A stretch of DNA of 63,885 nt, the filler included, from Globobulimina sp. (Eukaryota), in NCBI GenBank assembly GCA_003354225.1. It is 32 parts of 32 records of this genome, joined end to end, with 100 filler letters (N's around TTAATTAATTAA, not from the genome) between each part and the next. Parts side by side here need not be neighbours in the genome. Positions count along the whole stretch, not along the records: positions 22,010 to 23,909 come from PIVH01010772.1; 31 more parts are not named here. The stretch is one strand, 5' to 3'. The position numbers and the translations under genes were made by a program. The notes under the pieces were generated by a model. That model had not been told where the DNA came from, ran no database searches, and worked only from the letters and a program-made list of their open reading frames with translations. This document shows positions 1 to 63,885 of this stretch, one piece after another (within the stretch, counting starts at the first letter, position 1; each line of letters opens with the position of its first letter).

Positions 1-1202
1 TCCACATCCAAATATGTCATTATTGCTTTGAATACCTCCAACCTGCGTTGATCCAGATGGACACGCTATATATATATTTAATATATAATTTGTTTTTTAA
101 TAAACCATAGCAAACTTAAAAGTCATTCACAAAAAAATCCTTTCAACAGTCGATATATATTATAAAACTACATAACTGACTGAAACCGCAGTAAATTGAA
201 ATAATATTTGATCGATGACACCTCCAGCTTTGGCCCAAAAGCCGCTCAAATATGAGGGGGGGATAAATGGTAATCCATCCGGTATCTACATATCCTGCCG
301 GTAACTCCGGTGGCAGACATAATCTCATTGTGCCGTCAGATAATAGAAAGCCGATAGAATGCACCAACTCGCCATGCGTTACACGGTATCCATCAATGCG
401 TTGTTGAGCTGTCAATGTAAATGGAGTACAGGGGCTACTGACATCAGCCGGGAGACCTAATGCTGTCGTACTAGTTTGCGAATCTGCACTCCATTCAAGA
501 ATACCAACTGCTTGAAAAGTAAGCGCATTATATCCCCAATTTGAAATTGCGTTGATTCGACCCTGGAAGCAGTATTATTTGGTTAACGTACATATTTTAT
601 TAGAAACGTTTAATATATTTTACCTGATTCAGCATTTCTACAAAACTGCCACCGACGCCAATGCCATACATGTCTGTGGTGACAATCAATGCGTTTAAAT
701 CAGTGAACTGAAACCCGATCGCGTCGATAATACCACCGTAATGAAATTTAAATCCTGTTAAATATGTTCCTGATATTTTAACTGTTTGTGTCGTTTTGAT
801 ATCAGTCAAACTGGCATAATATATTGGATCTATACTGCATGTATAGGTGTTGCTGTTTGTTGCATGAAATGATATCGAACGAACAAAACTATTCTCTGAT
901 AATTCCACTGCGTAAGAATCAATATAATCGTTTGCATTTAAACTAAATGGAGTGCAGGAAGTAGCAATGGCTGCTTCGCCTATTCTATGATTTCTATCAG
1001 AATTGGATTTAGAATCACTGGTCCAACCGGCGATGAGTAGTCCGTGGAACGTATTTTCATAGCCACAGCTCGTTATTCCTGTGATTCTACCTTGATCGAA
1101 TATTGTTTGTGAATAGATTCCGCTCAATGAGCCATACATTATAGTTTCCAATGAAAATGAAACCAGTGGGAGTAAAAGAAGAAGGTGCACTGTAAACGCC
1201 AT
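1..1202 (-). CDS. Secreted protein with tandem jacalin-like lectin domains (multi-exon, 3' partial)
   Basis: Signal peptide; domain 1 ends YLTGFKFHYGGIIDAIGFQF; GT-AG intron 623..563; domain 2 starts GRINAI and ends YLSGFWAKAGGVIDQILFQF after a frameshift in a 7-nt homopolymer at 256-262. Confidence 0.65.
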
Positions 1203-1670
1203 TCAAATATTACTTAAGTTTTTTTGAACATACATATCAACATTAAACCATCCTTCCCTTATCAATTTGAGAACCAGTTAATTTAAAACACAATCGCCAA
1301 CACGATACGAACTATGTATGTTATTGTTATTATCTTTTCCCGTGGCCACGAAACAACACATCATACAAACTATAATCGAAATGAATTAATGAATAGCTCC
1401 AATCCAACGGCCATTTTGGTCGAGCCGATATCAGCAAACTGTCTCAGCGCAATAACATCATGTCCCGGGTCAGCCCCATCAACAATTTGCAACATATTCC
1501 AATAACGCTAACAACCTCGACACCAAATGTCTATGTGGTCAAAATATCAATAAAAATCTAAATTGCATTCAAAAACACCGATCTATTTGCCATCATTCAT
1601 GTATGTTTCCTGAATTTTCTGTGGAAATTATGTGTTTCTAATCATAATTTATAATACAATGAATACACAG

Positions 1671-1901
1671 TTGTTATTTGTCATAGTTGTTATGGAATAT
1701 TTGAGAATAAAACATGTTTATTACAACACCAAATGACACATAATCACCGAAGATTAATTGAGAATGAATATAAAATCTATGCTTGTAATTATAAACAATG
1801 CAATCAATCATATTCAACATTGCATGATTTCAATCGACATAAAAAACAACATTGGAAACCTTTTAAATGCAATGTTTGTAATAAGAGATTTGCTGCAAAA
1901 T
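1671..1901 (+). CDS. C2H2 zinc-finger protein exon (partial)
   Basis: CHSC..HQMTH, CNYKQC..HKKQH, KPFKCNVCNKRF; preceded by a gtatg...cacag intron. Confidence 0.8.
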
Positions 1902-2001
1902 NNNNNNNNNNNNNNNNNNNNNNNNNNNNNNNNNNNNNNNNNNNNTTAATTAATTAANNNNNNNNNNNNNNNNNNNNNNNNNNNNNNNNNNNNNNNNNNN
2001 N
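1902..2001. other. Artificial contig spacer (44 N + TTAATTAATTAA + 44 N), first of 31 at about 2-kb intervals
   Basis: Identical spacer after every contig; TTAATTAATTAA gives stops in all six frames; contig lengths fall from 1901 to 1898 bp. Confidence 0.99.
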
Positions 2002-2774
2002 TGAATGGACCAAAGCCACCTCCACCGGATCAATCATTGTTGGTACCCGAATCTAAAGCGATAAAACGTCATCCGTGGCCTGATGATTGGAAGAATGTTG
2101 AAAATGTTCCACCACCTGGTTGCCTTAGAATTTGTAATGTAATATTTGGACCATTACCTAAAGAATCAAAATATTACAGATTGAATGAGACAAAAGCGAT
2201 GCGGGGACAAATTAAGGAAGCAATATTACAGTACATGGATTATAATGACAATATCTCCCGTAGTGAAGCCTATTTTCTGTTGAGGAGTTTCCAGATTGAT
2301 GTTGAGAAGTTTAGGACAAAATTTGAACAAATGGCTAAGAATTATAAAGAAAGTCCTACTGATTCATCAAGTTCACAGAGTACACCAGAATCATCGCCTC
2401 GAATGTCACGAAGAAGATCTACTCATGTACAAAGTTGGAAAGAGATACAACAGCAAGTGTTAGATTCAAATTTATCTATGAGTCACATTCCATTGGAGCA
2501 ACAGGAAGAACCAATACAATTCGTACCCAGAAGTAATTTAGATTGGAAAACTCGTACAATAGAGGATGAGGTACAGAGGAAAATCAATGCTGAAAGACGT
2601 GGAGAAGTTTATAAAATATGGAAAACACCTGAACAAGAACGAGTGGCTTGTGATACATTTCTGCAGGTACTGGCTGATGCTCAAACACCACCAGTGCAGA
2701 GAAGATCATCTCGTGAACGGAAACCAACTGTCCGATATTCGGATGAATCATATCAGTTGACCAGACAGAAATGA
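2002..2774 (+). CDS. C-terminal tail of a probable LTR-retrotransposon polyprotein (5' partial)
   Basis: Ends with RRSSRERKPTVRYSD, the RRSxRxxxPxxRY-type tail typical after integrase; PPT and LTR-like sequence downstream. Confidence 0.5.
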
Positions 2775-3050
2775 ACGGTCGATGTAGTATTGTTTTGTTA
2801 TTTTTATTGTATTTTTGTAACGTGTAAGCCGATAATTTGCAGGTGTAATATTCAGTCACATTGATAGTACGGTGGTAATATCTTTATTTTTGGTGCTGTG
2901 AAAGTTTGATATTTCGATTTTGTAATTTATTTCTGAGTAAATCAATAGTTTTTTTAGTTCACACACATTCCCAACATTATTATAATGTTTTCCATTAAAA
3001 TTTCAGTTTTTCTTCTAGCTATACTGAACCAAGAGCTGTGTTAGCCAACC

Positions 3051-3900
3051 AAGAGAGAGGAAAGATGGTGCTTATACATTTTGAATTTTTAGGACAGATG
3101 GCGATAACCGACGACATTATATTATTTTCTTTTTAGATGTCATTATTTTCTTTTAGGTCTTTTTTGATATTTAATATTTGGCTGATTGCTGTGCTGGATA
3201 CAGTGATTGGCTGATTTTCTTTTAGCTTGATTTGTTCAGTTAAGGATTGGAGGAGATCGGAGTACTGTGGTTATTACATTAGTTGTGCCCATATTCGCCG
3301 ATGACTTCGTGGTTTCTGGATCCAGAGCATGTTAATCACTTTCTGATGGTGAACTTTCTGCATGGTTGCAAACATGTTGATATTTTGTCATTGGATGTGA
3401 ATGTTATATTGTCTATGGACTTTGAATACTATGGGTTTATGGAAGGTCAGATGGCTGAGATGGGATGATATCATGGGACAGTACAATGTGACGCTCCTTA
3501 GCTGATTTGATGGAACGAAGGATGGATCCGGACAGTGGATAGAACGGTAAACGTCAGGCCTGACTATTAACATCAAACCGCTTCTTTTAGATCAAAACTG
3601 TCCAGATCGTGCACTCAACAGTATACAGTACACATTACATTACATTACAGATGCCAGATGCCAGATGCCAGATGTTCAGCATATTGTCAGTTCAGAATAC
3701 CACATTACATTACAGCTGACATTATATTACGCTACATACAGTGGTTATGTCGTGGAGTCGAGCTGTGACGATGTGGTGAACAAAGGATGGATAAATTTGT
3801 CCGTTCGGTGCATGCTTGTGTATTGTAATATTTTAGAGTTCTTATTTTTTAGTTGTTTATTGTATTTTCATGTGGTCTAATTTTAGTCGTCGGGTTGCCA
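3051..3900 (+). mobile_element. Polypurine tract (3051-3065) and putative 3' LTR (3066-3900)
   Basis: AAGAGAGAGGAAAGA immediately followed by TGG; CCA at 3898-3900; internal GATTGG boxes and short ACATT and CAGATGC-type repeats. Confidence 0.5.
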
Positions 3901-4003
3901 ATNNNNNNNNNNNNNNNNNNNNNNNNNNNNNNNNNNNNNNNNNNNNTTAATTAATTAANNNNNNNNNNNNNNNNNNNNNNNNNNNNNNNNNNNNNNNNNN
4001 NNA

Positions 4004-5311
4004 ATATGTGGCGACAACCAATTAAAGTCAAAATATCTCGGCAAACACCCATTATTACTGTCGCGCAGCATCGATTATGACGATTTTATTAACAATCACG
4101 GCGGCAATGGTACTTTCGATAAATGGCCAGTCAATTTACATCAAACCAGTCGCTGTTTTTTAAATTACACCTCTGGCACCACAGGCAATCCAAAAGGTGT
4201 TCTAAACTCACACAGATCGACGTCGTTACGCACTTTATTAGAGCTAGACAGATATTGTGCAAGTGACTGCATTTTGGGACTGCCTCCAATGTTTCATGCG
4301 TGTGGCTGGGGAATGCCGTTCATTGCTATGACAACGGGCGCTAAAATTGTACTAAATAACACTTGCAATGATTACAATGTTCTCACTGATTCAATAATGC
4401 GCGAGGGAGTGACCTGTATCTGTGGCGTACCTACAATGATAAAAATTTTCTGCAATAAATTGCAAGAAAACCCCAGTAAATATATGGATAAGTTGCGTGT
4501 CCGCGAGGTGCGTTGTGGCGGTGCCTGTCCCCCACATCTTATACGATACTTACATAACAAATGGAAGATAGAATTGTCGCATGGATGGGGAATGACTGAG
4601 TGTATGCCCGGTTGTTACAGTCAGCGGTTACAGCGCCGACGCGATTTATTTGTGTCGACTGAGAATGATTTGATACAAAATCAATTGAAACAAGGCACGT
4701 TTAATCCGAGTATGGAGAGCTTGTTCGTGGATACAGAGAATGGAGAGGTTTTGAGTAAGAATGGTGTGGATGTCGGTGAGTTATTGATTAAAGGACCGTG
4801 TATTACCGATAGTTATTTTAAAATGAATGATGTAGAAACCCGGAATAAGTATTTTACGAAGGATGGTTATTTGAGAACGGGTGATATTGTGAGCATATCC
4901 GACAAGGATGAGATGAGAATTGTGGATCGTTCGAAAGATTTGATTAAATCCGGTGGCGAATGGATTGCGAGTGCAGATATGGAAAATTATGTGTTGAAGT
5001 TAGGCGAGAATGAGTATGATAATAATATCAAATGCTGTGCAGTCGTAGGACAAGCTCATCCGCGATGGGACGAAAGGCCGATATTAGTGATTGAGAGAGA
5101 GGATAAAGGGAATGTTTTACAGCCAAAAAAGGAAAATATTGTTAAGCATTTGAAATTAAAATATGCAAAGTTTCAATTGGTGGATGATATATTATTTTGG
5201 GACAGGATTCCATTGACTGGGACTGGCAAAAAATCAAAGAAAATGATAAGACAAAAACTAAAGGAGGAAAATTATCTTTTGCCACAATTGAGAAAAAAAT
5301 CAAAATTATAA
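4004..5311 (+). CDS. AMP-binding fatty acyl-CoA ligase (AlkK/DmdB-like) with PTS1 (5' partial)
   Basis: Frame open from the contig edge; YTSGTTGNPKGV, PMFHACGWG, GWGMTE, RTGD, DRSKDLIKSGGEWI, HPRWDERP; C-terminal SKL. Confidence 0.9.
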   Translation: MCGDNQLKSKYLGKHPLLLSRSIDYDDFINNHGGNGTFDKWPVNLHQTSRCFLNYTSGTTGNPKGVLNSHRSTSLRTLLELDRYCASDCILGLPPMFHACGWGMPFIAMTTGAKIVLNNTCNDYNVLTDSIMREGVTCICGVPTMIKIFCNKLQENPSKYMDKLRVREVRCGGACPPHLIRYLHNKWKIELSHGWGMTECMPGCYSQRLQRRRDLFVSTENDLIQNQLKQGTFNPSMESLFVDTENGEVLSKNGVDVGELLIKGPCITDSYFKMNDVETRNKYFTKDGYLRTGDIVSISDKDEMRIVDRSKDLIKSGGEWIASADMENYVLKLGENEYDNNIKCCAVVGQAHPRWDERPILVIEREDKGNVLQPKKENIVKHLKLKYAKFQLVDDILFWDRIPLTGTGKKSKKMIRQKLKEENYLLPQLRKKSKL

Positions 5312-5680
5312 CCATGATATTTAATTATATGATATTTATTATTTATTATATTAATCAATGATATTATGTTGTTTTTGTTGTTTAATTAATTACGATATGT
5401 TATTTTAATCAGAAAAATGGCACACTAGTAACTCTTTCAAGAATACTAAATAGTATTCTTGACTCTTTCGTCATTTCGCTTCCTTTTTTGATTTGTATCA
5501 TCAGATGCACGTGATCAGATTGTGTGTAAAAGGAATCACTTCAATTCTTTGATTTGGCAACGTCCATAAACCCAATGTATGAATTCTGACTTTTTATTGT
5601 ATACTGAGTGAAGGAATATATGTTGGGGACTGAAAAATTTGTTTGCAAAACAGGGCTCTCTATTCCGTTCACAGGACAAG

Positions 5681-5903
5681 GGGTTGTTCTTATATTGCAT
5701 ATAAATTTGGACCTAGGACCTAGGTATCCTTAATCGACATAAACGTAATCTTTCTTAGGGGTTGTTCTTATATTGCGCAATATAAATTGGACCTAGGACC
5801 TAGGCCATCCTTAATTGCAATAGATTAGTTTAAAGGAGCGTAGTGGTCGCATGCCTAGGTATCCTTAATTGCAATATCATGGTACCTAGGTCTCAATTTA
5901 TAT
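5681..5903. repeat. Direct and inverted GGACCTAGGACCTAGG-containing repeats
   Basis: Two 55-65 bp direct copies (about 5681 and 5759), a partial third, and an inverted copy at 5885-5903. Confidence 0.75.
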
Positions 5904-6609
5904 NNNNNNNNNNNNNNNNNNNNNNNNNNNNNNNNNNNNNNNNNNNNTTAATTAATTAANNNNNNNNNNNNNNNNNNNNNNNNNNNNNNNNNNNNNNNNN
6001 NNNCTGAATCGGATAAATCATTTAAGTCATCCAAATCATTTAGATTTAAGATGTCTTCTCTTACAAAATCAGAATGTGATTTTAATAGTACCGGTGCTTG
6101 GGATGCTATGTTGGAGTAATATCCCATTTGAATGTTTGCAGATAATAGGGATGCAATTTCAGCGGGGAAATATTCACAGATTGGTGTGGTTGTGTTGTTG
6201 CTCGCTGTTGGCGTTGAGGATGAGATCAATGAATCTGAATTTCGACGAATATGTCTAGATTTTAGCTTGTGTTTGCTGTTTTGATTGAATTTTTGTGATA
6301 GTAATTGTCCAACTGTATGAAAATGTGTATATGTGGTGTGTTGGATTCGTGTCCATAAATTGTGCAAACCGTAGATACGTCGGGTTATGTGGCAAATTAA
6401 TAGAAAAAGTGGAGGTGCATCATACTTCCTTCTAATGATCGCAAATCGTTCATTTTGATCGAATTTTTGCTTGAAAGTAGTTTAGGGCTATAAGCTATAT
6501 CAAATTTGTGCAAAATGAAAGTAGTAAGCTTAGTGAAAAACTTAGTCAGGCTCAACGAATTTATAATTTTACTTTGGATCTGTGTTCAAATGAACAACTT
6601 TTATGATTA

Positions 6610-7758
6610 TTACCGGCTTGATTTACAACACCAAGCAGTCAGCATGCTAGTAAATGGTGACCTGTTGTCATCAATGTCTATATGTTTTTTGGTCTTTTGC
6701 CAATTCTTTAGTTCCTTTTTGTACAACTTCAACCTATTAACTTTGGTTTGCAATTCTTTGAGTTTTCTCTTTTTCCTTTCCAGCAAATGTTTCTTTCTTT
6801 GCATCCGTTTATTATGTTGAGATATTTCTTGTTGGTGTTGTAATTCTTGAATCGAAGGATCAAAACAGATATTTAAAGACGGTAAAAACAATGGAATCGA
6901 ATGCATTGTGGTTCTAACCGTAGCTGGCTTATGATCCAATATTTGATAACATGTTCGTAGTGATTTCTTAAATCGTTTCTGTGGAATATTCGGATATTGC
7001 CTCACAAACTTATTCATATTAAGTTCCTTCCTATCGACAATATTTGCAGCTATATCAATCGCTCCCTTTCTGTATCTATTCGTAGTCATTGTTGACAGCT
7101 TTCTGATATCGTCAGATGTCTGCCATCGTTTTGTATAATGATTAAAAGTGAGCACCATTGAGGTGTGTGACACAAATGCACGCAAATTAGCTATGTTTTC
7201 AGTGGAATTGTCATCGCAAAGAGTTTGCTTAGTGACATGATTCAAAAAATTCCAACCAATCGCATACTGATTATCATTATAATTACACATTGAGTCGTTT
7301 CTGTTTATTTTATGCAATGGTAAAGATGGGATATCGATACATAAACTTTTGTCTCTATTTGCGTTCGGAATTACTTTCTTTTGACACATTTGGATGCATC
7401 TTTTTTCCGGCGATAAACGTAAACTGTTTGGAATTGGAACCGCTTTATTATTTTTACAGTGTAACTCGTTTTCTTTTAGCTTTTGTTGGTAATCGAGCTT
7501 CTTTTGTTTGACGCATTTTCTATACTGTCGGATAAATGGAACTGCCGCATCGTCAACAGATACATTGGCAAAACGTTGAGTATATTCAAATCGCTTGATT
7601 TGACCTCTTGTTGGCGATAACGATGGTGGCGGAGTTACGGATCGTAATAAATCGGGTCGGTCAAAAATGCACTCATGGTCACAAAATATTGTGTTTAAAG
7701 TTTGTGGTTTTTTGGATGAAGCACTGGGTGACAGACCTACAGATGACAGAGATGTCAT
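6610..7758 (-). CDS. Hypothetical protein with basic coiled-coil C-terminus
   Basis: 382-aa ORF in AT-rich DNA; no recognised domain. Confidence 0.55.
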   Translation of the reverse strand: MTSLSSVGLSPSASSKKPQTLNTIFCDHECIFDRPDLLRSVTPPPSLSPTRGQIKRFEYTQRFANVSVDDAAVPFIRQYRKCVKQKKLDYQQKLKENELHCKNNKAVPIPNSLRLSPEKRCIQMCQKKVIPNANRDKSLCIDIPSLPLHKINRNDSMCNYNDNQYAIGWNFLNHVTKQTLCDDNSTENIANLRAFVSHTSMVLTFNHYTKRWQTSDDIRKLSTMTTNRYRKGAIDIAANIVDRKELNMNKFVRQYPNIPQKRFKKSLRTCYQILDHKPATVRTTMHSIPLFLPSLNICFDPSIQELQHQQEISQHNKRMQRKKHLLERKKRKLKELQTKVNRLKLYKKELKNWQKTKKHIDIDDNRSPFTSMLTAWCCKSSR

Positions 7759-8004
7759 TGCATTTCAATATTTATAGTACACGGTACTCATAATACTGTA
7801 ATCTTGAGTGTCTGATACATGTATAGTTTTTGCAAGTCCGTAACAGAAACATTGGTGTTAAGTGTCTACTAGAGTTTGAAAATGTTTTCATCGAAAATAT
7901 CATCNNNNNNNNNNNNNNNNNNNNNNNNNNNNNNNNNNNNNNNNNNNNTTAATTAATTAANNNNNNNNNNNNNNNNNNNNNNNNNNNNNNNNNNNNNNNN
8001 NNNN

Positions 8005-8160
8005 TTTCATTTTGAAATTACTGTTTTTACTGTAAACTCTTTGAATTTACAGTTTTTTACAGATTATTCAAAATAAAAACTTTGAAAGTCAAAATTGAAT
8101 TCTTAAAGGTTGTGTTTCATCGGGAACCATTAACATTTTATTATTAACCTATTTTCCTTC
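8005..8160. mobile_element. Right end of GGAAGGAAAATAGGTT-TIR element (partial)
   Basis: About 115 bp near-identical to 30010-30125; ends AACCTATTTTCCTTCC, the reverse complement of the 9063 terminus. Confidence 0.75.
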
Positions 8161-8286
8161 CGTTTGAAAAGGTTTTTTTTTTCAGTTTTGATCTTATCGA
8201 ACACCTCAACAATCGTGTCTACACCGGTCCCATTAATCCATTTCAGTTATTCGATCATAAATTATCTAGGTTATGGTTATGGTTGT

Positions 8287-8367
8287 GGTCGCTTAGCTCA
8301 AGCAGAGCGCTGGATTAATATTTATTTATTTATTCAGCAGATTCAGGTTCAAATCCTGAGGCGACAG
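8287..8367 (+). tRNA. tRNA-Ile(AAT)-like gene with 11-nt intron (8321-8331), possibly a pseudogene
   Basis: Acceptor GGTCGCT/GGCGACA (G1-A72 mismatch); D-stem GCTC/GAGC with a 5-nt loop; anticodon stem CTGGA/TTCAG with loop TT-AAT-A; T-arm TCAGG-TTCAAAT-CCTGA. Confidence 0.7.
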
Positions 8368-9062
8368 CTGCCCATCCCACTCATCTCAAAGGAAAGTGTG
8401 TTATATTTGTAGAAACAAAGATCGCAACAACTCAATCCATAAAAACAGCGCGTCGATTTTGATATGATCCGCTTTCCAATGTCCATCCACTTCGTTACAC
8501 GGCAATGCTGGAGATAATTTGCAGTATGTCTCTGATGTCGACAGTACAGATTATGGCAAATGTTATGGAGGCTGTGAATGGAGCAAGCGGCTTTAGAGCA
8601 AAATGAAGCGGTTTTGGATGAATTACGCATGCAATTATTAATAATTTTTGACTACGATCGTCATCCAAAAAATACGCGATTCGAAAGCGGCTCAAAAGGA
8701 ATTCACTGTCTTTTGTAAATTTGGTGGACTTATCGAACTGATTGGAAATTTAAGAGCTGTTCGAAAAGTTTTCAAAAAAATCAGTACTTATCGAAAAGTT
8801 TTCCCCTATTAATTGAAATATATTAATTTAAATTAAATTTGTAACAAAAACACATGACACAAAAGGCTTCAAGTAAGCGTTAAATAATAAAAGAAAAAGT
8901 CGATATCCAATAATCTCAAATGTTTATATGGACCTAGGAGGGGACAGGCCACAAAAACCCAAGAGGAAATTTTTTCTTTATTCAAGTGGAACTGAGAATA
9001 ATCGATGAAAAATGAGAAAAATCGATGAAAATGAGAATAATCCATGAAAAATGAGAAAAATC

Positions 9063-9244
9063 GGAAGGAAAATAGGTTAAAAATATAATGTTAAAAGAGT
9101 CGCTCATCTGGTGAATTGATTGGTTTCTTAGTGAAAATTTTAAGGTTTTTCATATAATGTTAAACACGAAAACGTTACTTAAATCGCTTAGATTTCTAAA
9201 AAAACATGCTCGCAAGCATAATAGACCTATAACCTATTTTCCCC
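9063..9244. mobile_element. 182-bp MITE with 8-bp target-site duplication
   Basis: Termini GGAAGGAAAATAGGTTA and TAACCTATTTTCCCC; GAAAAATC duplicated at 9055-9062 and 9245-9252; inserted in a roughly 21-bp GAAAAATCGATGAAAATGA tandem array. Confidence 0.8.
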
Positions 9245-9408
9245 GAAAAATCGATGAAAATGAGGAAAATCCATGAAAATTATCTAGATGCCATCAATTC
9301 TGACAAATTATGATCGAAGTTTATCCAACTTGACAATTATAGCATTTTCTCATGTATTTATAGAAATACACAAATACAATAAATATTATTAAATTACTTC
9401 CAGACGAA

Positions 9409-9905
9409 TTGGCGATGTTGATCATACTAACAGTAATTTGCTTTCTTTTAGATATATCATGTCCAGCTAATAATCCCACATCAAATCCAACATTAAACCC
9501 AACATTAAATCCAACAACATTGTCACCGAGTGTTGCTCCGAGCAAAGCACCAACAAGTCTTCCATCATTAGCTCCTTCACTTGCACCACCATCATTGCCA
9601 TCCAGCAATGCGCCCACATCACCACCAAGTTTAGCACCAACCTCACCACCATCATTGGCACCCAGCAATGCGCCCACATCACCACCATCATTGGCACCCA
9701 GCAATGCGCCCACATCACCACCATCATTGGCACCCAGCAAAGCACCCACATCACCACCAACATCACCACCAACCTCACCACCTACACAACTACCATCATT
9801 GGCACCCAGCAAAGCACCCACATCACCACCATCATTGGCACCTAGCAAAGCACCCAGCAAGGCACCCACATCACCACCAACCTCACCACCAACCTCACTA
9901 CCTAC
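9409..9905 (+). CDS. Secreted Pro/Ser/Thr-rich repeat (mucin-like) protein (3' partial)
   Basis: Hydrophobic leader, then NPT repeats and 12-aa SPPSLAPS(N/K)APT repeats. Confidence 0.75.
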
Positions 9906-10005
9906 NNNNNNNNNNNNNNNNNNNNNNNNNNNNNNNNNNNNNNNNNNNNTTAATTAATTAANNNNNNNNNNNNNNNNNNNNNNNNNNNNNNNNNNNNNNN
10001 NNNNN

Positions 10006-10538
10006 TCTATATCTAATTTTGGTAATTTAACAGAGGTACCTTGGGCTACAGGTTGTGGCACTGCAACTGGCTGATTTATCATCTGAACTGGTTGATTAAC
10101 ATTGATTTGTTGCACCTGTTGCCGAAGGTCATGTATTTCTTGTTCCAAATCCTGTCGATGTGCTCCTCCAATGAGTTGACTTTTTCTGTCCTTCACTTGT
10201 TCCATAATTTGTTTCAGGAGGTCAATGTGTTGCTGCACAGTTTCAATCAATGCCTCTCCTGTGGCCAAAGTATCCTGAAATTCAGTAAATTTTGCCTCAT
10301 CATTAGCATAAGCATCAGATAAATTACTGTTAGCTGTCTCCAACCTAGGCAATTTTGTGACTAAGGCAGCCAATTTTTTGCGGACATCCTTGGAATACTG
10401 ATCTAATGCATCAGCATTATGGTCATTAATATGAGGCTCTAAGGCAAAAATATCTGTGTGAATATGCTGGATCTCTCTTTCTAAGCTGGAGAGTGCTCTG
10501 GTACGAATACCTTTCAGAGTGCCTATAGTTGCGGCCAT
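10006..10538 (-). CDS. BEL/Pao Gag N-terminus (3' partial)
   Basis: Helical N-terminal region ending TSVKLPKLDI, the KLPKL motif that opens the Pao capsid (DUF1759) region. Confidence 0.75.
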
Positions 10539-11593
10539 AGTGATGGATAATGACTCAAATAAACAAGAAAAAACAAAAACAAAAAAACAAAAATATAAAA
10601 AAAATGTTTTTTAGCTTTAGAATTCCTTTATTAAGTCAGATCCCTGCCATAGCTGAGAAGAGCTCTTTAAGAAATCCAAAGACACAGAGTAGAATGCCTA
10701 TAGGACCAGCCAGGGGGACTTGTCTTAGCTTGACAAAACCTAAGTAAAGATGACCACAACTGAGGTCAAAAAGAGGGGCAAAGTGAATGGAGGGAGACAG
10801 AAAAAACTGCAATACATAATATGACTAATAAAAAGACAAAAAATACTTAGCTTTTATAAGAATTAGTGTTCAAAAACGACGGGCTTCACCATAACTTGGA
10901 AGCTGGCCCTTTGCTCCAAGTGTTAGTTGTACTGAGCTGCACTGATGACTCCATGTCAGTGTGGATAAGAAATATAAATAATATTGAATAATAACACCAA
11001 TAAAAATGACAAATGTCAGCAGTAAATACTGTTCTTTTTCTCCAAATAATGGTCAATCAAATGATTATAAAAGTTTATTTCATGGAAATGTTAGTAATGA
11101 GGATAATAACTGAGTACATGGGAAAAGTGGAAGGCATTCATAGTTGAGTTGACAGCTAAATAGCTCACTGAATAATAACTCAATATGTCCAAATGGACCA
11201 CAATTTGACAAGAAAAAACTACAATCTCAACAGCCTCTTTTCACCAAAATATAGTTGACTTCTAACATAAGAGAAATTTAATATATAAAGTTAGTAAAAC
11301 ATAGGGGCAAAATCGATCTTTCTTGGCTTTGATTGGCTAGAAGTTTTCGCCCAGCCAATCAGGTTCCTTATCAGCTTTTGTTGAGGCGAGGAAGGGAGAC
11401 AATTCACCCCAAACATCAACCACCCGGCGCACTTTTGACTGACTTCTTGTTAGTATATGTGTTTCCAGACCTATAAATAATGGCAGGAACTCAGGAAACG
11501 CCGGATACTGAGGAAATTAACCTAAAAGACAGCCAAAATACAAGCCATAACGCCAGAAATGCTAAATAATCATTCTAAATTGTTACACTAACA
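10006..11593 (-). mobile_element. 5' end of a BEL/Pao LTR retrotransposon (5' LTR, PBS, start of gag)
   Basis: TGTTAGT at 10921 and ACTAACA ending at 11593 as inverted termini (alternative end 11267); TGG-initiated PBS 2 nt inside; gag ORF downstream. Confidence 0.7.
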
Positions 11594-11800
11594 AGCTACA
11601 TAGAATACTGTTAAGTTGAGAATAAATTCTAATTGAACAAATTATTAAATGCATTGAAATAACTAAATAATAGCTCAAATATTACTAAAATAAGCAAAGT
11701 AAATATACAAAACATCAATATTTATGCATTCTAACTAAATTAAATATAAATAACTAAATATTACTTAGCAAACAATAATATAATTCGCGCTAATCGCGAC

Positions 11801-11906
11801 AAAGGTATCATTATGGTACTGGCTCCATATATGGTACCATTTGGTCTGAAAAGGTATCATTATGGTACTGGCTCCATATATGGTACCATTTGGTCTGAAA
11901 AGGTAT
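11801..11906. repeat. 49-bp tandem repeat, just over 2 copies, running off the contig
   Basis: AAAGGTATCATTATGGTACTGGCTCCATATATGGTACCATTTGGTCTGA repeated exactly. Confidence 0.9.
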
Positions 11907-12007
11907 NNNNNNNNNNNNNNNNNNNNNNNNNNNNNNNNNNNNNNNNNNNNTTAATTAATTAANNNNNNNNNNNNNNNNNNNNNNNNNNNNNNNNNNNNNN
12001 NNNNNNA

Positions 12008-12802
12008 GAAACTGTGAATAATACATTACAACAACAAGATTATGCACGATTAATAAATGCGTTTATGAGGGAAGAAAAACAAAATGGTGCAATTGCACGC
12101 GCAAAAAGATTAAGTTTTGACCAGAATTTCAAACAAAAAATCAAAACTACATATTCAAACATGATTGATTCTATGATTCGAGAAACAATTAAAGAATGTA
12201 TGCGTTCTCTATTGGCTGTTTTAATATTAAAAAATAAAGAGTATTTAAATCAAGATGTGTTACAATATTTGGAAATTGCTGACCATGCATTTGAAATTCC
12301 AGACTCATTCTCTTTCGTTTACTTAGACGGTAACAATTTAGATTCATTACAACAGTTTTTATTTCATAGTGATAAAATTTACAAATTATCAATTGCTGAT
12401 AATAAGTTTACACGGTTAGATCATGAAACATTTGGAATGCCATTCGCTTTGCAGAATGTTGATATATCTAATAATCCAATTCGAGGAGTTATTGATTTCA
12501 AAGCATGCAATTCTACTCTTACAATGACAAAGTACTTTTATATGAAAGGATGTAAATATGTAACAAGACTTGTAAACATACCCAAAACATTAGAATTTCT
12601 TATCATTGTTGATTCAGGGATTACATCGCCATATCAGTTAGAATTTGAGAATGAAATTGGATTAACATCCATTGAAACCAATCGTCATCAAACAAAAGAG
12701 TGGGAAACGTTTTTCGGTGAAAATAGCACAGAAGTGCAGGTAGCTTCAACTTCAGGTTACATCCTTGTGACATCTTGCACCCAATGTGACTATGTCTGTT
12801 AA
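12008..12802 (+). CDS. Leucine-rich repeat protein (5' partial)
   Basis: VYLDGNNL, LSIADNKF, VDISNNPI, LIIVDSGI. Confidence 0.65.
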   Translation, partial: ETVNNTLQQQDYARLINAFMREEKQNGAIARAKRLSFDQNFKQKIKTTYSNMIDSMIRETIKECMRSLLAVLILKNKEYLNQDVLQYLEIADHAFEIPDSFSFVYLDGNNLDSLQQFLFHSDKIYKLSIADNKFTRLDHETFGMPFALQNVDISNNPIRGVIDFKACNSTLTMTKYFYMKGCKYVTRLVNIPKTLEFLIIVDSGITSPYQLEFENEIGLTSIETNRHQTKEWETFFGENSTEVQVASTSGYILVTSCTQCDYVC

Positions 12803-12810
12803 CAGTTGGC

Positions 12811-12933
12811 GAATGTTGGTAAATTACGTAATTAAAATTGACCCTATGTCCTAGGTCTGCTTCAACTCCTTTACAATTGCGATTGGACCTAGGACCTAGG
12901 GTCAAATTTTAATTACGTAATTTCCCAACATTC
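12811..12933. repeat. Foldback element with about 47-bp inverted arms (CCTAGG family)
   Basis: 12811-12857 is a near-perfect reverse complement of 12886-12933. Confidence 0.85.
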
Positions 12934-13065
12934 CCTTGTTCTCCAGTCTACAATATTTTTCATACAGAAACGGTTTGCTATAGCTTTGTGATGGGTTTGT
13001 TCTGTGTTTTCACAACAGGACCTAAGTAAATCCTTACTCTTCAAAACACTAAGAAATCAATTAGT

Positions 13066-13907
13066 ATGACAATGGCACCTTGCCATGCTAACTTGTTGAG
13101 ATCGCTCAACTATTTACTATTACTATGCTTAGTTAACATATTATCATACTCAAATAATTCAATTAATTCACTAATTAAAGAGTTATATGGTGATAAATTA
13201 TATGTATCACCATCACCAATGAATTCCCCAACAAATGCACTATTTCATGTGGTACATATGACACCGCGTCTATCCACAACAAACACTCCAAATCCATCAC
13301 ATCCAAATTTTGTACCAAATCCAACCCATACAATGAACGCAAAATTTATCAAATCACTCAATGAAACCACCCAACAATTCCGCAATTTCGCAATTACGAA
13401 TACCCGCAATTTCGCAGTTCCAAATATCATCAAATACCAACCAAATCAGTCCAAATCATACGATCTTACAACACATCAATTTAAACCACTGTTCAATGAA
13501 CTAAATGGAACGGAAAGTGATTGTGTAACACCACAACAATTTACACAGACATCACCAACAACAAATACAGAATGCACACCAATGATTACGTCAACTGCTA
13601 CACAACAGGCACCATCTCCATATAAAGCGACTGTACCATATATAATATGTTGTACCATTATTTTTATTTTTATTTTATATCTATTTTTATTGTTAAATAT
13701 AAACTGCATATCACAAGACAGAGACCATTTTACTTTTGTTGCTGAATTGATAATTCAATACGACGTGAAATACTCTACTTATGCAAAACAATTCTATTCA
13801 ACAAATGAATTACAACTTAATCCAATTAAGCTGTGCAGAACGCCAATTAATTGCTCCTATGAAAATTATTTAAAAGTTTATAATTGTTTCTTTATTTTTA
13901 ATATATA
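13066..13907 (+). CDS. Hypothetical Thr/Pro-rich membrane protein (3' partial)
   Basis: Long ORF with an N-terminal hydrophobic segment and one internal TM. Confidence 0.4.
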
Positions 13908-14125
13908 NNNNNNNNNNNNNNNNNNNNNNNNNNNNNNNNNNNNNNNNNNNNTTAATTAATTAANNNNNNNNNNNNNNNNNNNNNNNNNNNNNNNNNNNNN
14001 NNNNNNNTCACACCCACATTTCAATGTAAATAATCCGAATTACCATCAATTGCTACAACAATATACTCCTCATTCATTCGATCCAGCCACACAACGCCAA
14101 ATATTACAAATACCAATGAATACCG

Positions 14126-15649
14126 TTGCAATTTAAAATCAATGAATTGGATGAATTAATTAATAATTATCAACGTGTTATTGTACCAGAATCATTACGT
14201 GATTATTATCCACGAACGAGCAATGACATAGTTATTGTTGGTGATCAATTATGTTTAACAATAAATAATAAAAGAATTAATTACAAACTGCCATCATTAA
14301 AAAATAATAAAACGCCAAATAAATATAAAAAGAATAAAAATGAATGGAAAACAATCGTTGATAAAAGAGAAAAGAAAAGAAAACAAATTGCAGATATATT
14401 ATATGATAATTCAGAATTAAATTTGACGCAAATCAATTTAGATATAAGTGATTTTTGCAAATCGTGCAATGAAAAGGATTATTTATGTGATTTAATAAAA
14501 TGTTCTGTGTGTTGGACTACACAACATCTAAAATGTAACGGTATTACTGATAAATCTGTTAAATATTATAAGGATAAAAAAATCAAATTTGTTTGTCATT
14601 TAAATGAATGTTCAAGTTTAACACCATCACAACGCAAAAAAAGGAAAAAAAGAATGAAAACGAAAATACGTAATAATAAAAATAAATTATTTGATGACAT
14701 TGATAAATATTTAAAATGGATTCATTTAAATCATAGAAATTATTTATACACATTGTTGGAGGCATCATATGAATATGTTAATTACCCTAAAATTGTGGAA
14801 TTATTTCACTCTGCGTTCAATTTCGAATATTTCCGATTGATTTGTCATGAAAAATGGGCAAAAACGTTTATAGATATTCAGGAAGTATGGAAACGGGATG
14901 GCATCACAACACAACAGAAACAAAATGAATTATTTATATTAAAACAATGTTTAGAATATAATGATATGAAACAAAAAATAAAATCAAATGCAATGAAAGC
15001 TATTGTGACATTAACTGGATATCATAATAATGACTCTCCATCAGATATAATGGATATAAATGAAGTATTGGAACAATACAAATCAATTTTTGATCGAATA
15101 ATATATTTATCATTATCTGGACAGTTAGCAAAACGATGGATTGATAACTATTTAATTAGACAGAAACAAACAAGGTACAAAATAAGATATACAGCATCGA
15201 ACGATTTAAATTGTGCGATATTGTCAGAATCTGTGATATATAAAGGCAATCCCGACGCTTGTCACTTATTTCAAAAGAATATGGGTCAGGATGCGTGTGA
15301 ACCTACAATTGAGAGTATGTATATGTTGCTTTCTTTTCTTCTTTACAGATGTATCATATTTTTTGTATATTTAGCCGATGTATCATATTGCAGTTGGAGA
15401 TTGAATGGGAGATATTTGGATATTCCTAAATATTTTGCAGAGACTGTTATTGATAAAGAAGTTAAGGAATTTGATCCAGCCACTGCTATTTTATTGGAAA
15501 CATCAGCAAAAAAATGGAGAAGTACGCACGCATCACCAATTGTTAAAGAATCAAAATATATAATTTCTCCAACATTGGACAAATTATATGAATCAGAAAA
15601 TATGGATGTTACTCAAGAAACAAATTTTTTTTTGCCAAGTCATTTGTAA
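14126..15649 (+). CDS. PHD-finger protein, possibly transposase-derived
   Basis: CKSC..IKCSVC..HLKC..FVCHLNEC (C4HC3); probable small intron near 15315-15375. Confidence 0.6.
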   Translation: MQFKINELDELINNYQRVIVPESLRDYYPRTSNDIVIVGDQLCLTINNKRINYKLPSLKNNKTPNKYKKNKNEWKTIVDKREKKRKQIADILYDNSELNLTQINLDISDFCKSCNEKDYLCDLIKCSVCWTTQHLKCNGITDKSVKYYKDKKIKFVCHLNECSSLTPSQRKKRKKRMKTKIRNNKNKLFDDIDKYLKWIHLNHRNYLYTLLEASYEYVNYPKIVELFHSAFNFEYFRLICHEKWAKTFIDIQEVWKRDGITTQQKQNELFILKQCLEYNDMKQKIKSNAMKAIVTLTGYHNNDSPSDIMDINEVLEQYKSIFDRIIYLSLSGQLAKRWIDNYLIRQKQTRYKIRYTASNDLNCAILSESVIYKGNPDACHLFQKNMGQDACEPTIESMYMLLSFLLYRCIIFFVYLADVSYCSWRLNGRYLDIPKYFAETVIDKEVKEFDPATAILLETSAKKWRSTHASPIVKESKYIISPTLDKLYESENMDVTQETNFFLPSHL

Positions 15650-16011
15650 AATAGTATATAGGGTTTGCCATTTATTTATTAATTTCGGTTCTTGTCAGAG
15701 GAAGACCGAAACGTCTTGCGCGAGAAAAATTTATTTTTGAGCTTCTTTTAGTCAAATTTCCATTTTCAAAGGGGTGGCAAAATAATCCTCGAAATTCTAC
15801 ATTCTTGCTCAATGTCGAGCATGGTGCCAACATCGGTTCCGCAATTTGGTTCCAACACCACGATTCAACACAGTGTTATATTTACCAACGCAAAGGAACT
15901 GGGTCACCNNNNNNNNNNNNNNNNNNNNNNNNNNNNNNNNNNNNNNNNNNNNTTAATTAATTAANNNNNNNNNNNNNNNNNNNNNNNNNNNNNNNNNNNN
16001 NNNNNNNNAAA

Positions 16012-16222
16012 GGTTCGGTATCTCAATGATAGAGAATGCGTCTGCGATTCCGGTCGTGTCTGCAGGTTTACCTGCCTCCCCATGGTGGTTACTAACCAAA
16101 CTCTTTTTGCCGTATGATCTCGAGGCTTAATTCGAGATCACCTGTAATTTGTCCGCATAATACAGCTCAACCAATGCAGAATCCAATTCGCAATGATGTA
16201 GGTTTGAATCCTACCCGAACCA
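16012..16222 (+). tRNA. tRNA-like gene with a roughly 140-nt structured insertion in the anticodon loop; isotype uncertain
   Basis: Perfect acceptor GGTTCGG/CCGAACC plus A; D-arm TCTC-AATGATA-GAGA; anticodon stem TGCGT/TCGCA; T-arm GTAGG-TTTGAAT-CCTAC; T8 run just downstream. Confidence 0.6.
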
Positions 16223-16427
16223 TTAATTCTTTTTTTTATATTTTTTGTCTCGCCTAGATTTACCTTTTTGGCTAAGTTTCAGTTGGTTTCGACGATTAGC
16301 AAGATTTTCAAATAAAACCATTCTTTTTCTGTTTTCAGATTTTATTTACATACTAAACTTCCTCAGAACATAAAGACGTTTTTGCATTATTTGATATTTG
16401 GATTATTTGTTATTTATCAGTTAAAAA

Positions 16428-17807
16428 ATGGAAATGCAAAAATGGGACAAACCGCAATGCTTTGACTACCAAAACAATAATAATACACAGTCTGATGATG
16501 TCAGAATATCCACACAAAAATACAATGGAATATATGATAATTCATCACATAAGAAACTGAGAAATATTAATAGCGAACATAAAATGCATAACTATTACCA
16601 GCATAAACAAAACAATGCGACTCACCATAATTATAACAATCGCACTTATCATTATCAAAGAAAATATAAAAACAACAGTAACAACACCAAATATTACAAG
16701 TATAATAAAAACAACAATACCAATGTCTATTACATCAAGAAAAACAGCAACGATCACAAACAATCAAACAACTGCAATCAGCATCGCATTCATCATGAAT
16801 ATAACAGAGAACACGACCAAAAAACAAATAAAATAAATGATATTGATATTGCAGAAAGAAACACATCAAATGGAACAATTTTATATTGTCCATGGTACGC
16901 AAACAAATCAAGAGATATTATTAAAATCAAACCGGATGAGTTGATACCGTTAAAAGCAAAAGGTTGTATAAGAATTATTACCTTTGGCTGTACGCACGAG
17001 TTACATAATCACGTATTGCTTCCAAATGGCGATTTATTGATCAATGCCGGAGATACTTGTAATTGGAGAAGATATCATCATACACAGAAAATATTTGCAA
17101 CAGCATATGATACATGGAAAGATTTCGTATCTTTATTGAACAAAACAAGAAATAAAAAAGCAGATAATTATAAATATGGAATTTATGTTATTCCCGGAAA
17201 TCATGACATTTTTGTGGAACAGAATACAAATGAAATACATCACTTATTATCTGAAAATAATTTACAATTATTAATTAATCAGAGTGCAACAATAAATGTT
17301 TCTGGTAAAACGTTTTCGATATTTGGATCACCGATATCTTGGTTCAGAAGCAAACCATCAAATGCTTATCAAATACATCGCAAAAGATTTGCATATTTAT
17401 GGAATACAGATAATAGAATGACATGCCATAAACACTGGGATTATGATTATATAAAAAATAAATTCCATGGCTCGGACATCCTTGTATGTCATGGTCCGTG
17501 TGCTGGATTTGGTGATTGTGAGGTGTATGGAAAGGGAACCGGCTCATATGAGTTATTAAAATATATTAAAAAACAAAGGCCGAAATTATTTATATGTTGC
17601 GATTTTCATGGCTCTTGTAAAGGAACGCATGGTTACGGTGTGACATTTCTACGTTTTAAACCAAATTACAACCAATCACGTAATCGCGGTGATTTTTGTA
17701 TTTGTATGAACGTCGCCATTGCACATCAATGTGCAAGACATATGAGAGCAGAAAATGTGAAGCGTGGAGTTACTATGCTTGATGTAAAAATTGAAGATCT
17801 CATCTGA
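16428..17807 (+). CDS. Calcineurin-like metallophosphoesterase (MPPED-like) with Asn/His-rich N-terminus
   Basis: GCTHELH, LPNGDLLINAGD, PGNHD, ILVCHGP motifs. Confidence 0.8.
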   Translation: MEMQKWDKPQCFDYQNNNNTQSDDVRISTQKYNGIYDNSSHKKLRNINSEHKMHNYYQHKQNNATHHNYNNRTYHYQRKYKNNSNNTKYYKYNKNNNTNVYYIKKNSNDHKQSNNCNQHRIHHEYNREHDQKTNKINDIDIAERNTSNGTILYCPWYANKSRDIIKIKPDELIPLKAKGCIRIITFGCTHELHNHVLLPNGDLLINAGDTCNWRRYHHTQKIFATAYDTWKDFVSLLNKTRNKKADNYKYGIYVIPGNHDIFVEQNTNEIHHLLSENNLQLLINQSATINVSGKTFSIFGSPISWFRSKPSNAYQIHRKRFAYLWNTDNRMTCHKHWDYDYIKNKFHGSDILVCHGPCAGFGDCEVYGKGTGSYELLKYIKKQRPKLFICCDFHGSCKGTHGYGVTFLRFKPNYNQSRNRGDFCICMNVAIAHQCARHMRAENVKRGVTMLDVKIEDLI

Positions 17808-18009
17808 CTTAATATTGTTACGCTCTTTGTTTGTATTGTGCTCTGTTTTTTTATTTCTTGCCTTTCCAACAAACGTGAACAGTGATATGGTATACATGGG
17901 GAGGGGGATNNNNNNNNNNNNNNNNNNNNNNNNNNNNNNNNNNNNNNNNNNNNTTAATTAATTAANNNNNNNNNNNNNNNNNNNNNNNNNNNNNNNNNNN
18001 NNNNNNNNN

Positions 18010-18290
18010 CAACAATTCGGCGTAGACCAATTGTCACTCAGTGCATCGATCTTTGGTGCTATGTACGATGCTATTATTGGCGACAAAAACCATGTCCATG
18101 AACAAACGTATAATGGGGCACCAATCATCAGTAAATATGGAATGATTAGAGATTCTGATAATGCCCAACCTAGATTTGTTGGTAAACACGCAAACGATAC
18201 GATTATTTTCTGTCGGGTTGTTAACGTTTTGTCGAGATCTGTACCCAAAGTTATAAACATGTTGTCTGTCGTTTTGGGCAGCCGCGACAT
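18010..18290 (-). CDS. SLC45/SUT-like MFS sugar transporter (3' partial)
   Basis: GWAL..SLIIPYLLMIG..SWTWFLSPI..PKIDALSD matches the GPH/sucrose-transporter N-terminus. Confidence 0.7.
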
Positions 18291-18322
18291 GATCGAACAC
18301 AAAGTACTTTGTATCAATTTAA

Positions 18323-19870
18323 TTAATTGGTATTAAAAACTGCGCCTTCTACATTTTGAGCTTGTCCAGGTTCAGAATTGCCATCAACAACATTGTTATT
18401 ATCATCATTATTGTGTTGTTCATATTGCTGTTGTTGTTGCATCACACTTTGATCAATCAATCCAAGCGTTTCTATATTCCTTTTGTCTCTGACAATAGAT
18501 ATTTCTAAATATTTTTTAGCTTTTATTGTCTCACCCAATCTCATCAGAATCCATGCAAATTGATTTAAATCCTGAACTGTCCAATCATTATAATTATTGT
18601 TTTTGCCCTCTCTTTCTGTGTATATAACCTCCATTCTCTTCAAATATTCGTATTGTTTGATTGGATTCATTGTAATTAAATGTTTCCACATTTTTAATTG
18701 CAATTCTTCATTTAACTGACTTGGTTTTTTTAAATTTGTTATAACATTCTCCATCGCTTTGGCATCAATCTGCGTTTTATCACTTAGTTGTAACCAAAAA
18801 TACGATTGTGTCTCCTTCCTCATATCCAAGTTTAATTCGTCAATTTTGGCCAAAACCATCGGTAATTTGACATAATCTTTCAATGCAAGCAATGTCTCAC
18901 AATAATCGGTGCACAAAATCCAATCATTGTCCATATCCAATACATTATATCCATTAATTTCAATCATTTGTTGGTATATTTGCCGTTTTTTATCACAAAC
19001 ATACAAACTATTCAATTCTTTGATATTATCTCTTTGTAAAACCATAACAAAATCTTTTAAAATATCAATATCATTATTTTTCCATTCCATCGCTTTCTCA
19101 AAACATAACACACATTGTCGTACATTTGCAAAATATTTGCCATAGATTTCTCCCAAAATATGCCAATATTTCCATTTTCCATTGTTATGTCGCAAAAGCA
19201 ATAATTCCCGCAACATTTCCACCATTTTCATTGCATTTTGTGCCCGTTTAATCACAGGAATACTCTCAATGTTCTCTGCCTTCTCTTCTATATCGTCAGC
19301 AGTGACATATTCAATATCCATTAAGAAATGCTGATGATATTTTGCTCTGATTATACAATCCTTAATTAAATCGATCCACTCATCCCTTGATTTTTCAAAT
19401 TTACACCGTATCGGTAATCGAATACTCCCCAATTCTTTTGGTGAGGGATAATTAATTGTTACCGTATTTTGTAATGCTTTATTTGGATCAATATAGATTT
19501 GCCCATTTTGATTCACTTTGAAATTTGTATCCGCAGATTTTTTATTGTTAAAATGCAATTCAAAGCCATATGTTTCTGGTAATTCAAAAACAATGCTTTC
19601 GTTGTTGGCTATAACGTTTTCTGTATTTACTTTTCCTTCTTGCTGTTCATGAGTATCATTGTTGTTATTATTAACTTCGATTTTCTCTTTAGTTTTATTT
19701 TTCGTATTTACTGACATGACCTCGGTCTTTGCGCCCAATACAATCATTGCAGTCATTTCTTGCATAGCTTCGTCTTTATATGTTGAAATTGTGCATTTAT
19801 TCATATCCAAAACCATATATCTGTATCTCCATTGATGTAAATATCGACTTCTTTTTTCAATAAAACCCAT
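18323..19870 (-). CDS. PH-domain plus TPR-like helical protein (5' end uncertain)
   Basis: GFIEKRSRYLHQWRYRYMVL...RDEWIDLI (PH domain), then TPR-like WHILGEIY..CFEKAME. Confidence 0.7.
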   Translation of the reverse strand: MGFIEKRSRYLHQWRYRYMVLDMNKCTISTYKDEAMQEMTAMIVLGAKTEVMSVNTKNKTKEKIEVNNNNNDTHEQQEGKVNTENVIANNESIVFELPETYGFELHFNNKKSADTNFKVNQNGQIYIDPNKALQNTVTINYPSPKELGSIRLPIRCKFEKSRDEWIDLIKDCIIRAKYHQHFLMDIEYVTADDIEEKAENIESIPVIKRAQNAMKMVEMLRELLLLRHNNGKWKYWHILGEIYGKYFANVRQCVLCFEKAMEWKNNDIDILKDFVMVLQRDNIKELNSLYVCDKKRQIYQQMIEINGYNVLDMDNDWILCTDYCETLLALKDYVKLPMVLAKIDELNLDMRKETQSYFWLQLSDKTQIDAKAMENVITNLKKPSQLNEELQLKMWKHLITMNPIKQYEYLKRMEVIYTEREGKNNNYNDWTVQDLNQFAWILMRLGETIKAKKYLEISIVRDKRNIETLGLIDQSVMQQQQQYEQHNNDDNNNVVDGNSEPGQAQNVEGAVFNTN

Positions 19871-20009
19871 TTTAATGTGTTCATCCTTAGTTTGAAATTA
19901 TATATCTGANNNNNNNNNNNNNNNNNNNNNNNNNNNNNNNNNNNNNNNNNNNNTTAATTAATTAANNNNNNNNNNNNNNNNNNNNNNNNNNNNNNNNNNN
20001 NNNNNNNNN

Positions 20010-21061
20010 CGAGCACTGTGTCGTGGCCATTTGCCTCTTTGAGTGATGCATTAAATCATTTGGTGATCAATACCACCAATGCGAGCAATGCATTCAATTC
20101 ATTGGCGACAGTCATAACCACGGCGGACAGGCAAACCTTTGCTGATATCAACTCTGTCTTGCAACAAACAAATGATATAAATTTGATGCCCATTCCGACA
20201 GAATATTTCAATTTTGTGCCGTACGGTATCGATAACCCATACTTCCATCGCAACTTATCCTATGACACATTTATGACTTTAATACGGATTGCCATCCCTG
20301 ACCCTGCCAATGCAGAGCTGTTCAAAGAATACATTTCGCACAACCAAACTGTCTTATTTTTAGAGAAAAGGAATGTGAGCAAAGGTGTGCGCAAACCACG
20401 CATTTCATTTGATCCAATACCACTCAGAAATACATTCTCAGATCAGAATATTAACGAAACACAAATGTATTTGTCAGATTTATTGCGATATATGACTGTT
20501 TTGATCGATAATCTGACAATGGAATACAATTTGAGTTTGATAAACAATGAATATTTTGGAAACAATTATGACATTTATAATATATCCAACTATGGTTACT
20601 CGTGCATTGAGTATGACAGAGAATGCGTCGGGGATGATCGCGACGCGCAGTATTGGAGCGTAAACATTACAGATTTGGAGCGCAATATATATGTGATACT
20701 CGGAGTGAACTCAGTGTCTGTCAATCTCTCGTCGGCGTATCAGAGTTTCAGTTATTATAACCACGGACACACTGGCAGTGCATCCTTGACCAATGCGGAA
20801 TATAATTCGTCTGTCATCGATTTGAATGTGCCAAATGTGAAATATAATATTTCCGAGGACAGTTTGTCCAAGTTTTATGTCATTCAACTTGGCAGACCTT
20901 ACAATTTGGAGATTATACAAAATATGCCCACCATTCCCATCACCGAAAGCAATTGGTCGTGGGTGCAGCCCAATGGAAGAGATTACTTGAATGCGATCAC
21001 AAAAACGAGACCGGATAAGCATCAAATGATACCGCCTATTTTGTTGACATTTCAGATTTGA
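20010..21061 (+). CDS. Hypothetical protein (5' partial)
   Basis: About 350-aa open frame with many NxS/T sequons; no family recognised. Confidence 0.6.
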
Positions 21062-21101
21062 TAAACTATTATAGTTTTTTTTTACTTCACTGAAGTTAAC
21101 A

Positions 21102-21578
21102 ATGTCGCCTGTAAACTTCAGTTTGCCCTCTTGGCCTCCACTCATAGAAATAAACGGTCAATCTCACCAAGTCATCATTCTATGGATATATTGCCTCCTA
21201 TTCATGCTAGTCTTGCCATTGCTCATGTCTTACTATTACTACGCCTTATACAAATTACGCTTTCTAATGGCACTGCGACGCCGCCATTTGAAATTACTGA
21301 CTTTTTTATACATAACAATCCTAATTGATTTCATATGCATTGAACCGATTCGTTTGTTCTGTAGCACATATCTGTCACACCTGAGCATACTATATTGGCT
21401 TTATCTCATGCTATCCACGCTTTCGACACACATTATTCTCTACACTGTCTTACTCAAAGTATGGCTGCTATTCTTCGATCTCAAATGGACCAAAGTGTAT
21501 GTCATTCACGACAATCAATGGTGGTATCACATCAATGATCCATTGCACTCTCACGTGGAGATTCGACCCGGATTGTAA
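21102..21578 (+). CDS. Multi-pass membrane protein N-terminus, apparently truncated
   Basis: Three hydrophobic helices, then an abrupt change of sequence character near 21550. Confidence 0.5.
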   Translation: MSPVNFSLPSWPPLIEINGQSHQVIILWIYCLLFMLVLPLLMSYYYYALYKLRFLMALRRRHLKLLTFLYITILIDFICIEPIRLFCSTYLSHLSILYWLYLMLSTLSTHIILYTVLLKVWLLFFDLKWTKVYVIHDNQWWYHINDPLHSHVEIRPGL

Positions 21579-22009
21579 AGGTGTCACATTAAAAGCATTA
21601 AACAAATATATACGGTCAGATTATGAGGATGATATTCCTACAAAATATGTCTATTGCAAAACATTAATTTATTTCGCAAATAAGAAAGAAAATGCGTATC
21701 AAACTCAAAAAAGAAAGTCAGCCAAACATATTAAAGGCAAAGGAAGGAAATATAAAAGATCAAAAAGGGCACTTGATGAAGATCCACCTTGGGATGATTA
21801 TTATTATCGATCTTGATATTTCACGGTCTCCTGAAATCATCACGGTATTGAATATGACAGAGCGTATACAAAATAATCGTTTTTGAGTTAGTTAGTATAC
21901 TGTAAATCGNNNNNNNNNNNNNNNNNNNNNNNNNNNNNNNNNNNNNNNNNNNNTTAATTAATTAANNNNNNNNNNNNNNNNNNNNNNNNNNNNNNNNNNN
22001 NNNNNNNNN

Positions 22010-23696
22010 GTTCACAGAGCACAGCATCTATTGGATATGGAACAATCACAGGAAACAGCATATTATAAACTTTTATTGTTAGGCACTGGCCATGTCGGAA
22101 AATCAACAATTTGGAAGCAATTGTTAGATATTTATGACACAGAAGAAAAGAAAATTGACGTGAAAAATATTTACGATTCAATATTGAAGTCGTTTTGCAA
22201 TTTTCTAAACGAAAATGTTGACGCAACTGATTATACGCACGCTATATTGAAACAAAAAATAAATAATGACCAAATATTTGATACGGTCGAATATTTTTTA
22301 TCAAATTGCAATAATATATTAGAGTTAGACCAAGTCGTTGCATCCAAAATAACCGCCATATGGCATCATGAATTCTTTGTTAATGCATGGAAAAATCGAA
22401 GGAATGTTGGTTCCACAGAATCATTAGAATATTTTATAGATAATTTAGACAGAATAGCATCAGACAATTATATCGCAAGCAAACAAGATGACATATTATC
22501 AGCCACTGCAACCACAGGGATTGCGGAGCGAGAGATGGTTATAAATAATATTGCATTTAAAGTATCTGACACCGGCGGCCAACGCAGTGAAAGAAGTAAA
22601 TGGATTCATGCTTTCGAATGTGTTGATGTTGTATTATTTGTTGCTTCCTTGAACCATTTTGATCAAATATTATATGAGGACGAAAATATAAATGCAATGG
22701 AAGAACAACTCAATTTATTTCAATGTGTTTTGTGTTCAAAATATTTACGAAATTCAAAGCATATTTTATTGTTAACGGGAACGGATTTATTGAAAAGAAA
22801 GATTATTGATAATAAACAACGGATTTATAAGATGGAAGAAGCTGCAAACTCCGGAAACATTATGGATGGAGGGGAGAACGATGAAGATTATTATCAAGAA
22901 TGTGTACAATTTATCACAAATGAATTCAAGGTACAACTTATCACAAACTTCTATACAAATTGATTACAAATGATATAACAAACAGGCAATATACAATATG
23001 AATAGTGACGACATAGATGTGTACACTTTAAATGCTTCCAACAAAGAAGAAATTGAAAATATATTCGATGTTATTGCTGACAATGTAAAAAGTACTATTC
23101 CAGTAAAACAAAATGGATTGTTAGGCAATGATAAATGGAGTATGATGTATAGAAATCATGAAGGAATAGAAAGAAGATCAATAGTACAACATTTTTGTAT
23201 TGTGTTTTTAGTGATATTTGCGTTGGCTTTGTTGTTAGTATTTGTTCCTTATGATATTATGTCTTATATTGTGTTTGGAGTTGCTATTTTATATTGTTTA
23301 GCGATTTGGATTTCAAATTGTGGGCATGGATGTAATACGGCGTTGATATGGATTGTTTCGGTTATTAGTTTGTTATGGATGGTATTTGCATGTATTCAAA
23401 TAGTGCTTATTCAAACAACATCAGAAAGTGATTATGATTCAAATTGGGATTTGGTATTATATTTATTGGCACCAATTGTTATACTAATTGGATATAATTG
23501 CATAGTGTTAATGTTTGTGATTTATTATTATAAATATTTGATGTGGTCACTTGTATGGATGGGTCTTGCAATGTTAACAAGTGGTTTGGCGTTGAATATT
23601 ACAGTTGTTTGGGTGGTTGGAATTGGATTAATTTGCTTAGTATTAATTGTTCCATTTTTGACATATGCTTATTTTAAATGCATTCCGTATAGGTAA
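22010..23696 (+). CDS. Divergent heterotrimeric G-protein alpha subunit fused to a C-terminal, roughly 6-TM domain (two exons)
   Basis: KLLLLGTGHVGKST and DTGGQRSERSKWIHAF; phase-0 GT-AG intron 22931-22985 joins in frame to the G5/alpha-5 region and on into the TM helices. Confidence 0.8.
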
Positions 23697-24011
23697 TTAC
23701 ACGAAGTTCAAAGAAAATTATTTTATATAATAAATCTAAAACAAGCTTGTGTCGTTTAAGAGTGAGAGCCAGAGCCGAGGCCATCAGAGCCATTAGGGTT
23801 TTTGCTTTTAGTTAATTTCTTCAATGAACGCTTTGATAATTGAAGAAAAAAAAACTTTTGTCATTTAGAAACATAACATTTTGCTTTCGTCATGGCACTC
23901 AGCGAATTANNNNNNNNNNNNNNNNNNNNNNNNNNNNNNNNNNNNNNNNNNNNTTAATTAATTAANNNNNNNNNNNNNNNNNNNNNNNNNNNNNNNNNNN
24001 NNNNNNNNNTT

Positions 24012-24854
24012 CGTACTATTATTACAGGAACAGGTAGTTATATTCCTACCCGAAAGATTCTCAATAGAGATTTTCTTAAGAATGAATTTTATGATGCCGA
24101 AGGAAATAAATTTGAAGCTCCAACAGAGGAAATCATAACTAAATTTGAAGAAATAACTGATATCAGGGAAAGAAGGTATGTACCTGATGAGTTGGTTACA
24201 TCGGATATAGCTTTTTATGCAGCTGAAGAGGCTATTAAATCAGCAGAAATTGATAAAGAGACTATTGATTACATTATTGTTGCTCATAATTTTGGGGATG
24301 TTAAAGCAGATAACAGAAGGTCGGATTTTGTGCCAAGTATTGCTGCAAGAGTAAAGTATAAACTTGCTATTGAAAATCCTGGAACGATAGCATATGACGT
24401 TCCTTTTGGCTGTCCTGGATGGTTGCAAGGTATGATACAGGCTGATTATTACATTAAGTCCGGTGATGCAAAAACCGTTTTGATAATCGGTTCAGAAACT
24501 CTTTCACGGATTTCTGATCCACACGACAGAGATTCTATGTTGTACGCTGATGGGGCAGGTGCTACCATTCTTGAAGCCAGAAAAACATCAGAGGACATAG
24601 GTGTACTATCCCATGCTAGCAGGTCTGACACCATTAAGCATGCATATATGTTATGGATGGGTAAATCACATAATCCAAACTATGTTGGTAGTGAGTTATT
24701 TCTGAAAATGAATGGACGTAAGTTATATGAGTATGCCTTAAATACTGTTCCTCTTGTTGTTAAAGAAAGCCTTGAAAAAGCTAAGTTACTACTTAATGAT
24801 GTAAGTAAACCTCCACAATTGACTGCTTTAGGACAAGCTTATAATACATATTGA
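24012..24854 (+). CDS. fabH: Bacteroidota-type 3-oxoacyl-ACP synthase III, truncated at about 24810
   Basis: ITGTGSYIP, IRERRY, FGCPGW (catalytic Cys), YADGAGA, MNGRKLYEYAL; the HQAN and GN motifs are missing. Confidence 0.85.
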   Translation, partial: RTIITGTGSYIPTRKILNRDFLKNEFYDAEGNKFEAPTEEIITKFEEITDIRERRYVPDELVTSDIAFYAAEEAIKSAEIDKETIDYIIVAHNFGDVKADNRRSDFVPSIAARVKYKLAIENPGTIAYDVPFGCPGWLQGMIQADYYIKSGDAKTVLIIGSETLSRISDPHDRDSMLYADGAGATILEARKTSEDIGVLSHASRSDTIKHAYMLWMGKSHNPNYVGSELFLKMNGRKLYEYALNTVPLVVKESLEKAKLLLNDVSKPPQLTALGQAYNTY

Positions 24855-24986
24855 AATGAATGATAAATCTCTTGCAAAATGTATAATTTGATGCCATTTT
24901 GCGTATAAAACAGCAATATGGGAACACAGAATGTAATTCAAGCAATTTCTAAACTGTGTTTTTATCGATCATTCATGCAACATAAA

Positions 24987-25634
24987 TTATTGAGGCGCAA
25001 AAACAAACGACATCTGATCTAACAGCCATCCACTCCTTCCTTCAAATCCAATGATTCCGTATTGTTTGTGAGGAAGTATTAACTTCGTTTTTTTCCATTT
25101 TTTCAATACACTTTGCTGCGTTTTTCCAATCATTATTTCTCTTTCATAATTTGTATTAAATTTCATACCTCGAATTCCATCATGCGCGCCGCCATAATAT
25201 ATTTCAACTCCATTACAATATTCTTTATCTTTTATTTTTAGGTGAATGGTTCTTTTATTTCGTATCCCATCCGGAGGTCTACCCATATTGCATTTGTTCA
25301 TAATTTTTTCTGAGTCAAATTGATATCCTTGAATTGAAATACCATCTTCATTGTATAATGTTAAATCTGCCACACTTAATTTGATGAGTAATTCCTGTTT
25401 GTTTGAGATATATTGATGTTTCCCGCCACCTCTTCCTCCAACCTTCATTCCTTTATACTCTTCAATGGTTGCATCACCTTTTTGTAATTGATATACAATG
25501 ACATTTTTATGATAAAATTCATGACATAATTGTTTAATATTTTCAATATGAAATTGATTTGATTCCATCCGAACATATCCATGTACCAACAATTTGTGTT
25601 GCTGCACATTATATTTCCGATGCGTTGAGGACAT
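24987..25634 (-). CDS. Jacalin-like lectin with N-terminal LLVHGYVR...FY module
   Basis: GGRGGG, IRGMKFNTN, IIGFEGRSGWLLDQMSFVF. Confidence 0.75.
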   Translation of the reverse strand: MSSTHRKYNVQQHKLLVHGYVRMESNQFHIENIKQLCHEFYHKNVIVYQLQKGDATIEEYKGMKVGGRGGGKHQYISNKQELLIKLSVADLTLYNEDGISIQGYQFDSEKIMNKCNMGRPPDGIRNKRTIHLKIKDKEYCNGVEIYYGGAHDGIRGMKFNTNYEREIMIGKTQQSVLKKWKKTKLILPHKQYGIIGFEGRSGWLLDQMSFVFAPQ

Positions 25635-26092
25635 GTTGTGCCCCATCATGATATAACGAAAGTAATATAGTGCTACCAAACTGTTTATATGGTGCTAAGG
25701 TGATTCACTTTGTGGAACAGTTTTTGTTGGCTAGTACTATGCAGATGGAAAATGAGTTGGAAGTGTTAGATTTTGCCGGATTATGGGATATCATACAATG
25801 TCGATTTACAAAACATTTATATAACAGACACATAATTGCCATCAATAGAATTTGTAAACAGAGACCGAACGGAATATTTTTAGATGAATTAGCACAATAT
25901 ACAAAATTANNNNNNNNNNNNNNNNNNNNNNNNNNNNNNNNNNNNNNNNNNNNTTAATTAATTAANNNNNNNNNNNNNNNNNNNNNNNNNNNNNNNNNNN
26001 NNNNNNNNNTGATGATTGGGATTTGGACCCAAATCTTATTCAATAGGATGCTCTCATTGAGCTATCATCACTTATATATATGGATGGCGATC

Positions 26093-26335
26093 GCCACCGC
26101 CTCCCAAATCCCAAATCCACCGCCTCCCAATCGCCCAAATCCACCGCCTCCCAAATCCCAAATCCACCGCCTCCCAAATCCCAAATCCACCGCCTCCCAA
26201 TCGCACAAATCCACTGCCTCCCAAATCCCAAATCCACCGCCTCCCAATCGCACAAATCCAGCGCCTCCCAAATACCAAATCCACCGCCTCCCAAACTCCC
26301 AAATCCACCGCCTACCAAATCCCAAATCCCCGCCA
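26093..26335. repeat. C-rich minisatellite, about 10 units of 23-24 bp
   Basis: CCACCGCCTCCCAAATCCCAAAT and CCACCGCCTCCCAATCGC(A/C)CAAAT units. Confidence 0.9.
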
Positions 26336-26711
26336 TAGATACCATAATAAATTGGATATAAATCGACTGCGAGTGCGAGGATATCCATACATGACTGCGA
26401 TGTCATGCATCCATTGTTTTTGATGATGACTCAAAAAAGAAAGGTTTTTGACTTTGAACTTAATGTCATCGATCTGTTCCTGTAAAGAAGAATCAAGACA
26501 CATTGATGGATATTATGGATGGATTTGATAGATATGTTCTGTTTTGTTGAATATGTTTTGTTCTGTTTTGTTTTGTTTTGGTTTGCATTATTTTTTTCCC
26601 ATAAACCAATCAAAAATTCACAAAACATAAATATCTTTTATTATTAATATTTTATTCAATACAGATTGGCCAAAATTCACTGTATATTCTTTTTTTTGGT
26701 AAAACATTGTA

Positions 26712-26855
26712 CCAAAAGGCAGGTTTATTCTCGGCTATAAACGTGTTTCCAAAAAACAGTTTTTAAGGTCTCGGGGCGCCACAAGGGCGCGCCCCTTGAC
26801 CTTAAAAACTGTTTTTTGGAAACACGTTTCTAGCCACGAAATTACTGCCTTTTGG
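26712..26855. mobile_element. Palindromic MITE-like element flanked by TA
   Basis: CCAAAAGGCAG/CTGCCTTTTGG termini; inner arms AAACGTGTTTCCAAAAAACAGTTTTTAAGGTC perfectly inverted; TA on both sides. Confidence 0.75.
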
Positions 26856-26886
26856 TAAAATACTAATATTGTTGTTCAACTTCAAG

Positions 26887-27909
26887 ATAAAAACAAGAAA
26901 ACGTATGAATGGATATTACGAATAAGTAATCCCAACACGCACTTCCTGCAAACAACAAGTACAAAATGGGAAGTTATTGTAACGAGAATTGTTGCTAAAC
27001 ATTGTCCAAATATAACAGTGCCGCAAATTATCGATTATTCAGATGATATAACTACTAAACCTTTGATAGGCTACGAATATATTTTAGAGGAGAAATTGGA
27101 AGGAATTATGATGGAGGAAATTGAAGAAAATTTAAGCCAAGAAAGGAAAACGTATTTATACATAAAATGGAGTAATATGATAAACGAATTGCGAGCGATT
27201 CCAATTCCTTTATCAAGTCAACAAATTGGTACATGGCAAGATGAGAAAATGACAAAATACGCATCCAACGCAACAAATAATTTAGTAAATTATCATAAGA
27301 TATATTTTTTTGATGTCATTATTCGACATTTAAAATATAATTATTCTAAAAAAGATCATCTGCCGTCATTTGGTAATTTATTTGATTGGAATACAATTAA
27401 TGAGTTACACAAAGCATTTGGAAATGTGGTAAATAAATTGGTGAAGCCGCTGCAATATATTATGGATAATTATAACCGCAATAACTTTGCCTGTGCAGCT
27501 CGTGAGGATGATGACGAAAAACAGCAACAATGGTTTTATTTGAATCATAATAATTTTCATTCTCAAAATGTTATGGTAACAAATGATAAAAACTGTGAAA
27601 TTGTTGCTTTATTAGGTTGGGAATATGCGAACATTTCATTCTTTCCAATGGATATTTTTTATATTTCAGATTTGGATCAAGAATGGAATATTGCTGCAGA
27701 TATAATTGAGAAATATAAACCAAAATTGAATCATATATTATATAAAAATTTAGTTTTTGATATTGAAGATTTAAGGAATGTTCATCGGTTTGCTAAACAA
27801 ATGGTATTTTATTCAGTGGATATGTTCGATTGTCGGGACACAGACAGTTTGTATCAAGCAATAAAAGAATATAAATCGGAGGGATTTAAAGACCTCCAAA
27901 TGACATTAA
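26887..27909 (+). CDS. APH/choline-kinase-fold protein with degenerate catalytic motifs (partial)
   Basis: ILRIS, VPQIIDY, YILEEKLEG, HNNFHSQNVMV, IVALLGWEYA. Confidence 0.7.
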
Positions 27910-28110
27910 NNNNNNNNNNNNNNNNNNNNNNNNNNNNNNNNNNNNNNNNNNNNTTAATTAATTAANNNNNNNNNNNNNNNNNNNNNNNNNNNNNNNNNNN
28001 NNNNNNNNNGAGATTTTGTAAAAAGGCAAAAACATTAAAGTCATTATATCAATTACTACATCGACGCTATACAAACATACTGCAATTTATTTTAATAATT
28101 CATCAATAAA

Positions 28111-28599
28111 ATGGTGTACAAATTAATATTGTTCATATTATTAATGGTGTCAACTGTCGGTGGTGGCCAATTGGAAAAATCAGGACATAAATACCATAAA
28201 GTATCAGAAAACAAAAGAATATACGCAGCCAATACAGAAACGATATCAGGATATAGTACAAAACAAAAGCATTATGACAAAACTAATATTGATAAAAACA
28301 AATACAAAATGGGAGCAATATACGATAATTTTGATAATAACAAAAAAGATGATCCAACACCAACATCTGATACTTTTTCTTATGCACCATTTTCATTTGC
28401 AAAATTTGCATTTTCTGTGCTATTGTTGGTATTAATTATGAATCTTTGTGCTATGTGTTATTGTGGCTGCAATAGGCAAAGTTTGGCAAACTATGCCTCG
28501 AAATTACAACAGATAAAATTGCAACATTTGGGACAGTTTAAAGGAACATATGCTGATATTGATCATGTGATACTTGAAACGGATGTTGATAGTGTATAA
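28111..28599 (+). CDS. Small single-pass membrane protein with signal peptide
   Basis: Hydrophobic leader and one TM. Confidence 0.55.
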   Translation: MVYKLILFILLMVSTVGGGQLEKSGHKYHKVSENKRIYAANTETISGYSTKQKHYDKTNIDKNKYKMGAIYDNFDNNKKDDPTPTSDTFSYAPFSFAKFAFSVLLLVLIMNLCAMCYCGCNRQSLANYASKLQQIKLQHLGQFKGTYADIDHVILETDVDSV

Positions 28600-28766
28600 A
28601 ATATAAATAATATTGTAAATTGTGAGTAAAATTATTTTTATTTTGTTTGACCGAGTTGGATTTGCTTATTTTTATTCCTTTTTTCTTGCATTTATTTTTT
28701 CTATTTAATTTTTTATCCTATGAATTATTCGAGTGTCTCAAAAACTTTTTGCTTAAAAAACAATAC

Positions 28767-29909
28767 ATGTTTAACAACCCATATTCGGTTCAATTCAATG
28801 CTAATCCACGTTCTTTTCACCAAATCCTTTCACCAAATCATGCACTGAATACTACAAATGCCGATTCATCCCACCCATACATTACAGCTCAAAATAAAAA
28901 AAAAGCAAATGTTTGCAATAACAATAACAAAAACAATGCACGCTACCAAGCAATTGGTAGTCACTCATCATCAAATTCACCAACAAACAGCAACACTAAA
29001 ACAAATCGTAAAAGGAAATTCTTTGAAACATTTGACGATGATGAACATGGACAATATGACTATGAACAGTCATTAATTATAGCACCACAAAGAAAACAAC
29101 ATATCACAGAACAAATTGTTATGCAATCGATCAGGTAAAATCTACACATTTACACAACTCTTGTTATTGCACCACATTTTTTTGATTGTATATTGCAGGG
29201 AAATAAATTCATTATCTTCCAATTCGAGCGGTTGCAATCAGCAAAAAAAGAGAAAAAGAAATAAAAAACGTACATTTAATGAGATGAATGTTAATGATGA
29301 CGGTGAGTGCAAGGATAATATGGATGAATTATGCTATAAAATGAATAAGAAAATGAAAATATGGGATTCGACAAATGATAAATCATTGCCATATCTTGCA
29401 AAGCATGAAAACAAAGCAAATGATAATACAGATAATGATGATACAGATTCAACTGCAACGTTAACGGAATTGCAATTAATTCCATCCATAATTCAATACG
29501 CACAGTTCATGAATAATGACAACGCGTTCGTTACTAAACTATGCCAACGTGATAGTATGCAACGAATGAAATTGAATAAGTATACCGGCGCAGTGGTGAA
29601 ATATGTAAAACCTGAAAGAAAATCATGGAAGGAATTAATTCGAAGATATTATGAAAATAATAAACAGTGTGATGTTGAAAACGTTAACATGGAAAAAATG
29701 GATGATGATGATTTTGAAATGAATCATTATGGAAATGGGAGAAATAAAAAGAATAAAAGACCAATACGGTTACATCCATCGTATACAGGATTTAATAAGA
29801 ATCATTTTATTAGTTCTGATCTACTAAAAAAATTTGCTAATAAATGTTATGTGTCGAGTGTTAAAGGAAAAAAAAGTAATGATAAAGAAGAAAATAATGC
29901 GGATTGTAT
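28767..29909 (+). CDS. Asn/Lys-rich hypothetical protein (two exons, 3' partial)
   Basis: Two ORFs linked by a gtaaaa...ttgcag intron near 29135-29198; NLS-like basic clusters. Confidence 0.55.
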
Positions 29910-30009
29910 NNNNNNNNNNNNNNNNNNNNNNNNNNNNNNNNNNNNNNNNNNNNTTAATTAATTAANNNNNNNNNNNNNNNNNNNNNNNNNNNNNNNNNNN
30001 NNNNNNNNN

Positions 30010-30125
30010 TTTACAGTTTTTTACAGATTATTCAAAATAAAAACATTGAAAGTCAAAATTGAATTCTTAAAGGTTGTGTTTCATCGGGAACCATTAACAT
30101 TTTATTATTAACCTATTTTCCTTCC
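30010..30125. mobile_element. Right end of GGAAGGAAAATAGGTT-TIR element (partial)
   Basis: Near-identical to about 8047-8160. Confidence 0.75.
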
Positions 30126-30126
30126 T

Positions 30127-30150
30127 GTAGGTTCGAATCCTACGGTGAGA
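30127..30150 (+). pseudogene. tRNA 3' fragment (T-arm plus probable acceptor strand)
   Basis: GTAGG-TTCGAAT-CCTAC hairpin with B-box, then GGTGAGA. Confidence 0.55.
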
Positions 30151-30780
30151 GGAATGGAATGGAATGCAATAGAAGGCAAACGGGTGAAACCCCCAGAACT
30201 AATTATTTGAAGGCAAAATGGGTAAAATCCCCAGAACTAAAAAATTGGAAAATGAAGGAAAGAATTGGTGGTGATAAGCCACCACGGATTGGATGGACAC
30301 AAAAAACATGGACACAAACGTTTTTGTTATATCTCAACCAGAAAAACCAAACATAAATATACCACATAAAAGATAAACAATACACAAAATGTTTCACATA
30401 GATAAGATTTAATAAGTAATTCAATCATAAAACATACAAACATACTATACGCAAATTATTGTATTGTAAAATGGTTTTTTAATGATTTAATAATATTTTT
30501 CTTAATAAAAATTGAAAATTTTGCATAAAAATTATTCTTTTCAATCATAATATCTTGTTTCAATCTATCTACTTTATATTTTAATGCCGCATTACATGTA
30601 TATTTTACTTTGGTACTGATACCTCCAAAACTGTCAAAAGCCAATGGTATGAATTTGTATCCCTTTAATAACTCCGATTCAAATCTATCTTTGTATTTAT
30701 AATATTTACTGTTTTCTCCAATTTTGCCTGCCATAAAATGTGTGATATTATCTTTTTCCGTATTAAACTTATTTTCATTG
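30151..30780 (-). mobile_element. 3' end of a CRE/R2-type (RLE) non-LTR retrotransposon
   Basis: ORF 30734-30456 has AGKIGENSKYYKY...FIPLAFDSFGG, matching the RLE tail ExxKxxKY...FxPxAxExxG; followed by a 3' UTR and (ATTCC)n. Confidence 0.65.
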
Positions 30781-31290
30781 CAAAAAATTTATTATGATAC
30801 AGAGTTCTAAATTCATTGTATTTGTTTGTTTCAATTTTGGCCATTCCATATGATTTGGAAACTGGTCTGGCAAAAAATGATCGATATTGGAATTATTGAA
30901 TATTTGATTGAATGTTTCGTGTTTGTATGTTACTGCGCGGTCATTCTCAAAATATTTTGAGATTAGAAATTGTGAGAAAGATATCTTGATTGGAATCTGC
31001 ATCAATAAATCTTGTGATTGTATCGTTGTTTTTTGCGTGGAAAATAAGCCTCGATTGTCGTTTGTAATGTGTTTAAAATCCATGAATGGATGGATAAAAC
31101 CATTATTTTTCTCAATCCAATCTTTGTATCTTAACCATTTCTGATGGGTGGTCTTACAGGCACACGGACCAACAAATTCTTTAACAAGAAATGCAGAAAC
31201 TGGTTCTACACAACATTGATTGTCGTTGTTGGTGGAAATAGTAGATATCAGTAGTGATAGTGATAGCAGACAAAAGAGTGATAAAAGCAT
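30775..31290 (-). CDS. SET-domain (LSMT/SETD3-like) N-terminus with signal peptide, truncated
   Basis: WIEKNNGFIHP...NRGLFS...LLMQIP; the frame stops at the retroelement junction. Confidence 0.6.
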   Translation of the reverse strand: MLLSLFCLLSLSLLISTISTNNDNQCCVEPVSAFLVKEFVGPCACKTTHQKWLRYKDWIEKNNGFIHPFMDFKHITNDNRGLFSTQKTTIQSQDLLMQIPIKISFSQFLISKYFENDRAVTYKHETFNQIFNNSNIDHFLPDQFPNHMEWPKLKQTNTMNLELCIIINFLQ

Positions 31291-31537
31291 TTAATCGACT
31301 AAACTAAAAAACCGCATGCTTCAAAAACTTAATTTCAAAGATCCAGAAGCAACCTAGAACCAACAACATCAAATCCAATCGGAATCGAAGTATCATATCC
31401 ATGTGTTCCACATTACAGTTCAATGAATTTATTGCAATATATAATAATGATCATAATTTGAATTATGTATAATTTATGTTGCTATTAATAGTCATAATCA
31501 TTTATTCCTGTGTGCAATAATTACATTTAATAGCAAC

Positions 31538-31908
31538 ATGACTGATCATGACATGACTAACATGTCTGAACACCACAAAGCTCTCCAAGAGGATCATGAC
31601 CATTCGGCTATTAATTATTCTATCGAGTACAATATAACATATTTAACGGCATCCTTTTTAATTACTGCTATTTGGCTCAGAATGGTTTATTGTGTATTTA
31701 AATTTGTTGTATTTAACAGAAATTCAATGGAACGAACTCAAGGAAAGCTGTCACATTCTTTTATTATGGTTATCTTTGCTGTCGCATTCTGGTTAAGTAC
31801 CATATTGCGTTTAAGTGCAGAGATTTTATTTGCGACCAATTTGATCATTCGTTTTTCGGTGAATGATGCCCATCGCCATTGCGAAATTTACGGGAAACTC
31901 AAATTTTG
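31538..31908 (+). CDS. Multi-pass membrane protein (3' partial)
   Basis: Two TM helices before the contig end. Confidence 0.5.
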
Positions 31909-32262
31909 NNNNNNNNNNNNNNNNNNNNNNNNNNNNNNNNNNNNNNNNNNNNTTAATTAATTAANNNNNNNNNNNNNNNNNNNNNNNNNNNNNNNNNNNN
32001 NNNNNNNNTTTGTTTGACATTGGTGGGGTTTTGTTGCGGGGCGTTTGGTTTGGAAACTTGTAGCTTTTATTTTGGTTTTGTTGGTAGATTGAATCAAACA
32101 AAATTAAGTTAAGATGTAAAAAGTAAAACGGCAATGCTCCTTTTTGTGGTGATAAATATCAACAATCAGGAACCAACAGCAATGGTTGTTTAGCAAAGTT
32201 TTTTAGTTGTTTGACATTGAAAAATTAGTTGAATAGAATGAGTGAAAAAAAAACTATAAAAA

Positions 32263-32637
32263 ATGGCCACTGAATTAAAAACAAATGAGTCAATGGAAAT
32301 GGATGAAAAGGAAACGAATCATCCATACACACAGTTAATGAATGCATTGACGCATTTCAAATGAAAATTTTTAATTTATATTCTAATGAAAATTAACAGC
32401 TAGATTAGATGCAAAATAGGGAATGAAAAATGGGCACAAATCTTAGCTAATTCCGTATCTGTGGATAAAGAGGTTAATCCAAACAATGTACGAAGGCAAA
32501 TCATCCAACAAAACGACACTATAATCGTACATTTCCAAGCATCACAATGGAAGTGGTTACGCGTCGGCATCCAATCTTTTTATGACAACATTCAATTATG
32601 TTTGCAAACTATACAAACATTTGAAAATTATGAATAA
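32263..32637 (+). CDS. PCC1: KEOPS complex subunit Pcc1/LAGE3 (two exons; absent from the ORF track)
   Basis: AQILANSVSVDKEVNPNNVRRQI..IIVHFQA..WLRVGIQSFYDNIQLCLQTIQTF; intron donor at 32334. Confidence 0.75.
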
Positions 32638-32824
32638 CACTGTTTTACCTCAATTGATCGATCAATATTCCTCCAATGCCAAAACATGTAATTTCAAAAC
32701 ATCAGAAACATAAAAAAACAATAAAAAAACAAGCCAAACAAAAAGGGAAAGAAAACCTCGGACCTTTAAAGACTGAAAATGTAAAATTACACTATATTAT
32801 AAACAATGAAAACACACAATAAAG

Positions 32825-33907
32825 TCAATAACCTCTCTGCGAATATTTCTTATTACTTCGGGATTTATACACTGTATTTTTATTTTTATACTGACTATAC
32901 TTTGCTTGCAAGGTGCTGGGCGAACTTTGCTTGCCATGAGCTCCGTTACTTTGCTGTTTTGTATACCCCGATGGCGTAAAGGTCCTCTTCTTTTTGCCGC
33001 CATTAAGATTGTTATACACATTCATATGTTTATTCGTGTCAATATTGGCCACGCCCACACCACCGGCACCAGTTCCATTTTTGTATGAATTATAAAAGAA
33101 TTCCTCCTCATCGTCAATCTCCAACTTACCCCTTCTTTTCCGCAATGACAACTTGACTTGATTTGGTATATTGAATTGTTTCTGTTTTAAATCCTCGACC
33201 AATAAGGTTTTGACAGCCAAGGCTTCGGTCAAAGTCTGGTTATACTGCGTTAAGGTTATCATATGTTTGTGATGCTCAGTTTGCGCATCGCTCATTTCCT
33301 GAGTTAAGGCTACGATTTGTTTCTGGAAATCAGTGCGTGAGGAAGACAATGAATCGATCAATTTCGACACTTCTTCCTTATATTGACCGTCTTGGCTTTG
33401 CTGTATAGATATTTATAAGGTTTATTTTGATATGTTGTGCGAGGATATATTGCCTGCATTGCATACCTGTAATTGTCTGATTTTTGTCTCATACATCTCC
33501 TTTAATTCACTTATTTGCTTTGAATGCTGCTTATTTGTGTAAGATAATTGTTTATGTAACGATGTTATTTCATTGTTGCCGGTGTTTAAGCGGTTTGTAT
33601 ATTCATTTAAAACTGAGGCCAACGCCTTTTCCAAGTCTTCATTGCGTTTCATTTGCTGTTCCAAAGCGAGTGTTTGTGCTTCAACGACGACCTCTAACTC
33701 TTTGACTTCGTCGTCGGTGGATTCTTCGATTAATTCGCGAGTTTCTTTTAATTTTTGCGAGAATAAAGCTATTTGGGCCATGTAGTTGTTTAAGTTTGAA
33801 ACTATGCTGTTATAGATCTCCCAGCCTTGGTCTTGTTCATCTGTATATTTATGCGATTATGCGGGTGGTTAATATGCATATATGGTATATAGAGAATTAT
33901 TGTATAT
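32825..33907 (-). CDS. Coiled-coil protein (multi-exon, 5' partial)
   Basis: Heptad-rich ORFs 33781-33422 and 33370-32825, separated by a GT-AG intron. Confidence 0.6.
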
Positions 33908-34007
33908 NNNNNNNNNNNNNNNNNNNNNNNNNNNNNNNNNNNNNNNNNNNNTTAATTAATTAANNNNNNNNNNNNNNNNNNNNNNNNNNNNNNNNNNNNN
34001 NNNNNNN

Positions 34008-34538
34008 GTATTTGTTGTGCTCCGCATACGTATCGATACCGACATCGCCATTCATCAACAAAATATTGAATAATTTTGCAATTTGCTTATCATTGCTGGT
34101 GTGGCCTAATTTGAGCAAACCTTTTTTGAATTCAATGAAGTCGACGTCGCCTTCTTTGGATTCGTCAAAATATTTATCAAAAATCTCGATAAATAAAGCG
34201 CGGTCGGTGTGGATTTCGCGTATTTCTTCAATTGGGTTGTAACGAGTTGGTGACATAATTTTGATACTGCTGGGTTTGCGCAGTAATTTAGGTTTTTTGT
34301 TAGTATTGGAAGGGAATGCAAAGGATTTGCGTGATATCATGGTATAATTTGTATTTGTCTCTGAGAATAAGTCCTCGTCTTCGTCATTTTCATCGTCTTC
34401 CATGGCCAACTCATTATTATTTAATTCGTTATCGTCTTCGTCGGATTCTAATTCAGACGGTTCTGGTAATCTGTATTGACTGTATTTTCGAGCCATTTTA
34501 GAAACTGTGTCATGGTACGAATCTGATCGCCTTTCCAT
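34008..34538 (-). CDS. EF-hand protein with acidic N-terminus (3' partial)
   Basis: FDKYFDESKEGDVDFIEFKKGL EF-hand loop. Confidence 0.65.
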
Positions 34539-34600
34539 GCAAAGATATATAGAAAAAGGAAAGATTTTAATTTTAAGAAAGTTTTCAGTGTTTTTTTTAT

Positions 34601-35266
34601 TTAGCAACAGTTTGAGAAACAACAAAATGGAAATGTACACCACATTTTATGCAGTTCTGTTTGAATGTCATTCGGTAAAATATCAGATTGAGTGCGTGAC
34701 AATTTGAAATTACCATAATCCATAAGCCACGTATATGCCCCAACGACAATTGAATCGTTTTTACCAACAATTGATTGGTACTCAATGGGTTTGCCACGTA
34801 TTGATCCTTTCATAGACAATCCCTTTGAAAATTTGCTGGAATATACTAATCTTTCATCTTCATCACGGTTTCCCTCATTGTCATTAGCATCCCCTCCGTA
34901 CGATGAGTTTGAGCCAGATGGTATATGTCCAATCACTTCAAATTTATTGACAGACGCACAGACCATAAGCATGCTAATTAAATCATAATGTACGATAACA
35001 CGGCACTTGAAATCTACATCACGCGGTATAGGATGGGGTAACACGGTTGTAATGCTACCAGACACCAAACCAAATTTGAACACCTCTGATCTAAACCAAC
35101 CACGTGCAATACAATAATTACTGGCTTCAAATTGTGTTTGTTTTAACCAATGTGAATGTTTCCGCACATTGCAATAATATATTAGCGAATTCAATGAACG
35201 GTAAGATACACGAATGCCAACCAAAGCAAGTGACACATATCCAAATGTTTCCAACCAAGAAGCCAT
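34601..35266 (-). CDS. Hypothetical protein with N-terminal TM
   Basis: 221-aa ORF; no family recognised. Confidence 0.5.
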   Translation of the reverse strand: MASWLETFGYVSLALVGIRVSYRSLNSLIYYCNVRKHSHWLKQTQFEASNYCIARGWFRSEVFKFGLVSGSITTVLPHPIPRDVDFKCRVIVHYDLISMLMVCASVNKFEVIGHIPSGSNSSYGGDANDNEGNRDEDERLVYSSKFSKGLSMKGSIRGKPIEYQSIVGKNDSIVVGAYTWLMDYGNFKLSRTQSDILPNDIQTELHKMWCTFPFCCFSNCC

Positions 35267-35383
35267 GAGTCAATTTCAGCACAATTATGATCCAATTATT
35301 TGACTGCCGCGAAAATGAAATGAAATGTAGAAAACTTTCAATATTTAAAAAATAAACTCAATATTTTCATCATCATCATCATC

Positions 35384-35906
35384 ATGGCAACTCCAGTTCA
35401 ATCCAACTCATCATTCAAACCATTTGCAATAGTAATTAAAAACCACTACCAACCAACGTACTCCCTCCGTCTCATCATCGACTCTGCAAACATGACCATT
35501 GGCAAATTAAAAAGTAAAATCGAACAGCAACACAAAGGTAACCCCTTAATACAAGATCAATTGTTGGTTTATCGTGGCAAATTATTGGAATCCAAAACCA
35601 ATCTGTTCCAACTCTTACAATCCTCCATAATCAAACCAACCTCACCCACAAACAACCACATCCCCGACGACGATACGCCATCGATGTACATCCACATGAC
35701 ATTACGTGGCGGTTCCGACACCGCCACAAAAATAGGACTCACCCAAAACACACCAGAACCGCCTCAAAACCCACCAAAACCTGTCCAACCGCCACCACCT
35801 GCACCTGAACCTGAACCAGAGGAGGAGCAAAAATATGAAAAACCCACATCATCCCAGGCCAATGAGACCATATCCCCTCAATTCACACCACATTCACATC
35901 CACGGC
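35384..35906 (+). CDS. Ubiquitin-like domain protein (HERP-like; 3' partial)
   Basis: TIGKLKSKI..NPLIQDQLLVYRGKLL..IHMTLRGG, then a Pro-rich region. Confidence 0.7.
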
Positions 35907-36196
35907 NNNNNNNNNNNNNNNNNNNNNNNNNNNNNNNNNNNNNNNNNNNNTTAATTAATTAANNNNNNNNNNNNNNNNNNNNNNNNNNNNNNNNNNNNNN
36001 NNNNNNAAATTGGAGATGTTAATAGTTGAAAACAATAAATCTCATTTTTAAGTTTTTATATTGCATCATTAATCATAAAGGGTTGGAAAAGTGTCGATGT
36101 ATAACTTGGTGCACAACTTTTACGACCTCTTTAAGATTACTGAAACATTCACATTTTGAATTTTTCCAAAAACAAATTAAACTCTCAGACATCAAA

Positions 36197-37905
36197 TCAA
36201 AATGGCTTATCTTTGACAATTGCAACTTTATCACAACGCACCAAACAATAAATGAGCAAGAAACATAAGATGAAGGCAACAAATATCAGTCCATTGCTCC
36301 CGATGCGTCCAATGATGCCTTTTGCATTCCTCCCGGCAACATTTGCGAGTTCCTCTTCCATGCCTTGTTTAATAATAACATCCAACTTATTTTCCACAAC
36401 AACACTGCTTTCTGCTTTCACCGGATTGAGTTTGGCTTTTTGAGCCTCTTTTTGCTTGGCCAACTTCGCCGCTCTCCGCGCATCACGCGTACTGTTGTCC
36501 GGCAATATTTGCTCAATGGGCCTGACGTCCAACTCATCCATACAAGAAAACGGATACATTGGCTCTCGCAAATAAAACTCATCCGATGGATATTTCTTAT
36601 CGATATCAATTTGCATAAAAGCAATGTTCCGCTGCATCATAAAACAGCGATACCACTTCAATCTGTCCTTTATCACATATTCCCACAACGGGATCAATGA
36701 TTTGATTTTGGTCGGGCCCAGCCACAAATTCTCGATTGTGGCTGCCGCATCCGGCCAGAGCTTGGCGTCCAGCACAGAGCCATCCACATTCTCCGCCCAC
36801 AAGCAAGCCTCGCCGCCAATGATATTCTTTTTTATTGCGGCGTCCATTCGCGCAGTTTTTTGCGGCCACAAATCCGCAAAATAGCGATCACTCAGCGGCT
36901 CATACCACCGATCTACATAAAACGGCGCAGTTATAATCAGCTTATAGCCTGCTTTTAACATTCTTGCTACATTTTTTTGCCACCGACTCTGCCAAACCAT
37001 CAATATCACATTTTTGGGGATCACGCTGCGAACTTTGACATATAAGTCATCCCACGATATCAGCACACGGTCTTCGTACTTTTCAAAGATCTCAAACAAT
37101 TTGGTCACAGTGAACGCATTTATTTTGATGCCAGCCGCTTTTGCACGTCTCCGAATGCCCGAATAGTGGATGGATGCTATCTCATTGTCAATAAACCATT
37201 GGTGTAACTTTGAGTTGTTTTTAAAACATTGGTAGTTTGCTTCGTCGTTGCCAATATGGATATATTTGTCGTTGAAGACTTTGCTTATTTCGTCATACAC
37301 AGCTTCCACCACTTTGAAAGTTAATGGTTTGGAGGGATCCAACACACCGCTCGTGCTGTGATGACAAGTGACATTCAAACAAATATCAAAAGCTTTACAC
37401 CACGAACCAACGTGTCCCGGCACATCAAATTCGGGAATCACGCGAATGCCGCGGATGTTTGCATAATATATAATGTCCTCGATATCGTTTAAAGAGTAGC
37501 GTTCCTGCGCACTGTGACAGCCTTTGTTGTACAAATCGGCCAAATCAAAGTGCTCGAATTTACCAGAAATAGGGAAAGGCCACGATTGGTCATCGACCAT
37601 ATGCCAATGGAACACGTTATATTTTGCAAAAGCAATGCTGTCAATAAAATGTTTGATGAAGAGCACGGGTTGAAAGTGCCGCGCCGTATCTAAGAGAACA
37701 CCTTTTTGTTTTTAACACATTGCATTGAAGTGTTTGCATTGCAACAGATAAATATATATGAATTTAATCAGTAATCAGCAAACCTCTGTATTGGAAATAG
37801 GGGAAATCCAGAATATATCCGACATACTGCAGCTTATAAACATTAATATTGAAGTCATAATAAATGAGTTGAGATAGTGTTTCTATTGCACGTAATGCGC
37901 CAAAT
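36197..37905 (-). CDS. GH20 beta-hexosaminidase with C-terminal TM (5' partial)
   Basis: GVLLDTARHF, NVFHWHMVDDQSWP, RGIRVIPEFDVPGH, HIGNDE, IIGGEACLWAE; intron about 37703-37783. Confidence 0.92.
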
Positions 37906-38640
37906 NNNNNNNNNNNNNNNNNNNNNNNNNNNNNNNNNNNNNNNNNNNNTTAATTAATTAANNNNNNNNNNNNNNNNNNNNNNNNNNNNNNNNNNNNNNN
38001 NNNNNCAAATCAAAGATAGATTGGGTGGTATGGCAGTTTAACGCAAGGGATATTAAATTATATGTGTTTAAGTTACGACACTACGAAATATAAATATTGT
38101 GAGTCCAATGGGCAGCCATTAGCTCCCGCTGTAAAGCCAGAGGAAGAGATCTATGAAATATTAGCAGATGTTCCCGGATGGTTTGATGATTTCAAAGGTG
38201 TTTAGGGCTAAATTGTGAATATAATAAATTATACAGAGTGCGTTGTAAATGATTATTAAATGAATATATTTTACATTTTTTAAAGGAATTTAGATATAGT
38301 ATTGTGATGTGATGGTGGTTTGTTTTTGGAAATGCGTTTCTAAAATAATATCACCGGATTTGTTACTGGCCGGTAACTTGTTATTTATTTTCTTTTTAAA
38401 GTGTAATTTTGTTTGTTTTGTCGTCATTTTATAGAATAAATAATATTTTTTGAAATTCACAACATGTACAGTAGGATAACAAATATCCGACGCTAAAATA
38501 AATAAAATCTGACATGGTCGAATGTAATTACACCGGTTGGTTCATCCGCCAATGTTAGAAATGTCAATTGTTAACTGTTTTTGACGTCAACTTCACCTCA
38601 TCAACAAAAAAACCTTTCACCCAATCTTTTGTACTCTCAC

Positions 38641-39904
38641 ATGTCAACTGACACACCTGATACAAAAATGACTGACAATACAACTGACACAAACGGAATC
38701 AAATCCGAAGCTTCCAACCCAATGACAACCGATATCTCAAACCCCACACAAAACAACGACTCCACCACAAACAACACACACGACATCGATGTCAAACAAG
38801 AGAGGAAATCTCGTCGTAAAAAATCCAAAAGAAAACATTCTGATTCTGACTCACATTCCGATTCAGAGTCATCGCATTCTGCCTCTTCTCGCTCCCATTC
38901 CCGTTCTAAAAAAGTTAAAAAAAAGAGAAGAAAGAAACGTCGCAAACGATCAAGGTATGGCTCGCCATTCCTTTTCCTTTTCCATTTCACATTTTATCCT
39001 TGCACCAATGTCCGAATTTGCGTGAAAATTCCACTCAACAAAACACCCAAAACCCATATTCAAAAATAATCAGTTCATACTCGTCCAACGATTCACGCGC
39101 AAAAACACGCAAAAAACGACGAAACCGGCGTAAAAGAAGTCGATCTCGTTCCTATTCCTCGCGCTCTCGCTCTCGCAGTCGAGGCCGATCGTATTCGCGC
39201 AGCGCATCCCGTGACGACAAAGCAAGCAACACCGCACATAATGCCTCCTCTCGCAACGACCATTACAACGGCAAAAATAACACAAGTGGCGGATATAATG
39301 ACTCCTCGTATTCCAGACACGGCAACAACGGCGGCGGCGGAGGCGGTGGTTATGGCGGCGGATATAACCAAAACCAAACCCGACACCACAACGGCAACGG
39401 TGGCGGTGGCGGCCATTACGGTCAATCTTCAAATTCCTATGGTTCAAAGTATGTATTTATGCATTTTTTTTTATGTAAATCCCCTGTTTTTTTTGCCTAA
39501 AATAAGTTTGGTTTTCTCTCTATAAAAATCCATACAAAAATAAAAAAAAATGCAGTAACACTGAAACATTTTGAAAGATGAAAATGAAATTTGAATGTCA
39601 ATCATTTGTGGGATGACAAAAAAAAGAAAATAGAACATGTACAGATGAAAATTTGTTGCCTTATGCATGCACAGTACATTGAGAGAGAAAACAAACTGAA
39701 ACCAAACACAACTGGTATTCTGACCATTTTTTTTTGTTTACTTCTATTTTTTAGCAGGAATTCATCCAAATACACCCGCGAAGACCGAGAAAACCCGCCC
39801 AAATCGCGCGTGTTGGGCTGTTTTGGGCTCTCTCAAAGGACGGGGGAGGGGGAGTTACGAGACGTGTTCGAAAGGTACGGCATTATGGAGAAAGTGAAGT
39901 TGAT
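38641..39904 (+). CDS. Transformer-2-like SR/RRM splicing factor (multi-exon, 3' partial)
   Basis: RS-rich and Gly-rich exons, then RENPPKSRVLGCFGLSQRTGEGELRDVFERYG. Confidence 0.75.
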
Positions 39905-40004
39905 NNNNNNNNNNNNNNNNNNNNNNNNNNNNNNNNNNNNNNNNNNNNTTAATTAATTAANNNNNNNNNNNNNNNNNNNNNNNNNNNNNNNNNNNNNNNN
40001 NNNN

Positions 40005-41903
40005 AAGATCTCTGAATACTTCATCGCCGACTTGCCGGGATATCCCGTGGGGCCAAGGACCACCGGGCCTGGTGGCCGGAAACTGGGCGGTTTGGCGGGA
40101 ACTCGCAGTTTGGGCGGCAACAAAGGCAAAAAGATACGCAGTTTTAGCGACCGATTGAAGGGGAAATTCGGTCGGTTTCGCGGCAATTTGTCGGGCAAAC
40201 GAGTGAATTTCAGTGGTCGTACGGTGATATCGCCAGATCCCAATTTAGATCTGGATGAGTTGGGAGTGCCTCGCGATGTTTGTAAGTTGCTCACTTTCGC
40301 GGAGATGGTGACAAAGTTTAACATCGAACTGATGCGCAAAGCCATACTAAATGGACCCGATAAGTATCCCGGCGCTGTGTCGTATGGCCTATGTATCGGA
40401 GTGAATAGATACAAACAAATATCTTTACAGAAAGTGAAATTTCGACTGAATATCGCATTTAATAAATTAAAGTATGGCGATATGGTGGAACGGCACTTGG
40501 TTTATGGAGATCTGGTTTTGTTTAATCGGCAGCCGTCATTGCATAGAGTGAGTATCATGTGCCATCGGGTCAAACCTGTGCCATTTCGCACTTTTCGGTT
40601 CAATCCGTGTTGCTGTAACCCGTACAATGCAGATTTCGACGGCGATGAGATGAACATTCACGCACCGCAGACCTTGATGGCTCGCGCGGAAGCTTCGAGT
40701 TTGATGAATGTGACAAAGAATTTCTGTGCTCCCAAGTCTGCAGATCCGCTGGTTGTGCCTTTGCAGGATATTATAACTTCCACTTATTTGTTGACATTGA
40801 AGCGCGTATTTTTGGATAAGACTGCGGTGCAGCAACTGATTGGATTTATGGATAATTGTTGCATTAAATATAAATATGTCATGCCATTGCCTGCCATCTT
40901 GAAACCTGTTCGCTTATGGACCGGCAAACAAATATTTAGCATGATACTGAAACCGAATGAGGATGAAAATGAACATTGGCCCGTCATCAATTTGGAGACC
41001 GCAGCTCGGAATTATGGAACTGACAAATATATGGATATAAAGGATGGATTTGTGGTGCTCCGCAACAGTGAGTTAATGTGCGGCAACATTGACAAAAACA
41101 TTCTAGGTTCGACTACAAAAGGACTGTTTTTCCGAATGTTACGGGATTATGGCTCTGCGCAGACCGCCCGTTGCATGAATCGGTTAACTAAATTATCGAC
41201 GCGCTTTTTGCAACTTTATGGCTTTAGCATTGGTATTGGCGATGTTACGGCGACGCAGAAATTGAAAAACATACAGAATGGATTAATCAATGCCGGATAT
41301 GACAAATGTAATGATTTTCTGCAAAGTTACAAGAATGGTTCACTGAAAGCGGAGCCCGGCTGCACTTTGGAAGTCACGTTGGAATCTAAAATGAATACAA
41401 CTTTGTCGCAAATCCGAGAGGATGCCGGCAAGCAATGCATCAAAAACCTGTCCTATTATCATAATGCTCCATTGATTATGGCTGAATGTGGCAGCAAAGG
41501 CAGCAAAATAAACATATCGCAGATGGTGGCATGTGTGGGACAACAAACTGTCGGCGGTTCGCGCGTAAAAAACCAATTTATACATCGCACATTGCCACAT
41601 TTCACGATTGAAAATAATCGGCGTGCAAAAGCAAAAGGTTTTGTCGAAAACTCATTTTTTACCGGCATCACTGCCACGGAGTTTTTCTTCCATACTATGG
41701 GCGGTAGGGAGGGTTTGGTGGACACCGCAGTTAAAACTGCGACGACCGGATATATGCAACGGAGGTTAATGAAAAACATCGAAGACGTCCAAATCGAGTA
41801 CGATTTCACAGTCCGAAACTGCAAAAAGCAAATCGTACAATTCTTTTTTGGACACGATGGCATTGACCCAATGCACTGCGAATCCAAGAAGAATGTGGTT
41901 AAT
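40005..41903 (+). CDS. RPC1: RNA polymerase III largest subunit (internal fragment)
   Basis: RLKGKFGRFRGNLSGKRVNFSGRTVISPDPNL, NADFDGDEMN, FFFHTMGGREGLVDTAVKTA. Confidence 0.92.
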
Positions 41904-42225
41904 NNNNNNNNNNNNNNNNNNNNNNNNNNNNNNNNNNNNNNNNNNNNTTAATTAATTAANNNNNNNNNNNNNNNNNNNNNNNNNNNNNNNNNNNNNNNNN
42001 NNNTTTTTGTTGGTTTAAAGGCAAAGTACCATAGACACCTAGGTGTCGTTAATTACGTAATTGATATCTGAATGACTAGCTTGCAAAAACAAGTTATTAA
42101 ACGACTTGTATTTTCCAGAAATTTCCCGTTGGGTGAAATCATGGAGCTTGAATGTTATAACTTATAATATATATTCTATACTTACTGCCAGTGTGTATAT
42201 AGAAGTTAATTTAATTACAAGTTAA

Positions 42226-43781
42226 TCATTGAATTTCTTTAAGCCATCGCTGAAGTATTTCAACTTCTTGTTGTCTCGCACTTGTTACATCCGGCGGATC
42301 AGCTACATTTTTGCCTCTTAAATCGATATGATGTGCACCCGATGGTATAATAACAGCAGGTAACTGGGGACCAAGTGACTGCATATAACCACCGCCATGC
42401 CAAGGGTCCAATAAACCATTACTAAATATAATTTTACTGGTAACCTCCGGTGATATACCCAATGGAAACCATATACGCATAGGTTCCTGCTGTGGCACTA
42501 CACCAAATTGCTGTTTACAATATTGTGTTAACGCAGCTATGTCCCATGTATAAGGCGGAAACATATCAGTAACATTGTTTGTAATTTGTGACACAACCAC
42601 CTCTGTACACATTTGATAATTCCATGCTGTCGAATCAGTCCCTAAACCACATCCAGTTTGATCTGCACATTCAATATATTCAGCTGTCAAATTAAAACAT
42701 TTCAAATCATTTCCATACGATGCATTATAATAGAAACCAACTGCTTCACTTATTACATATTTGCAAGAGACATTTTATGCATGCAAGGTGAGTCAAATAT
42801 GATCAATGATAAAAAATGTTGAATATATGACATCATTGATCATATTTGGGCCAATATATGCTATGTTATTCGTTGTTTTTTGCATGACATTTACCTTAAT
42901 GCCTGCATCGGATTTGATTGATGTTGGATCAATAAATCGCATGACACATTAACAGGCCACGCAGGCAAACTTCCCAAGAAAGCAGCAGGATATGGATAAT
43001 CCACCATAGCCATGGTTAAAAATGCATTTCTGCTCCAATCGATAAAATGGCTCCATTCATCTGACGATAGAGGTGAACATAAATTAAATGTATCTGTAAT
43101 AAGTTGATAATTACTCTCATTCGCTGCATCGAATACCGATGAATATCCACTCCGTACAATATCTGGACATCGTGTATCCACATTATAATAATCATCGGTC
43201 ACCAATTCAAAAAATACCGTTCCATTCGTTACATCCAACGTTTGTGGTATCGGTGCTGATGCAGCCAAAGCCATATCAAACAATACAGGATAATGTATAC
43301 GGCACAAAGCAGCCAACACACCGCCATAACTACCGCCCAATACAATTACTTTGGAATTTGGGATGGAATATTTATTTTTCATCGCATGTATAAATTGGGC
43401 AAAATCAGCCACTGCATTTTCCATCGTTAAATATTGTAATGCTGCGGGTCTAAAATTGTCACCAAATGGATGCGTCTCGCCATAATATCTGTGTTCGCAA
43501 AATATGACTAATGCACCGAATTGAGGCGCATTGTCAAACATAAAACCCGTATTGTTATAATATGATTCGATATTGCCTTCATTTCCTGCATATAAAAATA
43601 TTACACCGTTATCTTTCTGATCCCAGGCACCGTCATATACTAAGTATCTTTGTTGAAATGTTCTGGTGTCCTGCGGGTTAAAATGATCTAATCGTTGCGT
43701 GTACCAATATTGTTGGTATGGAGGCGGGGTTTGACAATAACAAGTTACCAATACTGTCAACAACACAGCAAGCAGTGCCAT
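42226..43781 (-). CDS. S28 serine peptidase (prolylcarboxypeptidase/DPP2-like), two exons
   Basis: QRLDHF, EHRYYG, GGSYGG, NGLLDPW, GAHHIDL; signal peptide; intron 42894-42749. Confidence 0.93.
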
Positions 43782-44002
43782 GAGAGAATCTTTAGTCAGC
43801 TCAAAAAAAGTTTGTGATTCTGTATGATGCTCGGTTTTGTCCCTTTGTTTATTCTGCTGTTCCATTTTTTCGTGTCGTGTTTTACCAAATAATATGTGCG
43901 AGNNNNNNNNNNNNNNNNNNNNNNNNNNNNNNNNNNNNNNNNNNNNTTAATTAATTAANNNNNNNNNNNNNNNNNNNNNNNNNNNNNNNNNNNNNNNNNN
44001 NN

Positions 44003-45901
44003 GCGGCAATCGAGCTCAGCGAGGAGTCCCTGAACAAATTTCAGAGACTGCCACAAAACAACACTTACCTCTTTACTGTGCATCGCTAGACATACGCAAG
44101 GCATTTGATACTGTGTGGCGCAAAGGATTGCTCTTCAAATTGCACCACCACTTTGATATACCAATTAATATCTGCAAGACCATAAAAGCCATATATGACA
44201 ATTCCCATTCGGCGATACGAGATATCCCGTTTATAACAGAAATGTTCTTATTACATAATGGCGTATTGCAAGGCTCCGTACTCAGTCCCATTATATTTGC
44301 TGCCTTCATTAATGATATGATAAACACCCTGCAAGCCTCTGGAAATGGCGCCACTTCCCCTGATATAAATAAATTAATCGCCTGCATTTTCTACGCCGAT
44401 GATGTCGTGTTGTTGGCGAATTCCATTGACAAACTTTCGGCGCTCCTAAATATTTGCGAGCAGCACAGTAAAGACTGGGCGTACACTTTCAACGCCAACA
44501 AATGCAAAACGATGATTTTTAATGATCCAGACATACTGCAAAACAATACCAACCATTATAGCACTGCACAAAAACAAATTATTACCCACGAATACCACAC
44601 TGCACTGACACGAATAAACCAAAAAGAAGCGCCAATGGTGATAATCCAACGCCCCACAAACCACACAGTTATGGCAGTAAACATTGATGGCCAGATCTGC
44701 ACCTATAACAACGACGAAATACCACAAGACATCCTTAATAATTTCATCCAACACTGCAACTATTATAAAAACAAAATCGCCAACAAACCATACCACATCA
44801 TATGGAAACAAATAATACGCGATGATAGCTGGGCGATATCCAAAATGCATCACATGTGTCTAATGTATGGCAAACCATTGCAGATGGTGTCCCATCTACG
44901 CTATCTAGGTGCTCACCTTTGTTCGTATGACATTGACAACCTAGTATCCAGCAGCTGTACCAATGCGGTATTTCTAAATAAACTTGATCAGAAAGCGAGA
45001 GTGCTCAGCCATTTAGACTTTAACCATAGTTTTATTTCACTAAGTGACAAAATACGCATTTTAAAAACCTCCTTGCTGGTTTACACAGAGATATTCGCTC
45101 AAGTTTTAGATTGCAAAGCAATAAACCTAGTCTCCGCCCTTGAAAAACAGATAAAAGTCATTCACAAACAAACACAAATCAAAAATTTCAGATTCGACCA
45201 ATTCTCCATCTTTTCAGGCATCCCTTCACCGTCAGAAAGATGGGTGGTTCTGAAACTTGCCTTCTATTGGAAATTAACACAAAACGACCCCATTTCCTAT
45301 ATGCATATATGGAGCAGTTTGCCAAACATACTCAATTATACATTATATAAACAATACCACGATCTCAAAACCAAATGGCTCCCAAACACAATCCAATTGA
45401 TTGAAGGCATTCCTGTTAACACTGATATATTTGAAACTGTTACGGGTCCCTCAGAATTGCGCCCAATTATTGTGAAAAATCAACACAAAAAACTGGTAAA
45501 TACATTCCATGATTATCATCCCCTCAAAGTTCTCGAGCACCATCTCTCTGACTATAAGGCGATGAATACCTATGAGCTCCCTGACTTAGACGATTTCGTC
45601 AAAGCCCGCATGATACCGCTCTACCGAGAACTATTCTATTTTTATAATCAAAAACGAAATTTCTGCGAACTCTGCGCCAAAGCCACAACCATCCCAATTG
45701 AAACCCACCTTTGTATCCAATGTCCGGTCCTAAGCAACTTCCGCTATGTTTATTGGAATCATGCACGTGCAGGATTTGCCAGATTAGGTTCCAAAATCAA
45801 TAAATTCCATAACCAAATCTTCATGCAGCGCATAATCGAGTTCTGTGAGGATGTGCGAGTCGACAATGATATGCTATGGAGAATCATCTGTGGTGCCAAC
45901 T
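44003..45901 (+). mobile_element. Non-LTR retrotransposon ORF2 fragment (RT plus CCHC)
   Basis: LDIRKAFDTV, GVLQGSVLSP, FYADD, RYLG, CELC...HLCIQC. Confidence 0.92.
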
Positions 45902-46242
45902 NNNNNNNNNNNNNNNNNNNNNNNNNNNNNNNNNNNNNNNNNNNNTTAATTAATTAANNNNNNNNNNNNNNNNNNNNNNNNNNNNNNNNNNNNNNNNNNN
46001 NCAAAAAATACCTGGTTGATTTTGGTCCATTGTCTGGGAAATTCCGTAAAAACTGGCAAAAAGCTGTTACTTACTGAGTATCCCTTACCGTACATCAGAT
46101 ACTTTGGCAAATGAAATAAGACTCTGCAAAACGTGTTGTCCTGTTGTCGTCCAGAATGATATAATGTAGCTGCACACTGATTTTATCACGCAAATACGTC
46201 ACATGCAATCGCCGCGCTTGAACAAAACAACAAATTGATGAC

Positions 46243-47900
46243 ATGATAAATCCAAAATTCCGAACCGCTAAAAAAAGAACAACAAGAAACGCAGATAACA
46301 ATGAAATACTGGATATTTTCGGTCCCAAATATTGGCGAACCAAATCTGAGCATTTATCCAACATTCTAAGCAATGCGGATCATAACTCACATAAATCACA
46401 AGCAGATGTTTCAATCGACGATAGCATTGATATTGATCAACAATACAAGTATGCTAATTTTCGGTTGAAGCAAGCATTGGATCTGAATGAGCTCAATGAT
46501 TCATTTGAAAACATACAATTGTTAAATTCATTTCTATTCTCTCATTGGTATCAAAAACTTGGATTAATCATCACTTTATCACAATGTTTGCTGTGTGTCA
46601 TAGAGCCGGTGTCAGTTTGGTGGAACCCGCAGAACCATGTTACCGATTATTCCCTCATTGAATTATGTTTTGTTTTATTTCATTGCCTAACATTATTTTT
46701 TAGAATATATTGCAAAGATTCCGTAAAAAATGTGCATTGGATATTGATGTTAATTGCTTCGCTTACAATGTTTTCCATGGTATCAGTGTCGTTATCATTT
46801 TTTGGTATTACTTACATTCGAATGCATCGTGCATTTCGACCATTATTTTTTACCCTGTATTGGAAACATGGTTTGTGGTGTTTTGAAATTATTACTATGA
46901 CAATGATGGCAATTATTAAACCTTTTTTGTTGGCATTATTATCAATCACCATATTTTCTTGTGTTGTTTACTCAATGTTTTGTGACAAAGCATTAGCGTC
47001 AAATCCTGAATTGGAAGAGTTACAGGGTCATTTACCGCAATTTTCATCGTTTGGCAGAACATGGCTCGAAATGTTTGCGCTGCAAACCACCGAAACATAT
47101 CCAGATATTATGACAAAAATCTATAAAATAAACAAAAACTATTGTTGGATCTTTGTCATTTATCTGATTATACAGTTTTTCCTGATTACCAATTTATTCC
47201 TGTGTGTTGTATGTGAATTGCATAAGAAAATAACAGAGGCAAAATTAAAACATAAATTTAAAGAATATGCGGAATTGTTAAGTGAAGTATGGATTGTGAT
47301 TGCGATGGATGATAATTATAATGAAGTCAATGCTGAAAATACTGACTCTATAATGTCGAAGCAAATTATTGAAAAATTATTGTCTGTTTCTGACAGAATA
47401 AATAAGACAACATTTATGAAATTATTATCTTGTTCAAAACATTATGGAAAAGGCAATTTAACCACAATTAAAAAAGAGCTTATATGGCATGCGTTGTCGG
47501 AACGTGATCCAGACACAAATGCTGTGTATTTATCCAGAACGGAATTTGTCAGATCCATAATATGGTACTTAGGAATTAGGATCGCTTTGGGTAAAGTTAC
47601 GTGACTTTTTTATTAATAATTCATTTATGTACAGATAAATGATTTATTTTAATTTTATTTTATATATAGAAATCGACAGAGAACTCAGTCAAATCATGGT
47701 GTGAACGGCTGGTGGAGTATACATTTAAGGTCAATAGTCATACCGAAATATTTTTATTTGGATTGATATTTGATTTGTTAGCCATTCTTCAATGCATACT
47801 AACATTTGTGTGTCTAAATTTTGATAAATCTGACCAAACAACTAGAGTACAATAACTGAAGCATATATACCAAACAACTATGAGTAATTAACTGAATAAC
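46243..47900 (+). CDS. Two-pore channel (domain I and linker; 3' partial)
   Basis: Six TMs, S4 RMHRAFRPLFF, pore LQTTETYPDIM, S6 NLFLCVV; intron starting about 47591. Confidence 0.8.
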
Positions 47901-48000
47901 NNNNNNNNNNNNNNNNNNNNNNNNNNNNNNNNNNNNNNNNNNNNTTAATTAATTAANNNNNNNNNNNNNNNNNNNNNNNNNNNNNNNNNNNNNNNNNNNN

Positions 48001-49707
48001 AGTTGCTGCATAATGAGCACATTTATGTATATTATATATAATTTTATTAATATTCATATCTTTTGTTAAACAAACTTTATTCGCATTATCTATGTTCAAT
48101 GAAGTATCTCCTTTTTTATTCTTCCAACATTTGTCACTGTTGACTGCATCCAATAAATCAAATAATTGTATCTTTGTCGGATTGTTTCCAAATATTTCAA
48201 CTGCACATAATTCCAATCTAGATACATTTTGATTATCTAATAACTGTTTTATAATCAACATCAATATTCCATTAACTCCGAGCAATTCTTTTCCGATCAA
48301 AGTAAATGTTTTACCCGATCCTCTCCCACCATATCCAATTAAAATACAATTACATCCACATAATACATGTTCAATCATTGGCGGTACCATCACATCAAAT
48401 ATTTCCTTATTATCTGCATCAACACCAAATATTTCATTAAATTCATATTCATTGCATATTTTATTTATTGTATTTCGAATTTTATTTCCTGCAGCAAGTC
48501 GAACAGATATTTTTCGTGGCTCCCAAGGCATTAAAGGACGAACACGACAATATTTTCCAAGATGATTCATTCTCAACTTTTTATTTGAAGTATTTATGAC
48601 AAAAATGTTCAATTTGTAGAATCCCAAAATACTAAATATGATATCATTCGGTATATTATTCATTTTGCTGCAACGACAATAACCAAATACAATTAATTTT
48701 TGTTTATCTGAAACGGGAACCTTCGGAATGCCATCAAAAAAGTCCAACGTATATTGATTTGCTTTTGCGTTTGTTGCAGAAATGGATAATGTGAATAATA
48801 CAGAAATAAATGTTTTTGCAGTAATAAAGGGATATAATATTCTCCTCATACCATTACCGGCAACTTTTAATCGACCATTTTTCATCCATTCATGCAATAT
48901 ACTTTTTATTTGAGATAAACCAATGTTAATTGTTCCTGCTTCAAATCTGCGACATAATAACTGTTCGGCACTAACATTGGCTTTGTACTTTGCAGTAAAC
49001 GCAGTTTCGCCGTTACTTCCCGCACAATCTACAAAGACAAGATGCGATGTAATAAACTGGTGCTGTGTTATAGTGATAATATATGCAATATGGCCACGTG
49101 ATGATTCTATGTTTGTTCCAGTTGAAGCACAATGCGATGCAGAATGTGCATATGTTATCTTTGAATATGCATCGTTTTCATCAGTAATAATAACTTTGAT
49201 TGCTTTTTTGCTGTCCATTGTGAGGGCTCTTCTTTTTTCACACCAAGCTTTAATTTGATTTGCTTCATTAAATAAATCAAATAGCCATATTTTGGCGTGG
49301 CCACATCCAAATGCTTCAATTGCAGATAGTTCTACTTTTTGGATATTTTTTTGTTTTGTTAAATGCGTTAATGTCATTTGTAATATTCCAGTAATATTTG
49401 CTTTTGGTTTTCCTATTATTGAATAAGTTTTGCCGGATGCGGTTTGACCGAACGCCATTAATACAGAATCATATCCTTTCATGACATTATTAATCATTGG
49501 AGGCACAATTGAATCAAAACATTGTCTGTTGCTTGATTGTGAGTTAAATATTTGATTGAACTCATATTTATTGCAAACGTTTTTGGATTTATTCGTTATA
49601 TTTTCTATTGTTTTACCATAAATTGATAATGATATTTTTGTTGATTCATTTGACATCAAAGGTTGAATACGTGCATAGCTTTCAAAATTTAATGTTAGGC
49701 CATTCAT
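48001..49707 (-). CDS. Kinesin-like protein with two tandem motor domains (3' partial)
   Basis: Motor 1: YARIQP, FGQTASGKT, NIESSRGH, VDCAGS. Motor 2: CRVRPL, YGGRGSGKT. Single uninterrupted frame. Confidence 0.85.
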
Positions 49708-49999
49708 ATATCATTTAAGCAGAGTTTTTTTGAATGACAATTTCATATACAAGTTCGCATTATAAATATAATCAAATTTGTTGTACATGTTTGTCGTTTA
49801 AAATCTGAGATCATCGATCACAAAATCTTTTTAAAGGTAACTAGCAATCCATTGAGTTAATAGAGTAGAGATTATACACAATATAATTATAGCAATATAN
49901 NNNNNNNNNNNNNNNNNNNNNNNNNNNNNNNNNNNNNNNNNNNTTAATTAATTAANNNNNNNNNNNNNNNNNNNNNNNNNNNNNNNNNNNNNNNNNNNN

Positions 50000-51179
50000 A
50001 TTTATCTTTTTCAGCGGATAAATATATATTTTCCTATGTATTCAAGCATTCATTTACAAATTGTTATATACTGATACTGTACTTACTTTTTGCAAATCTA
50101 TCATTTTTTCATGAATCTGAGCCAATTTTATCTGTAATTTTTGTATTTTATTGGCTTGATTTATTTTATTTGTGCCATAACCATTTGATTCGTCTAAAAC
50201 ATCGATTCTTAATTGTATTAGGTCTTGGGATCGTTTTTTCTTTTCTTTTCTTTTCTTTTTGGCATCGGCCAAGGCCTGGACCACAATGGCCAGTATATCC
50301 CGTTCACGAATGGTGGCGGATAATGCTTTCAACATTACCGAACCTTTACCATTCTCAATCTCAAACGATAACAAATTATCACGCGATAATATTACGCCAT
50401 ATTCTGGCTTTATTCGATAAGTTTGCATCCACACAGTATCATTATCATTATCATCATCCTCATCCTCATCTATTTCATTCATTGACTGCAGATATCTCAT
50501 CATAGTAACATCCAATATTGAACTGTCAAAATCTAATTCATCAGATTTTAATTCATCAGATGACAAATGTGTGGATATATTTTCTTTTTTGAAGTTATTC
50601 TTTGCATTGATATAAATGTGAATTTTTGTGCCTTCAATCCTATGTAAAGTATTACGCAATTTCGCAAAGAAACAATGCCATCACTACATAGTACATAGTA
50701 CAAGTACATAGTACATACACTAATGTTTGTTTTTCTGTATTTGATATTTGTGGAATAATAATATCAAAATTGCCTTTACCTTTATCTAATATGGACTGTG
50801 CATCTTGAACTAAGGCAGGGTTCCGTTTTAACGGTCCAATTTCAGCTAATTTGCTTGGTAGTAAAGTGGAGGTATCATCGCCTTCATCAGTCGGGAACCA
50901 TTGGCAGTATATTTTATGTTGGGCGTCTTGGACATTTGGTTGAAATTTTAGTGATTTGGTAGAGGTAAAGATCTCTGATAATTCATCATTGGATGGACAA
51001 TTGTACCATCGTATAATGCATGGCAATTGTTTTGGGTCTGGACAGCCTTCCGCTGTTATTACAGAATTATGATATATGTTATCGGATTCTAAGGTCAATG
51101 TTATTGGTCTGGTTAAACTTGATATTGTTGAATTATCAATGTTGGGTTTATCATCTGGTTTTTGTATACGTAGATGCAT
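50000..51179 (-). CDS. Ig-like plus PH-like protein resembling SCAB/AIR9 modules, with coiled coil (3' partial)
   Basis: CIIRWY..FQPNVQDAQHKIYC..IGPL, then RERDILAIVVQAL; intron about 50717-50641. Confidence 0.45.
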
Positions 51180-51302
51180 GGTGTTAAATTTTAATTTAAC
51201 ACGACAAAAAAAATCATAAATAAAATACCGTCTACGTTCAAAACTCGTGACAATCCTATTTTCATTCGAGAGAACCGACTCAAAAGCAGTTGTTTCTTGT
51301 CC

Positions 51303-51880
51303 ATGATCCAAATGTCAAATGATAAAAAAAACTTTTGTGCGGAAGCATTTAAAACAATGGCAAACAGTTGTCCAGTATTGATTGTATTATCATTTATTTG
51401 CATCTCTGTGTCAATGGAAATAGATTGCATTCAGCATCAAGCGTGTTATAATGAATCTATTTTTTGCCACTCGGATGAAGAATGCGTTGTACCTGTGGTG
51501 AGTCAGATTGTAGTCTGACAGTTATGTTATCTTTGTGTGTATACCATGTGCTTTACATGCATGCGTTTTTGATATGATAAATATAGTGTGGAGCTGGTGC
51601 TTGTGCAGGTATTGCAATCGATATTGCTTCCGCAACTTATTTTAAATGCATAGGTGATTGCCCCTCTACGTTAGCACCGACATATGAAACGGATGTTTCA
51701 CCTACAAACTGGATTAAAAAAGACTCTATAAACTGTCCAGATGGTTTTACTGATTTAGCAGACCATAATAAAAATATAAATCAATATTGTCAACCGTGTG
51801 CTGGCAATACAGCTGGAATAAATGGTATATGTTATGAATGTGGTACATTACAAAAAGCAAATCATACCAAGACTGATTGA
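51303..51880 (+). CDS. Cys-rich secreted protein (multi-exon)
   Basis: Hydrophobic leader, Cys-rich exons, gtgagt donor near 51499. Confidence 0.4.
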
Positions 51881-52139
51881 AGAAAATTCTTTTGCCTNNN
51901 NNNNNNNNNNNNNNNNNNNNNNNNNNNNNNNNNNNNNNNNNTTAATTAATTAANNNNNNNNNNNNNNNNNNNNNNNNNNNNNNNNNNNNNNNNNNNNACT
52001 CGTGAAAGGTTTTCACAGAATTAAAAAAAAGGGGGTGTTATCCAATGGAATATCGTTTAAAGATTTTCTTGAAGTGAGTAAGTGTATCATTCAAAATCAA
52101 GTTGCATAATATTTCTATGGTGAAATGGGAGGTAAATCC

Positions 52140-53518
52140 TGCATTGTGAGTTTTATTTTTATTGTTGCCATTACAACTGCCATACGATAACAATGATGGA
52201 CGTGACATTTATAGCACTAACAACTTTATCTTTATTCACCTTTGATGCTAACTTATACTTTGTACATTTGCCACATACTAACTTGCCACAATACCTACAG
52301 TGATGTTTCCTATTTTGCGCCACAGCCATCAATCTGACATATATTTGACCAGTCATCAGGAACCATCAACGGAGCGGCCAGCTCAGTTTCTCTTCGACTC
52401 CCTTTGAACTGCAATTGCATGCTTTCTTCAATAGTTTCCTTGATATCTCTCATCCATTTCTCTTTATCCCTATACTCATCGCAATGAACAATAAAAGATT
52501 TTATCGATGAATGAATCTCAAACGACAAATTTTTATATTTAGCATGATTTCCTATATCCTGAATATAAAAACTTCTGTCAACTGGTAAAAGTGTATGCAT
52601 TTTCAATGCTGATTTTTCTTCCTGTTTTCCTGCAGTCACAATGGCCAAATTAATAGCAAATATAAATACATTCCAACGCTACACACCTTTATTTGAAGCA
52701 TAACATATCATGTCATTAAACAAAAAAAATCGGTATACTTTGTCCTTTCCAGTTTTATCAACCTTTGTCATTATCCCATCTCTGATGAACTTTCTATGCG
52801 GTTTCACCAAATCAATTTTCTTATCATTTTTAAAGAGTGCTTCAATGCTTCGAACCTTTTGCCGCTGTTCAAATTCTTTCATGCGTTGGTTAATTTGCGT
52901 TGTAGTTTGAGCAACTAATTGGAGCGCATTATTCAAATTATCTAAATCGGGGTGATACGATTCTGTATTTTTAATTATTTCTGTTAAACATAATCGATAT
53001 CGCGGCAGCCTTTGAATTGGTAGTATTAATAAACCATTTAATGTTTTACCCTCACATTTGTCTCTAATGCCTAATAATACGGAGTTAAATGGCTCGTTTT
53101 CACAGTATTTGCTCATTAAAACTGTGACTTGGTCATAATTATTGCAATAATTTTGATACATTTTAAAATATGGCGTGAATTCGATAAAGCGATCGCCAAT
53201 CATTGTTGTGTCGTTGTGTAAATCATCTAAAAAAGTCTGATTTAATTTATATATTATTTCGATATCATTGAACATTATTTTTAAATCTTCTCTGTTTATG
53301 ATCTTTTTATCCTGTGATAATCCATTGTAATATGCATGAATACATAATTTTAAACCATCCACATAGGTTTGCTCGGTTTCAATCAATTCTTTTATTGCAG
53401 CACTTCGCTTTTCAGCACGTCGTTGTCGAGCTAGAATGTCTTCTTTGTTTTCTTCGTCTTCGTGTGGCTGAGGAGGCAGGTCTGGCACCAACACGCCCTT
53501 AACACAAAAGCTTCCCAT
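52140..53518 (-). CDS. DH-PH-FYVE RhoGEF (FGD/frabin-like), frameshifted in the FYVE domain
   Basis: ELIETEQTYV, LILPIQRLPRY, FFLFNDM, APLMVPDD, RKHHCRYCGKLVCGKC. Confidence 0.88.
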
Positions 53519-53995
53519 TGTTGCTTGTTGCAGTGAGGCAAAACTCAAACTTGAAATTATTTGATAATAAAAACGATTGTTTTAAAAATGAAGAGCAAAC
53601 TCAGTTTTTAATTCTGTGAAATGTATACAAGGAGGTGGTGGATTATCTAATGGAATACTATGTATATTGTGTGAAATGTATATCGAATGGAATACAAGGA
53701 GGTGGTGAAATGTATATTGTGCTTCTCGAATTCAGCAGTTTAAAAATCCCTAAATATTACAAAAAATTGGAAAAATACAAAAAAAAGAAAGGGTGCTTTT
53801 CCATAAAATAAATTGCTCATGACATAAATTACTTTGAATATGACGGTAAGACAAAAAATAAATTGCGCATAACAAAAAAAAAATTGAATGGAAAGNNNNN
53901 NNNNNNNNNNNNNNNNNNNNNNNNNNNNNNNNNNNNNNNTTAATTAATTAANNNNNNNNNNNNNNNNNNNNNNNNNNNNNNNNNNNNNNNNNNNN

Positions 53996-55893
53996 TGGTT
54001 AATTGCTTCCAATTATTCAATATTCTGTCTCTTGCACTTTCAACCTCTTCTTTTTTAACTAATAATTTTGTATAATTTAATTGTGTTTCTTCTTTCTGTT
54101 TTTTTAAATCCACAATATCAGCGGCTTGTTTTTGTAATGCATCATTTAATTTAGCTTTAGTTTCGTTTGCATCCTCTAATACAGCCGTAATATTATTAAT
54201 TGCATCTTCATAGTCATTGATTTATGACTTTAATCGTTTCCTTTCAGTATTTAATTTTATCATTCCTTGTGCCGAATGTTTTTCTTTATCCTCATGCTTT
54301 TCTGCTTGTGTTTCTATTTTGTTTCGTAACGCTTTATGGGTTTCTTTATGTGCTGCATTTGCGTTTTGTAAGGACAAAATTTGTATGGTACAATTAGTGA
54401 TTCGTTCTTTATAATTATTGTTCTCTTCATATAATATCTTGAGTTCATCAGTCAACTGATTCAGTTTAACAGTCATTTGTTTTGCTTGTCAACAGAAACG
54501 TTTTCTGAAAAAAACACTAAACTTTTAATGTGTTGTGAGCGGATTTTATTACATCATATTTATTTTGCAGTACATCATATTTAGCGATATATTGTGTGAT
54601 TGTTCGATCTGACGCTTCCAAAATCTTCTTACTTTTACTAATTTCGTGCTTATTTGTCACAAGCATTCTCTTTAATTCTTCAATTTCGCGATTATTATCT
54701 GTTTCTAATAACGCAGACACTGCAGAAATATGATCATATTCATATTTCAATTCATCGCGTTCTTTTTTCATATCTTTTAATTCGTTTGATACAGAAATAA
54801 ACTCATTGTGTAATGTATTATTCTCCATTTCCTGCTGATATTCATCTAATTTATCCTGTAAATCATCTCGTTCTTCACGTATTTTCGCATTTTCTACAAT
54901 ATAAAAATCAATCAAGTGTTCCTTTTTCGCATCACCATCGTCATCATTCTCATCACGGACGCGCTTATTTTCAGTCTCAATTTGTTTGGATGATTCTTGT
55001 ATATTATTCTCAATTTTCTCTCTTTGTTTTTCATCATTTCCTAGTTTGGCAATAAGCTCATTATTGTCATTTATAATATTTATTTTGGAATGTAAATCAT
55101 TTTCAAAGCGTTTACTATCATTTAATGCATTATTTAATTGCCTTTCTAACATTTTTATTTGCCGTTTTTGATCCTCATCATTCATTTTAACAGACAAACT
55201 GTCCGTAACTTCCATCTGTAGCTCTTCGTTCTTTTGTTGTGATGCATTATATTTATACTCAATATTCACTGCATTTGCAATATGGAATTGTACCTCTTTC
55301 TGCTTTTCCACTAACATATCTGCATGTTGTTGTTGCATTTTTTTAATTAAATCTTCATATTCTTTCTTGTTTGATACTATTATTTGTGGTATGCTTGGTT
55401 TGCCTGTTTGCCGCTGTATTGGTTGTTTTTTATATTGATTATCACATATAAATTGATTTCGTTTTTGTGTATCATATAATTGTTGTTTCAATTTCTTTAT
55501 CGTAGCGTCATCTTTTTCTTTTTGCTGTTTTTTAGATTGTTGATATTGCTCAAATTCTGTTTTTAATGCATTAAATTCGATATCTTTTGATACCATGCGT
55601 TTTTTATATGGTTTCGCATCATTATTAGCTGATGGATATCTGGTACTTATTAAATCTGTGGCAACGTTAAACCTAAATGGAAGTTTTGATTGTGGTTTGT
55701 TTATATTTTTGTTACTTTTAATTGTTCGTTTTAATTGTTTTATTTCTGCATCTTTGTCGGCTAATTGTGCTTTTAAACTGCTTTCATGGTCGTTTTTATT
55801 TGATTCATAAACAGCTCCACTGTTATCATATTTATTATTAATCTATTTATAATTATGTTATTTGTGTGGTGAATGGTTACATAATCTAAGTGA
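53996..55893 (-). CDS. Long coiled-coil protein (multi-exon, partial)
   Basis: E/K/Q-rich heptad ORFs across the contig. Confidence 0.6.
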
Positions 55894-56177
55894 NNNNNNN
55901 NNNNNNNNNNNNNNNNNNNNNNNNNNNNNNNNNNNNNTTAATTAATTAANNNNNNNNNNNNNNNNNNNNNNNNNNNNNNNNNNNNNNNNNNNNTGGTTTA
56001 ACCTCAAAATCTCCCAAAAGAACTTATAAAGTTCGATGGGGCATATTTAACATTTTACAATATTTTCCTGTTGCAATGTTTGAATCAATGGTTAGTAAAA
56101 ATGATGCTTTATTGACATTAATGTAAATTAAATTACATGTTTTTTAAATTGTTTTTTCTGACTTTCTTTTGGTTGAA

Positions 56178-57128
56178 ATGTCAACGTTCAAATTAAATCC
56201 ATCTGATCATACTGCACCAGTAGTTCCAATATGGAGAGATAGAAACAGAAATGGTGTGCTTTCACTTTACGCGTTAGGACGTTGGTGCAATTTACCAATG
56301 AAACTAATATTAAAAGCAATGTCTGATAATTGGGGATTTATATTTGCCGCACATACAACATTTGATGATGTAAGTTCTTGTCTATCTCAATCTTCATGGA
56401 ACTCAGTTGCAGATACATCACTTTTGACCACTGCATATCACACTGAATATAATACATCATCATATTTTGCAGCCAAACATGTTAAAAAAAAAGGAATGAG
56501 TTCGTTTATTGGACACGAAATTGTTTTGTCTGTTGCCATAAATAAAAAAACCAGAAAAAAGAAACCAATCACAAAAGATTTTAAACAATGGATAGAGTCG
56601 AATTGGAATGGATATCCTAAACAATTAAAAGCAAAATATTTGAAATCAAAAACTAAATTATCAAAACATTTGGATGAGTTAAAACAAATTAAAATGAATA
56701 AAATCAAACCGTTATTTTCATATAAAATGCAGTTGCGATATTTTGATGAAGATAGAAATTATCATTTAAATTCAAGGAAATATTATGAATTGGTTGAGGA
56801 AGCTTTAATGCATTTTGATAATAGAATGGCAACCAATAAATATTTAAATTATTCAATGTCGATTGTATATTGGAGAGAAACACCAGTCACCAAATACAGT
56901 GATTGTTTTGTGAATATTTGCAAGAAACAGGCAGTTTTAATGAGGAATGATAGCAATAATAAATATCATACTGCCTGGGATATGTATGGCGTACTGTCAG
57001 TTTGTAAATGTTGCGAAAGAAATTCTGATGGAAAGGAATATGATGAAAAGCACAAACATGAATGGATACATCATACTGGATTTGTGGTACGCGTTTTTGA
57101 TAAAGAAGCAACACATTCTAAATTATGA
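56178..57128 (+). CDS. Acyl-ACP/acyl-CoA thioesterase-like (double hotdog) protein with PTS1
   Basis: LRYFDEDRNYHLNSRKY resembles RxxDxDxNxHVNNxxY; SIVYWRE; C-terminal SKL. Confidence 0.6.
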   Translation: MSTFKLNPSDHTAPVVPIWRDRNRNGVLSLYALGRWCNLPMKLILKAMSDNWGFIFAAHTTFDDVSSCLSQSSWNSVADTSLLTTAYHTEYNTSSYFAAKHVKKKGMSSFIGHEIVLSVAINKKTRKKKPITKDFKQWIESNWNGYPKQLKAKYLKSKTKLSKHLDELKQIKMNKIKPLFSYKMQLRYFDEDRNYHLNSRKYYELVEEALMHFDNRMATNKYLNYSMSIVYWRETPVTKYSDCFVNICKKQAVLMRNDSNNKYHTAWDMYGVLSVCKCCERNSDGKEYDEKHKHEWIHHTGFVVRVFDKEATHSKL

Positions 57129-58459
57129 AACGCGTCTAAGACTTTTAGTTGACGAGTTGACGAATAATTAACCCAAAAGTACTAATTGACAGTATTTAAT
57201 TATTTTATAAGTTTTATATTGCAAAAACGCAAACTTCCCACATCAAGTAAACACATTAAACACTAAGTCACTAAAAGAAGGAGCAAAGCTGGCCGGTCCA
57301 TTATTTATCATCCAAAAAATCCATCTCTTCACAGGCAATATAAGTGAAATTGAGCTGGAAATTCTGGATTATTCCATATAATTATTCGACATCATGATGA
57401 CTTATAAACATTATTCGGTTGCAGAACAAAGGCTAACAATCTGCCTTTGTTCTGCATGTTGACTGTACTCTTTTTCTTAAACTTAAAGATAATAAATTGA
57501 AAAAACACACAATCAGCTCAACAAAAACTATTCTGAAAAAGTGTACAAACAAAAAGGTAATAGTTGATTTTTTCCGTCTACAAGCAATATTTAACAGACT
57601 AAACGAATAAATACTGAATTATGTCACCGTATTTATATGTAAGAAACATATTAAAAGTAAAAAGTTTATAACAAATGAATCACTGCTACGGCAACAAGAT
57701 GGTTCTTAAGCTTTTAATTCGCAGTGATTTGAATGCCATGAATAATTTGGACGGGAATTTGTTTTTGTGTATGTTGCGAGTTTTCCATCATTTTGCCAAT
57801 GCCAGATTTAATTAAAATAATATTTTTGATAAAAGTTAATATCCATAAAAATACAGTTAATACGAATGCAGATGCAAAATACCATGCGATTNNNNNNNNN
57901 NNNNNNNNNNNNNNNNNNNNNNNNNNNNNNNNNNNTTAATTAATTAANNNNNNNNNNNNNNNNNNNNNNNNNNNNNNNNNNNNNNNNNNNNTCCAAGGTA
58001 TTTATGATTACGTTGTTTTACAGATTGTTACTGTATTTAGCAATTTAATATTCACAGATTGTTTGTAACGGATTAAAAATACGACTATTTAAGAAAACGA
58101 GAGCAAAACATTTAAGGTTTGGTAATTTGCATGAAATTTTTGTGTGGCATATTTGATTTCTATGTAAACAGAAAAATGGTGGCATATTTGATGCAAAATA
58201 GCCAAGAATTTTGTGATGGATGGGTTAATAGCGCAGATTAAGTAATTCTATTTCATATTATTTTTTATTAATGTTGCTAGTTTAATATATGTGGCTCGTG
58301 TGTTAGTTTTTGTGTTTGTGGTTCGTGTGTTTTTTGCGTGCATTTTTTGTTGTCTGTTATAAATATTATCCGAAGCTCTGCTCACTGTTCCTCTCTTTAA
58401 TTACAATTAATAACTCTCCCTTTCGTTATAATGCAACTTAATTTCACTCAAGTACTAGT

Positions 58460-59872
58460 ATGAGCCGCTTCCACTCAAACATGTCAGCAACACAAACAAC
58501 GAAAGAAATCAATCCATTAATAATGAACAACAAACAAAAAACCATTGCTTATTCCTCATGCATTGATGACATGACATCGATTGCAATCCATCATCAATCC
58601 TCTTCAATGTCAAAGTCATCAAACTCTTCGTGTTCGTCAAGATCCTCCATTCTACTCAACGAGAACACCAACTCCAATCACAATACGACTGAGCATCACA
58701 AAAAAATATATCTCCACAAAAGCATGTCAACACAAATGCATATAAACAATAACCACCGTAACGATTCAAGTTCGTTCAAAACGTGCCTCGGTCGTATTTT
58801 ATTGCAATGCGAGCCCTGTACAAAGAAACTAAAAGTCGCATATTATGTGATATTATGCAATGCAGTGATTGTGTGCATATTGCTTATAATCTCCCGCATA
58901 TTCAGCCATCCCTCGCTGAGCCCCAACAAAAACAACTTATTCCATTCCGATATATTTACGTCAAACAGCGCGCCGTTGCTATTGACCGCCAATATCATTA
59001 TGATGATGTCCTACTCTTTGGAGAATTTCTTAGCTCTCCGCATCTGTTTAGGTATTGGCTGTCTGTGTTTTGCGTTATGGGGCTTGACCAACACACCAAT
59101 CTTGTTAGACACTGCCATGTTTAACACAGTGATGATGCTCTTGAATCTGTCGCATGCAATGAAGCTGTCCTACCATCGGCGACATATATTTTTCAAGCCG
59201 TGCTGGGAGCAGATTTATATGAGTGTATTCAAGGGATATTTGAACAGAGTGGATTTCAACAAATTGGTGGACATTTCCTATGTGAGGAAGGTGAAAAAAG
59301 GCGAAATATTTAAGACTAAAGGCGATGAAGTGACCAGTTTGTGCATCTTAGTAAGTGGACGAATCTCAGTGGTGCGGCAAGTGGAATTTGAGCCGGTTTC
59401 TCGGATTAAAAGCAATCAAAGACTGCGGAAAGTAAAATCAGCGGGACATGTTCAGCAAAGTAAGGAAAGTAAAATGAGTGATGATGTAAAGGAATATGAT
59501 AATGGCTACGACAGTGATATTGAATATTTTTTACGGAATCCAAATTTTGTGAATTTATGCCATAAGAATCAATTTATTGAAGCGCCGCAATGGGTGGCGG
59601 CCGATTTGAGACCGGATGGGGATCGGTTTACGGTGTCTTTTGTGGCTGTGGATGACTGTGAATATATTAAATGGCCGCGGGAGAATTTGATTGAACTGAT
59701 TGAGGATAATGGGAACATGAAACATGCGCTAGCCGGCGTCCTCGGGCTGCAGACCGCGAGGGCTTTGTTGAAATCGAGAGAGTATAATAAAATGCAGCAA
59801 TGTATGGAGACGAGCCGCAAAAACACTGTTTCAAACGAAGATAATGACAATGCGAATACTAGTGACATATGA
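58460..59872 (+). CDS. Popeye-domain (POPDC/BVES-like) membrane protein
   Basis: TM cluster ANIIMMMSY..FLALR..FALWG..FN..LNLSH, then LCILVSGRISV, FIEAPQW, FTVSFVA. Confidence 0.8.
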   Translation: MSRFHSNMSATQTTKEINPLIMNNKQKTIAYSSCIDDMTSIAIHHQSSSMSKSSNSSCSSRSSILLNENTNSNHNTTEHHKKIYLHKSMSTQMHINNNHRNDSSSFKTCLGRILLQCEPCTKKLKVAYYVILCNAVIVCILLIISRIFSHPSLSPNKNNLFHSDIFTSNSAPLLLTANIIMMMSYSLENFLALRICLGIGCLCFALWGLTNTPILLDTAMFNTVMMLLNLSHAMKLSYHRRHIFFKPCWEQIYMSVFKGYLNRVDFNKLVDISYVRKVKKGEIFKTKGDEVTSLCILVSGRISVVRQVEFEPVSRIKSNQRLRKVKSAGHVQQSKESKMSDDVKEYDNGYDSDIEYFLRNPNFVNLCHKNQFIEAPQWVAADLRPDGDRFTVSFVAVDDCEYIKWPRENLIELIEDNGNMKHALAGVLGLQTARALLKSREYNKMQQCMETSRKNTVSNEDNDNANTSDI

Positions 59873-60342
59873 ATATTATTTGGGGATTTNNNNNNNNNNN
59901 NNNNNNNNNNNNNNNNNNNNNNNNNNNNNNNNNTTAATTAATTAANNNNNNNNNNNNNNNNNNNNNNNNNNNNNNNNNNNNNNNNNNNNTAGCGATGGTT
60001 TGGAATGTAGTGTTGAAAGGTCATTTGGTGCATCATCGCCGCGATTTTTTGCCGAGTATGAAGATGAAGTTATGATTGGTTTATTGTTAATGAACGTGGT
60101 ATTGATGGCAGCATTGATTGTATCTTGTTTTGTTTTATCAAAAGGAAATAAAAAATATCGTGTAGTCAGTATGAAAGAGTGCGGTGATGAACAAGCTTTG
60201 AAACAATAATTTCCGCAATAAAAATGCATGTTTTCTGTTTGCAATCCGTATATTTTATGTACAATTTAACTTTTTTGGCCTAGGTCAACTTCGAATACTA
60301 GGTTAAAAACCACTCTAGCTAACCCAAAAACTTTGCATATCG

Positions 60343-61887
60343 TTGAAAACAAAAAAACTTTCCTCACTTCTCCCCTTACTGTTCTCAATTCCTTCAGCCG
60401 TACCCTCGCCATTTTCACAGTGCCATTACGATGCAACATTTAGTCTCGTTCATTGTGAAGTATCTTTACGCATTGATAGAATCGATGATATATCAGTTGG
60501 AAAACACAGTGTTTCACGCACTGACGGAGAGTCAAAACCATACTGTTATCCAAAAAAACGAATATCCAATCACACTAAATTGATTTCAATTGAATCCAAT
60601 CATTATCTCCCTGACAATCCTAGTAAAGACAAAATAATAATACAAATAACAAATAATGATATGCATCATCATTATCACACTCTGAACGAGCTAAACAAAC
60701 ACCGAATTACCACTGATATATTTGACATTATAATAACTGATATCAATCACCCCAAACAAGCACGGACATCTCTACCCTTTCGAGACTGTTTTGATGTCCC
60801 TGCTGAGACCAATACTCTCTCGGATTTATATGTCTCTATTTGTTTACATTTTGTGTATCTTGTTTGTACTGAGTGTGTATTGTGCTTCCTTTGTTTTGCA
60901 TATCTAACTAATAATATCAACACTGATATAACTCATTATGAGAAACCACCATATAAACACCGCTCGCTGCAATCCCAGAAACGTTTAAAGCTTAGACTTC
61001 AGATCTTGTTTTTCATCAACAAATCTGAAACAAAACACTTCCTACTCACTCTTACTCCTAAAGGAATCAAATCCGTCGCCAACGACGCAACCATTCGAAT
61101 TAGATGCACGTCATCGTCGTACCGGACTCAGTCACCTCCTTCCAACAATATGATGATTTAAATGTGAATTTTGACCAACAACATATTGCCTCCAAACCCC
61201 ATAAAACCATCACCAAAACCAAAGCATATCTCATTAATAAACGCACTGACCGGCTCTTGGAGAAATTCTATCATAATCAAGGCATACGAACTAGCAAATG
61301 GGTGACAAATGCGACCAATCATCACCAGAACTTAAATGTTGCCCATGATGTCCGTATAGTATTTGGCAAAGTGTTTATGAACGACCGCATTGCAGACCGT
61401 ATTTGGATACGTGATGGCCAGGCTTTTATTGACTCGTTGGACAGCGCCCAAACTGCCGGTACCCGCTCAGAATTATTACCCACAATGGCGCCAGTCACGG
61501 TGTCCTTTTGTAACTCATGTATTATTATAACGACACAGCGTTTTATAACTCATTAGATAAAATCGATGGAGATACACAGGGAATCATGACGTACTTGAAT
61601 GCATTACATGGCAAAGTCAAGAAAACAGGCACCGGCTTCAATTATGTAGCGACAGACGAGCAGTTATTAGGATATATTACGAATGTGATTAATGAGCCGC
61701 TGCCAATCCAATATAATGTAAGATTCAACAATTATCCGTTGACCATAACCATTGCAGACAATGTCGCTGAATATGTCGATACCAATTATTTAGGCCATGC
61801 AGTGGCTAGCAATGCATTTGCTTTCCCAGTAAAGAAAACTGGCCTTTATTACGGCTGCCGCAACAAAATTAAACGCATTTTTAATTG
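60343..61887 (+). CDS. Hypothetical protein(s), probably multi-exon (3' partial)
   Basis: Three overlapping ORFs on the same strand; no family recognised. Confidence 0.35.
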
Positions 61888-62132
61888 NNNNNNNNNNNNN
61901 NNNNNNNNNNNNNNNNNNNNNNNNNNNNNNNTTAATTAATTAANNNNNNNNNNNNNNNNNNNNNNNNNNNNNNNNNNNNNNNNNNNNTAAGCGGTGTCAC
62001 GAATGACAAAATTAATAACAATCATAATTGATAGAAAATAAAATTAAATTCATCAATATCCATATTTTGAATTAATTATCTTTCAAATGAACCAGATACA
62101 ATTTATATATATATATGCAATACATTCTGCAA

Positions 62133-63277
62133 TCAGTACTGATATATGTCCATTAGATTAATTTTGGAGTTTACAAAATCATTTTTCGGTGCAGTATCAA
62201 TCAAAAATATAGCTAACACCGCTTGAACATCACATCCATTTTGACAGCATAAAAACATCCAAATGTCAGACAATTTAAGCAATAAAATGCAAACTCCAAC
62301 AATGGTCCAAATCTTTTGCTTTTCATTCCCCACTAAAAAATATGACGCGATGAATGTGCTCAAAATAAATCCCAACGTTGACAGCACAACAACTCCTTTG
62401 CAAAATATATTTTTGCCATACGTCATTTTATAGCATGAATAATGTGTTTCTTTCCATATTGTATGGCGGCAAAAGCACTCACAGCACGTAAATACGATGG
62501 TACTCAGTAAGCGAGCCACCGGCCATATGAGTCCAAATACTGCCATCACCGAAATAAACTTTGACACAAATTCGGGCAAATCGCCGTAACCACACCGAAC
62601 GTGATCGAATTGGCGGAGTCTGACATAGCAATAAAACTCGATGAGAGCTGCTATGATGTTCGCATAAAATAATATAAACATTGCTGCTCCGTAGCGATTG
62701 TGATAAAGTAACAAAGCAATATGAAATACGAAATAAAGGATGACTACAAACAGTGCCATAGCTCCATAAACAAAATAATAAGTCGACAATTTATGGACGG
62801 GAATCAAACTAAAAATAAACCATTGATGGTGGCGTTTACAATCAACTTTAAAATGTTCCAATTCCTGGGCTCGCAAAACAGAATAAAAAAATAATAAGAA
62901 ACCTAAGGTCAAAAAGCAAATAATATTCCATATAATGTATCTCGTTTGTCTCTTTCTCACCTTTTTGTTGTCGGAAATTAACGATTCGTACATTAGCAAG
63001 GAATTATTTCGGGTAATTCGAATCGCGCCGCTTTCTCTCATGAATGTTGCTGCGGATACTCTATTTTTGTTGGACGATAAATAAATTGCAAGATCTGATG
63101 TGTGCTCTGCAACATAGCCAGCCTTTTCTCGCGATGTCATAGAATCCTCGGCGAGCGGATAATCGCCGGCCTTCAAGTTCAAAATGACATTGCTCGTTTG
63201 GAAAGTAGACGGTGTACACGTGCCGGTCTCTGACGATTCTATCCGTTGTATCGAGTCTATTAACGAGTGTGCCATGT
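62133..63277 (-). CDS. Multi-pass membrane protein (about 6 TM)
   Basis: About 380-aa ORF with repeated hydrophobic helices. Confidence 0.6.
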
Positions 63278-63885
63278 TCACAACGTTTTCACTTTTCACT
63301 TTTCACTGGTATACAATTGTGAAGTTTTTTAATTGCTTACAAATTTGAACAATATCAGATGAATCACTGTTTATGCATACGTATAGTTTAAAAAAAAGCA
63401 ACAATCAATATTTATGCAATAAATTTGTCTTTCAGTTTGTAATTTATTATTACTGATAATTATACCCTTTTTTATTTATCGATCCAAAAGCCGTAAAAGT
63501 CAGAATCACGTGGAAAACCTCGTAAATATATTCTTGACAGGTTTTTACAATTTTAGACGATTCCGTATTTTGCAATTTTACAAATATCGCATAATTATTA
63601 ACTTTTAGGGATTTAATTAACTTTTACGGCTTTTGGATAAATAAAAAAGGGTAATATCGTTATAATTGTGTATTAATTATTGATATGTTGGTAATTCTGT
63701 TAAAGTACCACTCTCCATTTCAATCCCTTGTTCATTTAAATGGGCATTTTCTTCATTTTGCTGAGTCTCTTCCACACTTTCCTCTCCTTCCACTGCTTCG
63801 AATTCCACTCCTTCCAATTCCACAGCATTTAACGGTTTTGCATTTCGTCTTTTATTCACGTAAAGAAATACACAAATTGTTCCAA

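Follow-up and report, generated by a model that had tools for sequence, protein, structure and literature searches.

A divergent G-alpha subunit continued into a six-helix membrane domain in one spliced gene of Globobulimina

G-alpha subunits are peripheral membrane proteins whose alpha5 end normally faces the membrane, and it is by moving alpha5 that receptors open the nucleotide pocket. In the plant XLG proteins, a G-alpha-like domain that lies off the catalytic consensus shares one polypeptide with an extra, non-G-alpha region, and this extension is N-terminal and soluble. The GPCR-G-alpha fusions engineered for pharmacology and structure work join the C-tail of a receptor to the N-terminus of G-alpha and leave alpha5 free. 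Membrane helices and a G-protein regulator meet in the 7TM-RGS proteins, for which the available parts of PMC9283941 and PMC3971589 give AtRGS1 of Arabidopsis and 28 putative members in Naegleria fowleri. Those parts, and the available part of PMC12716839, describe no G-alpha–membrane fusion. No natural fusion of this kind was found in the literature searched, the coverage of which stops short of the survey of Anantharaman et al. 2011 (Gene 475:63) and of supplementary files, where one might be described. An earlier note on this DNA had put it that no G-alpha with such an architecture is known to have been described, which fits the literature searched, with that comparative survey outside it.

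The gene described here lies on its own 1900-nt contig, at positions 22010-23909 of the window, by which we mean the whole stretch of DNA that was analysed (63,885 nt); all features given below are on the + strand. The window strings together 32 unlinked contigs of ~1.9 kb each, with N/TTAATTAATTAA spacers in between, so that neighbouring sequence gives the gene no context. Position 22010 is a contig edge and not the start of the gene, which is truncated at its 5' end; contigs assembled from public runs continue upstream of this edge by 93 nt (X6 record 8) and 119 nt (X7 record 15). Downstream of the gene lies a repeated element. The contig and the window were checked with Rfam and for tRNAs and motifs, which returned nothing but one tRNA elsewhere, and the letters of the element were not found in the literature. 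The other contigs of the window include a bacterial-looking FabH fragment.

The locus holds a single, real gene, of which two exons can be seen; its 5' end lies beyond the contig. Exon 1 (22010..22930; 307 codons, P0001), cut at its 5' side by the contig edge, encodes the end of the N-terminal helix, the helical domain, switches I-III and G4, and runs in frame to its end at AAT GAA TTC AAG. It is followed by a phase-0 GT..AG intron of 55 nt (22931..22985) with a G+C of 25%, and an unspliced frame would meet a stop 10 codons into this intron (22961-22963). Exon 2 (P0002) runs from 22986 to a TAA stop at 23694..23696. We compared the gene with contigs of four public runs from three studies (X2, X6, X7 and X8), and in all four the 55 nt are skipped exactly, at the intron coordinates that the earlier note had proposed. 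The joined form would stem either from cDNA or from DNA that has no intron here, and both support the exon junction. A single contig of 1613 nt (X2 record 1) consists of 22046-22928 joined to 22984-23713 and thus carries the G-alpha and membrane parts together, and the stretch from alpha5 to the membrane helices is bridged by records of X6, X7 and X8.

The same contigs bear on the three outcomes that the earlier note took as refuting the fusion, and none of the three is borne out. The stretch near 23090-23150, where a chimeric join was suspected, is bridged in all four runs. A stop missed through sequencing error finds no counterpart in the run contigs, which hold no frame-breaking difference; their sole indel, in X6, is a net 3-nt deletion that keeps the frame. 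Transcripts might have ended after alpha5, and the contigs reach ~17 nt past the stop, to 23712/23713 (X2 record 1, X6 record 9); a shorter isoform ending after alpha5 is compatible with them and may exist alongside. Past alpha5 there are 201 codons with no in-frame stop, against 22 and 13 stops in the other two frames, and none of 20000 shuffles of this stretch was stop-free (mean 16.9 stops). Among the 40 differences listed out of 80, synonymous changes make up 12 of 25 in exon 1 (expected fraction 0.19; binomial p 0.001) and 6 of the 11 that fall in the membrane part (expected fraction ~0.2; binomial p 0.016), an excess that is moderate, 5 of the 11 listed membrane-part changes altering the residue. 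The two parts are also alike in G+C and third-position G+C (0.32/0.28 and 0.30/0.24). We regard it as nearly certain that G-alpha and the six-helix membrane domain form the architecture of one spliced gene.

The first part of the product is a divergent G-alpha of the heterotrimeric type that does not end at alpha5. Exon 1 matches PF00503 in one stretch (E 5.8e-62, 210.2 bits against a cut-off of 48.8) that spans positions 12-298 of the 333 in the profile, helical domain included. Its best PDB chain is 6ne6_A, 'Galpha7' (E 5.7e-41, aligned to 6ne6_A residues 10-281), and mammalian G-alpha 13, q and i chains match at E of about 1e-35 to 1e-40. With canonical G-alphas (PF00503; Naegleria fowleri G-alpha7, 6ne6) it shares the Ras-like and helical domains, GKS/T, the switch-I Thr, DxxGQ and beta6/alpha5; it differs from them in the replacement of the arginine finger, of the acidic partner in the P-loop and of the first two residues (N and K) of NKxD, and in the addition of 201 residues that run into six membrane helices.

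These replacements can be placed residue by residue. The P-loop, GTGHVGKST (22082..22108), has an intact GKS/T core and carries His28 for the usual acidic residue (GAGDSGKST in 6ne6_A), which contacts the arginine finger according to the available part of PMC9283941, where the role of that finger in switch I is also described. Switch I reads LSATATTGI (22496..22522), with the Mg-binding Thr kept and Ala165 at the arginine-finger site, where it aligns in a gap-free block with the second Arg of RARIKTTG(L) in 6ne6_A. Switch II/G3, DTGGQRSER (22568..22594), keeps the catalytic Gln of DxxGQ. The G4 box (22766..22792) has TGTD for NKxD, with Asp alone kept (LLLNKHDLF in 6ne6_A); two fused relatives, P0004 and P0005, read NFMD and TFKD here, so that the Lys of NKxD is absent in both and the Asp is common to all three sequences. 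G5 reads LNAS, where the relatives and transducin have ICAL/TCAT.

The PF00503 match of exon 1 ends at 298/333, so the last ~35 profile positions are absent from it, and exon 2 supplies them. The first 35 residues of exon 2 (22986..23090), which comprise beta6, G5 and a shortened alpha5 (helix at P0002 residues 20-35 in the AlphaFold2 prediction), align with the beta6/alpha5 stretches of P0004 and P0005; in P0004 this stretch reaches position 330/333 of the Pfam profile and also aligns with the alpha5 of transducin. This confirms the reading of the earlier note that exon 2 provides the end that exon 1 lacks. No free alpha5 C-terminus is present, since the chain runs on for 201 residues. Where a canonical G-alpha has its receptor-inserting alpha5 end, the fusion has a Pro-containing linker of 11 residues, which is followed in an AlphaFold2 model by a basic juxtamembrane helix into TM1 (23091..23180, linker and helix together). 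This helix is predicted at residues 47-85, with pLDDT <50 for residues 38-63, and the linker between alpha5 and TM1 could be floppy. Each of the fused sequences (3/3) has a proline after the buried portion of alpha5. Because the finger and most of NKxD are absent and alpha5 is short and then meets a proline, the protein is not workable as a textbook receptor-coupled G-alpha.

The remainder of the chain is a membrane domain of no known family (23181..23681). Hydropathy and two AlphaFold2 runs both give six hydrophobic helices within the 201 open codons, in agreement with the roughly six first noticed by eye, and the predicted helices are TM1 (23181-23240), TM2 (23256-23321), TM3 (23337-23423), TM4 (23442-23525), TM5 (23538-23594) and TM6 (23601-23681). 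The models, built on two alignments, have pLDDT 55.1 with pTM 0.33 and pLDDT 58.5 with pTM 0.44, values so low that they are too weak for a fold call. Pfam assigned no family to P0002, P0005 or P0006 and G-alpha only to P0004; sequence and profile searches of the PDB gave no match to the membrane domain; NCBIfam gave no family, with 0.028 for one of four members and nothing else; and the best score of an ESM Atlas search with the membrane part was 0.77, below lead level. The domain is a new, unannotated six-helix membrane family. At 22-27% identity its four sequences have 19 invariant columns in common. Of the invariant residues, nine (D, S, Y, W, Y, P, G, W, G) lie at the outer ends of TM2, TM4, TM5 and TM6, and the common motifs are D-x-x-S-Y, W-x-W-x-x-Y-x-x-x-P, W-x-L-x-x-x-G, W-x-x-G and P-F. 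Basic residues precede TM1 and recur in loop 2-3 and the tail, acidic ones are found in loops 1-2 and 5-6 throughout and in loop 3-4 mostly, and loop 5-6 has an NxS/T sequon in 3/4 sequences, reading NIT in the protein described here.

The relatives come from a scan of 1.84 billion proteins, which returned four matches, three of them true relatives (P0004, P0005 and P0006); the fourth, P0003, was rejected as a junk repeat. The family therefore numbers four sequences, and all three relatives are fragments, with switch I and the P-loop outside their span. In P0004, PF00503 covers residues 1-161 (profile 211-330/333, E 1.3e-26) and the membrane domain follows; P0005 has the same order, with a PF00503 score of 41.1 bits that is under the 48.8 cut-off; P0006 consists of the membrane domain only. 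In BLASTP, P0002 and P0004 are colinear over residues 8-231 (E 1e-15), as are P0004 and P0005 at 39% identity (E 5e-71). A G-alpha C-terminal part leading into this membrane domain is thus found in two distant proteins, at 21-39% identity, and since the order recurs in them the fusion represents a small family, not a one-genome accident. A G-alpha C-terminal part, a Pro after a shortened alpha5 and the six-helix motifs are all present in the query, P0004 and P0005, and the recurring order supports the proposal in the earlier note of a membrane-integral G-alpha. Searching with the family alignment recovered no longer proteins and, as near relatives, P0004 alone.

Set beside the described systems, this architecture has partial likenesses. 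Compared with plant XLG, by description only, the extra region of the fusion is a C-terminal polytopic membrane domain. It shares with the 7TM-RGS proteins of protists and plants that a polytopic membrane domain and a G-protein-cycle component are naturally fused; in those, however, the RGS (GAP) box is C-terminal to seven helices, whereas here G-alpha is N-terminal to six, and an RGS would be unable to supply the missing arginine finger of the fused G-alpha. The engineered GPCR-G-alpha fusions likewise combine a receptor-like domain with G-alpha in a single polypeptide, at 1:1 stoichiometry, but they are man-made, have the opposite order and use seven helices of a known family.

In our reading the product is a G-alpha that is conserved, integral to the membrane and impaired in hydrolysis, and its alpha5 is wired to a specific module of six helices, which may act as sensor, effector or anchor. 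The one-component signalling protein that the earlier note considered possible would require that the membrane domain senses something, which it may do. G-alpha would be cytosolic, as would both ends of the six-helix bundle, and the fused protein would be a permanently membrane-embedded switch with slow GTP hydrolysis and a nucleotide that is probably weakly held. Through alpha5, on which receptors pull in ordinary G proteins, the bundle would be linked functionally to the nucleotide pocket, and we put the probability of this coupling at about 0.5. In the direction that we prefer, the bundle would stand upstream of G-alpha, like a receptor built into the chain, and would have a conserved pocket at its outer face; the reverse, with G-alpha gating the bundle, would be almost as likely. 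A complete one-polypeptide receptor-transducer, in which the bundle senses a ligand, an ion or the state of the membrane at that outer-face pocket and drives exchange on its own G-alpha by a direct pull on the attached alpha5, with no separate GPCR, seems unlikely. In a bolder variant, a seventh helix at the N-terminus would turn the fusion into a 7TM protein whose first cytosolic loop holds the whole G-alpha.

The six helices might instead be a passive anchor that only keeps this G-alpha paralogue on one particular membrane, in place of lipid anchors at the N-terminus, with signalling otherwise that of a free or self-activating G-alpha. A C-terminal anchor is geometrically easy because the alpha5 end of G-alpha faces the membrane, the linker is predicted at low confidence, and the loops, being very short, leave few obvious places for a ligand to bind. 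However, one helix would suffice for anchoring, whereas the six keep 19 invariant columns with Asp, Ser, Tyr, Trp and Pro motifs at 22-27% identity, and the membrane domain stays colinear with G-alpha across 21-39% identity, so that we think this account rather unlikely. A dead pseudo-GTPase would account equally well for the missing arginine finger and the missing N and K of NKxD; in that case the protein might be a scaffold, in which a G-alpha that no longer cycles lets G-beta-gamma, RGS-like or other proteins dock on the cytosolic side and the activity resides in the six-helix domain. The substitutions from finger to Ala, from P-loop acidic residue to His, from NKxD to TGTD and from TCAT to LNAS speak for this, as does the lack of the NKxD Lys from P0004 (NFMD) and P0005 (TFKD). 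Yet the residues that handle phosphate, Mg and water are retained (GKS/T, switch-I Thr, the Gln of DxxGQ), the G4 Asp is in all three sequences and exon 1 has its synonymous excess (12/25 listed differences against 0.19 expected), and a scaffold appears improbable to us. Least of all do we favour an artefact, whether of chimeric assembly, of an overlooked stop or of two genes read as one. The short contig (1900 nt), the very fragmented assembly and the presence of the FabH fragment among the contigs would all suit one, but the frame is joined across 23090-23150 in four independent run assemblies from three studies, two distant proteins have the identical domain order and the two parts agree in G+C and third-position G+C, which makes an artefact very improbable.

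An alpha5 that is covalently continued into a polytopic domain is a different wiring of a well-studied signalling switch. The fusion offers a built-in 1:1 system for studying alpha5 movement against nucleotide exchange, adds a natural G-alpha with no arginine finger, and indicates that the repertoire of G-protein architectures is incomplete in little-sampled eukaryotes. If the membrane domain is an anchor only, the finding is a domain-shuffling curiosity.

The fold of the membrane domain may resemble that of rhodopsin-like or other 7TM bundles, which we treat as a lead only. The best fold match of its model (pLDDT 58) is to the microbial rhodopsin/7TM bundle 7bmh_B (Z 9.8, rmsd 3.7 over 141 residues), and GPR156, a GABA-B-type receptor complex and Ste2 also match at Z 7-8; the rhodopsin-like matches, at Z 8-9.8, are below the ~13 that helical bundles reach through common arrangement. 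Unlike rhodopsin, the domain has six helices and not seven, no mid-membrane Lys in the last helix and no sequence match, its sole invariant Lys being at the cytosolic end of TM6. As to 7TM membership in general, six helices are predicted, no Pfam 7TM profile matches, and the fold matches are weak (Z 7-10 on a low-confidence model).

Scans of genome contigs and viral contigs found no relative. A metagenome locus, L001, was rejected as a chance match: it is bacterial, its membrane-protein genes are MATE-like by eye, and it shares the word 'IDIVSY..FG'. Fifteen longer proteins match exon 1, and the membrane domain is absent from the three that were examined (P0011, P0013 and P0019). One of these, P0019, has a different hydrophobic C-terminal tail, which is possibly a gene-model fusion.

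The gene for this G-alpha occupies contig 22010-23909 (31% G+C) alone, and its 5' end is truncated because position 22010 is the contig edge. Exon 1 (22010-22930, plus strand; its protein, P0001, has 307 codons and ends ...FITNEFK) and exon 2 (22986-23693, plus strand; P0002, 236 codons, beginning AIYNMNSDD...) flank a 55-nt GT...AG intron of 25% G+C at 22931-22985 on the plus strand, and a TAA stop codon follows at 23694-23696 (plus strand). Unspliced, the frame meets a stop 10 codons into the intron. All four public sequencing runs compared (X2, X6, X7 and X8, from three studies) hold a record that skips exactly these 55 nt with GT..AG ends, which bears out the intron and the FITNEFK junction proposed in the earlier note. 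Record 1 of X2 (1613 nt) joins 22046-22928 to 22984-23713 and so places the G-alpha and the whole membrane part on one molecule; record 9 of X6 spans 22872 to 23712, record 17 of X7 spans 22782 to 23284, and records 21 and 22 of X8 jointly cover 22838-23210, overlapping at 23051-23079. Because the kinds of these runs are recorded as "?" or "RNA?", with none listed as RNA for this stretch, the joined form is either cDNA or, less likely, intron-less DNA, and both support the exon junction.

The note had named three ways in which the fusion might fail, and none is borne out. Transcripts do not simply end after alpha5, since the X2 and X6 contigs reach 23713 and 23712, ~17 nt beyond the stop, though a minor shorter isoform ending there may exist and is compatible with the contig data. 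A chimeric join at 23090-23150 is contradicted by contigs of all four runs that bridge the stretch. A missed stop is likewise at odds with the relative represented in X6 and X7, 90-95% identical to this contig, whose sole indel, at 23309-23312 (X6; cytosolic end of TM2), removes a net 3 nt and therefore keeps the frame.

Exon 1 is an unambiguous G-alpha and, by profile, a member of the superfamily: it matches Pfam PF00503 with E 5.8e-62, scoring 210 bits where the cut-off is 48.8. Its closest solved chain is 6ne6_A, the Naegleria fowleri "G-alpha7" (E 5.7e-41), with mammalian G-alpha 13, q and i chains next. The match spans profile positions 12-298 of 333, leaving the last ~35 absent, and residues 1-35 of exon 2 are the beta6-G5-alpha5 that exon 1 lacks. 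The equivalent part of P0004, a fused database relative, lines up with them colinearly; that part itself matches Pfam positions to 330 of 333 and also alpha5 of a transducin chimera, and AlphaFold2 predicts for exon 2 two short strands and then a helix at residues 20-35. The proposal that exon 2 supplies the G5/alpha5 end thus stands.

From exon 2 residue 36 onward, 201 codons run without an in-frame stop. The two alternative frames contain 22 and 13 stops, and 20000 rounds of shuffling never produced a stop-free sequence (mean 16.9 stops). Substitution counts cover 40 of the 80 single-letter differences between the run contigs and this contig. Because the synonymous shares among the differences listed are 6/11 in the membrane part (~0.2 expected by chance, p 0.016) and 12/25 in exon 1 (~0.2 expected, p 0.001), constraint on the two parts is similar and moderate. 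G+C and third-position G+C are also alike between them. The roughly six-helix continuation suggested earlier is recovered both by hydropathy, which gives six peaks across exon 2, and by two AlphaFold2 runs, which place a juxtamembrane helix before six long helices at residues 47-85, 91-112, 118-146, 153-180, 185-203 and 206-232 of P0002. Basic residues precede TM1 and also occupy loop 2-3 and the tail. The relatives have acidic loops 1-2 and 5-6 and a mostly acidic loop 3-4, and an NxS/T sequon occurs at loop 5-6 in three of the four sequences. This charge distribution is consistent with an in-to-in topology. The short cytosolic loop 2-3 (23313-23327) reads C-G-H-G-C here and carries basic residues in all three relatives; the motif might mark a metal or redox site peculiar to this lineage, or might mean nothing.

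Exon 2 served as query for an exhaustive HMMER scan covering 1.84 billion representative proteins, which returned four matches, three of them true relatives; the fourth, P0003, was dismissed as a repetitive junk frame. P0004 (365 aa) carries PF00503 at residues 1-161 (profile 211-330 of 333, E 1.3e-26) and then the same six-helix domain. P0005 (345 aa) shares this layout, its G-alpha fragment scoring below the Pfam cut-off (41.1 versus 48.8 bits). P0006 (203 aa) consists solely of the membrane domain and is possibly a fragment. The order of G-alpha followed by membrane helices, which the note had suggested seeking elsewhere, is therefore present in P0004 and P0005, and the architecture is that of a family rather than a one-off. 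P0002 aligns with P0004 at E 1e-15 (21% identity) and P0004 with P0005 at E 5e-71 (39% identity), both colinear from beta6 to TM6, and exon 1 shares 37% identity over 57 residues with the N-terminal part of P0004. Nineteen columns are invariant among the four sequences. Among them, D-x-x-S-Y opens TM2, W-x-W-x-x-Y-x-x-x-P opens TM4 and W-x-x-G opens TM6, with W-x-L-x-x-x-G inside TM5 and P-F inside TM6; if the topology is in-to-in, nine of the 19 fall within the membrane's outer half. All three fused sequences have a proline soon after the buried part of alpha5. Additional protein, metagenome, genome-contig and viral-contig searches yielded no further family members. One public metagenome contig (L001, 3507 nt) shares the word "IDIVSY.VFG" with TM1-TM2 of the new domain and was judged a chance match; it is a bacterial locus in which a membrane-protein gene that looks MATE-like by eye is present three times in tandem, as copies or fragments. 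A 676-aa protein from a public run assembly (P0013) is an otherwise canonical G-alpha (PF00503, E 1.3e-120) split in two stretches by an insert of ~335 residues without a Pfam match, immediately after the switch-II KWVHC, whose boundaries look intein-like by eye.

The membrane domain has no match in Pfam, none in the PDB by sequence or profile, nothing in NCBIfam but a 0.028 match for one of the four members, and a best score of 0.77 against a protein atlas; by these comparisons it belongs to no known family. Confidence in the AlphaFold2 models is low (pLDDT 55 and 58). When the second model was compared widely with solved structures, microbial rhodopsins came out on top (7bmh_B, Z 9.8, rmsd 3.7, 141 residues aligned) and some GPCRs next at Z 7-8, on a scale where a common arrangement takes helical bundles to about Z 13, and a "7TM-like bundle minus one helix" may be taken as a lead only. 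The domain lacks a mid-membrane lysine; the one Lys that is invariant sits at TM6's cytosolic end.

Loss of the arginine finger strongly slows GTP hydrolysis, and the N and K of the NKxD motif contribute to guanine binding. In a gap-free alignment to 6ne6_A, the P-loop (GTGHVGKST) retains GKS/T and has His28 in place of the usual acidic residue, switch I (LSATATTGI) has Ala165 at the arginine-finger position and retains the Mg-binding Thr, and switch II (DTGGQRSER) retains the catalytic Gln. G4 is TGTD against the consensus NKxD, NFMD in P0004 and TFKD in P0005, so that the Lys is missing and the Asp present in all three; G5 is LNAS. PMC9283941 describes a contact between the acidic P-loop residue and the arginine finger and implicates that residue in nucleotide exchange; here both partners are lost together. 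Of the canonical G-alpha features compared, three are lacking: the arginine finger, the NKxD box and an alpha5 whose end is free. With the finger and the N and K of NKxD lost, we infer a slow-hydrolysing switch whose nucleotide exchange is probably quick.

In a single chain, the G-alpha leads through a shortened alpha5 and a linker containing Pro into a basic helix and then a conserved bundle of six helices. The G-alpha would be cytosolic and permanently tethered, its alpha5 end facing the membrane, which is the orientation of receptor-bound G-alpha. The tether would run through the very helix that relays receptor action to the nucleotide pocket. Because the tether is alpha5 and specific residues of the bundle are conserved, functional coupling of bundle and nucleotide state is our best reading, with a probability of about 0.5; we slightly favour a bundle that acts upstream, as a receptor-like partner built into the protein, over a G-alpha that gates the bundle as its effector. 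The six-helix domain might instead be a passive anchor, but this is less likely given the residue-specific conservation. A dead pseudo-GTPase serving as a scaffold could be read from the lost finger and G4 residues; set beside the retained GKS/T, Thr and Gln, we consider it rather improbable. That the fusion is an artefact is hardly credible with the same junction in four runs and the same order in two relatives.

Plant XLG proteins also pair an atypical G-alpha-like domain with an extra region, but their extension is N-terminal and soluble. Engineered GPCR-G-alpha fusions put receptor and G-alpha, and hence both functions, on one chain, with the parts in the opposite order. The 7TM-RGS proteins, as described in PMC9283941 and PMC3971589, likewise occur in nature as a membrane domain joined to a component of the G-protein cycle, but their fused part is a GAP. 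No natural fusion of a G-alpha to a membrane domain turned up in the full-text literature searched; because supplements and the main comparative survey (Anantharaman et al. 2011) lie outside that coverage, the architecture is provisionally undescribed. It is a real, expressed and conserved new arrangement of a very well-known switch protein, and it brings with it a new six-helix family.

The window consists of 32 contigs of 1898-1901 nt each, ordered by length and separated by N44-TTAATTAATTAA-N44 spacers. Because these are unlinked contigs joined by spacers, those flanking 22010-23909 give no genomic context and adjacency is meaningless. A Pfam scan of 10 long open frames, on 10 of the 32 contigs, matched a family in six, with mixed content: eukaryotic-type kinesin (48001-49710, minus strand), Rpb1 (40005-41903), reverse transcriptase (44005-45900), POPDC with cNMP-binding (58442-59869) and GH20 hydrolase (36200-37711, minus strand), and a bacterial-looking FabH fragment (24012-24851) on the contig after that of the G-alpha gene. 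The source is an AT-rich eukaryote with short GT-AG introns; as no in-frame stop interrupts this gene over 543 codons, its stop codons are probably the standard ones.

Downstream of the gene, ~95 nt 3' of the stop codon, lies a short element (23791-23867). It is unique within the window, matches neither an Rfam family nor a tRNA, and its letters were not found in the literature. Many otherwise unrelated contigs of X2, X6 and X7 contain it, and its summed depth there is high (219, 188 and 59, respectively); the flanks past 23788-23794 all differ, and several contigs terminate at 23821-23824. Read on the minus strand, it resembles a common ~34-nt leader ending ...CCCTAATG joined to differing messages, and from this pattern it looks like a spliced leader. 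In contig 22010-23909 the leader-like element is followed by GC, not GT.
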